From positions 160,001 to 224,000 of the forward strand of contig CAXXMD010000003.1 in NCBI GenBank assembly GCA_963675755.2: 64,000 nucleotides of DNA. Reading direction: 5' to 3'. This DNA comes from a bacterium. Its GTDB lineage: Bacteria > Zhuqueibacterota > Zhuqueibacteria > Residuimicrobiales > Krinioviventaceae. Of this stretch, positions 1 to 64,000 are shown piece by piece. The position numbers were made by a program, and so were the translations under genes. Within the stretch, counting starts at the first letter, position 1. Every line of letters begins with the position of its first letter. The notes below the pieces were generated by a model. That model did not search any database. It saw only the letters and a program-made list of their open reading frames with translations, and was not told where the DNA came from.

Positions 1-653
1 TCTTTGCCAATAATAATATGATCAAGAACATTCACATCAAAATATTTACATGCGGCACAAATTTTATCTGTTACATTTCGGTCTTCATGTGAGGGAGAAG
101 GATTTCCACTAGGATGATTATGCAGCAAAATAATGTTTGCAGCCGCTGCCTGTACCGCCTCCAGAATGATTTCACGTGGCGACACCACACTCTCACACAA
201 ACTTCCTTCAAAAAGTGTTTTTTCTTTCAGCACCTGGTTGCGCGCAGACAGATATAACACTTTGAAAACTTCACGGCCCAGATCACGCATACGCAAATGG
301 ACCAATTGATAAACATCATCAGAGCAGCTAATGTGCTCATTCACCCGCCATTTCTGTTTAACCAGCCGTTTAGACAATTCCAACGCTGATTTGATCTGAC
401 AGGCTTTTGCCAAACCGATCCCTTTTACCGTTTGTAACTGTTGGATCGATACAGCATCCAATCCACGAATTCCTCCAAACTCTTTCAGCAGGCTGCGGGC
501 CATATCCACGGATGTTACTTTGCCATTTCCCGTTCGTAAGATGATCGCCAGCAGTTCCGCTTCAGACAGGGCCTCAGGTCCATTGTGCAGCATCCGTTCT
601 CTGGGACGCTCGTCCTGCGGCCAATCCGGTATTTTCGTTCGATAGGTTTCCAT
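1..653 (-). CDS. radC: RadC (JAB/MPN-domain) protein, 3' end outside the window
   Basis: Manual translation from ATG at 653: METYRTKIPDWPQDERPRERMLHNGPEALSEAELLAIILRTG...KGIGLAKACQIKSALEL...LLHNHPSGNPSPSHED. Has the RPRE, LS.AELLAI, HhH GIG and HNHPSG JAB motifs. Absent from the ORF track because there is no stop in the window. Confidence 0.95.
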   Translation of the reverse strand, partial: METYRTKIPDWPQDERPRERMLHNGPEALSEAELLAIILRTGNGKVTSVDMARSLLKEFGGIRGLDAVSIQQLQTVKGIGLAKACQIKSALELSKRLVKQKWRVNEHISCSDDVYQLVHLRMRDLGREVFKVLYLSARNQVLKEKTLFEGSLCESVVSPREIILEAVQAAAANIILLHNHPSGNPSPSHEDRNVTDKICAACKYFDVNVLDHIIIGK

Positions 654-670
654 GTATCACAAGTTAAAAC

Positions 671-699
671 AATATATTGCAATATTGAATAAAAATCAA
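671..699 (-). promoter_or_regulatory. Candidate sigma70-type promoter of radC with an overlapping 12-bp palindrome
   Basis: Minus strand TTGATT-N17-TATATT. Perfect palindrome ATATTGCAATAT at 674-685. AT-rich context, so a chance match is possible. Confidence 0.4.
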
Positions 700-708
700 G
701 CATCAAAT

Positions 709-749
709 AAAAAAAAGGGCCGGATTCTAAAACCCGGCCCACTTTTTTT
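709..749. terminator. Rho-independent terminator (bidirectional type) after the 1798-aa gene
   Basis: GGGCCGG-loop-CCGGCCC hairpin flanked by an A-run and a T-run. Confidence 0.85.
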
Positions 750-782
750 ATCATGTATTCCTGTCTGGCAGGAAAGTTTATT

Positions 783-3700
783 TTATTTCAGGAACGACAT
801 CTTGATCGTGTTCACATAGTCTCCTGCGCGCATCTGCATAAAGTACAGACCGGTAGAAACCTGCAAGCCCATGTCATTCTTACCATCCCATATTACTGAA
901 TGGAATCCCGCTGCTCGTTGATCGTCAACCAGGGTGCGGATCTTTTGTCCATTAATGTTGTAAATATCAATCACAACATTGGCCGCTTTGGGAACCTGAT
1001 ATTGGATCGTTGTCTGCGGATTAAACGGATTCGGATAGTTCTGCTCTAATTTAAAGGTTTTGGGCAGTACTTCTGTTTCTTCGATTCCGGTTTCAATAAC
1101 ACTTACCCATAAAGTATCGGATGCTGTTTTCATACTGGTATCAACTTTTGATCTGGCGAATGCAACAATCGCATAATCACCTTTATCTGACCATTTATGC
1201 GCAGCAGTAGTATCGGCAGACCAGGCTGAAGTTGTTCCATCACCCCAGTTGAATTGATATTCCACTGCTTCACCAACGGTTGAAACAACCTTTGATGTAG
1301 CAAAACCATAGTACTGATCGATCATCAAATTCGTTTGACCTTCAGGTATTGCAGGTTGAGCTATGGTCATTTGGCGCTGACCCAATGTCAGATAACAGAA
1401 TTCCAATACTTTGACATAAATATTGTTTTCGTCAAAGCTGAATATCTCAAGAACTGTCCATTCACCGGACAATACAGAGTAATAGAAAACAGTCAATTCT
1501 TCCGGACTATCAACACCCGCGCTATCAAGCACTTCCTGAGTATAAGGAATACTGATGGTTACGGAATCTGCAAATGTAAGTCCTGCCGGTCCAAAATGGA
1601 TAGCCAGAGCCATACCGTGTGAACCTTCCGGCAATTCAGGATATTCATCAACAACACTGATACTGATCTCGGTTGTATCAATCAATGCGTTTTCAGGAAT
1701 TGATACGGCAATACCGGTTGTATCGTCAAATACAATACCGCCTGCAATTGTCAGCGTATCTTTAGCAGTATGAACTACAGAGGCAATACCAGTTTGAAAT
1801 GTAAAAGAGGTATCAATACTGTTTGTAACAGGTGAAGTATCTTCACATTGAATATGTACGTTAATGGTGCTGTCCGGTTGGAATGCTGTTTCAGGCTCAT
1901 AGTAGACTATACAAGATTGACCTTTATACTCTACACTTGCATAACCACCGGTTTGATCTGCACCATTTCTCAACACATCAACACCTTCAACGGTAAACAT
2001 TAAAGTTGCCAAATTAACCGAGGTACCCATATCACGAAGTTTAAACTGTACAGGAGAGTTAACCGGTACTTTTTTCGCGTTGGGTGCGGGGAATGCGTAT
2101 ACAAGTTCCGGTGCGTCAACATCACCCGAACTGAATGTTGCAGTAATGGTCATAGCAGAATCCATAACAACTGTATCAGGATTACTTTCACTAACCAGAT
2201 CACCGGTCCATTCAACAAAGACATAACCACTTTCTTCATTGGGTATTGCTGTTACCGGTACTTCTTCACCCATATCAAACCATGCACCGGGAGACGCAGG
2301 AGTTACTTCACCGCCATCTTCAGGGTCAACATGAGTTGACAGATAGAATTGGGTCATATAGTTTGCTGTAAATGTTGTATCCGAGTTGACAGTTACAACA
2401 TGTTCACGTGGTTTTGCATCGCTCCAATCGGTAAAATAGTATCGAATTCCGGTACCACCACTCTTTAATGTATCTGCACTAATTGTATGTATCGAATTTT
2501 CTTCCCAGCTGAATGTAAATGGTGTTTTGTACTTCATACCATCAATACTTACAGTCAGACTTTCGGGTACTGTTGCAACAACAACCTGTTTCAATCTTCC
2601 AAAAGAAGCAGTAACGGATTTGGGACCATCCATAACCAGGGTATCTGGTGTGGCCTTGCCGGTCAAATCACCTGACCAGCCAATGAAACGATATCCATTT
2701 ACTGTATCCGGTTCTGCAACCAATTCTACCTCTGCTTCCGCAGCATACCAGTCACCAGGTGCCGGAGGAGTAACAGTACCACCTTCTTCAGGGTCAACTG
2801 CTGTAGTTAACAGATATTCAGTGTCAAACAAGGCACTGTAAACAAGTACGCCATTGACAGTAATATTATGTGATTGTGCACCGCCATCACTCCAGGTATC
2901 AAACTGATAACGGGTACCGTCACCACTAAACTGGGTTGTAGAATCTTCAGAAATTGCAATTGTATGTACGGATCCTGCTTCCCACTCGAAATCCTGTGGC
3001 GCAATATAGGATTCTCCATCAACAACAATAGAACGTCCCGGAGGATCGGTTGTAATTCTTACATCACCCAACTTTATAAAGTTTGCAACAATTTGCTTAT
3101 TTCCATTCATGGTTACCGTAGTCAAATTGGTATCTGAATCAGCTACACCACCGGTCCAATTGGCAAAACGATAACCTTCGGCAGCAATAGCTTCAAGTGC
3201 AACCACGGAATCTACACCAAGAACATATTGCCCAACTGCGGGTACGGTTGTTCCTGCATTCTCAGGGCTTACAGATATATCCAAAGTAAACTCGTCCGGT
3301 TCAAAATGTGCCAGAACATTTTTATCTTTAGACATGACAACGGTTGTAGAAGCTTTTGTAGAATCCGTAACACCACCGGACCATTTTACAAATCGGTATC
3401 CACTCAGGGCTGCTGCAGAGATATTTACAACTGCACCACTGTCATAATCATATTCACCTGCTGCAGGTACAGTGGTACCTCCGCCTAAAGGATCGGGACC
3501 AATGTTTAATGAATAGGTAATCTTTTCAAATTTGGCAGTTACGGTTTCATCCTGTATAACACGGATTGTAGAATTCGCACTGGTAGTATCGTCAACATTG
3601 CTGCTCCAGCCGACAAATCTGTAACCGGCATTAGGAATAGCTGTCAAATCTACCAATGAGTATGTATTATAGGTATGCTCACCGGGTTCAGGATCAGTAG

Positions 3701-6179
3701 TACCACCCTCTGCCGGATCAGCAACCATGGTCAAAGTAAAATCCTGTTTTCCAAATACAGCTGTAACGGTTTTATCGTTATCGATAAATACAGTAGTGGT
3801 TGCATTGTATGGGTCCTCAACATTACTGCTCCAATATTTAAAACGGAAACCTTCAGCGGGAAATGCCTGAATAGGTACCTGATCTCCAATATCATAGACA
3901 TGGTTACCAATCGCAGGGCTGGTTGTGCCCCATGTATTTACATTTCTTGCCATGGTAAGGGTTGCTTCACGTTTTTCTTCAAAATTTGCAGTAACGGTTT
4001 CACCGGCACCTGGTACAGTATAGGTATGACTGCGTGCACCAGCATCACTCCATGAGGTAAATACATATATCAATTCACCCACTTCCTGAATGGCATCAGT
4101 AGTCAGGGTATGATTACTGCCAACTACCCATGAAAAAGTTTGTGGAGTTGAATACGTAATACCATCAACTGTAAAATCCAAACCAGCTATACTGGTATTT
4201 ACAGTGACATCAACAACCAGATTATAATTTGCTGTAACAGACTTGGGTCCATTCATCAATAGTGATGTAGGAGTAGTTGTACCACTCAGGCTGCCAGTCC
4301 AGCCGACAAAATCATAACCGCTGGCAACTGTTGTACTAATATTTGCTGTGGTACCGGCATTATACCATTGTCCTGGAGGTGCAGGAGTTGTATTACCACC
4401 CGCATCAGGATTTTCTGTCATGGTAAGATAATATTGTGTCTGCCATGCGGCGGTAACGGTCTTGGGTCCATCCATAGTAATGGAATGGCTTGTTTCAGTG
4501 CCGCTATAAGCTCCACTCCAGCTCTGAAATATGTGCTGTGTACCGGTCTCAACATCAGGTGTTGTAATGCCAAATGTAGCGCTGGCGCCAGAATTATACC
4601 AGGCTTCACCAGTGGGACTGCCATAGTCAGAAACAACATCGAGGTAATACTGAGTTGTCCAGGCGGCTGTTACCGTCTTGGGACCATCCATGGTAATTGT
4701 ATAACTGGATTCACTACCGGTATGGTCTCCACTCCATCCACTCAAGACATAACGGGTTTCAGAGTCACCATCCGGAGTTGTTACCGATACGGTTGGTGTT
4801 GTTCCACCATTATGCCAACCGGCTCCCTGGGGATTACCATGAGCTGAATTTACGGTCAATTGATATTGAGTTGTAAAGTTTGCGGTAACCGTTTGATTTG
4901 TTTCCGGTACTGTATACGTTTGGGGATTTGTTCCTGTATTGCCCCAATTGTAAAATACATACTGTGTACCTGTTCCGCCACTCTGGGTTGTACTTTCAAC
5001 TTCAAGCGTATGTGTTTCACTTGAAACCCAGGTAAAAGTATGCGGGGCGGTATATGTAGTTCCATCCACTTCAAAATCTAAACCGGATGGACTTGTATTA
5101 ATAGTAATATCAACTTCTGTTCCAAAATTTGCTGTAACGCTTTTGGCTGCATTCATGGTCAGGTTTTGAGGCAGGGTTTTACCTGTTAGTGCCCCAGAAA
5201 AACCAGCCCATTGATATCCGGAATTTGTTGTGGTATTGATTGATAATACGGTCCCGGCATCATGCCAATCACTGCTCTCACTAATTGTACCGCCAGCCAA
5301 AGGACTTACAGCAGTTGTTAAATAATATTGAGTTGTCCAGGCAGCGGTAACTGTCTTGGGACTATTCATAGTAATATTAAAACTGGTTTCACTGCCAGTA
5401 TGATCTCCGCTCCAGCTATCCAAAACATAACGTGTACCGCTGGTACCATCGGGAGAGGTAACTGAAACTGCCGCAGACGTATTGGCATCTTTCCAGCCTT
5501 GTCCTGTAGCACTACCATGAGCAGAATTGACGGTTAAATAATATTGTGTATCAAAATTTCCGGTTATTGTTGCATTGCTGGATCCCACTACATAAGTTTG
5601 CGGATTAGAGCTTGTGTTGCTCCAGGCATCAAAAACATATTGTATTCCTGTACCGCCACTTTGGGTTTCATCAGAAACTTGAATATTATGAGATGAACCC
5701 TGTTCCCAGGAAAAGGTTTGTGATGATGAATAAGTTGTACCATCAACAACAAAAGACCGGCCTGCCGGGGAGGTAGTTACAGTAATATTATGTGTTGGAC
5801 GGTTTATGGTAACTGTTCCAACATCTTGAGATGGGTCATTAGTTAAAACAACTTCTATTGTTTTTTCCCCACCATTTTCATCATCAAAATCCACTACTAG
5901 TGTTTGACCTGCCGACCAAGAAAAACTTTCATTCCCGAGTTGTACTTGAAATGATCCTTCACTGCCATCCCATAAATCTTTTCCTGAATTTTCAGTCAAT
6001 GTAGTTAACGAATCGGGTTGTTTGATATAAGCTCTCCAAGTCATATGTGACGGGATTGAATTATCAGAATACCTTAATAATCCCCAAACAGTATGAATAC
6101 CATCTGCATAAGCACTATTTACGACCAAAATAATAGTACTTAGAAAAATTAAGAAAAATATTATTCGATTCTTTTTCAC
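783..6179 (-). CDS. Large secreted surface protein: N-terminal 'PH/H-x-V-W-G' domain, many InlB B-repeat/Flg_new-like repeats, Ig-like, ZU5-like and PKD-like regions, FlgD/T9SS-type CTD
   Basis: Signal peptide. Recurrent 'Y.LT...P..GG...G.WY..G..V...A....GY.F..WSG......MDGPKTVTA.F' units. 'GP.GLTF.DSVTISIPY' ZU5-like stretch. C-terminal [13 protein letters not shown]...WDGKND. Confidence 0.85.
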   Translation of the reverse strand: MKKNRIIFFLIFLSTIILVVNSAYADGIHTVWGLLRYSDNSIPSHMTWRAYIKQPDSLTTLTENSGKDLWDGSEGSFQVQLGNESFSWSAGQTLVVDFDDENGGEKTIEVVLTNDPSQDVGTVTINRPTHNITVTTSPAGRSFVVDGTTYSSSQTFSWEQGSSHNIQVSDETQSGGTGIQYVFDAWSNTSSNPQTYVVGSSNATITGNFDTQYYLTVNSAHGSATGQGWKDANTSAAVSVTSPDGTSGTRYVLDSWSGDHTGSETSFNITMNSPKTVTAAWTTQYYLTTAVSPLAGGTISESSDWHDAGTVLSINTTTNSGYQWAGFSGALTGKTLPQNLTMNAAKSVTANFGTEVDITINTSPSGLDFEVDGTTYTAPHTFTWVSSETHTLEVESTTQSGGTGTQYVFYNWGNTGTNPQTYTVPETNQTVTANFTTQYQLTVNSAHGNPQGAGWHNGGTTPTVSVTTPDGDSETRYVLSGWSGDHTGSESSYTITMDGPKTVTAAWTTQYYLDVVSDYGSPTGEAWYNSGASATFGITTPDVETGTQHIFQSWSGAYSGTETSHSITMDGPKTVTAAWQTQYYLTMTENPDAGGNTTPAPPGQWYNAGTTANISTTVASGYDFVGWTGSLSGTTTPTSLLMNGPKSVTANYNLVVDVTVNTSIAGLDFTVDGITYSTPQTFSWVVGSNHTLTTDAIQEVGELIYVFTSWSDAGARSHTYTVPGAGETVTANFEEKREATLTMARNVNTWGTTSPAIGNHVYDIGDQVPIQAFPAEGFRFKYWSSNVEDPYNATTTVFIDNDKTVTAVFGKQDFTLTMVADPAEGGTTDPEPGEHTYNTYSLVDLTAIPNAGYRFVGWSSNVDDTTSANSTIRVIQDETVTAKFEKITYSLNIGPDPLGGGTTVPAAGEYDYDSGAVVNISAAALSGYRFVKWSGGVTDSTKASTTVVMSKDKNVLAHFEPDEFTLDISVSPENAGTTVPAVGQYVLGVDSVVALEAIAAEGYRFANWTGGVADSDTNLTTVTMNGNKQIVANFIKLGDVRITTDPPGRSIVVDGESYIAPQDFEWEAGSVHTIAISEDSTTQFSGDGTRYQFDTWSDGGAQSHNITVNGVLVYSALFDTEYLLTTAVDPEEGGTVTPPAPGDWYAAEAEVELVAEPDTVNGYRFIGWSGDLTGKATPDTLVMDGPKSVTASFGRLKQVVVATVPESLTVSIDGMKYKTPFTFSWEENSIHTISADTLKSGGTGIRYYFTDWSDAKPREHVVTVNSDTTFTANYMTQFYLSTHVDPEDGGEVTPASPGAWFDMGEEVPVTAIPNEESGYVFVEWTGDLVSESNPDTVVMDSAMTITATFSSGDVDAPELVYAFPAPNAKKVPVNSPVQFKLRDMGTSVNLATLMFTVEGVDVLRNGADQTGGYASVEYKGQSCIVYYEPETAFQPDSTINVHIQCEDTSPVTNSIDTSFTFQTGIASVVHTAKDTLTIAGGIVFDDTTGIAVSIPENALIDTTEISISVVDEYPELPEGSHGMALAIHFGPAGLTFADSVTISIPYTQEVLDSAGVDSPEELTVFYYSVLSGEWTVLEIFSFDENNIYVKVLEFCYLTLGQRQMTIAQPAIPEGQTNLMIDQYYGFATSKVVSTVGEAVEYQFNWGDGTTSAWSADTTAAHKWSDKGDYAIVAFARSKVDTSMKTASDTLWVSVIETGIEETEVLPKTFKLEQNYPNPFNPQTTIQYQVPKAANVVIDIYNINGQKIRTLVDDQRAAGFHSVIWDGKNDMGLQVSTGLYFMQMRAGDYVNTIKMSFLK

Positions 6180-6212
6180 ACTATACCTCTACCATTTTAT
6201 ATGAATTTTTTA

Positions 6213-7196
6213 TTACCTGATCATAATCGCTTTTGAGCGTCTTGTCAGCGTCTCACCTTTTAATTCCAGAAAATACGTTCCACTGCCCAATTTATCACCA
6301 GCATCGTTCTTGCCGTCCCAAACTGTCTTGTATTCACCCACATTTTTATATTCCGCGATTAATGTTCTTACGCGTTTTCCAAGAGTATTATAAACCGTTA
6401 ACTTTACATATTGTGAACGATCAAGTCCGAAACTGATCACAGTTTCAGGATTAAAAGGATTTGGATAATTCTGCATCAACCGGATATCCTGTGGTGCTGA
6501 CAACTGATCTGACACTATTCCTACCGGATACTCCAGCGTTACAACATCGGTACTGTCAGAAATCTGTTCGGTCAGAATAAGTTCTACAAAACCCGTTGCT
6601 GACTGAGTATCATCGATGTCAATATGCAAGGTATCACCCGCAGTCCAGCTTGAAAAATCCGTACATTCAAGCACAAACTCTCCGGTTGTATTGTCATAAT
6701 AGGATGAATCTGTAAAAGCCAAAGTATCATCAGGCCGGGTTGTTATAAAAGCAGTCCAATTAATTGCAGCCGGAATAGCCTCATTCACATATTGAACAAA
6801 ACCATATACCGGATGTTCTGCTTCCTGGACCTGGTTCAATACAACAATTCCCGCGTTATCATAAGCGTCATAGCTCAATACTACATCAAGGGTGGCAGCA
6901 AAATCCTGAGTATCTGTAAATTCCACATGTAAAGTCTCATCCGCGGCCCAGCTTGATAAAGCCGAACATTGGATCAAGAAATTGCCGGTTGTTTGATCAT
7001 ACATGGATGTTGTGGGCTGCTCAAAAACCAACACATCTTCAGGACGTGTGGTGATATATGCCGTCCAGTATATATCTTGCGGAAAGCTTTCATCCTCGTA
7101 TTGCAGGGTACCTATTACACTATGTGGCGCAGCGGCAAAAAGAGATCCACTGCCCAGTGTAATTAGCAATACAGATAATATGTTAAATATTTTCAT
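6213..7196 (-). CDS. Secreted protein with two tandem copies of an uncharacterised ~100-aa domain plus CTD
   Basis: Signal peptide. Internal repeat PHSVIG...WTAYITTRPEDVL...SSWAADETLHVEFTDTQ / HPVYG...WTAFITTRPDDTL...[33 protein letters not shown]. Confidence 0.85.
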   Translation of the reverse strand: MKIFNILSVLLITLGSGSLFAAAPHSVIGTLQYEDESFPQDIYWTAYITTRPEDVLVFEQPTTSMYDQTTGNFLIQCSALSSWAADETLHVEFTDTQDFAATLDVVLSYDAYDNAGIVVLNQVQEAEHPVYGFVQYVNEAIPAAINWTAFITTRPDDTLAFTDSSYYDNTTGEFVLECTDFSSWTAGDTLHIDIDDTQSATGFVELILTEQISDSTDVVTLEYPVGIVSDQLSAPQDIRLMQNYPNPFNPETVISFGLDRSQYVKLTVYNTLGKRVRTLIAEYKNVGEYKTVWDGKNDAGDKLGSGTYFLELKGETLTRRSKAIMIR

Positions 7197-7209
7197 AGTG
7201 TTCCTGTCG

Positions 7210-9858
7210 TTATCGAATTAAAATTGCCTTCATCTGCTTTTTAAAATTACTGCTTTCCATAACATAAAAATACATGCCACTGGGTACATTCAATCCGGAA
7301 TCATTTTTTCCGTTCCAGACAACCTGGTAAGAACCGGCAGATTTCTGTCCGTCAACCAAAGTTCTGATTTGTTGTCCCATGGTATTGTAAACATTTAATT
7401 TCACATAGTCATCCTGAGGCAAAGCATAACGGATCAATGTTTCAGGATTAAATGGGTTCGGGTAATTCTGTGTCAACGTATAACTGGAAGGCAATTCACT
7501 CACAGTGTTTGTTAAATTTAAAACTTTATCAGCAGCCTGATCAGTTAATACAATATTTGACTCAAAAATAGTATTTCCTTTACTATCCAGACAGGCAATA
7601 TTCAGGTTTTTACCAATTGTCCATCCATTTGGTAAAGCGGCAATTTGTAAGGCAAATACACCGTCTTTAAGCTGACTGCCCGGTGATGTGGTTGTCACAA
7701 AAGCACTTGCATCATCGTCCATCCATGCTTTAACCAATGCAATTTTTTGATCTGATTGTGGTATAGAACCATAAACCATATGGGGAACAGTCAAAGCAGA
7801 AGCAGCATTGCCGGTTCCCTTTGCAAGGGCAGTTCTGGCGCTTACAGTGCTGCCAGAAGGCCACGAAACATTTGATGTCACATTGACATAATAGGGATAG
7901 CCAATGGTTGTGGTAAAATCAGTGCTCGATAATCCCGGAATATACTGATAATACCCCTGGATAGATGCATCCCAACGGGCCACACTGTTACAGCTGGTAA
8001 TATCGGCTTGTAATTGACTTGCAAGGGTTATATCAGACCTGTCTAGTGGCAGCATAATTTCATTAAAATCCGTTGTTGCAGTAGTCACCAATGAATAAGT
8101 AGGGTCTGTCAAGGTTCCGGTTATAGTAAAAACAGAATTGTCTACAACATTTACATAATAGGGATACCCTGCATATACATCAAAATTGGTACTTGAAAGC
8201 CCGGGGATGTATTGATAATAACCCTGAATTGTGGGTTCCCAGTAGGCTACAGAATTACAATTGGGAATGGCACTTGCAAGATCACTCGCGTCACTGATAT
8301 TGGCAACATTTAAAGGTAAAGCAATTTCATTAAAATCCGTTGTGGGTGTGGTGATCAAATAAAAATCAAATTCACCATAGATTTCAGAAGGTTCACTTTC
8401 AGAACCGTTCAAAGCGGTAACCGCGTAATAATAATTTACAGCAGCATTACCGGCAACATCACCGGTATCTGTCCATTGTATACCCGCTGTTCCACCATCC
8501 TCATCGGTTATTGCGGAAGCGACCCGGTTGGTTCCATTTTGTCTGTCTGGTACAAAATCAGGAGATGTACCACGATACACGTTATACGAAGAAGCACCCG
8601 AAACTGCATTAAACGTGAGCATTAAATTCGTTGTGTCTACCTTTACAGCCGATGTAATGGTTGTGGGATCTAAAATTTCCTGTCCATTATTTTTAACACC
8701 CGTAACAGTAATAGGTCCATACTTTTCGTTATACCAGCCGGACGTATTAAAACTGGAATGCGCAACCCATACGGTCATTCCTGCCTGCGCCAATTCGGAA
8801 ACACCATCATCCCAGGGTGCAGCAAGTGAATCGCTCCATACGCCATTTTCCAACACTTTAACCTGTTCGTTGGCCCTTCTGGAATTGTAATACATCAGCG
8901 TACCGTCAGAAAATGAAGTAACACGCATATAAGGACCGCTGGTATTGGCGAACATGATTGTATCGCCACCTACATAATGGTTCCAGGTACCATTACCCGG
9001 TTCCTCAGCACTGGAACAATACATTGCGGTTTCGTAAAATGTTCCATCATATTCCGCCAGGGTTTTATCGCACCAGGATACATATATAGTTCCATTTAGA
9101 ATTGTCATATAAGGGTTGGTACCCAAATGGCCTACTGCACCGTCAATGCCGGTAACAGTGGTCCAATCACTATCAGAGGTCGACATATATTTAAAAATCG
9201 CAGAACGCGGATCACCCTTCATTCGGGCCAGTACATAAATGTAGCCGCTATCACTGGTAAACAGGTAGGGAAACTCTCCGGAACCCAACGGTTGCGGTGC
9301 CCCCCATGTCGAACCGGTACGCACTACATAAAATAGTAAATCATTAACGCCTTCTTCATAAATAACATAGATCTTGTTATTAAACAAGACAATATCTAAA
9401 TTGATTTTTGATGGAGTTGTGTTTACAACCTGCACTGAACCGCTCCAGCTCCCGTTATACCAGGTCTTGTACCATATCATACCATTTTGGGTACAATAAA
9501 CAATATGCATTTTTCCGGCTTCATCAAATGTCATTCCTACATTACGTAAAGGGTACGAATGCTCATCTCCACCAAAAACAATTCTGGTATCGTCATCTAT
9601 GATTTCTGCACTTGACCATGAGCCATCGCTTTTACGGTAAACATGTTTCATATCCCCATCTTTAACCCAGATAACATGCGGGCGATTGTTGGTTGGGTCT
9701 ACAGCAACATTGGCACTATGGCCGCCAATTTGTTCCAGGGTTACCATTGGAATTATTTCAAGATCGTCTATGGATGCGCTAAAAGCATTAACAACGAAAA
9801 ACAGACTGAAAACTAAAAACAGTCCATTAAAATTAAAAGGAACACGTATCCTGGTCAT
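7210..9858 (-). CDS. Secreted protein: beta-propeller-like N-terminus, FN3-like domain, 2x TTDFNE repeat, PH-x-x-YG domain, CTD
   Basis: ORF track 7210..9903. The more likely start is ATG 9858, which follows a GGAGAGG RBS and precedes a hydrophobic signal peptide. Repeated 'H.V[WY]......Y....G.W' propeller-type blades. Confidence 0.8.
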   Translation of the reverse strand: MTRIRVPFNFNGLFLVFSLFFVVNAFSASIDDLEIIPMVTLEQIGGHSANVAVDPTNNRPHVIWVKDGDMKHVYRKSDGSWSSAEIIDDDTRIVFGGDEHSYPLRNVGMTFDEAGKMHIVYCTQNGMIWYKTWYNGSWSGSVQVVNTTPSKINLDIVLFNNKIYVIYEEGVNDLLFYVVRTGSTWGAPQPLGSGEFPYLFTSDSGYIYVLARMKGDPRSAIFKYMSTSDSDWTTVTGIDGAVGHLGTNPYMTILNGTIYVSWCDKTLAEYDGTFYETAMYCSSAEEPGNGTWNHYVGGDTIMFANTSGPYMRVTSFSDGTLMYYNSRRANEQVKVLENGVWSDSLAAPWDDGVSELAQAGMTVWVAHSSFNTSGWYNEKYGPITVTGVKNNGQEILDPTTITSAVKVDTTNLMLTFNAVSGASSYNVYRGTSPDFVPDRQNGTNRVASAITDEDGGTAGIQWTDTGDVAGNAAVNYYYAVTALNGSESEPSEIYGEFDFYLITTPTTDFNEIALPLNVANISDASDLASAIPNCNSVAYWEPTIQGYYQYIPGLSSTNFDVYAGYPYYVNVVDNSVFTITGTLTDPTYSLVTTATTDFNEIMLPLDRSDITLASQLQADITSCNSVARWDASIQGYYQYIPGLSSTDFTTTIGYPYYVNVTSNVSWPSGSTVSARTALAKGTGNAASALTVPHMVYGSIPQSDQKIALVKAWMDDDASAFVTTTSPGSQLKDGVFALQIAALPNGWTIGKNLNIACLDSKGNTIFESNIVLTDQAADKVLNLTNTVSELPSSYTLTQNYPNPFNPETLIRYALPQDDYVKLNVYNTMGQQIRTLVDGQKSAGSYQVVWNGKNDSGLNVPSGMYFYVMESSNFKKQMKAILIR
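7860..8352 (-). repeat. Tandem pair of ~78-aa TTDFNE...CNSVA.W...QGYYQYIPG...GYPYYVN repeats (copy set 1 of 3)
   Basis: Seen in translation. Other pairs lie at about 10645-11140 and 14355-14845. Boundaries approximate. Confidence 0.85.
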
Positions 9859-10022
9859 TTCCTCTCCTGATTCAACTAAATATTTAATCTTTGCACCATG
9901 CAAATTGTATACCTATACAGGAACATTCAAGATCCTGTAACTAACTGTAAATAAAGAACACATTTTTATCTACTTTTGGGCGCCTCCGTTATTAACAAAA
10001 CCTGTATTACAATTTTGTAATA

Positions 10023-13000
10023 TCATCGTAAAAGTAACATTTTACGTTTTTCTATCTTGTCAGCATATCGTAATGTATAAAAATACACACCAGACGCGGT
10101 CGTTTTTCCAAAATTATCTTTACCATCCCAAATCACCTGATGCATTCCGGATTGCTGCACACCTTGCACCAAATTTCTCACATTTCTGCCATTTACATCA
10201 ACAACTGACAATTCTACGACACCTGCATCGGGAAGTGAAAATTGAATCATTGTTTCAGGATTAAACGGATTAGGAAAATTCTGAAACAGATTAAATGAAT
10301 CTACGGTTTTTGTCTCAATTTGCAGAGACTTAATCTTATCTGCAGGGCTGAATGAAAGCTCAACTATACCGGTTGCTACACTTTCATCCTGGTCATTATA
10401 AAATGTAACAGAAACCTGATCACCTACTGCCCAGCCGCTTTGTAAATTTCCCAGTTGGGCATACCAAGCCTTGCCATCAATTGCAGAGCCCGGAGAATCC
10501 TGGCTAATGATCTGATCTTTATATTTTGCAACAAAACGGGTTACACTGTCTACACCTTCAATCTCACCATAGATCAAATGCGGAACTGATGCAGCAATTC
10601 GTGTGGTTTCAGTATATTTTTGTTTCAACAGTGCACCGGAAGAAGGCCATGCATTATCACCGGTTACATTTATATAATAGGGATAACCAAGATATGTATC
10701 AAAATTAGTACTCGACAATCCGGGTATATATTGATAATAACCTTGGATAGATGCATCCCACTTGGCCACACTGTTACAATAGGGTATGTCGTTTAAAAGG
10801 TCCTGCGCCGTTACCAATGCGCCTTTACTCAAAGGAAGCATCACTTCATTAAAATCAGTAGTTTCTGTCGTTTGCAGCATAAAAACAGGTTCGGTCAGAG
10901 AACCATCAAGCGTAAAATAAGTATCCTGGGTAACATTTACATAATATGGATAACCGGGATAAACTGAAAAATTTGTACTTGACAAACCGGGAATGTATTG
11001 ATAATAGCCTTGTATGGATGCATCCCAATAGGCTATTGAATTACAATAGGGTATAACATTTAATAAAGTTTGTGCATCGGTAACGCCATCTACAGCCACG
11101 GGTAAGGCAATATCATTAAAATCTGTGGTTTCAGTGGTTATCAACTCAAAGTCAAAAACACCATACACATCAGACAAATCACCTTCCGCACTGTTACGAA
11201 CGGGAGCAACCCGGTAATAATAATTTACAGATGCATTTCCTGCAACATTATCGGTATCTGTCCATTGTACACCGCTTGTTCCGCCATCCTGATCAGTCAC
11301 ACTTGCAGCTACACGGTTCGTGCCGCCATCCTGGTCAGCAACAAAATCGGGACTAGTACCACGATATACATGATACCCTGTTGCATTCTCTATTGCATCC
11401 CAGGTCATAAGCAGATTTGTTCCACCTGTCACACTGGCATCAGATATGACAGGAGTTCCCAGGTTGCTTGCAGAGCCTACCTCATATACCTGGTCTGCGG
11501 CAATGCCTTCATAATCCTGAACATCACCATTGGTCAAAGTAACGCGGATATCACAAGTTGTAAATCCACTCAAGCCAAAATGCAGAGCGGTCTGATTTTG
11601 ACACAAATAACTGTAATTAGATACCGATTCCTGGTAACCCAAAAGATAATTTGAATTGCCAATATAACCTGGCTGATAAACAGCGACCTTGGTACCAAAA
11701 CCACCATAATCGCCACCGGGGCCGGTGCACAAAACGTCAATATAATGATTACTGTTTTCTGAATCATTTCTCAGCATAAAGTTGTCGCCATATGTACAGG
11801 CAATAAAATAATCGATATCGCCATCATTATCAATATCCGCATAACCAGCACCTCTGGCACCACCAGCTGCAACTTCAAGAGCAGGTACATAACGATATGT
11901 CAAATTGCCGGCACCGTCATTCAAATATAATTCAGGTCTTGCGCCTTCTTCTTTTTCATCATTACGGATCAAATACAGGTCAAGATCTGCATCATTATCA
12001 ATATCACCAAAGACGGTGGAATAACCACTTACGGTAATACCATAATCCAAAGTAGCATTCACAAAATAACCGTTACCATTATTTTTAAAAATCCTCAAAT
12101 TCGGAAGATCGGTACTTCCAGAGAGGGTATAATTCATTACCACCAGATCAAGATCTGCATCATTGTCCAGATCTACTAAAGTAGCACCGTGCGAACGTCC
12201 ACCAATGTTAACGCTGCGGGCTGCCGCTTGTTCAGTAAAATTTCCGTTACCATCATTAATAAACAACCAGTTTGCAACTTCGCGACGACAAACATACAAG
12301 TCTATATCACCATCATTATCCACATCACCAGCGGTTACGCCCTGGCGTCCTTCTATATCTCCATCAGGCCCATTGGTCCCACGGTCCACGCGGGTCATTT
12401 GGCCGTTACCATTGTTTAAATATAATGCATTGGGATCACCCCAATTCAATACAAACAAATCCAGCCATCCGTCATTATTAATATCTGTAGCAACCGCTCC
12501 ACGGCTGAAAAAAGTCTCTGTGGAAATTCCGGCCCAGTCAGTAATGTCTGTAAAATTACCATTTCCATCATTTCTATACATCCGGTTACGACCCGGTGGC
12601 AAAGTTTCACCAACCGGCTGATTGCTCAGAAACACATCCAGGTCACCATCATTGTCGAAATCCGCTGAAACCACACCATGTGTATGGCCTTCATCTCCAA
12701 TACTCCTGCTTACAGCTTCATTGGTAAAAGTATTGTTCTGCTGATTTATATAAAGTACATCTTGCATAGTGGGGCCACCAGCATTGGTATAAAAAACATC
12801 ATACCAGCCATCCTGGTTCACATCACTAAAGCTTACACCATGGCCATAACCTTCCGGAGAAATCCCTGCTACACCTGCAGAACTGGTAATATTGGTAAAG
12901 GCGATTGTTGAAGCACCAGGATCACTCTCGCCGCGGCCATAAATACGGATATTCGAATATACTGGCCCTACCTGACCTTCATACATATTATCTGTACCTA

Positions 13001-13616
13001 AAAAGATATAGCGAAACTGTTCAATCATGGTACGGTACATTTCCAATTCACCCTGTACAACACCATCAACAAATGTCCATACAGAACCTTCGTCCCAAAC
13101 AATCTTGAATTCATATGTATCATTAATATTCCAGGTAGCGCTCTGCATATATCGGTCTTCTTCTCTACCGCCCGCATAAGCTGCCAGCATTTTGTAACCA
13201 GCCAGTCCCGGCCCATCCGAATAAGAGGTACCTGTACGAATATTCACCCATGCACCATCAGTATCAAAAATGTCTTTACTGCCATTTGCTTGCGAATAAA
13301 GATTGATAATCTGCTGCTTGTCGGTATGATTTTGATTAGCAGGATCAAAATTAGAAACATCAACAACAAAGGTACCTTCACGAGGCAGATCAGCCGGCAA
13401 TGTAATAAATAACTGGCTAGTGGTTTGCGTTGCCTTCCAGCCGACAGCCCTGAATTCACCATTATTGTTCTGGATATAACCAACACCGGAATTACCACCA
13501 TCCAGCAAATCGTCAGAATATAACAAGTTTGTATGCGTTGGAGCTGTGGCCGCAAACACCAATCCCATTGGCCAACAGAATAATGTTAACATTATGATTT
13601 TGGAAAGAAAACGCAT
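10023..13616 (-). CDS. Secreted FG-GAP/VCBS (CRTAC1/ASPIC-UnbV-like) protein with N-terminal beta-sandwich, shared C-terminal module and CTD
   Basis: Seven D.DNDG..D Ca-binding repeats. '[12 protein letters not shown]' ASPIC/UnbV motif. FN3-like domain, 2x TTDFN[DE] repeat, PHLIYG domain, LFQNFPNPFNPET. Confidence 0.85.
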   Translation of the reverse strand: MRFLSKIIMLTLFCWPMGLVFAATAPTHTNLLYSDDLLDGGNSGVGYIQNNNGEFRAVGWKATQTTSQLFITLPADLPREGTFVVDVSNFDPANQNHTDKQQIINLYSQANGSKDIFDTDGAWVNIRTGTSYSDGPGLAGYKMLAAYAGGREEDRYMQSATWNINDTYEFKIVWDEGSVWTFVDGVVQGELEMYRTMIEQFRYIFLGTDNMYEGQVGPVYSNIRIYGRGESDPGASTIAFTNITSSAGVAGISPEGYGHGVSFSDVNQDGWYDVFYTNAGGPTMQDVLYINQQNNTFTNEAVSRSIGDEGHTHGVVSADFDNDGDLDVFLSNQPVGETLPPGRNRMYRNDGNGNFTDITDWAGISTETFFSRGAVATDINNDGWLDLFVLNWGDPNALYLNNGNGQMTRVDRGTNGPDGDIEGRQGVTAGDVDNDGDIDLYVCRREVANWLFINDGNGNFTEQAAARSVNIGGRSHGATLVDLDNDADLDLVVMNYTLSGSTDLPNLRIFKNNGNGYFVNATLDYGITVSGYSTVFGDIDNDADLDLYLIRNDEKEEGARPELYLNDGAGNLTYRYVPALEVAAGGARGAGYADIDNDGDIDYFIACTYGDNFMLRNDSENSNHYIDVLCTGPGGDYGGFGTKVAVYQPGYIGNSNYLLGYQESVSNYSYLCQNQTALHFGLSGFTTCDIRVTLTNGDVQDYEGIAADQVYEVGSASNLGTPVISDASVTGGTNLLMTWDAIENATGYHVYRGTSPDFVADQDGGTNRVAASVTDQDGGTSGVQWTDTDNVAGNASVNYYYRVAPVRNSAEGDLSDVYGVFDFELITTETTDFNDIALPVAVDGVTDAQTLLNVIPYCNSIAYWDASIQGYYQYIPGLSSTNFSVYPGYPYYVNVTQDTYFTLDGSLTEPVFMLQTTETTDFNEVMLPLSKGALVTAQDLLNDIPYCNSVAKWDASIQGYYQYIPGLSSTNFDTYLGYPYYINVTGDNAWPSSGALLKQKYTETTRIAASVPHLIYGEIEGVDSVTRFVAKYKDQIISQDSPGSAIDGKAWYAQLGNLQSGWAVGDQVSVTFYNDQDESVATGIVELSFSPADKIKSLQIETKTVDSFNLFQNFPNPFNPETMIQFSLPDAGVVELSVVDVNGRNVRNLVQGVQQSGMHQVIWDGKDNFGKTTASGVYFYTLRYADKIEKRKMLLLR
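10645..11140 (-). repeat. Tandem TTDFN[DE] repeat pair (copy set 2)
   Basis: TTETTDFNDIALP...CNSIAYWDASIQGYYQYIPGLSSTNF...GYPYYVN, twice. Boundaries approximate. Confidence 0.85.
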
Positions 13617-13720
13617 AATACTCCTTTTCTACATTTATTTTGTAAATACATACAAAAAACTATCAAATTTGCGAAAAAACAAAGAGATAAATATAAAATA
13701 TTATCTTACTTTTACAATAC

Positions 13721-16700
13721 TTATTTTAACAATACCGCCTTTTGCACCTTGTGATACGTACCAGCTTTCATCATGAACAAATATGTTCCGCTTGCAGCTT
13801 GACGGCCAAAATCATCACAGCCATTCCACTCTACCGAGTAACGTCCCGCTGTTTTTTCCTGATTGATTAATGTTCTTACACGCTGACCACGTGTGTTGTA
13901 TATCTCAATCAAGACATGAGCCTGTTCCGGCAGCTGATATTGGATCATGGTTGTGGGATTAAAAGGATTGGGATAATTCTGATCCAGACCATAATGATCA
14001 GGAATATCCACAACATCAAGTGCTCCGGCAAAATCCACAGCATTGGATGAAAGTGTATGTTCTATTGTATTCAACAGATTATTGTTTTCATCAAAAAACT
14101 CTACAATCAGCACCTGGTCTGGAGACCAGCCGTTTTCGAAATTACCCGCCTGTACCATCCAGTTTTCAGCAGTTATAAAACAACCAGGCGAGGTTTCATT
14201 TAGTGCCTTTTCAGGCAGATGACTAAGATATGCATTAAAATGTTGTACCTGGGTATCAGACATTTCACCCCAAATTGCATGGGGAGCTTTGCTGACAGAA
14301 TTCGTCTTGACAACCATTTCAGTTGCTTTGGCTTTTGAAAACGCACGTTGCGGCCAGCTAGTAGGAGCTGTAACATTGATATAATAGGGATAACCAGCTT
14401 TTATATCAAAATTTGTATGAATCAATCCTGGAACATATTGCCAATACCCTTGAATTTCAGTATCCCATTTTGCTACACTGTTACAATTTGGAATATCCTC
14501 TGCAAGATCAGCACTGGTTATTAATGATGCCTTGTCAAAAGGAAGTGTAATTTCATTAAAATCTGTGGTTGCTGTAGTAATCAAATTAAAGACAGGAGTA
14601 ACAACTTTGCCTAAAATCGTTAACACCTGATCTTCAAGCATATTGACATAATAGGGATTACCCATCTCGATTGTGAAATTGCTGGGCTCAAAACCCGGTA
14701 CATATTGTACATAATCCTGTAATTCAGCAGACCACATTGCTACAGAATTGCAGGAAGGGATATAAGATAGCAAATCATTTGCAGTTGTTATGCTTTCAAC
14801 AAAAAGCGGTAATGCAATTTCATTAAAATCTGTGGTTGCTGTGGTTAAAAGTGCATAATCAAACTCACCATAACTCAACGTAGCACTACTTTCTTCACCA
14901 TTCCGTAACGCGGTTATTCGGTAAAAATAATTAACACTTGTATTCCCCACAACAGGATCAGTATCTATCCACTGTACACTTGGCATTGACGCATCCTGAT
15001 CGGTAACGCCGCTTGCAACCCGGTTGCTGCCCGATTCATAATCGGGTTCAAAATAAGGATCCGTACCACGGTACACATTGTATCCTGAGGCGTTTGAAAC
15101 ATTAGTCCAGGTAAATTTAATATTATCGTCATCATGCACATTTGCATGCAAAATAATGGGTGCAGTCAATGCCTGATATGCATCAATTTCAAAAACCTGA
15201 TCAGCCTGCACGCCGGTATAATCAAGAATATCTCCATTTGTCAATTCTACACGAATATCACAAGCATTTCGGTTCTTTAAACCGAAATGTAATGCTGTTT
15301 GATTTTGTGACAAATACCCAAAATTCGAAACCGCTTCCTGATACCCTATTAAATAGTTGGTATCACCCAAATGCCCGATTTCATATACAGACACTTTTGA
15401 ACCAAAACCGCCATAATCACCTTTTGGACCTTCGCAAAGCACATCAATATAATGATAGTCATTTATCAGGTCATTGCGATACATGAGATTCCACGAATTT
15501 GCACAGGTAATATAAATATCAAGATCTCCGTCATTGTCATAATCCGCCAATGCTCCTGCACGCGCGTCACTTCCCCCGTCATCCAATCCGATTTCATTAA
15601 TTTCAGTAAATTTTCCGGTTCCGTCATTCAACAACAACTGGGGTGTAGCACCAGGTTCATTTTCATCATTCCGAACCAGCAACAAATCAGGATACCCATC
15701 ATTATCCATATCCCCAACTGCCGCAGTATAACCGCTAATGGAAATATTATATTCACTGCTCATGTCTGTAAAAAAACCGTTTCCATTATTGATAAACACA
15801 GACAACAGAGGCAAATCAGAACTGCCCGAAGTAGAATAATTTACAACAAACAAGTCCATGTCACCATCAACATCAATGTCAGCAAAGGTGGCACCATGCG
15901 ACAAACCGCCGACATTTACACCACGTTCTGCAGCATCATCATCAAAATTACCGGAACCATCATTGATGTACAATAAATTTCCAGCATCCCGCTGACATAC
16001 ATAAATATCAATATCACCGTCATTGTCAACATCGGCTGCAGTTACGCCTTGCTGAGCGGTTACATCCCCAGCCGGACCATCTGCACCTCTGTCAGACCGG
16101 TTCATTTTTCCTGTACCATCATTAATATATGTTTCATTTTGGCTGCCCCAATTCACAGTATATAAATCCAGATAGCCATCATTATTAATATCTAATGCAA
16201 TAGCACCACGCGAATACCCATAATAATCAGATATACCAAAACCTTCGGTAACATCAGTAAAGAATCCCGAACCTTCATTACGATAAATACGGTTCTTCCC
16301 TGCTTGAATATTCACACCAATGGGTTGATTGGCAAAATAAGCATCCTGATAGCCATCATTATTCAAATCCGCTAAAACCACACTATGCGTATAACCGCTA
16401 TCCTCAACATTCCTTGTAGCGGCTTCATCATGAAACTGCCCCTCACCATTATTAATATACAACTGATCCAGAGTACTCTCTGTGCCCCCTGCATTACTAA
16501 CAGCAAGATCCTGGAATCCATCCCGGTTTAGATCGGCAAAAGCAGCTGCACGACCATAGCCTGCTGATGAAAACCCCTTAACATTTACCGCCTCTGTAAC
16601 ATCCGTAAACTGTACATATTTTTCAGTAACCTGAATATAACCTGACTGGGTTTTAGTATCACTCCCGCCATCACCGGATACAGATAAAGTAACAGTATAC

Positions 16701-18526
16701 GTACCCGGCTGTGCATATGTATGCTGTGGATTTTGTACATATGAATGACTTGATCCGTCACCAAAATTCCAATCCCATGAGTTGGCATTGATTGAAAGAT
16801 CAGTAAACTGCACCTGTAGCGGCATAAAACCGGAACGGGGCTGTGCGGAAAAATCCGCTTCTGTAGCAACAGCTTCGGGTTGTTTTTTGATATAGACAAC
16901 CAGGTCCTGATTGAATGTTGGAAAATTAATTAAAATATTTCCACCACCATCAAGATCATTGATTTCACTATTGGTATAATATGCGCCATTTGAGGGATTG
17001 TAAAATTGTACATCATATTTGCCGGCATCGAGAGCTACCCGAATACCATTACTGTATGTATAATTATCCGGTATATCCCAGGCATCCAAAGTATTATCCG
17101 GACCATTGACCATATAAATTACAATTTCATCATCTGATGCAAGTGCCCATTCGTACATGGATGCAGGATCATTTCGAATTATTGACTCATTTGGCTGCAT
17201 CTTCCAGAATTCTGTTCGCTCCCAGAATGGTCTGAGATATGGAACATATTCATAACCGGGTCCATTGTATGACACATCTACAATGCCTTCACTGCCTTCA
17301 TAAGAATGAAAGCAGGTATAAACACCGGTAATACTCCATGTCCAATACTGTTTTCTACGGTGCTCTGCGCAATTGTTGCTATGCCTTATTTCTCTGGCAG
17401 TTTCATCGCACCATGCTGGTTTATCGTATTGTTTAATGGTTTGTGCAATCTCACGGATCTGAGCAAGACTGTGTTGATTGTGTTTTGCCCAGTGGTTAAT
17501 AGCCACATCAACCCACGATTCATCAGCCCAGGCCGCATCCGTAGTGCTTTTATGCGCTGGTGCAACCAGGTGACTATATGGATCATTGGCATGCACAAAA
17601 TTTGCAATATCAATCACATAATCTTTATCATCACGGTCCGGTTGAAATTCATTATTTGTTTGAAATAAAATAATATTGGGATTACTGGCCAAACGTGCCA
17701 GAGCATAATCGAGATATGGCTCTGCATAATTCCAGTCAAGATTTGTTCGCATAAGGGTAAAAAAACAAACTTCGGAATATATATTACGATCAGCAGCGTA
17801 TTTTATAATATCATCAATCTTTTTCCAGAAATCAATATTGTATCGGTTATAATCAGGATTACTACGGGTTCCCTGCCAGGGCCAAACATCAATATAAGGC
17901 TCTGCGGATGAAAAATCAAACTCTAGTGCAAAACGAATACAGTTTTCTTTACGGGGAACCATTTTATCTATAAATGCTCTATAATTTGTTTGTGTTACAC
18001 CGCCAATTAACCAGGCGGTTTTGGAAAAAATAAAAGGGTGTCCACCATTAGAAAACATGAAAGCATTGGTATATTCAGGATCCGTAATAATAAAGCCATT
18101 TCCGGCATTGGTATCGATAACATAAAAATTTCCGGTAAATGTTTTTTGGCCATTAGTATCTTTAAAAACTATATTATATGAATAAGATCCGGTTTCAGAT
18201 GGCGTAAAACGCAATTTGTGCAAAGTGCCATTATAGGAATCACAAAATCCACGAACCTGAACAATATCATTAGAAGGGGATGTAAAATTCGCCTGAATAT
18301 CTACATCTGTAAAAGGATTACCAACTTTAGGTGAGGTTACATTAAAAACAAACTCCATAACTTTGTACTGCGCGTAATTGTCCTCAAGGCCTGCCAAGCT
18401 AACGGTTCTGGATTGTACCGTTTGTGCAATACCAAAAAGCAACTGTATCAACATAGAACAAATTAAAACAAAATTCGATTTCATCGCACCCTTCTTTGCA
18501 TTGTTTTTAATTAACTTACGCGACAT
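13721..18526 (-). CDS. Multidomain secreted glycoside-hydrolase-like protein (DUF5060/DUF4038-like TIM barrel, PKD, FG-GAP/ASPIC, shared module, CTD)
   Basis: '[16 protein letters not shown]...V.GFCD...LRFTP..G.Y.Y' DUF5060-like start. Clan GH-A-like NNEF and WCDET glutamates. PKD 'WDWNFGDG...NPQHTY..PG.Y.V.L'. FG-GAP repeats. Alternative start at 18484. Confidence 0.75.
14355..14845 (-). repeat. Tandem TTDFNE repeat pair (copy set 3)
   Basis: [13 protein letters not shown]...CNSVAMW / [13 protein letters not shown]...CNSVAKW...GYPYYIN. Boundaries approximate. Confidence 0.85.
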
Positions 18527-18628
18527 ACTAATCCATACATTTTGTTATACTTATTACAGGCAACTATTGTACCTTTTTCAAAGGATTTTACATGATTGAA
18601 AAACAGGAAATAAAAATTAAATGAAATG

Positions 18629-19279
18629 CTATTGTTGCTCGGGATTGTAACTTAATTTCATCATCTTTTTTCTTAAAATACCTTGTTCTGATTGTAAAAC
18701 AAACTCATAAACGCCAGGGCTGACATTTTTATTCTCATCATTATTCCCATTCCATACTACATTATAATAACCTGGCAATGCAGTACGGTTAAACAGCTCT
18801 CTAATTTCATTTTGGGATGAATTAATAACTTTGAGTGTTACATCCCCCTCCAATTCATCAGGAAGTTGAAATGAGATATTTGTAGCTGAAATAAAAGGAT
18901 TTGGAAAGTTCTGATATAATGTAAATACTGTATTAAACTTTTTTATAGTTACACCTGCCTCATGGCTATAGTTATAACTACCATCAGCACTCGTTTGCCT
19001 CAACCGATAAGACAACAATCCCTTACAACCAGGAATATCTTCATGAGAATACTCCTTTCTTTCAAAATATGACCCCGCACCCGCCACAAATGCTACCTGA
19101 TTCCATTCGTCTTCGTCCATTAGACGACGCTCTATAGCAAAACCTATATTTCCGATTTCATTATCCGATGTCCACTCTAATAATACTTTATCTTTGGAAG
19201 CATAAATAACAAAATCTACCAAGTCTACATCAGAAGCACCACGATTTGCGTTTACAGATTCGTTTGGTTTGTTCGGCAT
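18629..19279 (-). CDS. Stand-alone FN3-like (PVEL-type) plus FlgD/CTD protein with no obvious signal peptide
   Basis: 'VDLVDF...VLLEWTSDNEIGNIGFAIERR...YRLRQ...DG' and LYQNFPNPF. N-terminus is hydrophilic. Confidence 0.75.
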   Translation of the reverse strand: MPNKPNESVNANRGASDVDLVDFVIYASKDKVLLEWTSDNEIGNIGFAIERRLMDEDEWNQVAFVAGAGSYFERKEYSHEDIPGCKGLLSYRLRQTSADGSYNYSHEAGVTIKKFNTVFTLYQNFPNPFISATNISFQLPDELEGDVTLKVINSSQNEIRELFNRTALPGYYNVVWNGNNDENKNVSPGVYEFVLQSEQGILRKKMMKLSYNPEQQ

Positions 19280-19351
19280 ATTTCATTTCCAATACTTGCA
19301 AGGGGAAACTGATCCGGTATAACAATTAATTTGCCAATTACATATAAAAAA

Positions 19352-21655
19352 TCATTGCAATTTAATCATTTTTCGAATCTGTTGCAAGTTCCCAATTTTT
19401 AAAACATAAAAATATTCGCCCGAACCTGTCTCCTGACCTGATTCATTAAATCCATCCCATACAACTTGAAAATAACCCGCCTGAGCAGGAGCATTAACCA
19501 GGGTACGCAAGCGACGTCCTAGAACATCATACACATCCAAACGAACATTGCCGGAAAGATTATCCGGAACTTGATATGCAATCCGGGTAACCGGATTGAA
19601 AGGATTGGGATAATTCTGAAATAATGCCATTTCTTGTGGCGCTTTGACTGTTAAATGCACAACATCACTAAATTCAACAGATCCATCTGTATCTACCTGT
19701 TTTAAGCGATACATAACAGTTCCGGTTACATCAATTTTATCCGTAAAACTATAACGATTACTGGAAGTGGTTGTACCAGCACCATTGACAAATGCCACCT
19801 CTTGCCAGGCATTCTGTGTTCCTGATTTTCTTTCAACTGAGAAACCCAGATTGTTGGTTTCCGATTCAGTAATCCAAACCAGTTCAATATGATCATCTAC
19901 CTGATTTGCTGTAAATAACGACAACTCTACCGGCGATGTATTTTGCCCCGCAAGATTTGAAAAGTCTGACCAGTTTTCATACTCGTCTGATGAACGAATG
20001 TAAAAGTAATATCTTTTATTCATTGTCAGATTGTTAATAGTAACACTTTGTGTTTGTCCGGGTTCAGCAGGACTTGGCATATTATCTACAAACGCAGCAC
20101 CATTCCACCAGGTTTCTACACCATAAATTGGCAGTGCTGTGCTGTATTTCATTTGATACTGATAAGCAGGGCCTCCGGCATCCCCATCATCTCCGGGAGC
20201 AGTCCATGACAGGGTTACAAAATCCTGCCCGCTGTCAGAAACTAACAAATCTGCAATTTTAGCAGGTTTGATTGTATCCACTGGAAAGTTCTGTTCAGAC
20301 AAGGTTATATTGTCCGTTCCTATAGGGTTCTCATGAAAAGACTTGATCACGGCAGCACTGTCAGGAGACAAATTAGCTCCCAAAAAGTAAAGCCAAAGCT
20401 GTATATCAATTCTGGATTCCTGTGAAAAAGAACCGGTATATTTTACACCAGTATCACCCCAGGAACCATTCACACCGGTATCAAAAGCCTGATCGCCACT
20501 CAAGGGACTATCATTTGTTCCTGTTAGATCATCTTTATAATAAAGATACTGATTAACAGCAACATCAGGAAGTTCTGCTATACCCAACAAAGTTCCGGGT
20601 GTACCTGTTTGCATCCACCAGTTCCACCCCGGGATATTTAAATCACGGGGAACACCAATATCATCACTTTCTGTTGTTCGGTTAACAAGCGATCCATTCG
20701 GCTTGGCAGAAAGAGCATTTTCAGCAAACATATGCATACCATTGGCTGATGGATCGAGATCATAAGACAGCCTTAAAAAATCAACATCTGCATCTGCAGG
20801 TATCTTTAATTGTCTAAAAGATCCCATATCGCAGCTAGTGGGATAATATTTTACAATATAATCAAAAACAGGTAAATCAATTGCGCCTTGCAATTCGGGT
20901 ACTTCGAGTTGAATTTTCCAATTTCTGACAACACGAATTTGTCCTTCAATGCCGCTCGCATTCTGTTTCGTTAAATTTTCCTCGGATAACACCAGGGTGA
21001 CTGAACCCAGAAATCCCAAATCATAAGATCCTCTAACCCTGATCTTGAAACGGTCAATAAAATCTTCACCATTGCCGCCACCATCATTGGTTAACAGCAA
21101 AGTGGTCATAATACCATTACTCGCATTATGGGCAACCTGGTAAAATTGACTTTCTACCCGGTCCAGACTTGCATCGTATTGAATATAATCAGTAGCCACA
21201 GGATGTGAGGCTTTATTGTCAGTCCGGTAAACATATACATATCCATCATCACCACTCAATGGATCATGTATCTGTACCTGATAACGAGGATAATTTCTGG
21301 AACTCTCGTCGGAAATCCAAGAAGAGGAAGGAGCAACATCTCCACAATCATTGGCCAAAACCAATAGTTCATCATTAGCGGTTAACAGATTATCCTGGCC
21401 ACTAAACATGTAATCGTTATCTGAATCCAAATCATCAATTTGATATGAAATAGCTGTCCAACTTGATGAAAGATCCGAATACGAATAAACAACCAAATTA
21501 TTATGAGAGATGTTCAGAAATCCCTGAAACTCAGCCCCCTTGATAATCACAGGTTCATAAGCTCTGTTTGTCACAGCATACAAACTTGAATAAATCAGCA
21601 CAACAATAAGCAATGCACTGAAAAGGAAAAAAGATTTTTTTTCAGGAGATTTCAT
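19352..21655 (-). CDS. Secreted protein: unknown N-terminal domain, FN3 domain, PVEL-type domain, CTD
   Basis: Start at ATG 21655 after a GGAAGGAG RBS. Signal peptide. 'LSWTAPGDDG' FN3 motif, 'PVELSLFTA..WITESETNNLGF', [11 protein letters not shown]. Confidence 0.8.
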   Translation of the reverse strand: MKSPEKKSFFLFSALLIVVLIYSSLYAVTNRAYEPVIIKGAEFQGFLNISHNNLVVYSYSDLSSSWTAISYQIDDLDSDNDYMFSGQDNLLTANDELLVLANDCGDVAPSSSWISDESSRNYPRYQVQIHDPLSGDDGYVYVYRTDNKASHPVATDYIQYDASLDRVESQFYQVAHNASNGIMTTLLLTNDGGGNGEDFIDRFKIRVRGSYDLGFLGSVTLVLSEENLTKQNASGIEGQIRVVRNWKIQLEVPELQGAIDLPVFDYIVKYYPTSCDMGSFRQLKIPADADVDFLRLSYDLDPSANGMHMFAENALSAKPNGSLVNRTTESDDIGVPRDLNIPGWNWWMQTGTPGTLLGIAELPDVAVNQYLYYKDDLTGTNDSPLSGDQAFDTGVNGSWGDTGVKYTGSFSQESRIDIQLWLYFLGANLSPDSAAVIKSFHENPIGTDNITLSEQNFPVDTIKPAKIADLLVSDSGQDFVTLSWTAPGDDGDAGGPAYQYQMKYSTALPIYGVETWWNGAAFVDNMPSPAEPGQTQSVTINNLTMNKRYYFYIRSSDEYENWSDFSNLAGQNTSPVELSLFTANQVDDHIELVWITESETNNLGFSVERKSGTQNAWQEVAFVNGAGTTTSSNRYSFTDKIDVTGTVMYRLKQVDTDGSVEFSDVVHLTVKAPQEMALFQNYPNPFNPVTRIAYQVPDNLSGNVRLDVYDVLGRRLRTLVNAPAQAGYFQVVWDGFNESGQETGSGEYFYVLKIGNLQQIRKMIKLQ

Positions 21656-21702
21656 ATATACTCCTTCCATTTTTTTAAAAGCGGAAGGATCTAACAAACA
21701 TA

Positions 21703-22044
21703 TTATTTATCAAAAGCGTTAGTAGCCTCTTCCACAGTATCAAATGTATCAAAAATAGTGATTAATTTTGTGATCATGAACAAACTTTTTACTTTTTCTG
21801 TAACGCGAGACAATTTTAAATCACCATCTGCATTTCTCAGTGTGGTCATTGATCCCATCAATGCGCCTAAACCAGTACTATTCATCCATGTAACTTTACC
21901 TAAATCTATAACAACTTTTTTAACTCCGTCAGCAACCAGTTCTTTAACTTTAGTATGTATTGCTGCTGTTTCCGGGCCGCCCATTAATTTCCCTTTTAAC
22001 TCGATAATTGCAATATCACCTTGCATTTGCTCTTTAATAGGCAT
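21703..22044 (-). CDS. STAS-domain anti-sigma-factor antagonist
   Basis: 'VVIDLGKVTWMNSTGLGAL' with the phosphorylatable Ser. GGAGG RBS before ATG 22044. Confidence 0.92.
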   Translation of the reverse strand: MPIKEQMQGDIAIIELKGKLMGGPETAAIHTKVKELVADGVKKVVIDLGKVTWMNSTGLGALMGSMTTLRNADGDLKLSRVTEKVKSLFMITKLITIFDTFDTVEEATNAFDK

Positions 22045-22125
22045 TTTGTATTCCTCCAAATTATAATTTCAGATATCAATTTTGCTTAAGCAAAGATAAA
22101 ACATTTTTAGCTATAAATCAACTTT

Positions 22126-22869
22126 TTATTCACCGTTAAAACTGGGTTCAAGATATTGTTTGGCCTGGTTATTTTCCGGATTCAATTCAATTGCACGGTT
22201 AAAAATTTTAAAGGCCCTTTCCGGCCATCCACTGTCAAGGCACAACACACCGACCTCATTTATTCGGTTATCCATATCTTCTTTTCCCAGAATTTCTTCC
22301 AGGAGTTGTTTCAAGGATTTGTCAAATGCATTTGTAACATATCTTTCATTTTCAAAAAGATAGAGCAATACTGCAAGGTTTTTATCAGAGTCTTTTAATA
22401 CGCACTTTGCTTTTTCAATGCCGACCTTGAATAATCCCTCCATATTATTCACATAATAATCCAACAATACTTTGATCTGTTTGTAATCATCGCTGTCGGT
22501 TTTATAATATTCCAGCATGTATTTCAATTCTCGAGCAACAGTAGCTTTGTGAAACAACAGTCCCACATTGTTCATAAAATCAATTTCGTCGTCATTGGGT
22601 GTATACTTGAACGACTTTTCAACTCCCTCCTGGTAGGGATCGCCTATTCGTTTGAACAAGAGGTGTAAATCTTCTTTTGCTGTAAAAAGCAATTCAGAAA
22701 ACTTTTTCATCTTTTCAAATGAAACCTCACCTCCTGCAGAGTAATCCAGAAACAGCTTTGAAAACAGATTTTTTGCATACAAAAAATCTGCTATTACTTT
22801 ACGTAACAGCCACGATTTATTTGCAGCAATAAAAGGACTTACTTTATCTGACATTTTTACACCTGCCAC
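22126..22869 (-). CDS. Hypothetical helical protein with a C-terminal TPR
   Basis: 'G.L.L..GWPERA...FNRAIELNPEN..A..YL' TPR signature. Confidence 0.75.
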   Translation of the reverse strand: MAGVKMSDKVSPFIAANKSWLLRKVIADFLYAKNLFSKLFLDYSAGGEVSFEKMKKFSELLFTAKEDLHLLFKRIGDPYQEGVEKSFKYTPNDDEIDFMNNVGLLFHKATVARELKYMLEYYKTDSDDYKQIKVLLDYYVNNMEGLFKVGIEKAKCVLKDSDKNLAVLLYLFENERYVTNAFDKSLKQLLEEILGKEDMDNRINEVGVLCLDSGWPERAFKIFNRAIELNPENNQAKQYLEPSFNGE

Positions 22870-22910
22870 TCATAGATTAGATAAACAAAATTTACATTAA
22901 AAAATTTCAA

Positions 22911-24284
22911 CTAAATATGAATAATATCATTTTCGCCTTTAATAAAACTTGCAATATGGTCTGCTATCAATCTCTCCAGGTCACAATTCTGAACTGTATC
23001 CATATTCAGCAGATTTACCATTTTACTAGTATACAACCAACTTGCAACAATGTCAATCCTTTTGTTTGTTTTATTTACAGTTGGAGCGGAAAAAAATTCT
23101 AAAACGCGGTTAACAATTTCGCTCAACTCTTTATATTGTTTTTGCACTTCCAACTCTAAAAGACCATGGTTAGGCTTTACACAATAAAGCTTGATCATAC
23201 TCGCATCAAAATGCTCTAAAAACAAAATACAAGGTTTTAATCGGGCTGAAGGAATACTTCTTTTATGCACATCAATCTGCTTATTGATATCCGGATCATA
23301 ATTTTGTATTGCCTCATATTCAAGCAATAACGCTTCAAGCTCGGAACCCGCAAGACGAATTTCTACAGATCTGATCCTATCGCGAATACTTGAAATCTTT
23401 GCTTCTAAATTTTCTGTTTCACGAAAGTAGGAATTTACCCTTTCATACAAATTTCTGGATTTGCCAACGTACATGACTCTATCATTCACATCTCGCATAA
23501 GATAAATGCCCGGCAATTCGGGTAATCCGTTCAGATATTCCCTGTCAAATTGATATTGTGAAAAATCAATTGCTTCAGCTGTTGATTCACAATAATCGGC
23601 AATTTGAACAGCATCTTTTAAACCAAGGGTTTCACACAATTCAAAGGTTGCGGTAAATTGCTCCAGAAATAATTCAAACTGCTGATCGGGCGCTGCATTT
23701 TCCAGATGTGTCACTCCCAATGCACTCGAAATCTGACTGCTTTCACTGATTTTGTTTTCCGGTTGCAATCGCTGTAAAAGTCGTTTTAAAAAAATAATTT
23801 GACTACTAAACTCATGTCCCGTAACCTGCAAAAACATTCGTCTGAACAAAGAGACTTGATTACCAAAACCATCAAAAACAACAATTTGGCCATCTGCTTT
23901 CGCTTTAATCTCTTTGCAAATTCTTTTCAACTCATCATCAGAATATTCTTTGAGTTGTTTTTCAGTCAATAATATAGATTTTTCACCCCTGGGAAATGAA
24001 CGAATATCAAGACGAGCCCAGTCCCAAAATGAGAGTGACCGTTCAGGAACAGCTTTTATCAGAATAAAATCAGTGTCAAGATTAGAATTTTCTATTGGAT
24101 TTACCAAACACCAGGTGTGATCTTTAGATTTGACTATACGATTTGAAGTGGATACTGTGGATTGTACAAGCATATCACAGATGCCGGAATTCACTTCCGG
24201 CATCTTGAAAACATTCTTTACTATATCAGCAGAAGTTGCTTTGCCCCCATTTTGATCAAGAAAATCAATAATGCGTTCTATCAT
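22911..24284 (-). CDS. UvrC/Cho-type GIY-YIG endonuclease with a degenerate DnaQ-like N-terminal region
   Basis: 'LPELPGIYLMRD...MYVGKSRNLYERVNSYF...SELEALLLE...P..N'. Confidence 0.8.
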   Translation of the reverse strand: MIERIIDFLDQNGGKATSADIVKNVFKMPEVNSGICDMLVQSTVSTSNRIVKSKDHTWCLVNPIENSNLDTDFILIKAVPERSLSFWDWARLDIRSFPRGEKSILLTEKQLKEYSDDELKRICKEIKAKADGQIVVFDGFGNQVSLFRRMFLQVTGHEFSSQIIFLKRLLQRLQPENKISESSQISSALGVTHLENAAPDQQFELFLEQFTATFELCETLGLKDAVQIADYCESTAEAIDFSQYQFDREYLNGLPELPGIYLMRDVNDRVMYVGKSRNLYERVNSYFRETENLEAKISSIRDRIRSVEIRLAGSELEALLLEYEAIQNYDPDINKQIDVHKRSIPSARLKPCILFLEHFDASMIKLYCVKPNHGLLELEVQKQYKELSEIVNRVLEFFSAPTVNKTNKRIDIVASWLYTSKMVNLLNMDTVQNCDLERLIADHIASFIKGENDIIHI

Positions 24285-24299
24285 TAATTGCCTGGTTCA

Positions 24300-24764
24300 T
24301 TAAACCATTCTGGCTTTACCAAACAGAGCTACTCCCAATATTCCACCAACCAGCCCGAATATACTATTAATTATTAAATTAATAATTAATCCAATAATAA
24401 ACGTGCCTCCCGTCAGAGTTCGGGCGGGAATCTCGTCAAAAATGGATTGTATATCCGGATCACTGATGTATTGAGAGACAAAGTCCAAAAAATTAACAGA
24501 CAATGAGCCGGTAATACTGGTCAATACAACGGCAATAACCGCTCCGATAACACCTGCCAGAAATCCCAGCAATGCACCATCAGACATACTTACCCTGCCC
24601 TCCGGAGCCTGCTGCCTGCGATAAAGGTAAATGGTAAACATTCCACCACCAATTACCCCTGCACAACATGCACAGTTGATAAAATTTAGTATAGGAATGC
24701 CACTGACAACTCCAATTACAACTCCACCTAAAAGTGCCGAGTTCCATTTACTATTGTTGTCCAT
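24300..24764 (-). CDS. Integral membrane protein, Gly-rich, with an 'NCACC' motif
   Basis: About four hydrophobic helices. GGAG RBS. Confidence 0.75.
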   Translation of the reverse strand: MDNNSKWNSALLGGVVIGVVSGIPILNFINCACCAGVIGGGMFTIYLYRRQQAPEGRVSMSDGALLGFLAGVIGAVIAVVLTSITGSLSVNFLDFVSQYISDPDIQSIFDEIPARTLTGGTFIIGLIINLIINSIFGLVGGILGVALFGKARMV

Positions 24765-24788
24765 AATTCCACTCCATTATCTCTTGTC

Positions 24789-25901
24789 TTAGAAAAAAAC
24801 ACCCAAATCTCTTAATTCAGCATCATCCATTGCGTCCAAAGTAAATTGGGGCAATGCGGTTTCCATATCAACCGGGCGAATTTCCATACCTTTAATACCA
24901 ACCATTAATCCGGATTGGTTTTGGTGTACCAGTTCTACCGCTTTTCTACCAAAACGCTGACCCAGGTTGATATCAAACGCATTTGGTGCAAGACCACGTA
25001 AACTGAAGCCAATATTAGATTGACGTACACGGCTCAAACCAACACCCAATCCCTGAACCAGAATTCTTTGTATAATAACACCTGTACCACCGAGTTTCAG
25101 ATTGCCATGCGGATCGATTTCAGGATCTTCTGACAACATGGATTTCAATACGCCATCCTTGGCATCATCTGCTACTGCTTTTTTAAACAAGGGGTCGTTT
25201 TGATCAAAATTCACACCTTCAGACACAACAATATTGGCGTATCCTTTAGCATCATTAATCGATTTTACTTTTTCTACAAGTGCTTGTAGTTCAAAATTCT
25301 TTTCAGGTACAAGAATAACATCTGCACCGCTTGCAACCCCAGAAAAAAACGCAAGCCATCCAGCCTTACGGCCCATAACTTCGTTCACAGAAATTCTTGC
25401 ATGCGTATCAGCAGAAACAGAAGTGCTTCTAAATGCCTTTGTAGCAAAATCAATAGCAGTATGCGCTCCCAACATCCAATCGGTTTCACTGATATCATTA
25501 TCAATACTTTTTGGAATAGCAATTGTAGGGAAATTAATCTTGTGCATTCCCCACGCGGTGTTTACGGTGTCATTACCTCCGGTTGCAATAATAGCATCAA
25601 CACCCAGCTTTTTCAGGTTTCCCAACAATTTTTCTGGTGCCCATGAATTATTTTTATCATTAAAGGGAGCAAAACGGGAAGATCCCAAAATGGTGCTGGG
25701 GGCATCAAAAATAGATAACGCATCGTTGCTGTCCAACGGTACAATATAATCTTCAACATTATCAGCAGCTAAACCTTCAAACGCTTTTTTTACACCAATA
25801 AAAGTATCACCATATTTAGATGCGCCATGCAATATAGAACGGGCAATTGCCGAATTTATACCTGCACAATCACCACCACCGGTCACAAATGCAATTTTCA
25901 C
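24789..25901 (-). CDS. pfkA: 6-phosphofructokinase (PfkA family), PPi-type signature residues
   Basis: TGGGDCAGIN, TILGSSR, GGND, PKSIDND and EVMGR motifs. GTG start after AGGAG. Confidence 0.9.
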   Translation of the reverse strand: MKIAFVTGGGDCAGINSAIARSILHGASKYGDTFIGVKKAFEGLAADNVEDYIVPLDSNDALSIFDAPSTILGSSRFAPFNDKNNSWAPEKLLGNLKKLGVDAIIATGGNDTVNTAWGMHKINFPTIAIPKSIDNDISETDWMLGAHTAIDFATKAFRSTSVSADTHARISVNEVMGRKAGWLAFFSGVASGADVILVPEKNFELQALVEKVKSINDAKGYANIVVSEGVNFDQNDPLFKKAVADDAKDGVLKSMLSEDPEIDPHGNLKLGGTGVIIQRILVQGLGVGLSRVRQSNIGFSLRGLAPNAFDINLGQRFGRKAVELVHQNQSGLMVGIKGMEIRPVDMETALPQFTLDAMDDAELRDLGVFF

Positions 25902-25964
25902 AACATCTCCTTTATATTAATTTTTATCAAATATTTGAATTTAAATAATATATTGAATTTATAT

Positions 25965-25998
25965 AAAAAAAGACAGACAAAAAATCTTGCCTGTCTTT
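25965..25998 (-). terminator. Intrinsic terminator oriented on the minus strand, upstream of pfk
   Basis: AAAGACAGGCAA-GATTTT-TTGTCTGTCTTT followed by more Ts. One stem position is a G-U pair only in the minus orientation. Confidence 0.75.
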
Positions 25999-26333
25999 CT
26001 TTTTAGATAATACATTCGCCCTACCGATGTAATATCTTTGTGTAGAACTTTTTCCTGTCATCGTGGTTTGGCAGCCCCCTGCTCTATATCCACAATATGG
26101 AAGGAACAAGTTCCCCCATTTACTCAAGTGTGTTCCTCGAACACACCCCCTCATCTTATATGCGACCCCTCAAACTGTATAATCACTTCGAATAATGGCA
26201 TATATTAATATAGTGCCTTAAAATATGCAAAATCTTACACTTTATTTTAAAAATATCACTTTTTTTTGTATTTATTTCTTGTATATTAACTTTATACACG
26301 CTTTTTTTTGTCTTTTTGAGGAGATTCTTCAAA

Positions 26334-26969
26334 ATGGATCACAAACGACAAGGTACAAACGATATGACACTAGGTGACCTCCTCGACAACTGCACCAATC
26401 CCAACTCCCCTGTTTGGGAAAAAAGCTGGCAGGAATTCCTCAACAGGTATCAAAATTTCATCTATAAACTTGTATTAAATCGATGCAAAAGCTGGAATTT
26501 GCAACGTATTCAATGCCAGTTACAAGAAGAGGTTGATGACATTGTATTTATAATTATAAGACACTTTATTAAAGACGATTATCGTTTTTTAAAACAATTC
26601 CAAAACCGCGATAACCCACAGCTTTTTCTATTGTACCTATCTACACTCATCAATAGAATTACTAGAAGACATTTGGCAGTTCATTTCAACAAAATTTTAG
26701 ATAACCTTGATGAAGATCAGACAAAAGACACTTTGAAGGAAATATCCCCCGAAGCAGGTTGGGAAATTTACGAAGAACTGATACAAACGCTTCGCAACAG
26801 CATAATTAATAAACATCCCAATAATGAACGCAACATACACCTCTTTCTTATGTATACATGGACAGATATGTCGATTGATATGCTTACCCACAATGATTTT
26901 TACAAACCAATGGGGCAAAATGCCATATATACATTGATAAATCGCATGAGAAATAAAATAAAAGTGTAA
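26334..26969 (+). CDS. Divergent ECF-like RNA polymerase sigma factor
   Basis: GAGGAG RBS then ATG 26334. Region-2-like 'WQEFLNRYQNFIY...EEVDDIV...F.....F..YL..L..R'. Region-4-like 'RNIHLF.M....MS........M...AIY.LINRMRNKI'. Confidence 0.7.
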   Translation: MDHKRQGTNDMTLGDLLDNCTNPNSPVWEKSWQEFLNRYQNFIYKLVLNRCKSWNLQRIQCQLQEEVDDIVFIIIRHFIKDDYRFLKQFQNRDNPQLFLLYLSTLINRITRRHLAVHFNKILDNLDEDQTKDTLKEISPEAGWEIYEELIQTLRNSIINKHPNNERNIHLFLMYTWTDMSIDMLTHNDFYKPMGQNAIYTLINRMRNKIKV

Positions 26970-27030
26970 GATTTTAGTTATAAAACTACACTATATTAAT
27001 AACTGATAACTGTAAAAAGCAAGGTAGTTC

Positions 27031-27441
27031 ATGAGCAGCAGCATAATCGTTCATAAACTTTCAATAGGCAAAGTTTTATCTATAATTCAAGATGATCAAA
27101 ATAGAGAGAAAAATATCTTAGAGAATTATCCGGAATCTATTCATTATTATAATAGCTTAAAGGCCCGTTTCAACAAATTTGAAAATGACCCCAATCTCGC
27201 AAATTCGATATTCAACAGTATCCCGAAACAATGTTGCCAGGCCAACAAATCTTTTTTGAAAGATAACGATGATTTTTTTATCGCGTATACTATACTTTCA
27301 AAAAAGCAAGATATTCACATTAACAATGCTAAACAGTTTATTCATCATTTAAATAACTGCTATTGGTGTTTCATTGAATATAACCAGTTTATAAATGATG
27401 AATACTTTACTAACAAAGAAATTGAGACGGGGGTACTGTAA
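27031..27441 (+). CDS. Small cytoplasmic protein with an HxxxCxxC (ZAS/zf-HC2-like) motif
   Basis: 'FIHHLNNCYWCFIEY', plus an upstream CC pair that could supply the fourth ligand. AAGGT RBS. Confidence 0.65.
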   Translation: MSSSIIVHKLSIGKVLSIIQDDQNREKNILENYPESIHYYNSLKARFNKFENDPNLANSIFNSIPKQCCQANKSFLKDNDDFFIAYTILSKKQDIHINNAKQFIHHLNNCYWCFIEYNQFINDEYFTNKEIETGVL

Positions 27442-27445
27442 TAAT

Positions 27446-28558
27446 ATGCGTGAATTAAAAATAACATATGAGCAAATTCTGGAATATATTAATAATCCGG
27501 ATACCAAATCTATAAATATCAGTGAATTAAAAGAAAGCGATCCTGCTTGCTTTTCTCTTTTCACAATGATAGATAATAGCCTGAAACATGCAAATTCGCA
27601 AAATATAGGCACAGAAAACACCACCGCAGGATATCATGAACTCGAAATGATAATCCTGGAACAATTGAGTGGCAATGTTACCAGGTACAACTCGGAAAGA
27701 TTTTTATCTCTCATTACCAGTCATCCTGATTATTACAGAAGAATTCTGGACACCTTTGACACGGAATCCATTCAAGCAGTTAAACTTGAAAACATTGAAA
27801 TCTCAGACAATAACACCCTTATTGAAATAATAAAAGGTCATGAAAGCAATAAAGAAATCCATAAACAATCCACGTTCTTACAATTAAAACTAGTTCTAAA
27901 CCGTTTTTTTCAAAATCTTTTTATGCCAAACAAAAGACCACATTATGCTTTAATCGCAGTTGTCGTTATGACTTTTTCCATTCTCACATTTAAAACCTTT
28001 TTTCAGGAATCTGTTCATAATCCTGTCTATACAAAATATTTCCAATCTTCTAATTTACCTTGCGAATATTATGAAACCTCTACCAGAGGCAACGTTGTAT
28101 CTTTTGATTCAGATTCTCAATACAACAAGACACTAAATCAATTTAAATTCGCAATGGCTGATTATATTCAAAAAAACTATCAAGATGCAAAAAAATCACT
28201 CAACACTATCCTAACTGAAATTGAATCTGGCTCCACACAATCATTGAATACAAGTTCAAATGGAAAGCAACTATTAAGAGACATTTATTTTTACACAGGT
28301 ATTTGCGACCTGGCACTAGCCGGCAAAATGTTTGACACCTCTTTAATTGAATCTGCTTCTGATAGATTCAATACCGCAAAAAAACTGGTTCTTGAATCCA
28401 ACATGAAAGGAGGTGACCGAGAGTTCTTTTTCCTGGGTTTAACTTTTAACCTGCTGGGGAACGATTCACGCTCGCTTGAATATTTGGGGAACATTCAGGA
28501 AAACAGTATCTATTACAGAGATAGTCAAGTTATTGTATCGCAGCTAACGAACCGATAG
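27446..28558 (+). CDS. Single-pass membrane protein (anti-sigma-like) with a C-terminal TPR-like domain
   Basis: ATG 27446 lies 4 nt after the upstream stop, with a GGGGGT RBS. One TM segment (YALIAVVVMTFSILTF) preceded by KR. Then 'ETSTRG' and TPR-like helices (AMADY...NYQDA; YFYTGICDLA; FFLGLTF...G). Confidence 0.7.
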   Translation: MRELKITYEQILEYINNPDTKSINISELKESDPACFSLFTMIDNSLKHANSQNIGTENTTAGYHELEMIILEQLSGNVTRYNSERFLSLITSHPDYYRRILDTFDTESIQAVKLENIEISDNNTLIEIIKGHESNKEIHKQSTFLQLKLVLNRFFQNLFMPNKRPHYALIAVVVMTFSILTFKTFFQESVHNPVYTKYFQSSNLPCEYYETSTRGNVVSFDSDSQYNKTLNQFKFAMADYIQKNYQDAKKSLNTILTEIESGSTQSLNTSSNGKQLLRDIYFYTGICDLALAGKMFDTSLIESASDRFNTAKKLVLESNMKGGDREFFFLGLTFNLLGNDSRSLEYLGNIQENSIYYRDSQVIVSQLTNR

Positions 28559-28568
28559 GAGACAACGA

Positions 28569-28733
28569 ATGGAGTTATTTTACCTGTTAATGTCTGGTGT
28601 TGTTGCAGCTGTAACCAAAAGGCTGGTTGATATAAAAAATTTCCAACGGGAAACTGGCATCATTAAATCCCATGGAGGGGATGATCCGGATCCACCACCA
28701 CCCCCTCCCGACCCACCAGATCCCAATTGTTAA
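28569..28733 (+). CDS. Unannotated 54-aa peptide MELFYLLMSGVVAAVTKRLVDIKNFQRETGIIKSHGGDDPDPPPPPPDPPDPNC
   Basis: AGGAGA RBS overlaps the upstream TAG, with a 6-nt spacer to ATG. Pro codons are varied (CCG/CCA/CCC/CCT). A terminator hairpin follows directly. Shorter than any ORF in the track (60 aa minimum). Confidence 0.75.
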   Translation: MELFYLLMSGVVAAVTKRLVDIKNFQRETGIIKSHGGDDPDPPPPPPDPPDPNC

Positions 28734-28740
28734 TTAAAAC

Positions 28741-28770
28741 GGTCCTGCCCTTTTTTGCAGGGCCATTTTT
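28741..28770 (+). terminator. Intrinsic terminator / 3' stabilising hairpin after the peptide gene
   Basis: GGTCCTGC-loop-GCAGGGCC followed by ATTTTT. Confidence 0.7.
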
Positions 28771-28786
28771 CGTTAAAACCTGCCTG

Positions 28787-28815
28787 TTGCATTTGAATAT
28801 TTTTTGATTTATCTT
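28787..28815 (+). promoter_or_regulatory. Candidate sigma70-type promoter of the CHAT gene
   Basis: TTGCAT-N17-TATCTT between the terminator and the CHAT start. Confidence 0.4.
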
Positions 28816-28844
28816 GTAATTCAACTAATATTTCATATGTGAAA

Positions 28845-31800
28845 ATGAAAAAACTAATTCCAACATTACTCCTCTTGATATCAAGTTGTCTTGCTTTTGC
28901 AAATCAGGATAATGTGGAATATTATGACTTTCTTCAAACCCTGCAAGGCCTATCAGACAGCACACAGCTTGAACACACCTTGAACTATTTATATGACCAT
29001 CCTGATTTTTGGAAAATATATGAAAAAGCATATAGATTATTTACTTATACGGGTCAAAAAGAAAAGGCATATACTTTTTATGCAAATCTGGTAAATGACA
29101 AACAATATTCACCTTATGCAAATCTGTATTTGTCAAAACTCTACAGAGAAGACAATAAAGCTGATTTCGCCAAACAATATTTTATTTCCGGGTTAGAACA
29201 AAGACAAGATTATTATATTATCTCCGAGTATGCAAAAAATTATACCAATTCATCCCAAATTGACTCAATAGCAAAAAGCCTCTTAGACAGCACCCAATTA
29301 TTGATGGCTAATGGAATGAGTAATTACTACAAGGCCAAATACACTGAGGCAATTGACCTGCTTGAACAAGTATTACAGCATGACAATAATTTAAATTTAC
29401 AGATCATGCTTGGTTATTGTTACATTATCAATAACCAGCATCAACAAGCAGATTCGGTATTTGAAGCAGGTTACAATGATGCAATAAAACAATATAATAT
29501 AGACGGTCAGATTATTTTTTTACAATCATTGGGCAAACTAGCGCTTACACAGAACAACTATAATAAAGCAGAAACGCTGTTAAACAAAGCCCTGGAAAAA
29601 TCTGATGAAATCATAGATTACAGGCGTAAAATAACAACTTTTAATGAACTGGGAAAATTAAAACAAAAACAGGATAAAACAGATTCAAGCTTGGTATATT
29701 TTAATCTGGCCCAATCATACTCTGATAAATTTAAAGGGGAAATACAACTTGCTCAGGTCCTGAGAAATGGATACAATTTTCATCTACACCATCAATACTC
29801 TCAAGCAGTTCAATGCTACAAAGAATCTATCGAGTTGATTGAACCTAATGACTGGAATAATGAATTACGTGTAAAAAGCCTGCTTGTAACACTATATGAA
29901 CGTTTTGGCATGATCAGCCTCATGAACCAAATGCTTGCTGAATGTAAAGTTTTGGCAAATGAAAATAATTACATCAGCACACAAAAATGGGTAGAACTTC
30001 AGGAAATAAAAAATCAACTTTCATTAGATAATTTAGATATTCAAAGGAAAAACCTGGTTAAATTATATAATTATTATCTTAACAAAGGAAATAACAATTT
30101 ATACGGTTGCCTACACACACTTGCCAAGTCCTACATTATTGAGCATAAATATAAAAAAGCACAAACTTTTTATCAATTAGCACTCGATCAAGCTATTAAA
30201 ACAAACAATCAGAGTAAAATAGCATATTATTATGCCCGACTTGCATTTTGGGATATTAAATGCGATGAAACAGACAAAGCCTTGGCAAGGCTGGATTCGG
30301 CAAAAACAATAATTAATAAAATTGACGATTCATATATGGCCAGATTTGTATATAGAACAACGGGGTTGGCACATGAAAAAGCGGCTGATTATGACAGTGC
30401 ACTGGTCTATTATTACAAAGCTATACCTCATACTGAACGGCTTCGTAATAAATTATCAGCCGAAGATCTGAGAATTGGGGTCTTTTCAAGCGATGCCTCT
30501 ATTTACCAGGGTATTGCCCGCAGTTATTTGCAAAAGTACATCTCGAGCAACAATTCTTCCTTATTAGACAGCCTGTATAAATACGAAGAAAGCTTTAGAA
30601 GCCGTGCACTGAAAGACAGAATGGACAATCGAAATATTATGTCCGGTTCAGGCAAGCCGACTAATGAATACTCGCAAGCAATGGAGATGATTTCAGATTT
30701 ACAACAAAAACTGAGAAAACAGGCAGGGACAGAACACACAGATCCCGAATGGGACCAGTTAATGGGCGATCTTGAAGCTGCAAAATACACATTAATCCAG
30801 CAGCGTATATTTATGATTGACAGCTTAAAAACCAGTCAACAAAAAGATTCCGGTACATCTGTGCAATTGTCAGAAATCCGAAAGCAGCTTGAGAAAAACA
30901 ACGCGGGTTTACTTGAATACCACATTGACAGCGAAATCTCGTTTGTTCTAGTAGTAACACCTGACACCACCCATACAGTATTGCTTGCAACCTCCCAAGA
31001 TTCACTTTCAAAAAAAATAAAAAAACTAATGTCTCCATTGCATGATTTGCAAGAGCAAGATCCCAAGATCCCGTTTTATGCCCAAACAGCATATCAACTT
31101 TATGCGGAAATATTTAATCCCATTGAAAAAGAGATCAAACTGCCGGAGAACCTGCTGGTCATCCCGGATGGTCCATTAATGAATCTTCCATTTGAAATGC
31201 TAGTCACACATAAACCAAACAAAGCCGCTTATACCCCCTTGGACGAACCAGACTATAGCAATTCCTTTTTATTGAATCAATATTCATTATTTTACAGCCC
31301 CACCAGCAATATACTAAAAAAATCAGGCTTGAAATTGCTCAACAGACCCAACATGATGGTTTTTGCAAATCCGTTTTCAAATGTTAATGAAATTTCAGAC
31401 AATGTATTACAATACCGTTCACGTACCGGCTGGAATTTTCAGGCCCTCCCGTTTGCTGAACTGGAAGCAAATGAAATATCAAAATTAACTAGCCGGGTCA
31501 AGCTCTACAAACGACAAAACGCAATTGAAACCTACTTTTCCCAAAATGCATCCAAATATGACATTCTCCATCTTGCTACACACGCTTTTGTAGACACTTC
31601 ATTTGAAGCTTTTTCAGGCCTTATTCTTGCTTCCAGTGAGGATTCTACAAACGATGGAATTTTAATGGGTTATGAAATAGAAGACCTTGATCTGGATTGT
31701 GAACTGGTTACATTGAGTGCATGCGAAACCGGTAGAGGCAAAAATATGGCCGCAGAAGGATTGCTGGGCTTGCCCCGATTATTTATGGGAGCGGGAGCAA

Positions 31801-32141
31801 AATCCGTTCTCATGTCACATTGGAAAGTGGATGACCGATTTACTTCAAAACTGATGCCTTTATTTTATCATTATTATTTAACAAAAAAAATGGACAAAGC
31901 AGATGCGCTAGCAAATGCCAAGAGGGATCTTATTAAATCATCGCAAGAAATAAACGGGGAGCATTACCAGCACCCCTTATACTGGGCTGCATTTACTTTA
32001 TATGGCAATCCTGATAAAATCACAAACACATCACCCATTTTACCGGCAGCCATATTGGGTTCAATTTTCATTTTTGCGATACTCGGTGGAGCAGTTGTTA
32101 AAAAAAAGAAAAGCACAAAAAAAAGCGGACATTTAAATTAA
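28845..32141 (+). CDS. Exported TPR-CHAT (caspase/HetF-like, clan CD) cysteine protease with a C-terminal membrane anchor
   Basis: Signal peptide MKKLIPTLLLLISSCLAFA. Many TPRs. CHAT motifs IPDGPL..LPFE.L, ILHLATHA (His), LVTLSACETG (Cys), GAGAKSV.MSHWKVDD and HPLYWAAFTLYG. C-terminal TM followed by KKKK. Alternative GTG start at 28839. Confidence 0.9.
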   Translation: MKKLIPTLLLLISSCLAFANQDNVEYYDFLQTLQGLSDSTQLEHTLNYLYDHPDFWKIYEKAYRLFTYTGQKEKAYTFYANLVNDKQYSPYANLYLSKLYREDNKADFAKQYFISGLEQRQDYYIISEYAKNYTNSSQIDSIAKSLLDSTQLLMANGMSNYYKAKYTEAIDLLEQVLQHDNNLNLQIMLGYCYIINNQHQQADSVFEAGYNDAIKQYNIDGQIIFLQSLGKLALTQNNYNKAETLLNKALEKSDEIIDYRRKITTFNELGKLKQKQDKTDSSLVYFNLAQSYSDKFKGEIQLAQVLRNGYNFHLHHQYSQAVQCYKESIELIEPNDWNNELRVKSLLVTLYERFGMISLMNQMLAECKVLANENNYISTQKWVELQEIKNQLSLDNLDIQRKNLVKLYNYYLNKGNNNLYGCLHTLAKSYIIEHKYKKAQTFYQLALDQAIKTNNQSKIAYYYARLAFWDIKCDETDKALARLDSAKTIINKIDDSYMARFVYRTTGLAHEKAADYDSALVYYYKAIPHTERLRNKLSAEDLRIGVFSSDASIYQGIARSYLQKYISSNNSSLLDSLYKYEESFRSRALKDRMDNRNIMSGSGKPTNEYSQAMEMISDLQQKLRKQAGTEHTDPEWDQLMGDLEAAKYTLIQQRIFMIDSLKTSQQKDSGTSVQLSEIRKQLEKNNAGLLEYHIDSEISFVLVVTPDTTHTVLLATSQDSLSKKIKKLMSPLHDLQEQDPKIPFYAQTAYQLYAEIFNPIEKEIKLPENLLVIPDGPLMNLPFEMLVTHKPNKAAYTPLDEPDYSNSFLLNQYSLFYSPTSNILKKSGLKLLNRPNMMVFANPFSNVNEISDNVLQYRSRTGWNFQALPFAELEANEISKLTSRVKLYKRQNAIETYFSQNASKYDILHLATHAFVDTSFEAFSGLILASSEDSTNDGILMGYEIEDLDLDCELVTLSACETGRGKNMAAEGLLGLPRLFMGAGAKSVLMSHWKVDDRFTSKLMPLFYHYYLTKKMDKADALANAKRDLIKSSQEINGEHYQHPLYWAAFTLYGNPDKITNTSPILPAAILGSIFIFAILGGAVVKKKKSTKKSGHLN

Positions 32142-32177
32142 ACATCCGCTTCCATCATTATATAAAATCCTGAATTG

Positions 32178-33233
32178 CTAGCCAATAGCAATCATACGAT
32201 CCACAGCTGTCTTTGCTCTCACCCGAATATCTTCTGGCACTTCAATCTGATATCTCATCAATTTCAAAGCATCCCGGGTTTCTTCCAGGGTTATTTCATT
32301 CATATGTGGACACCGAACACTGCAAAGCCTGAGCATTTCCTTGTCAGGATTCTCACCGGCAATATTGTCACCCATGCTGCATTCAGTCAACAGCAAATAT
32401 CGCTCTGCCTTTGTCTCTTGTACATATTTGATCATACCGGTTGTGCTGCCCGCATAATCCGAAGCCTCAATAACTTCAGGACTGCATTCAAGGTGCGCCA
32501 ATACCACAACATCCGGGAATTGTTTACGTACATTTGCAACATCCTCGGGGGTAAATTGCTCATGCACTTCACATTTCCCCGACCATCCAACAATCTGATA
32601 ATCAAGCCCATTGCCACGCTTGGAAACATCTGAAGGATCTTTTGATGGAAAGATTATGCGCTTTCCCGTTTCCTGTGCAATATTTTTAGCCATAAATTCA
32701 TCCGGCAAAAAAATAATAGCCTCATCACCAAAGGATTCCACAACCTGCACAGCATTACCCGAAGTACAGCACACATCACTTTCTGCTTTTACATCAGCAT
32801 ACGTATTCACATACGTAACAACCGGTACACCGGGAAACTCTTTTTTCAATTTACGCACATCTTCTGCTGTTATGCTTTCTGCCAAAGAACAACCGCCCTT
32901 TGGAGATGGTAATAATACCGTTTTATCAGGGCTCAGGATCTTGGCTGTTTCAGCCATAAATCTTACACCACAAAAAACGATAACATCTTTATCCGTTGTA
33001 GCTGCAAGGCGTGACAGTCCCAAAGAATCTCCGGTATAGTCTGGTACTGAATGAAACAGAGCGGGTTCCATATAGTTATGACCCAGAATAACGGCATTCC
33101 GTTCTTCTTTGAGTTGATTTATCTCCATGGCAAGTTCCGCTTTGATACGCAATTCAACATCCGGAACGATGCCTTTGAGTTTTATTTTTAATTTATCAAA
33201 CATTTCGTCAACAGTTTTAGCTGCAATAGCCAT
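32178..33233 (-). CDS. nadA: Quinolinate synthase
   Basis: LGHNY, GDSLGL, FCGVRFMAETAKIL, GGCSLA, YVNT.A.VKA.SD.CCTS.NA, C.VH and CPHM motifs. Confidence 0.97.
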   Translation of the reverse strand: MAIAAKTVDEMFDKLKIKLKGIVPDVELRIKAELAMEINQLKEERNAVILGHNYMEPALFHSVPDYTGDSLGLSRLAATTDKDVIVFCGVRFMAETAKILSPDKTVLLPSPKGGCSLAESITAEDVRKLKKEFPGVPVVTYVNTYADVKAESDVCCTSGNAVQVVESFGDEAIIFLPDEFMAKNIAQETGKRIIFPSKDPSDVSKRGNGLDYQIVGWSGKCEVHEQFTPEDVANVRKQFPDVVVLAHLECSPEVIEASDYAGSTTGMIKYVQETKAERYLLLTECSMGDNIAGENPDKEMLRLCSVRCPHMNEITLEETRDALKLMRYQIEVPEDIRVRAKTAVDRMIAIG

Positions 33234-33293
33234 GAATTACCTCAATTGTTTTTTACAGTTGGTTTCTGTTTCCTATTAAAATAAGAAATAATT

Positions 33294-34721
33294 CTACAAG
33301 ATCAAATTGAATTGATGCGGTAATGATATTTTCAATTTACCAAGCATAAATGATACAGCGCCAATCATTTCATCGTTATGTTTCAAGGCATAATAACCAT
33401 TTTTTATACCATCAAAATCCATCCTGCTATTATAAAACAGTTCCTTTAGACTTTTTTCTTCCAATTCAATAAAAGATTGGGTAATATTATTACCAAAAAA
33501 CTGGGCGCCGTTACTAGTCAATTTCCATTGATTACCTTTGCGCACGGCCACAGGCAGTCCGGATTTGATAAACATTTCCGCAGGAAAAGATTCCCAGTCC
33601 TTACCGCATAGCCAAAGCCTTTTACTGGTCAGGTTAAATTTATAATCATCAAAAAATGATTTCTCAATACCCCAACGCTCACTTATATAATCAATAACCG
33701 GTACAAGCCGGGGATCATCACTGTTTTGCAAATAAATACTCTCAATTTTAGGCGGGGTTCCTTTAAATCGTATTGTATCTGTTTTTTTCAGCTTGGCTAC
33801 AAAAAACGCTTCAAATGGCTGGGGATGCGGAAATACCCGTTTGGTTTTTTGTATAGACTCGTCATACTTTTGGTCATTGTATTCCAAAATCCCATTTGAT
33901 ACAGATTCCCCCTCTAACCAGTCCATTGATTGCAATTCGACAGGATAGTCTGCCAGAACACTGTTAACAATGGCTTCATTTTCTTCAGCAGTCAGGGTGC
34001 ATGTTGAATAAACAATGGTACCACCGGGTTTAGCTGCCTTGATTGCAGACACCAGCATATGCTTTTGCGTGTTTAACAGGGTTTCAAGACCGGTAACACT
34101 CCACAGACTTCCGGTTCGCAAAACCTGTCCCGGCAATTTTGATAGTCCGGAACAAGGTGCATCAACAAGTACACGATCAAAAGATTCATAAAATAAACGC
34201 CCCATGCGTTGCCCCGGCATTTGCAAAAAAACATCGTTAACAATGCCAGCCCGGGATGTATTGGTTAACAGGGGTTGCTGCCGTTTCAATGAGGGATCAC
34301 ACAACAATAGTCGTCCCTTGTTTTGCATCATGGCGGCAATCTGTGTTGACTTTGAGCCGGGTGACGCAGCCATATCCAGCACTGAATCTCCGGGTTGCGG
34401 ATCAAGTGCCAACACCGGGATCTGCGAAGAAATACCCTGTCCATGAAACTCGCCACAGTAATATGAAAGCGTATGGGTTAAACGGGAAATATCATCATGC
34501 AAGATCAATCCGGTTGGATTGTAGGGATGTGGAGAAAAACCACAATCCCATTTTTTCATTTTTTCCAGAAAATCATTTACAGTTAATTTCAAAGAATTAA
34601 CACGTATTGCTGCAGGTTCTTCCGGAGAATTGACAAACCGTGATAAATCATCCTTTAAAACGGATTCAAGCGCTGTTTTTATTTCCTGGGGTAGTGCGTT
34701 ATATAGATCGTGATTCAACAT
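33294..34721 (-). CDS. RsmB/RsmF (NOL1/NOP2/Sun) RNA m5C methyltransferase
   Basis: VLDMAASPGSKSTQIA, FDRVLVDAPCSG and IVYSTCT....ENE motifs. Start uncertain (34721 or 34727). Confidence 0.9.
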   Translation of the reverse strand: MLNHDLYNALPQEIKTALESVLKDDLSRFVNSPEEPAAIRVNSLKLTVNDFLEKMKKWDCGFSPHPYNPTGLILHDDISRLTHTLSYYCGEFHGQGISSQIPVLALDPQPGDSVLDMAASPGSKSTQIAAMMQNKGRLLLCDPSLKRQQPLLTNTSRAGIVNDVFLQMPGQRMGRLFYESFDRVLVDAPCSGLSKLPGQVLRTGSLWSVTGLETLLNTQKHMLVSAIKAAKPGGTIVYSTCTLTAEENEAIVNSVLADYPVELQSMDWLEGESVSNGILEYNDQKYDESIQKTKRVFPHPQPFEAFFVAKLKKTDTIRFKGTPPKIESIYLQNSDDPRLVPVIDYISERWGIEKSFFDDYKFNLTSKRLWLCGKDWESFPAEMFIKSGLPVAVRKGNQWKLTSNGAQFFGNNITQSFIELEEKSLKELFYNSRMDFDGIKNGYYALKHNDEMIGAVSFMLGKLKISLPHQFNLIL

Positions 34722-34857
34722 GTACATACCTGATAAAAAAGAGACAGAAAAAAATATAATAATTTTCAAATCTAAATGAAACCGGAATATTTGACAAATT
34801 GATTTGTTTTATATTTTTAATCGTAAAATCCATGTATCAGATAATTTGGAGAAAGAT

Positions 34858-35214
34858 ATGTCACAAGTAGAAACCGGTCTTGAACAGGCCCTTATCAATA
34901 TATCACCGGAAGCACAAAAACAGTTTTTAACCATTATGCATGAGAATGAGAATCAATACAAGTTTTTGCGTCTTGGCGTTAATGCATCCGGCTGTTCAGG
35001 ATATTCTTACCTAGTGCTTTTTGAGAATTATAAAAAAGGAACAGACCAGCAAATTGATTTTGGTGAATTATCTGTATTGATATCCGCCGATTCAATTGAA
35101 ATGGTTAAAGGGGCCAACATTGATTACCAGACTGATGAAAACAGGAGCGGTTTTGTGATTGACAATCCAAGCAAAAGCGGTTCCTGCGGCTGTGGTGGCT
35201 CTTGCGGTTGTTAA
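34858..35214 (+). CDS. iscA: A-type Fe-S cluster carrier (IscA/SufA/ErpA, HesB family)
   Basis: LRLGV..SGCSGYSY and F.IDNP....SCGCG motifs. GGAG RBS before ATG 34858. Confidence 0.88.
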   Translation: MSQVETGLEQALINISPEAQKQFLTIMHENENQYKFLRLGVNASGCSGYSYLVLFENYKKGTDQQIDFGELSVLISADSIEMVKGANIDYQTDENRSGFVIDNPSKSGSCGCGGSCGC

Positions 35215-35221
35215 ACTTTTT

Positions 35222-35254
35222 AAGCTCTGATTTAAACAATCAGGGCTTTTTTTA
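35222..35254 (+). terminator. Intrinsic terminator after iscA
   Basis: AAGCTCTGATT-TAAAC-AATCAGGGCTT followed by a T-run. Confidence 0.75.
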
Positions 35255-35372
35255 TTTATTCTTGCAAACTATCCGTCCCTCTTGAAAAAAACACCCTCAT
35301 TTCTTTTAAATATTATTTTTATTTTATTTTACGATTTCGTAAGTTACAGTATTGTATAAAAACGGAAAATGT

Positions 35373-37487
35373 ATGAGAGACCAGTATAAATCCAGAGACC
35401 AGCTTTACCGTGAAGTGTTGACTCTGCGCAAGCAATTACGCGAATATAAAGATAAATACGATAATACACAGGCCAATATTAATAATGTTCAAACCAGTCC
35501 TCAAGAGCACAATATACTACTGGACTATTTGACAGATTATATATATACCGTTAGATTCAAAAAAACTAAACCCGCCGAAACCATGCACGGTCCGGGTTGT
35601 GTGTCTGTTACCGGATACACCTCAAAGGAATACACAAAAGATCCTGAACTGTGGTTTAGAATGGTATACAAAAGAGACCGGGAAGCCGTCTCCAAGCAGG
35701 CCCAAATGGCCCGTGACGGAAAGGCCGTTCCCCCATTGGAACACCGAATAATCCATAAAGATGGCAGTATACGCTGGGTACGTAACACCGTTGTACAATT
35801 GCGTGATGAAAACGGCAAATTTTACGGTTATAATGGGCTGATCAATGACATTACTGCACGAAAAAAAGCCGAAAAGACCCTGCTTACCAGTGAATTAAAA
35901 TATCGTTCACTTACAAATGATGTTTTGGAAAGCACCAAAGTAGGTATTGTAATACTGGATTATAAATACAATATCGTCTGGGTTAACCGTGCCTACGAGT
36001 ACTATACAGGCTTGAAACGTATTGATATTATTGGCAAAAATGCTCAGGATTATCTAAAATCCACGGTCAAACATCTGTTTCAAAATCCTGAAAATTTTGA
36101 AAAAATGGTCAATTCCTCTTATGGTTCAATAGAAACTGTAAATTTTGAATGCTGCCGTGTCAATAATCACGGAGAAATGGTGCGCTGTCTTGAATACTGG
36201 AGCATGCCAATAAAAACCGGTTTGTATGCAGGCGGTCGAATTGAGCAGTATTATGATGTTACCGAACATAAAACCATTCTTGATGATGTCGTTGAAAGTG
36301 AAAGACGGCATAAACAGCTATTGCACCACCTTACCGATTATGTCTATTCTGTCAAAGTGGAATTTGGTGAACCTGTTGATACATTCCATGGTATCGGCTG
36401 CGTTGCTGTAACCGGTTATACACAGGAAGATTTTGCCATGAATCCCGATCTTTGGATTGAAATGGTATACGATGAAGACCGTGATGATGTCAGAGAGCAT
36501 GCACGTAAAGCCCTGCTGGGAAAATCTTCAAAACCGCTGGTCCATCGCATCACCCACAGGGATGGATCATTGAGATGGGTTAAGAGCACGATTGTATTGC
36601 AAAAAAATGAAAAAGGAAATGTAATTTCCTATGACGGCCTGATAAATGACATTACAGAATTGAAAAAAGCGGAAGAACTTGATAAAATGCGCCAGCAGCA
36701 GCTGGTTCAGGCTGATAAAATGGTTACACTGGGTATTCTGGTATCGGGTGTGGCTCACGAGATCAATAATCCCAACAATTTCATAATGCTCAACAACAAG
36801 ATGATCAATAAAGCCTGGGAAAGCACAAAACCCATTCTTGACGAATATTACAATGAGCATGGTGATTTTGTTCTGGCTGGTATGCCCTATTCTAAAGCCC
36901 ACGACAAGATTGCTGAACTGATAACCGGTATTAGTGAAGGCGGGCAACGAATTAAAAAAATTGTAGAAAGCCTGAAAAACTTTGCACGTCACGATACCGG
37001 TGTTTTAGACCAGTCCATTAACCTGAATAAAGTTGTAGAAGCCGCTATCCTAATCGTAAACAATTTAATCAAAAAATCTACAACCGATTTCAAGGTAAAA
37101 TTTGCACCCAAGCTGCCTGAATTTCAAGGCAATTTCCAACAACTTGAACAATTGTTGATCAATCTAATTACAAATTCCTGTGAAGCTCTGAGCAAAAAAG
37201 AAAAACAATTACACATTACTACATTCTGGAACCGGGAATCGAACCAGGTTGGATTCTCAGTTATGGATAATGGTGACGGAATCACCAAAGACGATATGAA
37301 ACACATTATAGATCCGTTTTTTACGACCAAACGCGAAATCGGTGGAACAGGATTAGGGCTTTCCATCGCATACAATATTATTAAAGATCATGGCGGAGAA
37401 TTGCATCTTGACTCCCGGTTAGGATTCGGTACAACCGCCACAATAACAATTCCTCTGAATGATAAAGATTTTGGAGCAATATCATGA
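35373..37487 (+). CDS. Cytoplasmic PAS-PAS-PAS sensor histidine kinase (NtrB-like)
   Basis: H-box GVAHEINNP, N-box NLITNS.EA, G1 DNGDGI, F-box DPFFTTK, G2 GTGLGL. No TM segments. Confidence 0.92.
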   Translation: MRDQYKSRDQLYREVLTLRKQLREYKDKYDNTQANINNVQTSPQEHNILLDYLTDYIYTVRFKKTKPAETMHGPGCVSVTGYTSKEYTKDPELWFRMVYKRDREAVSKQAQMARDGKAVPPLEHRIIHKDGSIRWVRNTVVQLRDENGKFYGYNGLINDITARKKAEKTLLTSELKYRSLTNDVLESTKVGIVILDYKYNIVWVNRAYEYYTGLKRIDIIGKNAQDYLKSTVKHLFQNPENFEKMVNSSYGSIETVNFECCRVNNHGEMVRCLEYWSMPIKTGLYAGGRIEQYYDVTEHKTILDDVVESERRHKQLLHHLTDYVYSVKVEFGEPVDTFHGIGCVAVTGYTQEDFAMNPDLWIEMVYDEDRDDVREHARKALLGKSSKPLVHRITHRDGSLRWVKSTIVLQKNEKGNVISYDGLINDITELKKAEELDKMRQQQLVQADKMVTLGILVSGVAHEINNPNNFIMLNNKMINKAWESTKPILDEYYNEHGDFVLAGMPYSKAHDKIAELITGISEGGQRIKKIVESLKNFARHDTGVLDQSINLNKVVEAAILIVNNLIKKSTTDFKVKFAPKLPEFQGNFQQLEQLLINLITNSCEALSKKEKQLHITTFWNRESNQVGFSVMDNGDGITKDDMKHIIDPFFTTKREIGGTGLGLSIAYNIIKDHGGELHLDSRLGFGTTATITIPLNDKDFGAIS

Positions 37488-38902
37488 ACGCATTAGATTA
37501 CCCTGAATTCCCGGTACTTATTGTTGATGATGAAGAGAATTTCCTCCTCAGTGCGGGCTTTACGCTCAGTTCAAACGGCATCAACAATGTTTTACAATGT
37601 CAAAACAGTACCAAAGTTATGGGTATATTGAAAGAAAAAACCGTATCCGTCATAGCTCTCGACATGACCATGCCCGAGATGTCCGGCTGGGATTTACTGC
37701 CTTTGATTGTCAAAGATTTCCCGGATGTTCCGGTAATTGTAATAACTGCGGTAAACGAGGTAGAAACTGCTGTAGAGTGTATGAAAGCTGGCGCTTTTGA
37801 TTATATCGTCAAGCCCGTTGATGACTCACGTCTGGTGACGGCAATTCAACGCGCACTTGAATTACGTGAAGTAATGGCAGAAAACGTTAAATTGAAACAA
37901 TACCTGCTCTCAGGAAAGTTGGAACACCCTGAAATTTTTGAGCATATTATCACCAAAAGCAACCTGATGCGCTCAATTTTCCAATACATTGAAGCAGTTG
38001 CGGGTACATCATTGCCGGTTTTGGTAACCGGCGAGACCGGTACCGGTAAAGAATTGTTTGCCCGTTCTATACATGACATGAGCGGTAGAAAAGGTGAATT
38101 TATTGCTGTTAACGTAGCTGGCCTTGATGACAATCTATTTTCAGACAGCCTTTTTGGACATAAAAAAGGCGCGTTTACCGGAGCAGACAAGGAACGCAAA
38201 GGTCTCATTGAACAGGCTGCAGGCGGAACCTTGTTTTTAGACGAAATCGGTGATCTCAGCATGGAATCTCAGGTCAAACTTTTGAGATTGCTCCAGGAAA
38301 AGCAATATTATCCCATAGGCTCAGATATCCCCAAAATGTCTGACGCCCGGGTTGTGGTAGCAACCCACCGGGATATCGATCAAATGTCTGAAGATGAAAC
38401 CTTTAGAAAAGATTTATACTACCGATTAAAAGCACACCATGTAAATATTCCCCCGCTCAGTGAGCGTAAAGAGGATATCCCCTTACTTATCAACTTTTTC
38501 CTGAACAAGGCATCAAAAGAGTTGAACAAAAAACGCCCAACACCTCCCAGAGAACTGTTCACATTGCTGAACAATTATGATTTTCCGGGTAACATCCGTG
38601 AACTGGAAGGCATGATATTCGATGCAGTTAGTCGTCATAAATCAGGCGTCTTGTCTACGGAAACATTCCGTGAAGTTGTAACCCCTAAAACCATTCAAAA
38701 TACAAACATGGACGCGGGAACAGAAATTCACGGATTGAACAACATTATTTTTCCTGATCCCTTACCTTCACTTAAAGAAATAGAAAACAGTATCATTGCT
38801 GAAGCTTTAAAACGCGCGGATGGTAACCAAACTATCGCAGCACAAATGCTTGGCATGACCCGCAGAGCACTAAACAACAGACTTCAACGCGCCCGCAAAT
38901 AA
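37484..38902 (+). CDS. Sigma54-dependent response regulator (NtrC family)
   Basis: REC domain (DD..D..K), GETGTGKE, GAFTGA, FLDEIG and FRKDLYYRL motifs, Fis-type HTH. ATGA overlap with the kinase. Confidence 0.95.
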   Translation: MNALDYPEFPVLIVDDEENFLLSAGFTLSSNGINNVLQCQNSTKVMGILKEKTVSVIALDMTMPEMSGWDLLPLIVKDFPDVPVIVITAVNEVETAVECMKAGAFDYIVKPVDDSRLVTAIQRALELREVMAENVKLKQYLLSGKLEHPEIFEHIITKSNLMRSIFQYIEAVAGTSLPVLVTGETGTGKELFARSIHDMSGRKGEFIAVNVAGLDDNLFSDSLFGHKKGAFTGADKERKGLIEQAAGGTLFLDEIGDLSMESQVKLLRLLQEKQYYPIGSDIPKMSDARVVVATHRDIDQMSEDETFRKDLYYRLKAHHVNIPPLSERKEDIPLLINFFLNKASKELNKKRPTPPRELFTLLNNYDFPGNIRELEGMIFDAVSRHKSGVLSTETFREVVTPKTIQNTNMDAGTEIHGLNNIIFPDPLPSLKEIENSIIAEALKRADGNQTIAAQMLGMTRRALNNRLQRARK

Positions 38903-38905
38903 AGG

Positions 38906-39009
38906 GTGCCACAGATTTACCATATGCCACAAAATTTCATCTTGACATAAAATATTATTTTACAACAGCTTGAACCGGTTCAGCTAAACAAGGTGGAATT
39001 TTTGTGGCA
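38906..39009. promoter_or_regulatory. Three TGCCAC-A(N)ATTT-type repeats (two direct, one inverted), candidate enhancer sites
   Basis: TGCCACAGATTTACCA (38907), TGCCACAAAATTTCA (38925) and inverted TGGAATTTTTGTGGCA (38994-39009), 80-180 bp upstream of a sigma54 promoter. Confidence 0.6.
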
Positions 39010-39087
39010 CCCCTTTTCAAGGTCCCCCAAAAAATATTTTCAACATAAAGCCAGTTTTAACAATAACTTACAAACCAAAAAAGCTTG

Positions 39088-39103
39088 TGGCACACCCTTT
39101 GCT
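39088..39103 (+). promoter_or_regulatory. Sigma54 (-24/-12) promoter
   Basis: TGGCAC-ACCCT-TTGCT matches TGGCAC-N5-TTGCW, with GG and GC 12 nt apart. Confidence 0.85.
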
Positions 39104-39198
39104 AAGGTAAGGGTGAACATCAATTGAAATAGTTTACAAAGCTTTGTAACAAATATATAAAACATCAAATTTAGCACTACCATAAAGGAGCAAGCATC

Positions 39199-39594
39199 AT
39201 GAAAAAATATATCGTTTTATTTGTACTCGTAGCCCTGTTCGCAGGCAACAGTTTAGCAGCTGAAAATGTATCAAAAGATCGTTTAGAATTGGCAGAAAAA
39301 GCATACAAACTTGCATTAAAATCAGATAACGCAGGTGTTCGCAACAGCGCACTGCATCGCATTGCAGTTTTAAAATCTCGTTCTCCTGAATTCGAAACCA
39401 GCGAATACAAAAATATCTTGAAATCAATGGCTAACAAAGATGACAAAGCATATATTCGCGTTAACGCCAAAATCACTTTGGATTTGTTGAACAATAAAAA
39501 CTTGATTGAAAATGTAGATACTGAAACCGTTGACCCTAACGAATTCTTTAACAGTATTCACATGAAGATGGTTGATCTTTACGCAATAAATTAA
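39199..39594 (+). CDS. Small secreted helical (HEAT-like) protein, probable sigma54/NtrC target
   Basis: AAGGAG RBS. Signal peptide. 'ALKSDNAGVRNSA...L..MA..D....IRVNA' HEAT-like motifs. Confidence 0.8.
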   Translation: MKKYIVLFVLVALFAGNSLAAENVSKDRLELAEKAYKLALKSDNAGVRNSALHRIAVLKSRSPEFETSEYKNILKSMANKDDKAYIRVNAKITLDLLNNKNLIENVDTETVDPNEFFNSIHMKMVDLYAIN

Positions 39595-39672
39595 TAGCAA
39601 TTAATAGATTTTAGTTCTTTGAACAAGTATACCCTTTCATAACCATTTACTTTTCTTTTCCCAACCTCCGAA

Positions 39673-39705
39673 AAACTAGCGCCTGATACACTCAGGCGCT
39701 AGTTT
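39673..39705. terminator. Perfect 14-bp hairpin after the small secreted gene
   Basis: AAACTAGCGCCTGA-TACAC-TCAGGCGCTAGTTT. Confidence 0.75.
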
Positions 39706-39838
39706 AACAAAAAAGAAAGGGTCTACAAAGAGTTTTTCAAGCCAAATGTACCAAATGTCTTTAGAGGAGTTTTACTCCCTTATGTGATAGATATATGCTG
39801 AATAACTATATTTACCCTTGATTTTCCCGACCTCTGTA

Positions 39839-39866
39839 TAAAGCCCTCTTCTACCCGAGGGCTTTA
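39839..39866. terminator. Hairpin just downstream of the minus-strand gene run
   Basis: TAAAGCCCTC-loop-GAGGGCTTTA, 6 nt past the stop of the 39873..40430 gene. Confidence 0.65.
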
Positions 39867-39872
39867 TCATTT

Positions 39873-40430
39873 CTAGTAATCAGAAAATACAACTTTGACT
39901 TGTTTGCACCCCAGTTCCATTTCTTTACACATATCCATAAAAAAAGCAGTTGCCTTTTCATTGCATTTATCCTGAACATAACTTTCAGTTAACAACTTTT
40001 CCCCTTCCTGAACAAAACGATCAGTTAATGTTTCCAATATCTGGATAGCTTCCCTGTCTTCATTAACCAGCAAACCACGTTCAGGATAACTAACTGTCGA
40101 TCCGTTAATCACAGGTTTTTTTACTCGAATCGGTGGTGCATAAACGGTTAATGCTTTTTCCTTTTGATCATACTTGATATCGTATGGATCTTTATCAAAA
40201 TCCAGGTAAAAATCAAACGTTACACTCGAATTCACCTGTACCTGTGCATCACTCTTTAAAAACACCAATGCTGTTTTTTTAACGGTTTCAACAAAATCAA
40301 CATTTTTGGTTTCTGAGGCTAAAACAAGCTGTGTTAAACCTTCAAACTTTTCTGTATAGGTTCGTGTTGTAATTTTGGGCGCACAAGACGCCAGTATAAC
40401 CACAATACCTGCGATAATTATTTTTTTCAT
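39873..40430 (-). CDS. Lipoprotein, DUF4230-like
   Basis: Lipobox ILASC. 'V.F...LD........K.LTV..PP' pattern typical of DUF4230-type proteins. Confidence 0.65.
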   Translation of the reverse strand: MKKIIIAGIVVILASCAPKITTRTYTEKFEGLTQLVLASETKNVDFVETVKKTALVFLKSDAQVQVNSSVTFDFYLDFDKDPYDIKYDQKEKALTVYAPPIRVKKPVINGSTVSYPERGLLVNEDREAIQILETLTDRFVQEGEKLLTESYVQDKCNEKATAFFMDMCKEMELGCKQVKVVFSDY

Positions 40431-40451
40431 ATCACCCTCATTTTAATATAA

Positions 40452-42707
40452 TCAATAACCAGCCAGAGGAGGCAGAGATTTTTTACTTGTTGCCCATCGT
40501 TTATTTTGTTTTTTTCCCATTTTAAAAACCAGTTCCCCGCCCTGTATTATATCTCTATGCTGAATCCAGGATTTATTCCATTTTTCACCATTCAATGTTA
40601 CAGATTGAATATACTTGTTTTCATCCGAAAAATTTTCAGCCCTGACAATAAATTGTTTACCGCTAAAAAGATTCAGCACTGCTTTATCAACTACCGGTGA
40701 ACCAAACACATAGATACTGTTTGCAGGATTTACAGGATAAAAACCCATTGCGCTGAAAACATACCAGGCAGACATTTGTCCACAATCTTCATTTCCACAT
40801 AGACCTTCCGGTGATTCGTCGTACAATGTTGTTAGAATCTGATGAACGCGTTCCTGAGTTTTCCAGGGTTGGGCCGCATAATTATAGAGATAAGCTATAT
40901 GGTGGCTGGGTTCATTTCCATGTGCATATTGTCCAATCAAACCGGTTATATCTACCGGAGTAACCTCTCCTTTAACAAACTCGTACGAGAAAAACTGGTT
41001 CAATTTTTTTACAAATTTCTTTTTCCCGCCCAACAGATCAATCAGCGAGTATGGATCCTGGGGTACAAACCAGTTATACTGCCATGCGTTACCTTCGGTG
41101 TAATCTCCTCGGTATTTTGAATAATTGGAATCAAAAGGCTCACGCCACTGTCCGTCAGATAATTTTGCCCTAAAAAATCCGGTTTCCGCATCAAAAACAT
41201 TATTATAATTTTTTGATCGTGCAATATAGGTATTATAATCTGTGTCCTTGCCCAACGCTTTAGCCATTTGAGCAATACCCCAGTCATCAAGCGCATATTC
41301 CAGGGTTTTTGACGCAGCTTCATTATCTTTATCGATAGGTACGTAACCCATATCCATATAATATTGCAGTCCGTCATAATCGCCCCATTCGGCACTGGCC
41401 TTGATAGCCTGCCATGCCTTCTCAACATCATAATTACGTATGCCTTTAAAATAAGCATCTACAATTACCGGTACCGAATGATAACCGGTCATGGTCCAGG
41501 CTTCGTTATGATAAATGGACCAAACCGGAAGCACTTTGTAAACGTTTTGATCATAATGAGCAAGCATGCTGTTAATAAAATCATTCACCAAATCCGGTTT
41601 TAATATCGTCATAAGTGGATGATACGCCCGATAAGTGTCCCACAATGAAAAGATGGTATAATTTTCAAAATCCTTTGCCTGGTGAATATTTTGATCGAGC
41701 CCTCTATACTGACCGTCAACATCCTGATGGATTTCCGGGAACAGCATACTATGATATAGAGAGGTATAAAACGTGGTGCGTGTTTTCGGATCTGCATCAA
41801 CATCAATCACACCAAGCTCTTCGTTCCATGCAGTTTCTGCTGCTCTAACTACATTATTAAAATCCCAGCCAGGGATTTCAGCACGTAAATTCTGAATGGC
41901 ACCGGCGGTACTGACACAAGACAAACCGATCTTAACATAAACAACCGGACTTTTAGTTTGTTCAAACGTAAAACTTGCCTTTAGATCCGTTCCGCCTTCC
42001 AACAAAGCATTACCAACGGATTTCCCATCTTTGTAAATAGTAAATTCTTTAACGGGTCTTGAGAATTCAATTGCAAAGTACAACTGACGCATTTTAGACC
42101 AGCCCATAACATGTTTACTGCCGGTAATCAATTGATCGTTTTCCACTCTGACAGAAGAATAGAGCACCTGCCGATCATAGACACCATGTACAAGATCCAA
42201 TAATATTTTAGGAGATACAGATTCCGGAAAGACATATTTATGCAGACCTGAACGTTTGGCTGCTGTTAAAGAGACCTCAATATCATAATCCTGCAAATAA
42301 ACCTGGTAAAATCCGGGTTTTGCAACCTCACGCTCATGCGTAAAGCGGGAACGATAACCTTCATCGGGATTTGATTTTCTACCCGGCTCAAGCTTGGTTT
42401 CGCCAATATAAGGCATTAAAAGGATATCACCCAATCCTCCCTTGCCGGTTCCACTGAGATGGGTGTGGCTGAACCCCATAATTGAACTATCAGAATAATG
42501 ATACCCGGAACACCAGTCCCATTCCCGTATGCCGGTATCAGGACTTAACTTCATCATGCCAAAAGGTACAACCGCTCCGGGGAACGTATGTCCATGCGCG
42601 CTCGTCCCAATCATGGGATCTACAAAATCACAATAATTTTTACTTTCAGGTGCTGCCCACAGTATAGTTGAAAAGAAAAATATACAGCACAAAAGTCTAT
42701 ATTTCAC
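40452..42707 (-). CDS. GH92 alpha-mannosidase, secreted
   Basis: GHTFPGAVVPFGM..LSPDT, GFSHTHLSGTG, FSLWDTYR, YTEGNAWQY, HGNEPSHH and GNEDCGQMSAW motifs. Catalytic motifs look intact. Confidence 0.95.
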   Translation of the reverse strand: MKYRLLCCIFFFSTILWAAPESKNYCDFVDPMIGTSAHGHTFPGAVVPFGMMKLSPDTGIREWDWCSGYHYSDSSIMGFSHTHLSGTGKGGLGDILLMPYIGETKLEPGRKSNPDEGYRSRFTHEREVAKPGFYQVYLQDYDIEVSLTAAKRSGLHKYVFPESVSPKILLDLVHGVYDRQVLYSSVRVENDQLITGSKHVMGWSKMRQLYFAIEFSRPVKEFTIYKDGKSVGNALLEGGTDLKASFTFEQTKSPVVYVKIGLSCVSTAGAIQNLRAEIPGWDFNNVVRAAETAWNEELGVIDVDADPKTRTTFYTSLYHSMLFPEIHQDVDGQYRGLDQNIHQAKDFENYTIFSLWDTYRAYHPLMTILKPDLVNDFINSMLAHYDQNVYKVLPVWSIYHNEAWTMTGYHSVPVIVDAYFKGIRNYDVEKAWQAIKASAEWGDYDGLQYYMDMGYVPIDKDNEAASKTLEYALDDWGIAQMAKALGKDTDYNTYIARSKNYNNVFDAETGFFRAKLSDGQWREPFDSNYSKYRGDYTEGNAWQYNWFVPQDPYSLIDLLGGKKKFVKKLNQFFSYEFVKGEVTPVDITGLIGQYAHGNEPSHHIAYLYNYAAQPWKTQERVHQILTTLYDESPEGLCGNEDCGQMSAWYVFSAMGFYPVNPANSIYVFGSPVVDKAVLNLFSGKQFIVRAENFSDENKYIQSVTLNGEKWNKSWIQHRDIIQGGELVFKMGKKQNKRWATSKKSLPPLAGY

Positions 42708-44457
42708 GGGTGGGTCCTTCCTTTTTCAGCTCTTTTTTAATTGCTTTACCCAGAGTTTCAATTAAATACGGCTTACGAATATAGGGCCCTGCTCCTAATT
42801 GCTGGGCTTTAATGACACGTTCAGTTTCTGCGTATCCGCTGGTGATGATTGCTTTTTGATCGGGATTAATTTGCAGCAACCTCTCATAGGTTTCCAATCC
42901 GTCAATTCCAGGTTCCATTATCATATCCAGCACAAACAAATCAATAGCATGCTCTTTTAAATAGGCTACAGCTTCTTCCCCGCTCGGCACGGTCACTACC
43001 CTGTAATTCAACTTTTGCAGAATTGTAGATGCAATCTCTCGTTGTTTTTCAAGATCGTCAACAACCATAATCAACTCACCATTCCCCATAATCTTGGCCA
43101 GCTTGTTTTCAGGTGTGTCCGGTTGATTTTCAAAATGGGTAGCAGGGAAAAACAATTCAAAAGCCGTCTCTTTGTTCCCCAAATTAGAAACATCAATATA
43201 ACCGGTATGATCTTTAATAACACCCCAAACAACAGCCATTCCCAGTCCTGAACCTCCCAGGCCCATAACTTTTTTGGTATAAAAAGGTTCAAATATTCTC
43301 TTTAGATTCTCATCACTCAGTTCCAGATTATCACTTTTCACCCGGATTACAACATAATCACCCTCGGGGATACGTTCATACCCGATAAATGCATGGTCAA
43401 CATGTTTATTTACGGTTGAAATCTTGACAGTTCCCCCATTGCCCATACACTCGTATACAAAAGTCAGCAAATTACCAATCACTTTATTCACGTGTGAGGG
43501 AGAACATTTCACAGACAATATTTTGTTCACCAGTTTATTGATCAAATTTATATTTGAATAATACATCTCAAGCTTTTCGTGCTCCAGAGAATTTAAATAC
43601 TCTTCAATAATGGTATTCAAATTAAACACAGCAGGCATAACCAAACCACGACGCGCGAGCATGAGCAAGTCCTGTACAATTGATGCCGCTTTTAATCCGG
43701 CCTCTTGAATACTCATGATCGGTCTTTTCAGATTGCTGTCCTCTGGTAATTCCATCAATACCAGATCCGGATAACTTACAATGCCCGTCAATATATTGTT
43801 CAGATCATGCGCTACCCCACCAGCCAGGGTTCCAATTGCTTCCATCTTTTCAGAACGGGCAAGTTTTTCTTTCAACGTATCCCGCTCCTGCTCTGCCCGG
43901 TAAATGTCAGAAGTATCCAAAGCAAACCCAATAATACCAACTACATTTCCATCCATATCTTTATAGGGCACTTTACTTACAAGTAGATGTCTTTCACCGC
44001 GCGATGTATTTACAAAAACTGTCTGGTTCAACACCGGTATTTTCTTTTCTAAAACAATTTTATCACTCGCAAAAAAAGAATCTGCGTCAGAGGGAAACAA
44101 GTCGGCATGTGTCTTGCCGATATAGTCCTGCACTACTCCACCAAAAGTTTCTGCAAAACCCTTGTTCAATCTGATATATTTTTCATTAACGTCTTTGTAA
44201 AATATCATACCCGGGGAAGCGTCTACCATGATTTCCAATTGCTCATTTTTCATCTTGAGAACATTTTGCAGCTGTGCCAGCTGTTCAGTCCGCTCTTCAA
44301 CATTTTTTTCCATATTGGAATAAAGATCAAAATATTTAGAAATCGAGTCTTCATTTTCTTTTCGCGTTAATTCCAGGTCATTGGACAAATGCTTAACTCG
44401 GGTTTCAAGCATTTTGATTTTGGTTTCCAATTCCTCAATATGTTTTGAATCAGACAT
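42697..44457 (-). CDS. Cytoplasmic PAS hybrid histidine kinase/receiver with a degenerate ATP-binding site
   Basis: H-box AGGVAHDLNNIL, F-box IFEPFYTKK, G2 GSGLG and REC are intact. N-box reads NLLTFVYECM and G1 reads VKSDNLEL. Confidence 0.85.
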   Translation of the reverse strand: MSDSKHIEELETKIKMLETRVKHLSNDLELTRKENEDSISKYFDLYSNMEKNVEERTEQLAQLQNVLKMKNEQLEIMVDASPGMIFYKDVNEKYIRLNKGFAETFGGVVQDYIGKTHADLFPSDADSFFASDKIVLEKKIPVLNQTVFVNTSRGERHLLVSKVPYKDMDGNVVGIIGFALDTSDIYRAEQERDTLKEKLARSEKMEAIGTLAGGVAHDLNNILTGIVSYPDLVLMELPEDSNLKRPIMSIQEAGLKAASIVQDLLMLARRGLVMPAVFNLNTIIEEYLNSLEHEKLEMYYSNINLINKLVNKILSVKCSPSHVNKVIGNLLTFVYECMGNGGTVKISTVNKHVDHAFIGYERIPEGDYVVIRVKSDNLELSDENLKRIFEPFYTKKVMGLGGSGLGMAVVWGVIKDHTGYIDVSNLGNKETAFELFFPATHFENQPDTPENKLAKIMGNGELIMVVDDLEKQREIASTILQKLNYRVVTVPSGEEAVAYLKEHAIDLFVLDMIMEPGIDGLETYERLLQINPDQKAIITSGYAETERVIKAQQLGAGPYIRKPYLIETLGKAIKKELKKEGPTREI

Positions 44458-45338
44458 TAAAATACTCCCTGTATTTCCATTGCGCGCAATTCTTTTTTCA
44501 TATCGCTGATGATATAATCAAATGCATAAGGCCCAATATCCATAGCCTTGCTGCATTGACGAAACAAATCATCATCAACTTTGGGGGCGTCACAATATCC
44601 TACCCTGTTGTCCTGCCCTAAATAATCCGCTAAATATAATGTGTAAACCATTCGCTGCATATATGCCTGCTGCACAAGCAATGGCTGATGATGGAATCCT
44701 ATTGCGGCGACAAGCTCTTCCGGTAGCTGCCAGTTCCTGGTTATGGCCATGCCCACTTCGGCATGATTAATTCCCAGAATCTCATTTTCAACTTTGATGA
44801 GATTGATCTTTTCCTGTTCTGACTTTATCAGGCATTTTTGAAAATCATTCTGCATAAACTGATCAATGGCAATAATACCAATATTTCTCAATAATCCCGC
44901 CGCGTAAATATCGTCACCTTTTTCTCCAAATTCTCGTCTGTAAATCATTTTACCTAGTATAGCAACCCCTACGCTATTTTTCCATAATTTGTAGCGGGAA
45001 TAACCTTTAATGGATTCATCCTTGTCAAATATCTCGCACACTTTTTGGTTCAACGCTAGTTCTTTAACAGCATCATACCCCACCCATATCACTGCATGCT
45101 CTACATCACTTATTTTGGTACGCCTGGCATAATGCGCAGAATTTGCAAGTTTAAGCACTTTGGCAGTCAGGGGTGGATCAATCTGTATAATCTCTTTGAG
45201 TTCTTTGGCTGTGGATGCCGAATCACTGATCGTTTTAATAATATTTGAAACAACACTCTTGATTGATGAAATATCTGATTCATTGACCAGATTTACAATC
45301 TCGTTCAGCTTTTCCTGCTTGACTTCTGATACTTCCAT
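44457..45338 (-). CDS. HDOD-domain protein
   Basis: DPPLTAKVLKLANSA, I.DV.HAV..VG, G.NHAEVG....WQLP..L..AI..HH motifs. The HD position reads RN. TAATG overlap with the kinase. Confidence 0.9.
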   Translation of the reverse strand: MEVSEVKQEKLNEIVNLVNESDISSIKSVVSNIIKTISDSASTAKELKEIIQIDPPLTAKVLKLANSAHYARRTKISDVEHAVIWVGYDAVKELALNQKVCEIFDKDESIKGYSRYKLWKNSVGVAILGKMIYRREFGEKGDDIYAAGLLRNIGIIAIDQFMQNDFQKCLIKSEQEKINLIKVENEILGINHAEVGMAITRNWQLPEELVAAIGFHHQPLLVQQAYMQRMVYTLYLADYLGQDNRVGYCDAPKVDDDLFRQCSKAMDIGPYAFDYIISDMKKELRAMEIQGVF

Positions 45339-45368
45339 ATAATATAACCTGCCTGCTTTTTAAAAAAT

Positions 45369-46739
45369 TTAACGTTTCATCAATTTGTCAATCAATTCCT
45401 GATTCTCATTACGAGCTTTAATATCCTCTAAAAAACGATCTGCTTCTTTAATAAGAGATTGAACGATCTCGGGTTTCTCATTGTATAAATCATATTTTTC
45501 AGATGGATCGACTAATAAATCATATAATTCATAAGGATCACATTCCTGCCACGAATAATCGCCCGGACTTTTACGAAAATGGAGTTTATATCGTCCTACC
45601 CGTATGGCGTTCAATTGATCGTTATAATAGTAATAAATTTTCTCTGTTTCAGAATTGGCGGATCCAACCAGTACGTCCATCATGTCACGTCCATCTATAA
45701 TCCTGTCTGCAGGAGTCTCAAGCCCTGCCAGCTTTAAACAGGTTGCAAACAGGTCCATGGTTGTACCCATTTCAGTCGTTACCTTTCCTTTAGGAATACG
45801 TGGTGGATATTTGGCAATAAAAGGAACCCGCATACCTCCCTCCCAGGTGGTTGCCTTGTATCCCCGCAGCAATCCTGAACTGCCGCCATTCTGTTTCTGA
45901 ATCATCCAGGGGCCATTATCACTGGTAAAAACAACAAACGTATTGTCTTCAAGCCCGTTACGTTTCAACGCATCCATTACCTGGCCAACACTCCAGTCAA
46001 TTTCCTCTATCACGTCTCCGTACAATCCGCGTTTTGAAGTATCTCTAAAATCATCCGATACATGCAGTGGTATGTGCGGCATGGAATGGGCAAGATATAA
46101 AAAGAAAGGTTTTTCTTTAGCTCTCTCTATAAATTCTATGGATTCCCTTGTATAATTCTTTGTCAGCAGATCCTGATTTGCAGGTTGTTCGATAATTTCT
46201 TCATTGCGCATAATGGGAATGGGTGGATCACCCCGCCGTTCAGAATTCATATCATTACTGTATGGAATGCCATAATAATAATCAAAACCCCTACTGGTGG
46301 GCAGATATTCTTTATGGTGGCCCAAATGCCATTTACCAACACAAGCTGTAGCATATCCTTTTTGTTTTAACAGATCTGCTAATGTAATCTCTGATTGGGG
46401 CAGACCAATATCATGATACGGAAAGAACACTTTGACCACCCCTGTTCGAATGGGCCATCTTCCGGTTAACAAGGCAGCGCGTGAAGGAGAACATACAGGA
46501 TTCGCAGTATAAAACTGGGTCATAATTACCCCGTCATCTGCCAATCGGTCAAGATTCGGAGTTTTAATTGTTGGATGCCCTGTTCGGGTAGTATCGCCAT
46601 AACCCATATCATCTACAAAAATGACAACTATATTGGGTAATGTGTTTTTACTCTTTGTACATCCTGCGGTAAACTGCCCCAAACATAAAGCACCCATGCC
46701 CACAGAAATATTTTTTAAAAACTGACGGCGATTTTCCAT
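45369..46739 (-). CDS. Formylglycine-dependent sulfatase (S1), Tat-exported, possibly a lipoprotein
   Basis: Tat motif RRQFLK, TAGC, PNIVVIFVDDMGYGD, CSPSRAALLTGR, GKWHLG and SDNG. Confidence 0.95.
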   Translation of the reverse strand: MENRRQFLKNISVGMGALCLGQFTAGCTKSKNTLPNIVVIFVDDMGYGDTTRTGHPTIKTPNLDRLADDGVIMTQFYTANPVCSPSRAALLTGRWPIRTGVVKVFFPYHDIGLPQSEITLADLLKQKGYATACVGKWHLGHHKEYLPTSRGFDYYYGIPYSNDMNSERRGDPPIPIMRNEEIIEQPANQDLLTKNYTRESIEFIERAKEKPFFLYLAHSMPHIPLHVSDDFRDTSKRGLYGDVIEEIDWSVGQVMDALKRNGLEDNTFVVFTSDNGPWMIQKQNGGSSGLLRGYKATTWEGGMRVPFIAKYPPRIPKGKVTTEMGTTMDLFATCLKLAGLETPADRIIDGRDMMDVLVGSANSETEKIYYYYNDQLNAIRVGRYKLHFRKSPGDYSWQECDPYELYDLLVDPSEKYDLYNEKPEIVQSLIKEADRFLEDIKARNENQELIDKLMKR

Positions 46740-46791
46740 AATATCCTCAATAATTCCATTAAATCAGTATGCAATAACAATTCCAGAATCG

Positions 46792-48018
46792 CTATTGCAA
46801 CAAAACCTGATCCATATGAACTGCTTTAATATGATATAATCGGCGTAATAGTTCAATACAGGCCCTGCCATTATTGAAAGGACCTTTCCAGGGAGAGACT
46901 TTGGGAGATGTTTGTATTGGCTCAAGACCACGGGTAACTTTCCAATGCCATTCTTTGTTAACCGTATCAATCAAATTTTTCTCAATAAATAACCAGCTAT
47001 TGACCGAAGCTTCATAATAACGTCTATCCTGTGAGATCATAAAAGCATTTAAAAAACCAACAGCAGCTTCGGCCTGGGGCCACCAATGTTTATCAAAATC
47101 TGTAATTTCTTTTTGGGTTGCCTGATAAAACAATCCATTGTCTAAATCCGTACCTTCTTCCAGTGTTGTATCAGCAATATTTAAAGCAAGCTGTTCAACC
47201 TGCTCAATAACATCTTTGTTGCCCAGAACCTGTGCTGCTTCGCACAAAATCCAGGAGCTTTCCATATCCAAACCAAAAGATATCTGATTTGAAGTCTCAT
47301 TCCAACTTTTATTAAAATATAATCTAAAATGCATAGAATCTGCGTTGATAATCTTTTCTAAAAAAAGCTCTATCAATTCTTTTAATCTGTAAAACAAATT
47401 CCCGTCTTTCCATATTCTGCACAAACTGGTAAACGCCCCAAGGATATATAAATGTGTCAACAATGAACGATTCGCCAGTTTGCTATTTTCACCGGATCTG
47501 GAAGCATTCAAAGGCGTCCAGTCTCTTTTAAATGCTTCACTATACCCCAAATTTTCATCATCATGACTTTTTTCTTCCATTAAATCAAAAAGATTAGTTG
47601 CATACTGTAAAACATTCATATCCTGAGTGACTTTATAATGTTCAACAAGAGCAGAAATTAAAAAAGCCTGACCATATATTTCTTTTTGTGTGTCTATCAC
47701 TTTACCTTCAGCATTTAACTGCCAGTAAGCACCACCATATTTTACATCAAGGAAATGTTCAACAATATAATCAAAGGATTGTTGAGCAAACGGCAGGTAA
47801 ATATCACGTTTTTCATACAGACAAATACTGGAAAAAACCCAAAGCAACTGAGCATTTAACACCAGTGACTTGGGGGCCTGATAAATAGGGAATCCATCGA
47901 ATGTCACCTTGCCTACAAAACCACCATTTTGAGTATCAATCGCGACAGTTCTCCAAAATGGTAAAATATTCTCAAACAAGTTTTTGTAAACCCGATGTGA
48001 GAATTCTTTAATTTCCAT
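46792..48018 (-). CDS. AGE-family (cellobiose/mannobiose 2-epimerase-like) protein lacking the catalytic residues
   Basis: Fold motifs NILPFW...D..NGGF.G, YGQAF.I.AL.E and K.WWPQAEA.VG are present. Catalytic motifs are altered (see findings). Confidence 0.85.
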   Translation of the reverse strand: MEIKEFSHRVYKNLFENILPFWRTVAIDTQNGGFVGKVTFDGFPIYQAPKSLVLNAQLLWVFSSICLYEKRDIYLPFAQQSFDYIVEHFLDVKYGGAYWQLNAEGKVIDTQKEIYGQAFLISALVEHYKVTQDMNVLQYATNLFDLMEEKSHDDENLGYSEAFKRDWTPLNASRSGENSKLANRSLLTHLYILGAFTSLCRIWKDGNLFYRLKELIELFLEKIINADSMHFRLYFNKSWNETSNQISFGLDMESSWILCEAAQVLGNKDVIEQVEQLALNIADTTLEEGTDLDNGLFYQATQKEITDFDKHWWPQAEAAVGFLNAFMISQDRRYYEASVNSWLFIEKNLIDTVNKEWHWKVTRGLEPIQTSPKVSPWKGPFNNGRACIELLRRLYHIKAVHMDQVLLQ

Positions 48019-49819
48019 ACTCTACTTCCACTCTTGAAAAATCAGTTATTCCATTGCATTGAATTTTTAAAAATCTTGAATATACCGGAAACCTGTCAGC
48101 CTCATACAACTGTGCAGATGGTTGTTTATTACTAAAACCAGGAAAACTATAGTTTGACCTCTTTAATTGCAAGGGGATATATTGCTTTCCGTTTTGAGAA
48201 ACCCAAAAGTTTGGATCAAATACCGAATCCGGAAAACAAGTCAACAAGTTTATCGATTTCATCTGGCCTGGTAAATGGTATTCAAGGACCGTTCCCGTAT
48301 CTGCTCTTAGACAATGTTCATCAGGAATTTCTGTATCACATTGATTCGATAACAGATTAAAAGGTCCATCATTTAATAAAACTTTATCGTTTGTATTAAA
48401 ATGATCAATAAATGTATAAAAATCAACCTTTTTCGACAAAACAGGCGCAGAGGGAGCAGAGCGGCCAGTCTGATTTGCTGCAATTACTCTGTAATAATAA
48501 CGCTTGCCGACTTTAACGGTTGTATCATGATAAAGGGAATCAAAATAATTACTTGTATCTGCAATTTGTGCAATGGATTGCCATCGACCAGTTAGACCAT
48601 TTGCACGCTCCAGAATATAATACTCTGCTCCTGCTGATCCCTGCCAGTTAATAGCAGATACATTTGTTACTGGTAACATTTGTGGAATTCCGGGTGAATG
48701 GATATTTTGCTCAATTATATCATTTATTTGACAGTTGTAATTTATTATTATTCCGGGAATTGAAAATTCATCCTGGTTTTCATTCGATAAATTACCAGTC
48801 CAGCAGAATGAGCCACTAAATATTGAATCTGATCTACAATAACGATAAAATCCGCCATCTCTGCTGTGAATATTTAAATTAGAAATCAAAGCGCCACTGG
48901 CATTCATCGCAATAGACTGATCCATTAATTTCATAAAGTTTGTGTTGCAGGAATTCCCATGATAAATCAAATACCATGGTTTTGCAAAATCAGTGCTATC
49001 CATTATGGATTTTACAATAGCTGTTTTTTTTAAAATCGAATCACAATCCATATTTACAGTAAAAATATCAATATTCGGCTCAGAAAATACAGCAGATTCT
49101 ATATCAAAATCAAATGAACCCGAGGCCAGTAGATGATAGGGATCCATCTTTTTGATAAATCCGGACATTAACCGAATCCACTCATCAGGAGCTTTAATAT
49201 CAGAACAGAGTTCCCATGCTAAAATGGCTTTGTCTTTATTGTATTTTTTACCGGTATAAATATTTCTTCTATTCAGCAGGTAACGAATGGTTTGCTGGAA
49301 ATCATGAATAATCTGTTGATCACTCCAAAATGCATCTACCGACTTTTCCCGAAAGCTTGCATACTCTGCAATTCCTCCCCAACCTGAATCGTTTCCTGCC
49401 AGGGGTATAATGAGTCGAATTCCCATCTTGTTGGCATAATACAAGACCTTGTCCAAAGTTTGAAAGGCAGTCTCATTAAAAATTCCGGGGGATTCAACAT
49501 GTACGGGTTTTTCATTGGGATCATGAATGGTTCTAACAGTTAACGGATTCAATCTGATAACATCAACACCCATTTGTTTAACGCTATTCAATGCATCCAG
49601 AATCTCAAAATTGTCCGGGAACCGCCATGGCAATTCCGCACCATAGCGATAATGGTTATCAATGTAATGCAAATTCGGCACAGTAAACGACACAAAACGG
49701 ATTTCTTTATCACCCAAATATAACCTGCCGCTATCTGCACTTGTAAATGTGTGGATTAGTGTGTCCGCAAACAAGATCGAAGGTATGATTAAGCATAAAA
49801 AACCGCATTTTATCTTCAT
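48008..49819 (-). CDS. Secreted GH5 beta-mannanase-like protein plus FN3, lacking the catalytic glutamates
   Basis: PNLH, FNE.AF..LDKVL..AN..GIRLIIP, NR.N.YTG..Y..DKAILAWE and WQGSAGA..Y..ERA motifs. The NE and GEFG motifs are replaced. Confidence 0.8.
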   Translation of the reverse strand: MKIKCGFLCLIIPSILFADTLIHTFTSADSGRLYLGDKEIRFVSFTVPNLHYIDNHYRYGAELPWRFPDNFEILDALNSVKQMGVDVIRLNPLTVRTIHDPNEKPVHVESPGIFNETAFQTLDKVLYYANKMGIRLIIPLAGNDSGWGGIAEYASFREKSVDAFWSDQQIIHDFQQTIRYLLNRRNIYTGKKYNKDKAILAWELCSDIKAPDEWIRLMSGFIKKMDPYHLLASGSFDFDIESAVFSEPNIDIFTVNMDCDSILKKTAIVKSIMDSTDFAKPWYLIYHGNSCNTNFMKLMDQSIAMNASGALISNLNIHSRDGGFYRYCRSDSIFSGSFCWTGNLSNENQDEFSIPGIIINYNCQINDIIEQNIHSPGIPQMLPVTNVSAINWQGSAGAEYYILERANGLTGRWQSIAQIADTSNYFDSLYHDTTVKVGKRYYYRVIAANQTGRSAPSAPVLSKKVDFYTFIDHFNTNDKVLLNDGPFNLLSNQCDTEIPDEHCLRADTGTVLEYHLPGQMKSINLLTCFPDSVFDPNFWVSQNGKQYIPLQLKRSNYSFPGFSNKQPSAQLYEADRFPVYSRFLKIQCNGITDFSRVEVEYGN

Positions 49820-50182
49820 GGTACTCTCTAAGAATAGGAAGTTTAATGTATACCTATTTGTTATAATATAAAGCGCAACAAAGAATAATGATAGAGCGTG
49901 CTCTCATAAATCCATGCGGAAAATAAAATAAATCAATCAAACTAAACTTGTAAAACATTGAATATATAACAATTAAATTCAAGGTACGAAACAAGCTAAT
50001 ATAATTCAAGAATTTATACAAATATTATCTAAAAGTTGAGTTGCATCACTTTACAGCTTGAAAAAACAATGTATTTTTCAAAAAAACAATTGACTAACAT
50101 AATTAATTTTAATAACTTTATAATTATGGGGTCAAAACTCTAAAAAACATTAACATACAATAAAATAAAATTGGAGGGTAAA

Positions 50183-52075
50183 ATGAAACGTGTACTGTTA
50201 TTGTTACTATTTTTAATTCCATTACAAATCTTTGCGGTATCAAATTTAAAGCTCAATGGTGCTGCTTCCACTACAATCACTTCTTTTCCCGCAGATATTG
50301 TAATGACTTGCGATCTTGCTTCTAATGGAAATTCTGCTCAGGTTGAAGTATATTTGGATTTAGAAGGTAACGGCGTATTGAATGCTACCGATCAAATCAT
50401 TGATTATTCAGTAATCACTGATGGAATTGGCTGGATCACCTATCCGCCTGATCGTGACGAAGACATTATTGGTGACGAAACCGGTGTTAATGGCAAGCTT
50501 CAATCTACACTATCCCTGTCTAATGATCTCGATATTCTCACAGCCGGTACGTTTATTGTCAAAGTTATCGATGCGAATGGTTCTACAGCACAAGCAATTT
50601 TGAATGTAAACATTCAACCTACCCCACCTTATATTACAGGTACTGTAACTGATGAAAACGATGGAACACCTGTAGCGTTGGCAATCGTTTGGGCAGAAAG
50701 CCAATCAGACGAATACGCGGATGGTGCAGGTATTACAGATGCTAATGGTAACTATTTTATTAACGTGGAACCCGGTACTTATAAAGTATCTGCTACCAGT
50801 TACCTTGCCAGCACACATCAGCCATCAGATAGTACCAATGTTACAGTTGGTGAAGGAGAAACAAAAACTGTAAACATTCAAATGCCGCCTTATACTTCCT
50901 ATGTTGAAGGGTATGTTAAAACGGAAGCCGGTGTAGGCGTTCCTGGTATCATGTTATGGGTATACGGAACGGATTTAACTTCTTTATTTAGCAGTTTTAC
51001 ATTTACCAATGAAAGCGGGTATTACAAAGTAGGTGTAATGCCGGGTGAAGTAGCTGTTGGTGCACCATTATTTATTCAGGAAGATATTTCTTCAGATTAC
51101 TATATTGATCCGTCTGTTGATACCCTGACCGTAAATGAAGGACAAACCGCTACTGCAAATTTCACAGCAAAACAATATACAACCTTTATTACAGGTACTT
51201 GTAAAGTTGGTGAAACGCCTCTTGCAGGAGTTGAATTATATGCAACTGCAATTAATATGAGTACATTTGAATTCAATATATATTCAGCTGTTTCCGGAGC
51301 TGATGGTACTTATAAAATGGGTATCAAACCAGGAAATATTCAGGCGCTTATGGCAGAAAAAGATGGTTACACACTAAGTGATCCAGCTAATGGTTATTTC
51401 AGCCTCAGCGTAAGCGAGGGACAAACCCTTGAAAACCAAAACTTTGGTTTTACTGCAGAATCAGATGTCAATTCAATTTCTGGTCAGGTTACATTTGAAA
51501 ATGGTTCCCCGGCTGCGAATGTATATGTAGTTGCAATTGATGATTATGATGAATCCGCAACCAGTTACAGAATCCAATACACGGACGCAAACGGTAATTT
51601 CAGCTTTATAGGACTTGATGACGGCTACTGGAAAGTTGGAGTTTACAAAGACGGTTATTATACAGATCCTTATATGCTTTTTTATGATATTTGGTATTCC
51701 GGTGAACTGACCGGTGCTGACTTTGTATTAAAAGAAGGTCGTCCTACAGGTATTGGTGATCTGGCAGATTCCGCGTCTCCCGAAGCATTTCAACTGTCAC
51801 AAAACTATCCCAATCCTTTCAACCTGAGAACCGGTGCAACTGCTACACAAATCCGTTTTTCTCTCAATACTCACAAAAATGTAGATGTTTCTATTTTTAA
51901 TATCAATGGACAACTTGTCCACAAAGCACATTTGGGTCAAATGACTTCAGGCATTCACAGTTTTCAATGGGACGGTCGAGATATGTCCGGCTCTGTAGTA
52001 CCTTCAGGCACCTATTTTTATCGCTTTAAAGCGGGTGATCAGGTACTAACCAAACAAATGATGATCATCAAATAA
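50183..52075 (+). CDS. Secreted protein with carboxypeptidase-regulatory-like (transthyretin-fold) repeats and CTD
   Basis: GGAGG RBS, ATG 50183. Four 'I.G.V....G.P....V.A......TD.NG.Y....PG.Y' units. [13 protein letters not shown]. Confidence 0.85.
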   Translation: MKRVLLLLLFLIPLQIFAVSNLKLNGAASTTITSFPADIVMTCDLASNGNSAQVEVYLDLEGNGVLNATDQIIDYSVITDGIGWITYPPDRDEDIIGDETGVNGKLQSTLSLSNDLDILTAGTFIVKVIDANGSTAQAILNVNIQPTPPYITGTVTDENDGTPVALAIVWAESQSDEYADGAGITDANGNYFINVEPGTYKVSATSYLASTHQPSDSTNVTVGEGETKTVNIQMPPYTSYVEGYVKTEAGVGVPGIMLWVYGTDLTSLFSSFTFTNESGYYKVGVMPGEVAVGAPLFIQEDISSDYYIDPSVDTLTVNEGQTATANFTAKQYTTFITGTCKVGETPLAGVELYATAINMSTFEFNIYSAVSGADGTYKMGIKPGNIQALMAEKDGYTLSDPANGYFSLSVSEGQTLENQNFGFTAESDVNSISGQVTFENGSPAANVYVVAIDDYDESATSYRIQYTDANGNFSFIGLDDGYWKVGVYKDGYYTDPYMLFYDIWYSGELTGADFVLKEGRPTGIGDLADSASPEAFQLSQNYPNPFNLRTGATATQIRFSLNTHKNVDVSIFNINGQLVHKAHLGQMTSGIHSFQWDGRDMSGSVVPSGTYFYRFKAGDQVLTKQMMIIK

Positions 52076-52083
52076 ACTCTCAG

Positions 52084-52110
52084 GGCCGCGCAAATTCTGC
52101 GCGGCCTGTT
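52084..52110 (+). terminator. Hairpin terminator
   Basis: GGCCGCGCA-AATTC-TGCGCGGCC then TGTT, just after the stop. Confidence 0.7.
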
Positions 52111-52442
52111 ATATCGCTTTGATACACCTTGTTAAATCTTGGAACATTTCACAAATTTTAACACGTTTTCCCGGTTACATCACTTTTAACACAGTAAAAA
52201 TAAAAATGAACATGAAACTGCTGAACACTGGGAATCAACCGGCCTAATTCATTAATAAACAATATATTAAAACTCAAAACATATTGTAGCATTTTAAACT
52301 GTTTCGTTGTATATTATTATTATCTGTGTAAATTTATTTTGGTAAACAAATACAGTAAAGGGGTCTGGTTTTTGCATTTCGGGAGGTACTGTTTTGTATA
52401 TTGGCAATTTTTTACAACATATTGAAAACTTGAGGAAATTGA

Positions 52443-55400
52443 ATGCGGTCATTTATTACAGGTATCCCGATTGTTCTAATAATACTGGTATTGATACCCA
52501 ATGTTTACGCTGGTAATCCCCCTACCCATACAACGCTGTTATATTCCAGCAGTCTCGACAGCGACAATGATCCGGCTGTTGGTCAAATAACTAACAATAG
52601 CGGACAATTTATTACAGGTTCCGGCTGGAAAGCGACGAATGAAAACAGCCAGCTCATGATCAGCTTGCCGGCAGGACTTCCTCTGGAAGGTACTTTTTCA
52701 GTACAGGTAACCAACTTTAATCCTGCTGTACAGAATATTAGCGACAAACAGCAGATCATCAACCTCTATTCTCAAGCAAACGGCAGTAAAGATATTCTGG
52801 GTACCCATGGTTCCTGGATCAATATTCGTACCGGTACCGGTTATTCAGATGGCGCAGGCATGGCCGGTTACAAAATGCTTGCAGCTTATGACGGACAACG
52901 CCTTGAAGACCGGTACATGCAAAGCGCCACATGGAATGTAAGCCGGACTTATGAATTTAAACTGGTTTGGAATGAAACCAGTGTATGGACTATTGTGGAT
53001 GATGTTGTACAGGGCGAAATGGAAATGACCGGTTCACCCACTGAACTTTTCCGTTATATCTTTTTAGGTACTGATAATGTATATGTAGCCCAACCCGGCC
53101 CTATTTACAAGAATATGCGCATTTATTCTTCAGAAGATCCCTCTAGTGATGTATTGCTCTTTACCGATATTACAAGTCAGGCTGGCGTTGGCGGCGTTGA
53201 TCCAGAAGGATATGGCCATGGTGTTAATTTCAGCGATTTTAATCTGGATGGTTATCTCGATATCATGTCATCCAATGCAGGTGGCCCAACCATGCCGGAA
53301 GAATTTTATCTCAACCAGCAAAATAACACTTTTAGCGAAGTTGCATCGTCCAGAAATATCTCTGATGAAGGTCATACGCATGGCATTATCAGTGCAGACT
53401 GGGACAATGATGGTGATCTTGATGTATTTATGACCAATCAACCTGTAAACGCAACCAATCCGCCTCCAGGCAGGAACCGTATGTATCGTAATGACGGTAA
53501 TGGCAATTTCACAGATGTTTCGGATCTGGTTGGTATTGAAGAAGAATATTTTTACAGCCGTGGTGCAGTAGCCTCCGATATTAACAATGACGGTTGGCTT
53601 GATTTGTATGTATTGAACTGGGGTGATCCCAATGTTTTATATTTAAATGATGGTGACGGCACATTTACAAGAGTAAACCGCGGCACAGACGGCCCCGCAG
53701 GTGATGAAAATGGCCGCCAGGGTGTTACTGCTGCAGATGTTGACAATGATGGCGATATAGATTTTTATGTCTGCCGCCGTGAAGCAGAAAACTGGTTATT
53801 CATCAATGACGGCAACGGAAATTTTACCAACGAAGCTCCCGCCCGTGGTGTAAACGTAGGTGACCGCTCACATGGTGCCGCTTTTGTTGATATTGATAAC
53901 GATGGTGACCTTGATCTGTTCATCATGAACTATGCGCTGGGTGGCACAGCTTCTATCCCCAGAATGAGCGCGTTTTACAACAATGGTAATGGTTACTTTA
54001 CTGACCAAACCGACAAATACAATATTTATGTCAGCGGTTATTCATTAATTTTTGGAGATGTTGACAATGATGCCGACCAGGACATGTATCTTATCCGTAA
54101 TGATGAAAAAGAAGAAGGTACAACTCCTAAAATTTATTTAAATGATGGTAACGGTAACCTGACGCTGCGAAATATAGCAGGTGCTTCACCAGCCATTTCT
54201 GCTGCTCGTGGAGCAGGATTTGGTGATATTGATAATGACGGCGACCTAGATGCTTATATTGCAGCCGTTTATACCGATAATGTTTTATTACGTAACGACC
54301 TTAGCAGCGACAATCATTATATCGATGTTTTATGTATAGGCCCTGGTGGCGATTACGGTGGCTATGGCTCCAAAGTCAGTGTGTATGAATCGGGTCATAT
54401 GGGTGACGTCAACTATTTACTGGGTTACCAGGAAGCGGTTACAACGGTTGCTTACATGTGTCAAAATCAAACTGCACTGCATTTTGGCCTTGCACAAAAT
54501 ACAGCCTGTGATATCAAAGTAGAATTTACAAACGGACAAATTGCAGAATATTATTCTGTTTCAGCAGACCAGTTTTTTGAAGTAACTGCCAACCCACCTG
54601 TTCCCACATCCATAGCAAGGGTTTCAAATGCAGTTCTTTCCGGTCCCGCCGGACAGGTACTTGCAGATTCCGCGAAAATCCAGGTAGTGGATGAAAGCGG
54701 ACGTGGCGTTCCAAACCATACAGTCTCTTTTCAGATAACCAATGGTGGTGGTACACTGAATGGTTCTACCCGCACACAAGTAGATACAACAACAGACAAC
54801 CACGGATACGCCGCAATCGGTTGGAAAATGGGAACAGATGTAGATATTATTAACACATTGTCTGTCAGCGCCCAAAACGAAGGTATTGATTTGATTGGGT
54901 CACCCATGAATTTCACAGCCAATGTGAATCCCGGCGTAGATACGCTCATAACAAAACAAGCTGGAGATCTTCAAAACTCGGTTCCGGAAATTCCTCTACC
55001 CGATTCAATCCAGGTATTGATTCACGATACATGGGGTAATCCTCATCCCAATGTTAATGTAAACTTTACAGTCATCAGCGGAAACGGTAACATTGACGGA
55101 TCGGCAACCAAAATTGTTCAGACCAATGCGGCAGGTATTGCTTCCGTACAATGGACCCTGGGTGAAGCAGAAGGTGAAAACGCACATTCACTAAAAGCGT
55201 CTCTGGTTTCCGCACCCTTGACCAGTGTAACCTTTTTGGCCTCAACATCTTTGGCTCCTATTAAAACTTTGAAATATATTTCCGGAAATAATCAGACCGG
55301 TACAGTAACACAAGATCTTGCAAATCCCTTTGTTGTACAGTTGTTAGACAGTCTGGGAAATCCCCGTGGTGGCTTTGATATTCTTTTCAAGGTAACCGGT

Positions 55401-58400
55401 GGAAGCGGCAATCTTGATGGTCAAACCGAACAAACTGTTAAAACAGATGTAACCGGTAAAGCCTCTGCAACACTAACTCTGGGACAAACAGCCGGAACAA
55501 ATCTCCACACTGTTGAAGCAAGCTATGCGGAATTGGATGATAAAATAGTTTTCACCGCATCCGCAACATCAGGTACTGCCAGCAAAATCAGCAAGACAAG
55601 TGGAGACAACCAGAGCGCAGGTGTAGGACAAACATTGACAAACCCTCTTAAAGTCAGGGTATTGGATGTTTATAACAATCCTGTTTCAGGACATTCTGTA
55701 ATTTTCACCGTCAACAATAACAAGGGTCTTGTTAACAACAATCTGTCGGCAACCGTACAAACCGATGCCAGTGGTTATGCTACTGCTAATTTCACCATGG
55801 ATGACGAGCCGGGAACGCATTCTGTAACAGTTACTTCAACATATAATAATGTTCCTTTAACAGGTTCGCCCATTACTTTTACTGCAACTGCTACATCAGA
55901 GCCAACCACACTCGTCAAAGTATCCGGAGACAGTACATCCGGTATAGTTGGCCAGCCTATAACTTTGCCGCTTCAGGTCAAAGTTACCGATGACAATGGT
56001 TTTCCGGTCAGCAATTATCCCGTTACTTTTGTTTCTGAAAGCGGTGGAGCAACATTTGAAGGGAATCTTCAAATTCAACAAACCACCAATGAACAGGGTA
56101 TTGCATCTGTCTATCCTACTCTGGGTGAACGTATTGGACCATATGTATATGTTTTTACCGCTAAAGCATTTTTTGAAGGCGGATCGCACCTGAACGGTTC
56201 TCCACTGACATTTCGTTTATCTGCAAAAAGCACCCGTGCCGAAAAGATAGAGCTGATTGCCGGTGCAAACCAAAACGGTCAGGCGGGTGAATATCTGGCA
56301 AGTGCAATTCAGGTGCTGGTTACAGACAATGAAAATAATGTAATAGCCAATCACAATGTAAATTTTACAGTCAAACAGGGCAGCGGTAAATTAGGCACCA
56401 GTAAAGCTAACAGCTTGACCATTAAATCCGGGACAAACGGTGTTGCCAAAGTTAATTTCATGCTTGGCAGCGAAATTGGTGACAGTGTTCATGTAGTAGA
56501 GATCACCTCGGATGATGGTATAGAGACACTCGAAAACTCGCCTCTTTATGCATATGGAAGTGCCGAATACGGCCAACCGAACGCAGACAGTTCAAAACTA
56601 TATATTTCCGATTCCGTTGTACCTGCAGATGGCACCTCAGAATTGCTGATATCTGCACAATTAAAAGATTCGCAGGGACTACCAGTTCCCGGTGAAGCGA
56701 TTGAATTTATGATTACTGGTGAAGGAAATACCATAACACAGTCAGAAGATCCTTCCGATGAAAATGGCATGGTCAGTGCACGTATCACTTCAACGGTTGC
56801 GGAGAGTAAAACAGTAACCGCAAAAGTGACAGATAAAGCAATAACCATAAATGATACCAAAGTTGTTGAATTTACAGCCGGCTCTGCGGATGCAATAGAG
56901 ATCGTTTCCGGTGATGGCCAATCCGGTACTATCAATTCAGTTTTGCAGCAGCCGCTTATCGTTCAGGTTGTAGATGCAATGGGTAATCCCATATCAAACC
57001 ATCCGGTGCAATTTGCAATTGCTTCTGGCAATGGATCACTTGATCCTGCACAGGTAGATAATACTGATGAATCGGGTAAAACCCAAACCAACTGGATTTT
57101 GGGTCCACAAATTGGTTCTCAAACAGTAACAGCAACGGCACAAGGCATTGCCCAATCCGTGACCTTTACCGCAACCGCGCAAATGCCAGGAACAGCATAT
57201 ATCACCAAAGTTAAAGGTGATGAACAATTTGCCTCACCCGGTACAATATTCAGCGATTCCCTAACGGTCAAGATTGTTGACGAAAACAATAAACCCATCA
57301 GCGGTACACCGGTTAAATTCAGCATAGAACAAGGTGACGCGTCTTTTACCAGTATTTCATCAATAAACAGCGATAGTTATGGTTTAGCCAGAATCCAACT
57401 TTTGGCCGGAGAACTTTTAGGTACTGTAACCATAAACGCGTCAATCAATGAAACATCAAGTGTTGATTTCCTCTGCTCGGTTTCCTCCTCCCTGCCCGAT
57501 ACGCTGATCCACGTTTTGGGAGATAATACAGAAGGTACTGTCGATGCTACGGTTTATCCGCTTACTGTCAAAGTGCTTGATAATAACGGAGTAGCCATCT
57601 CGGGTGTGCCCATAACCTTTGCCAGCCTGACTGAAGGCGGCCAGGTAATGGATGAGCAGCCAATTCGTACAACCAGTAATGGTCAAGCATCCGCACGGGT
57701 AAAACTGGGAACCCTTGCTGGTGAATATATTTTTACCGCATCAAACGCAACACTTAAAGGTTCACCGGTAACTTTTACACTTACTGCACTGCCTGACAAT
57801 GCATCTGACATAGTTGTTGTCAGTGGCAACGAGCAAACCGGTGAAGCACTTGCAACTCTGGCAGATTCTCTTACGGTAAAGGTTGTAGATGAATATCAAA
57901 ACGGTATTCCCGGTGTACAGGTGGTATTTACAGTAGGTTCAGGCCAGGGAAGCATTCAAGCAGAATCACCATTGATTACCAATGACAATGGCCTGGCTTC
58001 CGCAGAATGGACATTGGGCGCATCTGGTACACAGCTGGTAAATGTAACTTCTGGTGTGCTTCCCGGAAAATCAGCCCAGTTTACAGCGAACTTGAAAGCG
58101 AATAATCTACCGGTCATTCAGGTAGTCACAGATACAACCGTAACTGAAAATCAGACTTTGATCTTTACAGTACAGGCAAGCGATCCTGAAGGTACTGAAG
58201 TAACATTGTCTGCATCAAATCTTCCGGCAGGAGCGGAATTTGATTCGCTCGAAACCTGGCAGTTCAGTTGGACACCCGGATACAATTCTCAGGGAGATTA
58301 TACCATTCGCTTCTCGGCAACGGATGAAAATGGCGGTACAGCAACTCAAGATGTTGTCCTGCATGTTGCAAACATGAACCGTAAACCGGTTGTACAGTCC

Positions 58401-59228
58401 ACAATACCAGAGCAGACTGCACTTTCGCTGAATTTATATGCAATCTCTGCATTCGAAGTTCATGTTACAGATGCTGATAACGATCCTTTAACATTTCTAT
58501 GGTTTGTAGACAAGAATCCGGTAAGCACACCGGAAGATTCAAACAGATTGATCATTCAGCCAAACAGTTCATGGCCGCAGCAATTCAAAGTTGATGTAAA
58601 CATAACCGATGGAATTGACACAACCCATCACGCATGGACAATTGATATTAGCAGCAGCATAGAGCTTGCCGCTTTTGAAGCATATGCTGACAAGGACCTG
58701 GTTACCATTACCTGGGAAACAGCAAGTGAGCACAACACAGCAGGCTTTAACCTGTATCGCGCTCCGGGAAAACTTGGACCCTATACCAAAATCAATTCGG
58801 AATTGATTTTACCTGTACCTGGTGGTGAATACGAAATTCAAGACAAGCCCGGTGCAGAGACATTAAACTGGTATTACAAACTTGAAGAAATGGAATATTC
58901 AGGTCGCACAGAATCCTTTGACCCAATTCAGATACAAATTGCAGTGCCGACTGATAATATATTGCATCAGAATTATCCAAATCCGTTCAACCCAACAACA
59001 ACACTGCAATACGAGTTGAACAAAACGCAGCAAATTGATATCTATATCTTTAACATACACGGTCAACTGGTCCGCACAGTCTATTCAGGCAAACAAAAAG
59101 CCGGATATCATCAAATCATGTGGGACAGTAAAAACGATAACGGCATTTCTGTTACCTCCGGCATCTATTATTGCTGTATGGTAGGCACCGGATACCGAAA
59201 TACCATTAAATTAGTATTACTAAAATAA
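52443..59228 (+). CDS. Giant secreted protein: PTHT beta-sandwich, FG-GAP/ASPIC, about 10 invasin/Big_1-like Ig domains, cadherin-like domain, PVEL-type domain, CTD
   Basis: Signal peptide. DxDNDGDxD repeats. Repeated 'SG.NQ.G.....L..PL.V.V.D..GNP.....V.F.V..G.G.......TD..G.A.....LG' units. [11 protein letters not shown]. Confidence 0.88.
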   Translation: MRSFITGIPIVLIILVLIPNVYAGNPPTHTTLLYSSSLDSDNDPAVGQITNNSGQFITGSGWKATNENSQLMISLPAGLPLEGTFSVQVTNFNPAVQNISDKQQIINLYSQANGSKDILGTHGSWINIRTGTGYSDGAGMAGYKMLAAYDGQRLEDRYMQSATWNVSRTYEFKLVWNETSVWTIVDDVVQGEMEMTGSPTELFRYIFLGTDNVYVAQPGPIYKNMRIYSSEDPSSDVLLFTDITSQAGVGGVDPEGYGHGVNFSDFNLDGYLDIMSSNAGGPTMPEEFYLNQQNNTFSEVASSRNISDEGHTHGIISADWDNDGDLDVFMTNQPVNATNPPPGRNRMYRNDGNGNFTDVSDLVGIEEEYFYSRGAVASDINNDGWLDLYVLNWGDPNVLYLNDGDGTFTRVNRGTDGPAGDENGRQGVTAADVDNDGDIDFYVCRREAENWLFINDGNGNFTNEAPARGVNVGDRSHGAAFVDIDNDGDLDLFIMNYALGGTASIPRMSAFYNNGNGYFTDQTDKYNIYVSGYSLIFGDVDNDADQDMYLIRNDEKEEGTTPKIYLNDGNGNLTLRNIAGASPAISAARGAGFGDIDNDGDLDAYIAAVYTDNVLLRNDLSSDNHYIDVLCIGPGGDYGGYGSKVSVYESGHMGDVNYLLGYQEAVTTVAYMCQNQTALHFGLAQNTACDIKVEFTNGQIAEYYSVSADQFFEVTANPPVPTSIARVSNAVLSGPAGQVLADSAKIQVVDESGRGVPNHTVSFQITNGGGTLNGSTRTQVDTTTDNHGYAAIGWKMGTDVDIINTLSVSAQNEGIDLIGSPMNFTANVNPGVDTLITKQAGDLQNSVPEIPLPDSIQVLIHDTWGNPHPNVNVNFTVISGNGNIDGSATKIVQTNAAGIASVQWTLGEAEGENAHSLKASLVSAPLTSVTFLASTSLAPIKTLKYISGNNQTGTVTQDLANPFVVQLLDSLGNPRGGFDILFKVTGGSGNLDGQTEQTVKTDVTGKASATLTLGQTAGTNLHTVEASYAELDDKIVFTASATSGTASKISKTSGDNQSAGVGQTLTNPLKVRVLDVYNNPVSGHSVIFTVNNNKGLVNNNLSATVQTDASGYATANFTMDDEPGTHSVTVTSTYNNVPLTGSPITFTATATSEPTTLVKVSGDSTSGIVGQPITLPLQVKVTDDNGFPVSNYPVTFVSESGGATFEGNLQIQQTTNEQGIASVYPTLGERIGPYVYVFTAKAFFEGGSHLNGSPLTFRLSAKSTRAEKIELIAGANQNGQAGEYLASAIQVLVTDNENNVIANHNVNFTVKQGSGKLGTSKANSLTIKSGTNGVAKVNFMLGSEIGDSVHVVEITSDDGIETLENSPLYAYGSAEYGQPNADSSKLYISDSVVPADGTSELLISAQLKDSQGLPVPGEAIEFMITGEGNTITQSEDPSDENGMVSARITSTVAESKTVTAKVTDKAITINDTKVVEFTAGSADAIEIVSGDGQSGTINSVLQQPLIVQVVDAMGNPISNHPVQFAIASGNGSLDPAQVDNTDESGKTQTNWILGPQIGSQTVTATAQGIAQSVTFTATAQMPGTAYITKVKGDEQFASPGTIFSDSLTVKIVDENNKPISGTPVKFSIEQGDASFTSISSINSDSYGLARIQLLAGELLGTVTINASINETSSVDFLCSVSSSLPDTLIHVLGDNTEGTVDATVYPLTVKVLDNNGVAISGVPITFASLTEGGQVMDEQPIRTTSNGQASARVKLGTLAGEYIFTASNATLKGSPVTFTLTALPDNASDIVVVSGNEQTGEALATLADSLTVKVVDEYQNGIPGVQVVFTVGSGQGSIQAESPLITNDNGLASAEWTLGASGTQLVNVTSGVLPGKSAQFTANLKANNLPVIQVVTDTTVTENQTLIFTVQASDPEGTEVTLSASNLPAGAEFDSLETWQFSWTPGYNSQGDYTIRFSATDENGGTATQDVVLHVANMNRKPVVQSTIPEQTALSLNLYAISAFEVHVTDADNDPLTFLWFVDKNPVSTPEDSNRLIIQPNSSWPQQFKVDVNITDGIDTTHHAWTIDISSSIELAAFEAYADKDLVTITWETASEHNTAGFNLYRAPGKLGPYTKINSELILPVPGGEYEIQDKPGAETLNWYYKLEEMEYSGRTESFDPIQIQIAVPTDNILHQNYPNPFNPTTTLQYELNKTQQIDIYIFNIHGQLVRTVYSGKQKAGYHQIMWDSKNDNGISVTSGIYYCCMVGTGYRNTIKLVLLK

Positions 59229-59308
59229 GTCTCTGTTTTGAAAAAAAAACAAAAATCCTTATATTGCCATGTAAGCGTGGTATAAACAAAATGTTAGCGG
59301 GTATGCTC

Positions 59309-62300
59309 ATGTATAAAAAAACATTTAGGTTATTCTCAGTTGCTTTGGTCTTTCTTTGTGCATCTATAGCTACAGCACAAGTCCCACCCACCCATACATC
59401 TGTTCTCTATCAGGATGATCTGGTCAGTGCGGGTCAAAAAGATATTGGCTATATTACAAACAGCAACGGTTCATTTCAAGCCGATGGGTGGAAAACTACC
59501 GGTCCCAGCAGCAAACTGGTTGTAGAATTGAATGAATTTTTGCCGCATGAAGGTACAATGCAGGTAAAGATCAAAAATCTAAACCCGGCCACTCAGGTGA
59601 ATAACGATTGGAGTTTAATGTCTTTATGGTCCAGGTCTGCTGGAAGCTGGCGCGATATGAACAGTACTCCCGGTTCTTATGTATTATTGAAAACCGAACC
59701 GGACGCACAGTACATTTCTGGCGGCAATGTAGCCTGGAAATTGGTTGAAACTCCGTTTTATGGTGGAGATACAGGCAATCCCAATGCCATGAACATCTCT
59801 AATACAACCATGCAGACATGGGATGCTACAATGGAGCATACATTCAAGATCATCTGGAATCCACAATACCTTTGGATCGTTATTGATGGTGAGATGGTAA
59901 AAAGAAAAGCATACAAAGACCAGATCGAAAATTTTGAATACATTTTCCTGGGTTCAGATAATGAATACGGCTCTATGGCCGGCCCTACATTTACCGACTT
60001 GCAGATCCTGGTACCTTCCAGCAGTTATAGTTTTGAAAATGTCACCAAATCTGCAGATCTGGCTTCAGATATGATTTTTGGTGAACAGGGAGTTTCTCTT
60101 GTTGATCTGAACAATGACGGACTGGATGATATTTATCTTAATTACTGTAATACTGCAGATGGTATTCCTAATGCCCTTTATATGAACAGCAATTCACAAC
60201 TCTTTACCGAAGATGCCGGTTCAGCAGGTATAGACAATACCAACTGTTCAAACTCTTCTACTTTTGCAGATTTTGATGGCGATGGCGACATTGACCTCTT
60301 TATCGCCAAAGTCAATTCACCAAATAAATTATATATCAATAATGGCAGTGGAGTATTCAGTGATCAATCCACATCCAGAGGTATCAGCTCACTGAACTAT
60401 AGCACTGTAAATGCAATGGCGATTGATATTGAAAATGATGGCGACCTTGATATTTTTGCAGTAAGCAGCACTCAAAATCATGAATTATATGTAAACCAGG
60501 GTGACGGCACATTTTCACTCGAAACCCGCGGCACCAACAATCCTACAGGTGCGGTAATGGGCGCAGTTGCCGGTGATGTCAACAACGATGGTTTCGTAGA
60601 TATCTTTATCGCACAGCGTAGTGCAGCCTGTGGCTTACTCATTAATGATGGTACAGGTAATTTCTCTAACGAAGCAGCAAGCAGAAATGCCAACCAATCA
60701 ATTAAAGCCAATAATCCCACAATGATGGATTATGATAATGATGGTGACCTTGATATTTTCCTGGCACCATCCAGTACATCCACAACCCCTGATCCCAGAG
60801 TACTGGTACTTAAAAACAATGGTAACGGTGTATTTACCGACATTTCAAATACAGCAAATATCAATATTGAAGCATATGGTCTGGTATCCGGAGATATCGA
60901 CAATGATGGTTATGAAGATCTGTATGCGGTACGCAGTAACCGTCGCGATGTTGTTGATGACCACTCTTCACGTATCTATCTCAACAATGGTGATGATACA
61001 TTTACCGCATTGACGGGTACTGGCGCAGAAGCAATTTTTTCAGATGGACGCGCTGGAATCATGATGGATTATGATAATGATGGTTTATTGGATCTTTATG
61101 GTGTTTCCAAAGGGAATCTTTATAACGGTTCAAGTTATGATACCATTGATTTTGGTCGCAATCAATTGCTCAAAAACACAACAGAAACACCCAACAACTG
61201 GCTCAAAGTTGTTGTAAATGATATTGCCGGTAATCCCGATGGTATTGGAGCCAAAATTTGGGTTTATGAAGCAGGACGTAATTTTAGTAACGACTATCTA
61301 ATCGGATATCGTGATGTATACGCTATGCAAGGCTATACATCTCAAGGTTCAATGACACAACATTTTGGTGTTGGTTCAAACACACAGGTTGATGTAAAAA
61401 TACAAATGCCGGGCGAAGAAGCCAAAACAATAAATAATGTAGTTGTAAACCGTACCGTTGAGTTTAATCCTTCACTTGTAGTGCCGCACCATATCAACGT
61501 ATCAGGTCACGATCAGACAGGTATTGCGGGCAACACACTTGCAAATCCATTACAGGTATATGTATATGCTGAAGACTCTACTCCTGCACCGGGCATTACA
61601 GTTCAATTTGACGTAACTGCCGGTGGTGGCACATTAGACGGAAATACTGAAACCCAGATTATAACCACTACAGATGAAAACGGACTTGCAGAAGTAACCT
61701 GGAAAATGGGAACCACTGCCGGTCAGGAAAACACTGTACGTGTAACTTCGTCATATAATGGTTCCGAACTTGAAGGTTCTCCTTTTGACGCCAGCATTAC
61801 ACCCGTTGCAGGTGATCCTGCCAAACTGGTAAAATCATCTGGAGACGCACAAACTGGTTATATTTTACAGTTTCTGGATAATCCAATCATTGCGCAAGTA
61901 ACAGATGCATTTAATAATCCTGTAGCAGGGCATAATGTTATTTTCACAATTTCAACGGGTGGTGGTTCGGTTGATCAATCCGGCACATCCACTTTCCAGG
62001 TACAAACCGATCAGGGTGGGCTTGCACAAGTGAACTGGCTTTTGGGTGAAACCATTGGTACACAAACCCTGAATGCAACTTCAACTTTTGATAGTAACCC
62101 GCTGACAAACAGTCCATTGTCTTTCAGTGCTACCGGTTTAGCCCCACAGCAAAAGCTACAATATCAATCAGGTAATTACCAAACAAAATTGATCAACAGT
62201 GCTCTTGATCCTTTTACAGTTCAAGTTGTTGACTTTACAGATGCTCCCATTTCGGGTGAAGAAATTGAATTCAAAGTTATTTCCGGCAATGGTACATTTG

Positions 62301-64000
62301 GCGGAGAAACTTCCGTTAACGTATTAACCAACGCACAGGGAATTGCAAGCGCAACCGCAACCCTGGGATCAACAGCTGGTGATACAATCTATGTGTTCCA
62401 TGCTATTTCTCCGGGTGCATCTGGTTCACCGGTCATTTTTAAAGCATCTGCAACACCTGGCAGTGCGGCTAAACTCGCCGAAGTTACAAATACCAATTAT
62501 CAGTCAGGTCCGGTTAACAGAACGCTTGAAAATGATATTGCTGTATTGGTTACCGATGCCAGCGACAATCCGGTACCCGGATATACTGTAACCTTTACCG
62601 TATCCAAAGGCGGCGGCAAGGTAGAAGGAGCAACATATGCCAATGTAATATCCGATGAAAATGGAAAAGCATCGGCTGCATTCAAACTGGGAACAGCGGT
62701 TGGCGAAAATATAGCCATAGCCAGTGCGGATGCACTTGAAGGCTCTCCCATCACCTTTTTTGCAGATGGTGAAGCTTCTACCCCGGCACGTATCGACATT
62801 GTATCCGGTAACAATCAGTCCGGAAACCTGGGCCAGCAACTGGCACAACCCTTTGTTGTTGTTGTCCGGGATTCATTCTTTAATGCAATCAACAATCACA
62901 CTGTTCAATATTCTGTTACTGAAGGTGACGGAAACATTGAAGGTTTGACCGTTGCTAATAAACAAACCAATGAAATTGGTAGAACATCCGCGTATCTGAC
63001 TCTGGGCACAACTGCTTATACAAATATTGTACAGGTATCAGCATTTCAAAATGATAATCCGCTTATCAACAGTCCGGTTACATTTGTAGCATCTACAGGT
63101 CCTGGAGATCCCAAATATCTGGTTTACGAAAGCGGTAACAATCAGATTGGTCGGGTAAGCGCACAATTACCTTCACCATTCAAGGTCAAAGTTACGGATG
63201 AAAACGGTATACCTGTCAAAGGCCACGAAGTTCAGTTTATCAGCTATACTCCGGGTGCACATTTTTCTGGCAGCAATATGATAACTGCGCAAACGGATGC
63301 AAATGGTTTTGCTACAGCGACTCCAACATTGGGAAGCAATTATACCACATATGAATTTGAAGCGGTTGCAAAATTCAATAATGTATCTCTTGGCGGTTCT
63401 CCACTGGTATTCGAAGCCTATGGACGTAAAAGTACAGCAACCCAAATTGAGAATCTGTCTACTGGAACATTAACCGGCACAGCAGGATTAGTATTGGGTG
63501 ATTCATTGAAAATTCGCGTCAAAGATGGCAATGGTAATCCTGTTGCAAATCATCCGGTGGAATTTCAAATCACATCAGGCAGCGGCAGCTTTTTGAACGA
63601 TCATCACAGCAGCGTTTCCATAAATTCAAATTCAAGTGGTGTTGCAAGTGTTGCCGTAACACTGCGTCAAACTCCGGGAACAGTTACCATAACCGCAATA
63701 TCAGACAATGGACTTGCGGACGGAGACCTTGATGGCTCACCAATCAATTATACAATTACTGCCGTAACCGGTGTTCCCGATCCGGATAATTGTACGATTC
63801 AATCCACTGACAATGTGCTTGCTGATGGCCAAACCCCATCACAGATAACCGTTACGCTCAAAGATGCATTCGAGAATCCGGTTTCAGGAAAAACGGTTAT
63901 GCTTGAAAGCGCGGGTATTGAAGTAATTAAAACCCAACCCCAAACTACAACGAATACAAGCGGACAAACATCAGGTTCTATTGTTTCTGAAAATGTAGGT
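59309..64000 (+). CDS. Second giant PTHT/FG-GAP/Ig-like paralog, truncated by the window end (at least 1560 aa)
   Basis: Manual reading: MYKKTFRLFSVALVFLCASIATAQVPPTHTSVLYQDDL... Same frame confirmed at spot checks (ELYVNQGDGTF near 60482; QITVTLKDAFENPV near 63842). Not in the ORF track, consistent with no stop in the window. Upstream in-frame ATGs at 59291 and 59303. Confidence 0.85.
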   Translation, partial: MYKKTFRLFSVALVFLCASIATAQVPPTHTSVLYQDDLVSAGQKDIGYITNSNGSFQADGWKTTGPSSKLVVELNEFLPHEGTMQVKIKNLNPATQVNNDWSLMSLWSRSAGSWRDMNSTPGSYVLLKTEPDAQYISGGNVAWKLVETPFYGGDTGNPNAMNISNTTMQTWDATMEHTFKIIWNPQYLWIVIDGEMVKRKAYKDQIENFEYIFLGSDNEYGSMAGPTFTDLQILVPSSSYSFENVTKSADLASDMIFGEQGVSLVDLNNDGLDDIYLNYCNTADGIPNALYMNSNSQLFTEDAGSAGIDNTNCSNSSTFADFDGDGDIDLFIAKVNSPNKLYINNGSGVFSDQSTSRGISSLNYSTVNAMAIDIENDGDLDIFAVSSTQNHELYVNQGDGTFSLETRGTNNPTGAVMGAVAGDVNNDGFVDIFIAQRSAACGLLINDGTGNFSNEAASRNANQSIKANNPTMMDYDNDGDLDIFLAPSSTSTTPDPRVLVLKNNGNGVFTDISNTANINIEAYGLVSGDIDNDGYEDLYAVRSNRRDVVDDHSSRIYLNNGDDTFTALTGTGAEAIFSDGRAGIMMDYDNDGLLDLYGVSKGNLYNGSSYDTIDFGRNQLLKNTTETPNNWLKVVVNDIAGNPDGIGAKIWVYEAGRNFSNDYLIGYRDVYAMQGYTSQGSMTQHFGVGSNTQVDVKIQMPGEEAKTINNVVVNRTVEFNPSLVVPHHINVSGHDQTGIAGNTLANPLQVYVYAEDSTPAPGITVQFDVTAGGGTLDGNTETQIITTTDENGLAEVTWKMGTTAGQENTVRVTSSYNGSELEGSPFDASITPVAGDPAKLVKSSGDAQTGYILQFLDNPIIAQVTDAFNNPVAGHNVIFTISTGGGSVDQSGTSTFQVQTDQGGLAQVNWLLGETIGTQTLNATSTFDSNPLTNSPLSFSATGLAPQQKLQYQSGNYQTKLINSALDPFTVQVVDFTDAPISGEEIEFKVISGNGTFGGETSVNVLTNAQGIASATATLGSTAGDTIYVFHAISPGASGSPVIFKASATPGSAAKLAEVTNTNYQSGPVNRTLENDIAVLVTDASDNPVPGYTVTFTVSKGGGKVEGATYANVISDENGKASAAFKLGTAVGENIAIASADALEGSPITFFADGEASTPARIDIVSGNNQSGNLGQQLAQPFVVVVRDSFFNAINNHTVQYSVTEGDGNIEGLTVANKQTNEIGRTSAYLTLGTTAYTNIVQVSAFQNDNPLINSPVTFVASTGPGDPKYLVYESGNNQIGRVSAQLPSPFKVKVTDENGIPVKGHEVQFISYTPGAHFSGSNMITAQTDANGFATATPTLGSNYTTYEFEAVAKFNNVSLGGSPLVFEAYGRKSTATQIENLSTGTLTGTAGLVLGDSLKIRVKDGNGNPVANHPVEFQITSGSGSFLNDHHSSVSINSNSSGVASVAVTLRQTPGTVTITAISDNGLADGDLDGSPINYTITAVTGVPDPDNCTIQSTDNVLADGQTPSQITVTLKDAFENPVSGKTVMLESAGIEVIKTQPQTTTNTSGQTSGSIVSENVG

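Follow-up and report, generated by a model that had tools for sequence, protein, structure and literature searches.

A conserved sigma factor and TPR-CHAT protease cassette as a candidate transmembrane signalling module in a KSB1-type bacterium

Gene content and conservation of the cassette

In the window (the whole 64-kb stretch of DNA analysed here), five co-oriented genes were found on the + strand between a PFK gene (24789–25901) and a NadA gene (32178–33233), both on the minus strand. This gene set and placement agree with the first-pass annotation. The cassette comprises sig (26334–26969), zas (27031–27441), tm (27446–28558), pep (28569–28733), and chat (28839–32141). The locus had also been described as CRISPR-free, which holds for the window: none of its 64 kb contains a tandem repeat array scoring at least 80, and none of the five cassette proteins has a PADLOC match.

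To analyse the distribution of the cassette, we examined 18 other genomes of the KSB1-like family to which its host, an uncultured KSB1-type bacterium, belongs. A contiguous sig-zas-tm-(pep)-chat order between GIY-YIG/pfk genes and nadA was detected in nine of them, and in five more it is broken by contig ends alone. One genome has only sig and zas at the pfk/nadA locus, and the remaining three lack sig and contain only weak CHAT paralogs, none being a close chat ortholog. We also examined 17 metagenome loci. Of the 15 having at least 400 nt downstream, 13 have zas located 3' of sig; tm comes next after zas at 10 loci, and all three loci that extend more than 1.5 kb beyond tm contain chat. The recurrence of this gene order throughout the family between identical flanking genes is far beyond chance, and the cassette is a vertically inherited syntenic block within one KSB1-like family. 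The carriers are MAGs labelled KSB1 or 'Calditrichia'.

The cassette had been noted as a visibly AT-rich block. Its GC content over 26500–30500 (0.30–0.38) is indeed below that of pfk and nadA (0.41–0.44), but the adjacent 21500–23500 is just as AT-rich (0.33–0.35) and the 3' half of chat reaches 0.38–0.41. An AT-rich island was rejected, given that the locus is fixed, vertically inherited and syntenic in the family.

A divergent sigma factor and its predicted partner

The first gene, sig, encodes a protein of 211 amino acids from an ATG preceded at 10 nt by GAGGAG, as read from the alignment; initiation at a TTG further upstream (26316) would extend it to 217 amino acids. Neither Pfam nor NCBIfam matched Sig, and both Sig and Zas of the window fall below every Pfam threshold. 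Among 14 Sig orthologs, only one gives even an E-value of 0.069 against Sigma70_r2. The fold is more informative. Using an AF2 model (pLDDT 78.8), we found that the top 16 VIA matches are all sigma factors, including SigW (5wuq_A; Z 9.6, rmsd 3.4, 96 aligned residues) and region 2 of sigmaE (Z 9.4). Foldseek returned no sigma match at E ≤ 1e-3, although above that cut-off sigmaE region 2 was matched with a probability of 0.99 and a TMt of 0.73–0.77. The sigma-4 part is modelled at a pLDDT of only 60–76, with no convincing fold match. Comparison with ten ECF sigma factors of the same genome using hhalign (probability 68.5%, E 4.6e-5) revealed 175 collinear columns that span both domains. In addition, 15 of 36 distant members of the Sig family match Sigma70_r2 or r4_2 at E ≤ 0.01. 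These results support the earlier proposal that this protein is sigma-like, and more specifically that Sig is a highly divergent, Pfam-invisible ECF-type sigma factor.

It might be argued that Sig has kept a sigma-like fold and is no longer an initiation factor, acting, for example, as a decoy or adaptor. In regions 2.1/2.2 of the hhalign alignment, the D..QE.F residues of the genome's ECF sigma factors are replaced by NDI...IF, which, together with the absence of any Pfam model at threshold, would fit such a role. However, the ECF match is collinear across both domains, the sigma-4-like block is strongly conserved, and the family is large (1,147 representatives at E ≤ 1e-3) and is linked in a graded manner to proteins scoring above the Sigma70_r2 cut-off (5 of the 36 scanned). 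We therefore consider a non-initiating role to be very improbable.

The second gene, zas, encodes a soluble 136-residue protein without a transmembrane helix, whose C-terminal domain contains the motif KQFIHHLNNCYWCF, i.e., HxxxCxxC. Together with an upstream cysteine, this motif forms a CHCC set (C69, H106, C110, and C113) that would bind zinc, and P65, C69, H106, L107, N108, C110, C113, and F114 are invariant in all 15 sequences compared. Zas has no Pfam or PDB sequence match and was not detected in a PF13490 scan of the genome, although hhalign placed it in register with seven canonical ZAS N-termini on HxxxCxxC (probability 26%, E 7.2e-4). The motif lies near the C-terminus, and the Cys-to-His spacing is 36 residues, compared with 25 in the genome's canonical ZAS domains.

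The predicted Sig–Zas complex has an ipSAE of 0.72, the best of three controls reaching 0.19. A value of 0.72 was attained by 58 of 80 solved complexes versus 2 of 110 mismatched pairs, counts which apply only approximately because we supplied our own alignments. At least 88% of contacts are shared between runs, and the partner pLDDT is 78 or higher. In the models, Zas residues 71 and 90–128 are positioned on Sig residues 139–189, pairing an invariant ERDI..F..Y block of Sig with the invariant HLN.C..CF block of Zas; only the C-terminal sigma domain is contacted and sigma-2 is not involved. Thus, modelling of this pair, as had been suggested, predicts binding, and the HxxxCxxC protein remains a plausible zinc anti-sigma factor in view of its invariant motif and ZAS register. 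The models support Zas as the cognate partner of Sig, whose C-terminal (sigma-4-like) domain would be clamped by the CHCC zinc-motif domain.

Membrane-anchored and exported components

The open frame of tm begins at 27395, but translation probably starts at 27446 (MRELK), since a stop codon precedes this point in the G001 ortholog; this start gives a protein of 370 amino acids. It contains a cytoplasmic helical domain (residues 1–165), a transmembrane helix (residues 168–186; 27947–28003), a disordered linker, and a periplasmic domain with three TPRs (residues 224–368; 28115–28549), in agreement with the earlier view of a single-pass protein with a C-terminal TPR domain. In the AF2 model (pLDDT 74.1), this domain matches PlcR (Z 15.6), the YbgF TPR and others, and TPR_2 was found in 8 of 12 orthologs. 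Residues 211–221, the sole periplasmic stretch with a pLDDT under 50, include a conserved R214-G215 (28085–28090): an Arg followed by Gly, Ser, or His is present in all 12 orthologs, 10 of which match the longer motif [LT]R[GSH], and a similar Arg motif occurs in L014, L048, L052, L066, and the G011 paralog described below. These features support Tm as an N-in single-pass membrane sensor or tether with its three-TPR domain on a disordered linker, and the Arg-Gly/Ser site is a candidate for cleavage. No significant similarity was observed between the cytoplasmic domain and ZAS domains; this domain may contact Zas or Sig. As a lead from the Atlas only, the N-terminal domain is assigned to a cluster where zf-HC2 is present in 38% of the members (score 0.88).

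A paralogous cassette in the related genome G011 encodes a sigma factor with weak Sigma70_r2/r4/ECF matches and an anti-sigma factor of 277 amino acids that combines zf-HC2 (E 1.5e-6), a transmembrane helix, and a periplasmic domain related to that of Tm (hhalign probability 88.7%, E 2.6e-6), followed 3' by a 107-amino-acid ORF and then a TPR-CHAT gene. This cassette is an intermediate, half-fused form, which offers 'Rosetta stone' support alongside the single-chain anti-sigma factor DdvA (see below).

RsrA, the partner of SigR, is a soluble ZAS anti-sigma factor. Zas might likewise be a free-standing redox switch through which Sig answers cytoplasmic thiol or oxidative stress, with Tm, Pep, and Chat playing no role in its release. 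Zas is soluble, has the CHCC ligand set and is predicted to bind Sig unaided, and both G022 and one locus of G011 have a sig-zas pair with neither tm nor chat. On the other hand, almost all loci of sufficient length have tm after zas: 10 metagenome loci, all complete family loci, and also L041, L044, L046, and L048. In both the G011 paralog and DdvA, a single chain carries the zinc domain and the membrane part, and one relative, L066, which has lost the His/Cys motif, still keeps tm. Such a redox switch is therefore unlikely.

The small gene pep encodes 54 amino acids with an N-terminal transmembrane helix and a C-terminal tail that is acidic and rich in Pro. Of 14 other family loci covering the tm–chat junction, 13 have a similar ORF (47–74 amino acids) with the same architecture and place, and Pep is confined to the KSB1-like family carrying the cassette. 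Between the window and G001, pep shows 13 synonymous and 8 nonsynonymous codon differences, with all 10 differences in codons 37–54 being synonymous; the ORF is a real gene. Positive charges follow the helix in 12 of 14 orthologs, and by the positive-inside rule the tail is therefore predicted to be cytoplasmic. The idea that this peptide is a ligand of the periplasmic TPRs was thus not borne out: Pep is membrane-anchored, with its tail predicted to face away from them. It is probably an N-out/C-in accessory subunit of a membrane complex.

Downstream of pep, an intrinsic-terminator-like hairpin (28741–28774, + strand) was found, with an 8-bp stem containing six GC pairs followed by ATTTTTCGTT. 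Judged by eye from RNAfold output, a hairpin plus T-run lies just 3' of pep in six of 12 folded loci (the window, L009, L010, L014, L019, and L021), so that chat appears to be transcribed separately; it may also have its own regulation, or even be under the control of Sig.

The last gene, chat, encodes 1,100 amino acids (an alternative ATG is present at 28845). It contains a signal peptide (residues about 1–22, AFA|N), a TPR superhelix (residues about 30–700) matched by Pfam TPR families, a CHAT domain (PF12770, E 2.7e-59; residues 750–1057, 31086–32009), and a C-terminal transmembrane helix (residues 1067–1087; 32037–32099) followed by a KKKK tail. The dyad residues are H915 (31581–31583) and C962 (31722–31724); the motifs LHLATH (H911, H915) and LSACETG (C962) are invariant in all 10 aligned homologs, all of which also have the signal-like N-terminus and the C-terminal hydrophobic helix with a K/R tail. 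The earlier description of an exported, anchored protein with an intact dyad is well founded. The only PDB sequence match of the CHAT domain is DdvA (8rot_B, E 0.0056), in an alignment that covers the dyad. These sequence features support Chat as a periplasmic TPR-CHAT cysteine protease held in the inner membrane by its C-terminal helix, presumably active, with Tm as a candidate substrate. The genome encodes other CHAT proteins with no linkage to sigma genes, such as a 2,827-amino-acid ORF with two CHAT domains.

A proposed signalling route

Considering the gene set, synteny, folds, motifs, topology signals, and predicted Sig–Zas contact, all computed directly, a reasonable hypothesis is that the five cassette proteins together form a split transmembrane sigma/anti-sigma signalling module, with Chat acting in trans as the site-1 protease on Tm; we give this reading a probability of about 0.5. 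When the TPR arrays sense a signal in the periplasm, Chat would be activated and would cleave Tm within the linker next to the membrane, the likeliest site being just after the conserved Arg because this is the usual cleavage residue of clan CD proteases. The RseP-type site-2 protease encoded in the genome (Peptidase_M50, E 1.2e-66) would then clear the Tm stump. Loss of the cytoplasmic Tm/Zas hold would free Sig to transcribe its putative regulon.

Alternatively, Chat may not be the gate. Sig, Zas, and Tm could form a self-contained sigma/anti-sigma sensor, with inactivation brought about by different proteases or by a conformational or redox cue, in which case Chat would be an output or an independent periplasmic protease, either controlled by Sig or simply a neighbour with other envelope substrates. 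This would account for the terminator-like hairpin before chat in the window and in five of the 11 other folded loci, and for L044, where two tandem sig-zas-tm triads are followed by 2.9 kb free of chat. The G010 copy of chat is broken into four ORFs beside otherwise intact cassette genes, which could reflect a pseudogene or an assembly error, and the CHAT proteins unlinked to sigma genes mentioned above, including the 2,827-amino-acid ORF, point in the same direction. However, chat stays beside the triad at one locus throughout the family, adjoins distant triads (L048, L060, L065, and L069) as well as the paralogous sigma/anti-sigma pair of G011, and has no close ortholog in genomes lacking sig; in DdvA, moreover, CHAT is fused to the anti-sigma factor. 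We regard a non-gating Chat as a possible but clearly less favoured explanation than proteolytic gating by Chat.

Relationship to known systems

In control of sigmaE by RseA/DegS/RseP, a textbook case of regulated intramembrane proteolysis (also outlined in PMC10028731 and PMC11506125), an N-in single-pass anti-sigma factor, a periplasmic site-1 cut, and an M50 site-2 protease are found, as proposed here, where the M50 gene is present in the genome. In the cassette, however, the site-1 cut would fall to a caspase-like CHAT protein rather than a PDZ serine protease, and a separate protein carries the sigma-binding domain. Zas resembles RsrA in being a small soluble HxxxCxxC protein with an upstream Cys and a gene adjoining the sigma gene. 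Unlike soluble ZAS proteins such as RsrA, its motif is near the C-terminus and undetected by PF13490, and a membrane partner gene comes next in nearly every locus.

In type III-E Craspase, as described in PMC10028731, Cas7-11 with the TPR-CHAT protein Csx29 cleaves Csx30, the inhibitor of CASP-sigma. Both systems would tie a TPR-CHAT protease to the freeing of an ECF-like sigma factor from its inhibitor. Craspase, by that account, is cytoplasmic, RNA-guided, and Cas7-11-bound, whereas our window has no CRISPR array or PADLOC match, the predicted location of the protease is the periplasm, and a zinc motif is present in the inhibitor.

The first-pass annotation compared the cassette only with Craspase and proposed that its logic works across the membrane without Cas proteins. 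Myxococcus xanthus offers a much closer precedent in DdvS/DdvA, an ECF sigma factor with a Cas-free transmembrane anti-sigma factor carrying a periplasmic TPR-CHAT (PMC11506125; PDB 8rot/8rw5). The logic is not new because CHAT-driven site-1 cleavage ahead of RseP was already proposed, though unproven, for DdvA. In the same account, CHAT autoproteolysis is still a hypothesis, with dyad mutants behaving like wild type and no known signal. The DdvS/DdvA pair, as described there, shares with the cassette an ECF-type sigma factor, a CHCC zinc anti-sigma domain with sigma-4 as its target (here predicted), a single transmembrane helix, a periplasmic TPR array and CHAT with a His/Cys dyad, and a sensing step without a Cas protein. 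DdvA is one chain of 991 residues that would cleave itself in trans as a dimer (PMC11506125), whereas here the zinc domain, the TM/TPR sensor, and the TPR-CHAT are three separate proteins. The cassette CHAT is predicted to be exported by a signal peptide and has a C-terminal anchor helix, which is N-terminal in DdvA. In addition, the cassette includes a small transmembrane protein, its sigma factor is far more divergent, and it lies between pfk and nadA with no CBASS or CRISPR defence island nearby. DdvA-like proteins are reported in PMC11506125 only from Myxococcota and one Comamonas, compared with the KSB1/'Calditrichia'-labelled MAGs here. The cassette thus looks like a taken-apart DdvA, the one known protease-bearing anti-sigma factor, whose proposed cutting step could thereby be studied with separate proteins.

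Genomic Locus and Conservation of the Cassette

The five cassette genes are co-oriented on the + strand and comprise sig (26334–26969, 211 aa; a TTG codon at 26316 would give six residues more), zas (27031–27441, 136 aa), tm (27446–28558, 370 aa), pep (28569–28733, 54 aa), and chat (28839–32141, 1100 aa). The tm ORF opens at 27395, and its start was set at MRELK/MRKFK (27446) because the ortholog in the relative genome G001 has an upstream stop. One flank carries genes for a GIY-YIG protein, a 154-aa membrane protein, and PFK; the other carries genes for NadA, an RsmB/F methyltransferase, an Fe-S assembly protein, and a PAS histidine kinase. The 154-aa protein (24300–24764, minus strand) spans the membrane several times and belongs to no Pfam family; several genomes of the family conserve its gene at this position, flanked by pfk and the GIY-YIG gene (tblastn identity 36–95%).

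We analyzed the distribution of the cassette in the 18 other genomes of the KSB1-like bacterial family to which the window genome (G000) belongs. This genome comprises 6.5 Mb on three contigs, and the window corresponds to G000:C3:160001–224000. Where relatives are named, they are MAGs with the labels candidate division KSB1, "Calditrichia," or "uncultured Cytophagia." A contiguous sig-zas-tm-(small ORF)-chat arrangement was detected at the same chromosomal place in nine genomes (G001, G003, G004, G006, G008, G009, G010, G013, and G014), and it is broken by contig ends alone in five more (G007, G015, G016, G017, and G018). G011 has sig-zas directly adjoining nadA, and the remaining three (G002, G005, and G012) lack sig, their CHAT proteins being no more than weak paralogs (E 1e-26 to 1e-43). 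This family-wide pattern is that of a fixed locus with vertical inheritance. The first-pass annotation had described an AT-rich block, and the GC content is indeed 0.30–0.38 in the first two thirds of the cassette versus 0.41–0.44 in pfk and nadA. The GIY-YIG region is equally AT-rich, and composition is therefore no marker of an island; given the synteny at one fixed locus across the family, we rejected a genomic island.

Outside the family, 17 metagenome loci were retrieved with the sig profile. Among the 15 loci having at least 400 nt downstream, zas is the next gene after sig in 13, followed by tm in 10, and chat is present in all three loci that reach more than 1.5 kb beyond tm. The order sig-zas-tm is found even in the distant "Calditrichia"-labelled loci L041 and L046. 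At L048, the triad is followed by two additional genes and then by a lipoprotein-type TPR-CHAT gene. A "Calditrichia"-labelled MAG (L044, 7974–13736) shows tandem triad amplification, with sig-sig-zas-tm followed by a second sig-zas-tm, and CHAT is absent from the 2.9 kb that follow. The genes after sig at L062 and L073 are unrelated to the cassette. The chat gene may itself be duplicated: in G014 (L010, 7895–14861), one sig-zas-tm-pep set precedes a tandem pair of chat paralogs, both of full length (1108 and 1156 aa), and the same duplication was observed at metagenome locus L060. The pattern of gene content over these loci indicates that the core is the sig-zas-tm triad, that chat is a frequent fourth member, and that pep is confined to the family.

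The divergent pfk-sig intergenic region (25902–26334, 430 nt) has a GC-rich core at approximately 26010–26210 and shares 96% identity with G001; it has neither an Rfam match nor DNA-level relatives beyond the genus. A hairpin between A/T runs at approximately 25969–26005 is terminator-like on both strands, yet no gene ends there. The search for a conserved ECF-type promoter ahead of sig was negative across 17 loci, and inspection of the upstream regions by eye revealed no common motif. An E. coli sigmaE-like sequence (GGAAC-N16-TCAAG) upstream of the window sig was dropped as a candidate; it was matched in 2 of the 17 loci, G001 not among them. The Rfam search of 25700–32400 (E ≤ 1) returned three sub-threshold, chance-level matches only.

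A Divergent Sigma-Like Protein and Its Zinc-Motif Partner

The sig protein of the window has no significant match in Pfam or NCBIfam, including Pfam Sigma70_r2 and Sigma70_r4, and only one of 14 orthologs gives a Sigma70_r2 match (E 0.069). A sig profile found no sigma factor among PDB sequences, the best match being an OmpR-type regulator (E 0.23). Structural comparison gave a clearer picture. The AF2 model (mean pLDDT 78.8, about 90 over residues 10–120) was compared by VIA all-against-all structural search, in which the best 16 rows are all sigma factors, including SigW (Z 9.6, rmsd 3.4, 96 aa), sigmaE region 2 (Z 9.4, rmsd 3.1, 104 aa), SigK (Z 9.3, rmsd 2.4, 86 aa), and AlgU (Z 9.1). The model thus has the sigma-2 fold of ECF factors according to VIA. 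Foldseek also ranked sigmaE first, and the isolated region 2 reached prob 0.99 and TMt 0.73–0.77 with E of only 0.3–1; nothing was found at E ≤ 1e-3. The C-terminal residues 140–211 are modelled with pLDDT 60–76 and give no clean sigma-4 fold match. At 211 aa, the protein is too short for additional domains (sigma-1.1, sigma-3).

Profile comparison with the ECF factors of the same genome aligned both regions collinearly (hhalign prob 68.5%, E 4.6e-5); comparison with a single paralog sequence from G011 was not significant. The sig family comprises 1147 representative clusters at E ≤ 1e-3. We chose 36 distant members from the lower part (rank 93 and below) of the best 150, of which 13 match Sigma70_r2 and two more match Sigma70_r4_2 at E ≤ 0.01 (three Sigma70_r4_2 matches in total), and five reach the Pfam 24-bit cut-off. 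By modelled fold and by sequence, sig is a sigma-70-family, ECF-like protein with putative sigma activity, its sigma-4 part being less certain. We regard it as very improbable that sig is not a working sigma factor. The cassette exposes a sizeable sigma-like family that present domain models overlook.

The zas protein, encoded immediately downstream, has no significant match in Pfam, NCBIfam, or (as a profile) PDB sequences. All 15 orthologs share invariant P65, C69, H106, L107, N108, C110, C113, and F114, which form the pattern C-x36-H-x3-C-x2-C, that is, the H-x3-C-x2-C motif of the zinc anti-sigma (ZAS) domain with an upstream ligand. In seven canonical ZAS domains from G000 and a related genome, the ligands likewise follow the order CHCC, with a spacing of 25 residues. 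None of the 15 zas members matches the zf-HC2 family (PF13490), and zas is not among the six PF13490 matches in the genome. In hhalign, zas aligned in register with the seven canonical domains, although the similarity is weak (prob 26%, E 7.2e-4); its comparison with the single G011 paralog sequence was not significant. An Atlas search was uninformative (best score 0.76), and no long fused forms of zas were found, which is weak evidence. Two more distant relatives deviate from the motif: L048 has M instead of H, and L066 is without it. The L066 homolog (1184–1543) is missing the His and both Cys, yet the gene next to it encodes a tm homolog with a GLRGN linker motif.

Complex prediction supports binding between sig and zas. 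The modelled pair reached an ipSAE of 0.72 (0.68–0.74 in three runs) versus 0.19 for the best of three controls, with at least 88% of contacts common among runs and partner pLDDT of at least 78. A score this high was obtained for 58 of 80 solved complexes and for 2 of 110 mismatched pairs, counts that hold only roughly because we used our own alignments, and the score may partly reflect likeness because sigma/anti-sigma complexes are abundant among solved structures. The predicted interface joins sig residues 139–189 (including invariant E165, R166, I168, F171, and Y174) to zas residue 71 and residues 90–128, the conserved motif region. Bare sig-zas pairs in G022 and at the G011 locus fit a cognate couple. 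Such pairs might also be read as a self-sufficient redox anti-sigma acting on its sigma factor; set against the recurrence of tm directly after zas, this alternative appears unlikely.

Protease, Membrane Protein, and Small ORF

Only chat was recognized by Pfam among the cassette proteins, with a CHAT domain (PF12770) at residues 750–1057 (E 2.7e-59, 201 bits, cut-off 24) and several TPR families; NCBIfam added nothing of note. Both this match and the catalytic dyad place it among the CHAT peptidases of clan CD. All ten chat homologs examined contain a signal-like N-terminus (AFA/N in the window protein, with the cut between A and N), a TPR region of approximately 700 residues, invariant H911, H915, and C962, and, at the C-terminus, a hydrophobic helix with a K/R tail behind it. 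With such termini, chat should face the periplasm and be tethered to the inner membrane. When the CHAT domain alone was compared with PDB sequences, a single solved chain was matched (8rot_B/8rw5, DdvA; E 0.0056), aligned across the His and Cys. The full chat profile found TPR proteins only, and the full-length single sequence only a designed TPR. Outside the window, an open frame of 2827 aa (G000:C3:1758838–1762449) encodes two CHAT domains and has counterparts of 2818–2827 aa in G001, G005, G014, and G017; no sigma gene related to it was seen.

A terminator-like hairpin is located 3′ of pep (28741–28774), and hairpins with a T-run follow pep in 6 of 12 loci folded with RNAfold and inspected by eye. 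Hence, chat is probably a separate transcription unit. The hairpin would also suit an alternative in which CHAT is an output of the system or an unrelated envelope protease. As output, CHAT would also agree with the occurrence of triads without it and with the broken copy in G010 (L014, 6857–10355), where chat is distributed over four consecutive ORFs (469, 290, 289, and 132 aa) next to an intact sig-zas-tm-pep set; the split may mark a pseudogene, or the five-contig assembly may contain frameshift errors. We consider this alternative less probable than a gating role of CHAT, and it has to be weighed against the fusion/fission series discussed below.

The tm protein has a single hydrophobic helix in all 12 orthologs (residues 168–186 in the window protein), and basic residues ahead of it place the N-terminus inside. 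Its C-terminal 150 residues form three TPRs in structural comparison (PlcR Z 15.6, YbgF-TPR, consensus TPR prob 1.00), and TPR_2 was matched by 8 of the 12 orthologs. The cytoplasmic 165 residues are helical and show no significant similarity to ZAS domains (hhalign E 0.12); the Atlas search gave the N-terminus a weak lead only (score 0.88, a cluster with zf-HC2 in 38% of members). The linker between helix and TPRs is variable, and residues 211–221, which include T-R214-G, are the only periplasmic stretch with pLDDT below 50. The linker contains Arg with G, S, or H as the next residue in 12/12 orthologs ([LT]R[GSH] in 10/12) and also in L014, L048, L052, L066, and the G011 paralog; this recurrence is a lead and not a statistic because the sequences are kin.

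The pep ORF has no significant match in Pfam or NCBIfam. Small ORFs of 47–74 aa, whose products have a hydrophobic helix at the N-terminus and a tail that is acidic and Pro-rich, were found in 13 of the 14 other family loci covering the tm-chat junction, the exception being G007. Window and G001 copies differ at 21 codons (13 synonymous and 8 nonsynonymous), and all ten differences within the Pro-rich tail (codons 37–54) are synonymous, from which we conclude that the frame is translated and under selection. Behind the helix, 12 of 14 proteins carry a net positive charge; the short flank on its N-terminal side has either no net charge or a negative one. The positive-inside rule thus places the tail in the cytoplasm. 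The earlier proposal that this peptide is a secreted, periplasmic ligand is therefore abandoned.

Signalling Model and Comparison with DdvA and Craspase

A reasonable hypothesis, to which we assign a probability of about 0.5, is that chat cuts the tm linker in trans, an M50 protease completes the processing, and sig is freed from zas. Under this hypothesis, zas would keep hold of sig, probably docked onto the cytoplasmic domain of tm; the TPRs would sense a periplasmic cue and activate CHAT; and, after cleavage of the linker in trans, a genome-encoded M50 protease would complete the processing to release sig. Because the protease, the candidate membrane substrate, and the sigma-binding subunit are encoded by separate genes, purified components and point mutants (C962A, R214A) can be combined to test cleavage. 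The practical value of the cassette is that the unproven site-1 role of CHAT becomes directly testable here.

The closest known system is DdvA, the Myxococcus xanthus anti-sigma of the ECF sigma factor DdvS. According to its description (PMC11506125), zinc domain, TM helix, TPRs, and CHAT form one chain, DdvS is bound via sigma-2 and sigma-4, and the authors propose, as yet without proof, that CHAT clips the juxtamembrane linker ahead of RseP. For DdvA, this site-1 role stays a proposal, since a single polypeptide is both protease and substrate and has no known signal. DdvA is without the three-helix active-site motif.

A paralogous cassette of G011 (L049 on contig C237, 2862–7935) stands midway between DdvA and the split cassette. 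Its sigma factor gives weak Sigma70_r2, r4, and ECF matches (E 3e-4 to 2e-3), and its 277-aa anti-sigma passes the zf-HC2 threshold (E 1.5e-6) and has a TM helix, beyond which the periplasmic part resembles tm (hhalign prob 88.7%, E 2.6e-6, 68 columns). A 107-aa ORF without a TM helix and then a TPR-CHAT gene (E 9.7e-55) follow. The three arrangements can be read as a fission/fusion series, which is the main reason to think that the parts of the cassette cooperate.

A more novel reading, less probable than not, is that the cassette contains a caspase-like site-1 protease that activates a sigma factor in trans, which would be the first of its kind: an anchored periplasmic TPR-CHAT protein would cut a separate TPR-bearing membrane protein after the conserved Arg and free a Pfam-invisible, ECF-like sigma factor from a detached zinc-finger subunit. 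Under this reading, pep, with its Pro-rich tail, might be a stoichiometric adaptor or inhibitor of a three-helix membrane complex with securin-like logic, and DdvA, the half-fused G011 form, and the fully split cassette would be a fusion/fission series of one ancient signalling machine.

In the literature searched, the papers joining ECF factors, CHAT domains, and sigma/anti-sigma pairs (on DdvA, Craspase, and type III-B SAVED-CHAT) describe no split Cas-free cassette, and a search for KSB1 and sigma factors returned nothing relevant. The novelty lies in a split cassette in an uncultured phylum with a sigma family missed by domain databases; its basic kind is already known from DdvA. The divergent sigma family and the two-piece anti-sigma design bear on counts of ECF regulators in uncultured phyla.

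The defining feature of DdvA-type systems is the presence of ZAS, TM, and TPR-CHAT in one polypeptide, whereas in the cassette these domains are distributed over three ORFs. Both have a CHAT domain with a His/Cys dyad (H915 and C962 in chat) outside the cytoplasm, the location of chat being predicted from its sequence. Craspase (type III-E) is associated with Cas7-11 and CRISPR; in contrast, no tandem repeat array was found in the 64-kb window, and PADLOC matched 0/5 cassette proteins. The cassette would work like a DdvA-type system and is not a Craspase module, with which it shares only logic.

Follow-up and report, generated by a model that had tools for sequence, protein, structure and literature searches.

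A conserved small protein with a predicted membrane anchor, encoded at the end of a sigma factor-like operon, ahead of a TPR-CHAT gene in candidate division KSB1

Introduction

Between the gene for a single-pass membrane protein and the gene for a TPR-CHAT protein, the bacterial DNA analyzed here contains a frame of only 54 codons that opens with a hydrophobic segment and closes with an acidic, proline-rich tail. This raises the question of whether the frame is a gene and what so small a protein would do at this position. The sequence-only reading of the locus, in which the frame was missing from the list of open reading frames (ORFs), considered it to be a hidden peptide precursor whose C-terminal 17-mer activates, inhibits or is a substrate of the adjacent CHAT/TPR proteins. 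The window is a stretch of 64,000 nucleotides (nts; positions 160,001 to 224,000 of the forward strand of contig CAXXMD010000003.1, assembly GCA_963675755.2), and all coordinates refer to it. The source genome is called G000, its GTDB family f1, and another family of the same class f11.

DdvA is described as the one studied case of a periplasmic TPR-CHAT protein linked to an ECF sigma factor, and its signal and substrate are reported to be unknown; a zinc anti-sigma domain, for which a CHCC pattern is described, a transmembrane (TM) helix and a periplasmic TPR-CHAT region are joined in it (PMC11506125). As a small membrane protein encoded with a sigma factor, YhdK of the sigM-yhdL-yhdK operon complexes with the anti-sigma factor YhdL (PMC6827917).

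Results

Coding status of the small frame

The features of the frame and its immediate signals are as follows.

28569..28733, + strand: P0001, small protein gene, 165 nt, 54 codons plus TAA
28575-28616: hydrophobic helix of P0001, residues 3-16
Residues 17-35 of P0001: K/R-rich amphipathic linker
28674-28730: acidic Pro-rich tail of P0001, residues 36-54, with a Pro6 run at 28692-28709
28557..28562, + strand: Shine-Dalgarno-like AGGAGA, overlapping the TAG stop of P0002 (28556-28558) and 6 nt 5′ of the P0001 ATG
28741..28770, + strand: intrinsic-terminator-like hairpin and T-run, which ends the sigma operon

Translation of the frame reproduced exactly the 54 residues and TAA reported before, and the two signals ascribed to it, a ribosome binding site coupled to the upstream stop and a 3′ hairpin of its own, were both found. 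The gap between P0002 and P0001 is 10 nt. In the terminator scan the hairpin (28741-28764) consisted of 8 pairs, 6 of them G-C, followed by ATTTTT; it begins 7 nt past the P0001 stop and folds with -16.8 kcal/mol (z = -2.35). In G001, a genome of the same genus, the stem is preserved and the loop altered.

The mixed Pro codons had been taken to argue for coding selection rather than slippage, and mixed codons were indeed found. The ten Pro codons of P0001 include all four CCN types (CCG once, CCA five times, CCC three times and CCT once), and Tandem Repeats Finder found no tandem repeat in P0001. Runs of at least six CCN codons are rare, with six in the 6.48-Mb genome (39.5% G+C) when all frames of both strands are counted. 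Three small frames with Pro6 or longer runs elsewhere in the genome were dismissed, as each of them overlaps a larger gene on the opposite strand.

At the matching position G001 has an ORF of 54 codons with 85% amino-acid identity to P0001. Twenty-one codons differ between the two, 13 of them synonymously and 8 non-synonymously, giving pS 0.41, pN 0.077 and a pN/pS of 0.19 (Fisher p 4.5e-6). This value is within the range of the neighbouring genes in the same comparison (0.11 for P0005, 0.21 for P0002 and 0.22 for the CHAT gene P0003). The remaining five frames across P0001 contain 3-5 stops each. All 8 replacements are confined to residues 16-35, and codons 36-54, which encode the Gly-Gly and the acidic Pro-rich tail, contain 10 synonymous and 0 non-synonymous changes. 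By the measure of these substitutions, P0001 is a genuine coding gene under purifying selection, and its tail is the most strongly constrained part of the protein.

The exact 54-aa sequence was found in a public protein collection with no name attached, so that P0001 was hidden only relative to the ORF list of the sequence-only reading. The homologues from G017 and G014 are deposited as 'hypothetical protein'. A search for sequencing runs gave 7 rows from 3 studies, 2 of which shared at least half of the query words, and none was an RNA run.

Relatives of P0001 and gene order

Of 8 candidates from a homologue search with the single P0001 sequence, only two were homologous, P0001 and its G001 counterpart, and a protein-atlas search yielded no usable match. 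When a profile of 17 homologues was compared with 1.84 billion representative proteins, 22 matches were obtained at E <= 1e-3, all of them 47-91 aa long and of the same build. None of the 17 homologues matched a Pfam family at a meaningful score, the best match being OAD_gamma in 2 of the 17 (E 0.0014). As far as these searches go, P0001 is a member of an unnamed small-protein family restricted to the candidate division KSB1 lineage.

The sequence-only reading had suggested scanning upstream of homologous CHAT genes for equivalent small ORFs, and within the lineage such ORFs were found. The profile of P0002 detected one copy in 15 of the 18 other f1 genomes; the order's four further families, sampled with 24 genomes, gave none. 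Among the 16 f1 genomes having a P0002-like gene, G000 included, 15 carry a small ORF of 47-67 codons on the same strand between the P0002-like and CHAT genes. The sole exception is G007, in which the gap between these two genes is just 67 nt. The proposed association with the CHAT and TPR proteins thus holds as gene order, conserved in 15 of 16 genomes, and the functional link is one of synteny only. The locus of G010 looks degenerate, with the P0002-like match split and a TAG inside the CHAT match.

In most P0001 homologues a GGAG/GAGG-type sequence is located 4-9 nt 5′ of the start. A hairpin with a T-run is found within 110 nt 3′ of the small ORF in 8 of 15 f1 genomes, with a stop-to-stem spacing of 7-32 nt. 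These Shine-Dalgarno-like sequences and downstream hairpins indicate that the small gene closes the upstream operon; the CHAT gene is probably transcribed separately.

On a wider scale, the 5820 small ORFs on either strand of 80 CHAT loci (732 kb, all phyla) were filtered for a hydrophobic N-terminus combined with a Pro-rich tail, and nine passed. Five of the nine are directly upstream of a CHAT gene, all in KSB1/Calditrichota loci, and none was directly upstream of CHAT at the 55 loci of other phyla. This filter missed the ORF of G014, for which an earlier in-frame start was taken.

Operon neighbours

The genes follow each other in the order P0004, P0005, P0002, P0001, terminator and then P0003, whose start is 111 nt past the P0001 stop, behind the terminator.

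26316..26969, + strand: P0004, divergent ECF-type sigma factor (by fold), first gene of the operon; start uncertain (TTG 26316, in-frame ATGs 26334 and 26364)
27031..27441, + strand: P0005, soluble protein of 136 aa with a Cys...His-x3-Cys-x2-Cys (CHCC) motif
27446..28558, + strand: P0002, single-pass membrane protein; the longest ORF begins at 27395, the start of the orthologue corresponds to 27446
28845..32141, + strand: P0003, TPR-CHAT protein with an N-terminal signal/lipoprotein-like peptide, TPR repeats, CHAT, a C-terminal TM helix and a Lys-rich tail

P0004 matched no family in Pfam or NCBIfam, and the comparison of its sequence profile with the PDB gave only E values of 0.15-0.97. Its AlphaFold2 model (mean pLDDT 84) was compared with the PDB by Foldseek, and the best eight matches were ECF sigma factors in complexes with anti-sigma factors (sigmaE/RseA, AlgU/MucA, SigW/RsiW; prob 0.94-1.00), with weak global E values of 6e-3 to 0.15, followed by the other ECF sigma factors SigK, CnrH and BldN. 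Against the sigma-2 domain alone (4lup) the fit was good, with a TMt of 0.78 and an rmsd of 2.7 A. Because the sequence-profile searches were weak, P0004 is assigned as an ECF-type sigma factor by its modelled fold only.

For P0005 no match was obtained in Pfam, NCBIfam or PDB sequence searches. Its residues C69, H106, C110 and C113 are invariant in all ten orthologues, and the protein resembles a zinc anti-sigma domain; the motif and the position in the operon suggest an anti-sigma role.

P0002 has no Pfam family. The AlphaFold2 model consists of a helical N-domain, a long helix, a membrane helix at about 182-203 (numbering from 27395) and a well-predicted C-domain. The C-domain matched three-repeat TPR domains with TMt 0.74-0.85, and Rap structures appeared just at ranks 42-44 among generic TPR matches. 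From this model the N-domain is predicted to be cytoplasmic and the three-TPR-like C-domain periplasmic.

P0003 matched CHAT in Pfam at 2.6e-59 as well as TPR families, and all 6 aligned orthologues retain H913 and C960. A C-terminal hydrophobic helix with a basic tail is present on the CHAT proteins of all 25 KSB1/Calditrichota-type loci, and the same helix and basic end occur in many Bacteroidota CHAT proteins having no small ORF. The TPR-CHAT body of P0003 is predicted to be periplasmic and membrane-anchored.

None of the five operon proteins matched a defence family of PADLOC. The nine flanking ORFs are of housekeeping type (STAS, GIY-YIG, PFK, NadA, RsmB/F, Fe-S biosynthesis, a PAS histidine kinase and two without a match), and across these nine the earlier remark that the window shows no transporter or modifying enzyme proved correct. 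Inspection by eye of the regions upstream of the sigma and CHAT genes revealed no common promoter motif.

Conserved build and predicted topology

The alignment of 17 homologues, together with the matches among the representative proteins, shows a common build. Met is followed by Asp, Glu or Gln and then by a hydrophobic helix of 14-23 residues with Lys/Arg directly after it. C-terminal to this helix is an amphipathic stretch in which Leu/Ile recurs at intervals of three to four residues, and then a hydrophilic tail with one or two acidic residues ahead of the prolines. The hydrophobic N-terminal helix is present in all 17 homologues; in G000 and G001 it spans just 14-16 residues, a short length for a helix crossing the membrane.

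K/R is found before the hydrophobic segment in none of the 17 homologues, and 2-6 K/R are found within the next 15 residues in all of them. According to the positive-inside rule such a pattern predicts an N-out/C-in orientation, of which Pf3 coat and AcrZ are examples. Since K/R occurs only after the helix, an N-out/C-in anchor is predicted, and the tail of P0001 is thereby predicted to face the cytoplasm. The relative P0025 has an extra lipoprotein-type signal ahead of the helix, which likewise puts the tail inside.

The polyproline itself is not universal in the family as sampled. Among 31 members, which are kin and not independent, 18 have a run of at least 3 Pro, 9 have one Pro-Pro and 4 have none. 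In the 18 with a run, the distance from the end of the helix to the start of the run has a median of 26.5 residues (range 17-37), and to its end a median of 34. Among the 17 aligned homologues, only the two of this genus, G000 and G001, have the Gly-Gly and the terminal Cys.

Small ORFs beside CHAT genes in other lineages

A weak match in G052 led to a second set of small proteins in f11. In 8 of 19 f11 genomes there are small ORFs carrying a clear lipoprotein signal with a lipobox, and in their tail Gly is followed by one or two acidic residues, 5-8 consecutive Pro and a Gly run with an aromatic residue at its end. In 7 of the 8 genomes the ORF is convergent with the CHAT homologue and about 30-870 nt from the 3′ end of the CHAT-homologue match, and the eighth is on a contig of 1.8 kb; these tallies, and no other statement here, draw on the unpublished genomes G116 and G120. 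In G052 two copies stand in tandem, adjoining genes for an ECF sigma factor and a zf-HC2/TPR anti-sigma factor. Alignment by hhalign of the sigma-like and CHCC proteins of the present operon with the sigma and anti-sigma factors of f11 was not significant. A downstream gene of 351 aa considered as a synteny marker shared with G052 was dropped, as its Pfam family is NadA here and a TPP enzyme there.

In G119 and G046, signal-bearing and Pro-containing small ORFs are located upstream of CHAT genes. In Calditrichota, L061 and L063 have TM-anchored versions with a tail opening with Gly-Asp-Asp-Pro, and L049, L051 and L054 have in the same slot a soluble ORF of about 110 aa with no signal and a Pro-containing tail. 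At 17 further CHAT loci in families f8-f11 such an ORF was found within 1.5 kb only in G046 and G052.

Within this class, a membrane-anchored small protein with an acidic-then-Pro tail thus recurs beside TPR-CHAT genes. The lineages differ in where the tail is predicted to be, in the cytoplasm in f1 and in the periplasm in f11. The similarity of the tails may reflect homology or convergence, the common part being of low complexity.

Discussion

An accessory membrane subunit as the favoured explanation

The analysis establishes the coding status, conservation, gene order, charge and hydrophobicity pattern of P0001 and the folds of its neighbours, and we infer its membrane topology and any physical contact or effect on sigma activity. 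The reading that we favour, tentatively and at somewhat below an even chance, is that P0001 is an accessory single-pass subunit of a transmembrane signalling complex of sigma factor, anti-sigma factor and CHAT protein. Members of the family, of 47-74 residues, would be inserted in the membrane once, N-out/C-in, with a short amphipathic helix on the cytoplasmic face followed by an acidic, Pro-rich and probably extended tail. P0001 is encoded by the last, translationally coupled gene of the P0004-P0005-P0002 operon, and its hydrophobic helix would lie in the membrane against the TM helix of P0002, that of P0003 or both. On the cytoplasmic side, its amphipathic helix and tail could dock or space P0005, P0004 or the N-domain of P0002 and thereby tune the release of the sigma factor. 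Its role would then be analogous to that of YhdK beside YhdL.

The location of the gene within the sigma/anti-sigma operon favours such a role. Against it, the similar small ORF of Calditrichota L063 is 560 nt before the CHAT gene in surroundings that lack sigma and P0002-like genes, an arrangement that points to CHAT as the partner rather than to the anti-sigma proteins. In addition, if the f11 lipoproteins are functional equivalents, the cytoplasmic tail in G000 is hard to square with a shared partner. The probability that remains after this explanation and the three considered below is left to functions that we did not consider.

A possible ligand or substrate of the protease

L063 and the f11 lipoproteins bring in another possibility, namely that P0001 is a tethered ligand, pseudosubstrate or substrate of the periplasmic TPR-CHAT protease, with its tail outside; we consider this unlikely. 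It retains the core of the sequence-only proposal but drops the Gly-Gly processing. By analogy with securin, the tail might occupy the TPR groove or the CHAT active site and either hold the protease off or be cut on activation, a step to which we give an equally small chance. Securin bound to separase, and a linker near the CHAT dyad, are described in the DdvA study and are parallels for it (PMC11506125). The strong constraint on the tail fits this reading, as do the small ORF accompanying CHAT even without sigma genes (L063), the f11 lipoprotein versions beside CHAT in 7 of 8 genomes, whose tail is necessarily periplasmic, and the signal-bearing versions upstream of CHAT in G119 and G046. However, all 17 homologues of the G000 type are N-out/C-in by charge, which places the tail in the cytoplasm, and P0025 agrees with them. 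In L049, L051 and L054 the slot is occupied by the soluble, signal-less ORF of about 110 aa with its Pro-containing tail, and the resemblance of the f1 and f11 tails, being of low complexity, may be convergent.

Possible translational pausing at the proline run

The Pro run, preceded by Asp and followed by Asp/Gly/Asn, might act on the ribosome, either instead of or in addition to a role in the finished protein. It would stall the ribosome until EF-P or a pulling force relieves it, which we regard as improbable. EF-P is reported to relieve pausing at consecutive prolines (PMC6613710). A stall at the time when the anchor is just out of the exit tunnel might aid the targeting of a very short protein, or might report insertion capacity in the manner of MifM and ApcA, and the same low expectation applies to this form. 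The distance from helix to Pro run is narrow in the 18 of 31 members that have a run, and a TM helix and a lipoprotein signal are both force-generating, which would explain a common tail across compartments. If true, the pause would account for the similar acidic-Pro-Gly tail behind two anchors, the TM helix of f1 and the lipoprotein signal of f11, near CHAT. It is likewise improbable that a pause about 26-34 residues past the anchor keeps the ribosome waiting for the anchor to engage the insertion or export machinery and so couples the output of the sigma/CHAT module to the insertion capacity of the envelope.

Monitoring substrates pair an N-terminal signal or TM segment with a C-terminal arrest motif containing Pro (PMC7897499). 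The arrest peptides MifM, ApcA, ApdA, ApdP, SecM and VemP are, like P0001, products of small ORFs that carry a membrane or export signal N-terminally and a Pro-containing motif C-terminally; their C-terminus is cytoplasmic, which for P0001, as for ApcA, is predicted (PMC7897499). Unlike them, P0001 is not upstream of sec or yidC, and it is followed by a terminator and not by a stem sequestering a Shine-Dalgarno sequence.

The distances are unfavourable as well. From the end of the Pro run it is 32 nt to the terminator stem, and from the stop it is 111 nt to the start of the following gene, so that a ribosome stalled there reaches neither, the putative stall site being too far from any regulatory structure. 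A model in which the ribosome occludes the terminator was rejected on these distances. Moreover, the stop-to-stem spacing varies among the f1 genomes having the hairpin, the downstream gene encodes no Sec or YidC component, the f11 small gene is convergent with CHAT, and 13 of the 31 members have no run of 3 Pro.

The originally proposed secreted signalling peptide

The weakest explanation, which we hold to be very improbable, is the one originally proposed, in which a secreted precursor is cut after Gly-Gly and a peptide of 17 residues is sensed by the TPR proteins in a Phr/Rap- or bacteriocin-like manner. P0001 shares with double-glycine leaders and Phr/NprX peptides its shortness and a position beside TPR proteins, which are encoded on both sides of it, and the Gly-Gly precedes the tail in G000 and G001. 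Against this, the Gly-Gly is not conserved beyond that one genus, and Peptidase_C39 (PF03412) was not matched anywhere in the genome, which is 98% complete, whereas 7 of 14 control genomes gave matches. The nine flanking ORFs include no transporter, no bacteriocin or leader family in Pfam or NCBIfam matched the P0001 family, and the positively charged n-region of Sec signal peptides was present in none of the 17 homologues, which lack the charge pattern of both Sec and Gly-Gly leaders. The analogy with Phr/Rap and NprX/NprR fails on the type of peptide and on the predicted location of the receptor, because the tail is predicted to be cytoplasmic and the neighbouring TPR domains periplasmic or membrane-bound, not cytoplasmic receptors. 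The Gly-Gly leader reading is thus largely refuted, and the Phr-like reading is rejected.

Comparison with known systems

The locus resembles a split DdvA/DdvS system, with the sigma part assigned by fold only. Like the DdvA/DdvS locus of Myxococcus xanthus, it combines an ECF sigma factor, a CHCC domain, a membrane helix and a periplasmic TPR-CHAT region with a His/Cys dyad (PMC11506125). The parts that are fused in DdvA are separate proteins here, encoded by three genes (P0005, P0002 and P0003), and DdvA systems have not been described as including an extra small protein such as P0001.

The significance of the KSB1 locus is that it contains DdvA-like parts as separate genes, with an invariant His/Cys pair, and in addition a conserved small partner under strong selection on its tail. 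Having the pieces apart makes it possible to look for the substrates or binding partners of a periplasmic CHAT protease and for the route of the signal to the sigma factor. The small protein represents an unnamed family, comprising 22 clusters among the 1.84 billion representatives and corresponding to no Pfam family, and our literature search found no paper linking CHAT proteins with such small proteins. As these organisms are known mainly as metagenome bins and the mechanism is inferred, we value the locus as a well-defined lead.

YhdK has several membrane helices and is not known to have a Pro-rich tail, no sequence relationship between it and P0001 was found (Pfam), and its system has no CHAT protease. 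The likeness is in the arrangement, a gene for a small membrane protein after sigma and anti-sigma genes of one operon in Bacillus subtilis (PMC6827917).

Proteins of the TonB/OadG type also have an N-terminal membrane helix followed by a Pro-rich stretch, and the weak OAD_gamma matches were to this type; P0001 differs in having no C-terminal domain past the Pro run, and the matches are probably compositional. Among the five other Pro6 or longer runs of the G000 genome, one, a Pro7 run, is in a TonB-like gene.

Organization of the locus

The segment of the window at 26316-32141 looks like the DdvA/DdvS system of Myxococcus xanthus, a sigma/anti-sigma system with a periplasmic TPR-CHAT, split into separate genes. 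The parts are an ECF sigma that is recognisable by fold only, a soluble protein with the CHCC motif, and a membrane-spanning protein whose TPR domain is periplasmic. The TPR-CHAT is a separate periplasmic protein here, and its His/Cys pair is invariant.

Sequences flanking the CHAT gene

Comparison of the window genome with a genome of the same genus (G001) showed that approximately 45 nts immediately 3′ of the terminator that follows the 54-aa small protein (P0001) are almost identical (window 28765-28815), unlike the synonymous sites of the flanking genes, where the divergence is approximately 40-50%. Inspection of this segment by eye revealed TTGCAT and TATCTT separated by 17 nts, and the segment may serve the CHAT gene as its promoter or as an operator. 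At the 3′ end of the CHAT gene, the following feature is likely to be a bidirectional terminator.

32121-32153 (window), 15-pair hairpin with T-runs, between the CHAT and NadA genes, which are convergent

Variant loci in other genomes

At one locus of genome G014, the small ORF is followed by two TPR-CHAT genes in tandem.

8895-12221 (L023), first TPR-CHAT gene
12391-15861 (L023), second TPR-CHAT gene

At three Calditrichota-type loci (L049, L051 and L054), the slot between the gene similar to that of the TM-TPR protein (P0002) and the CHAT gene is filled by an ORF of approximately 110 aa, which encodes a soluble protein without a signal and with an acidic, Pro-containing tail at the end. In genome G010 (L043/L044), where the module may be in decay, the P0002-like gene is seemingly split into two matches and a TAG lies inside the CHAT match, yet a small ORF with a TM segment can still be read.

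Anchor types and small lipoproteins of family f11

In P0025, a member of the P0001 family, a lipoprotein-type signal precedes the TM-helix-polyPro module, and this protein may be an intermediate between the anchor types of f1, the GTDB family of the window genome, and of family f11, which belongs to the same class.

Separately, a conserved family of small lipoproteins is present in 8 of the 19 f11 genomes. These proteins have a lipobox and a tail consisting of Gly, one or more acidic residues, five to eight Pro, and a Gly run with an aromatic residue at the last position. In seven of the eight genomes, a TPR-CHAT gene is convergent with the small lipoprotein gene at a distance of approximately 30-870 nts, and genome G052 has a tandem pair of the lipoprotein genes.

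8722-8919 (L026, G052), small lipoprotein gene
9118-9372 (L026, G052), small lipoprotein gene
L156-L162, further loci with small lipoproteins of f11
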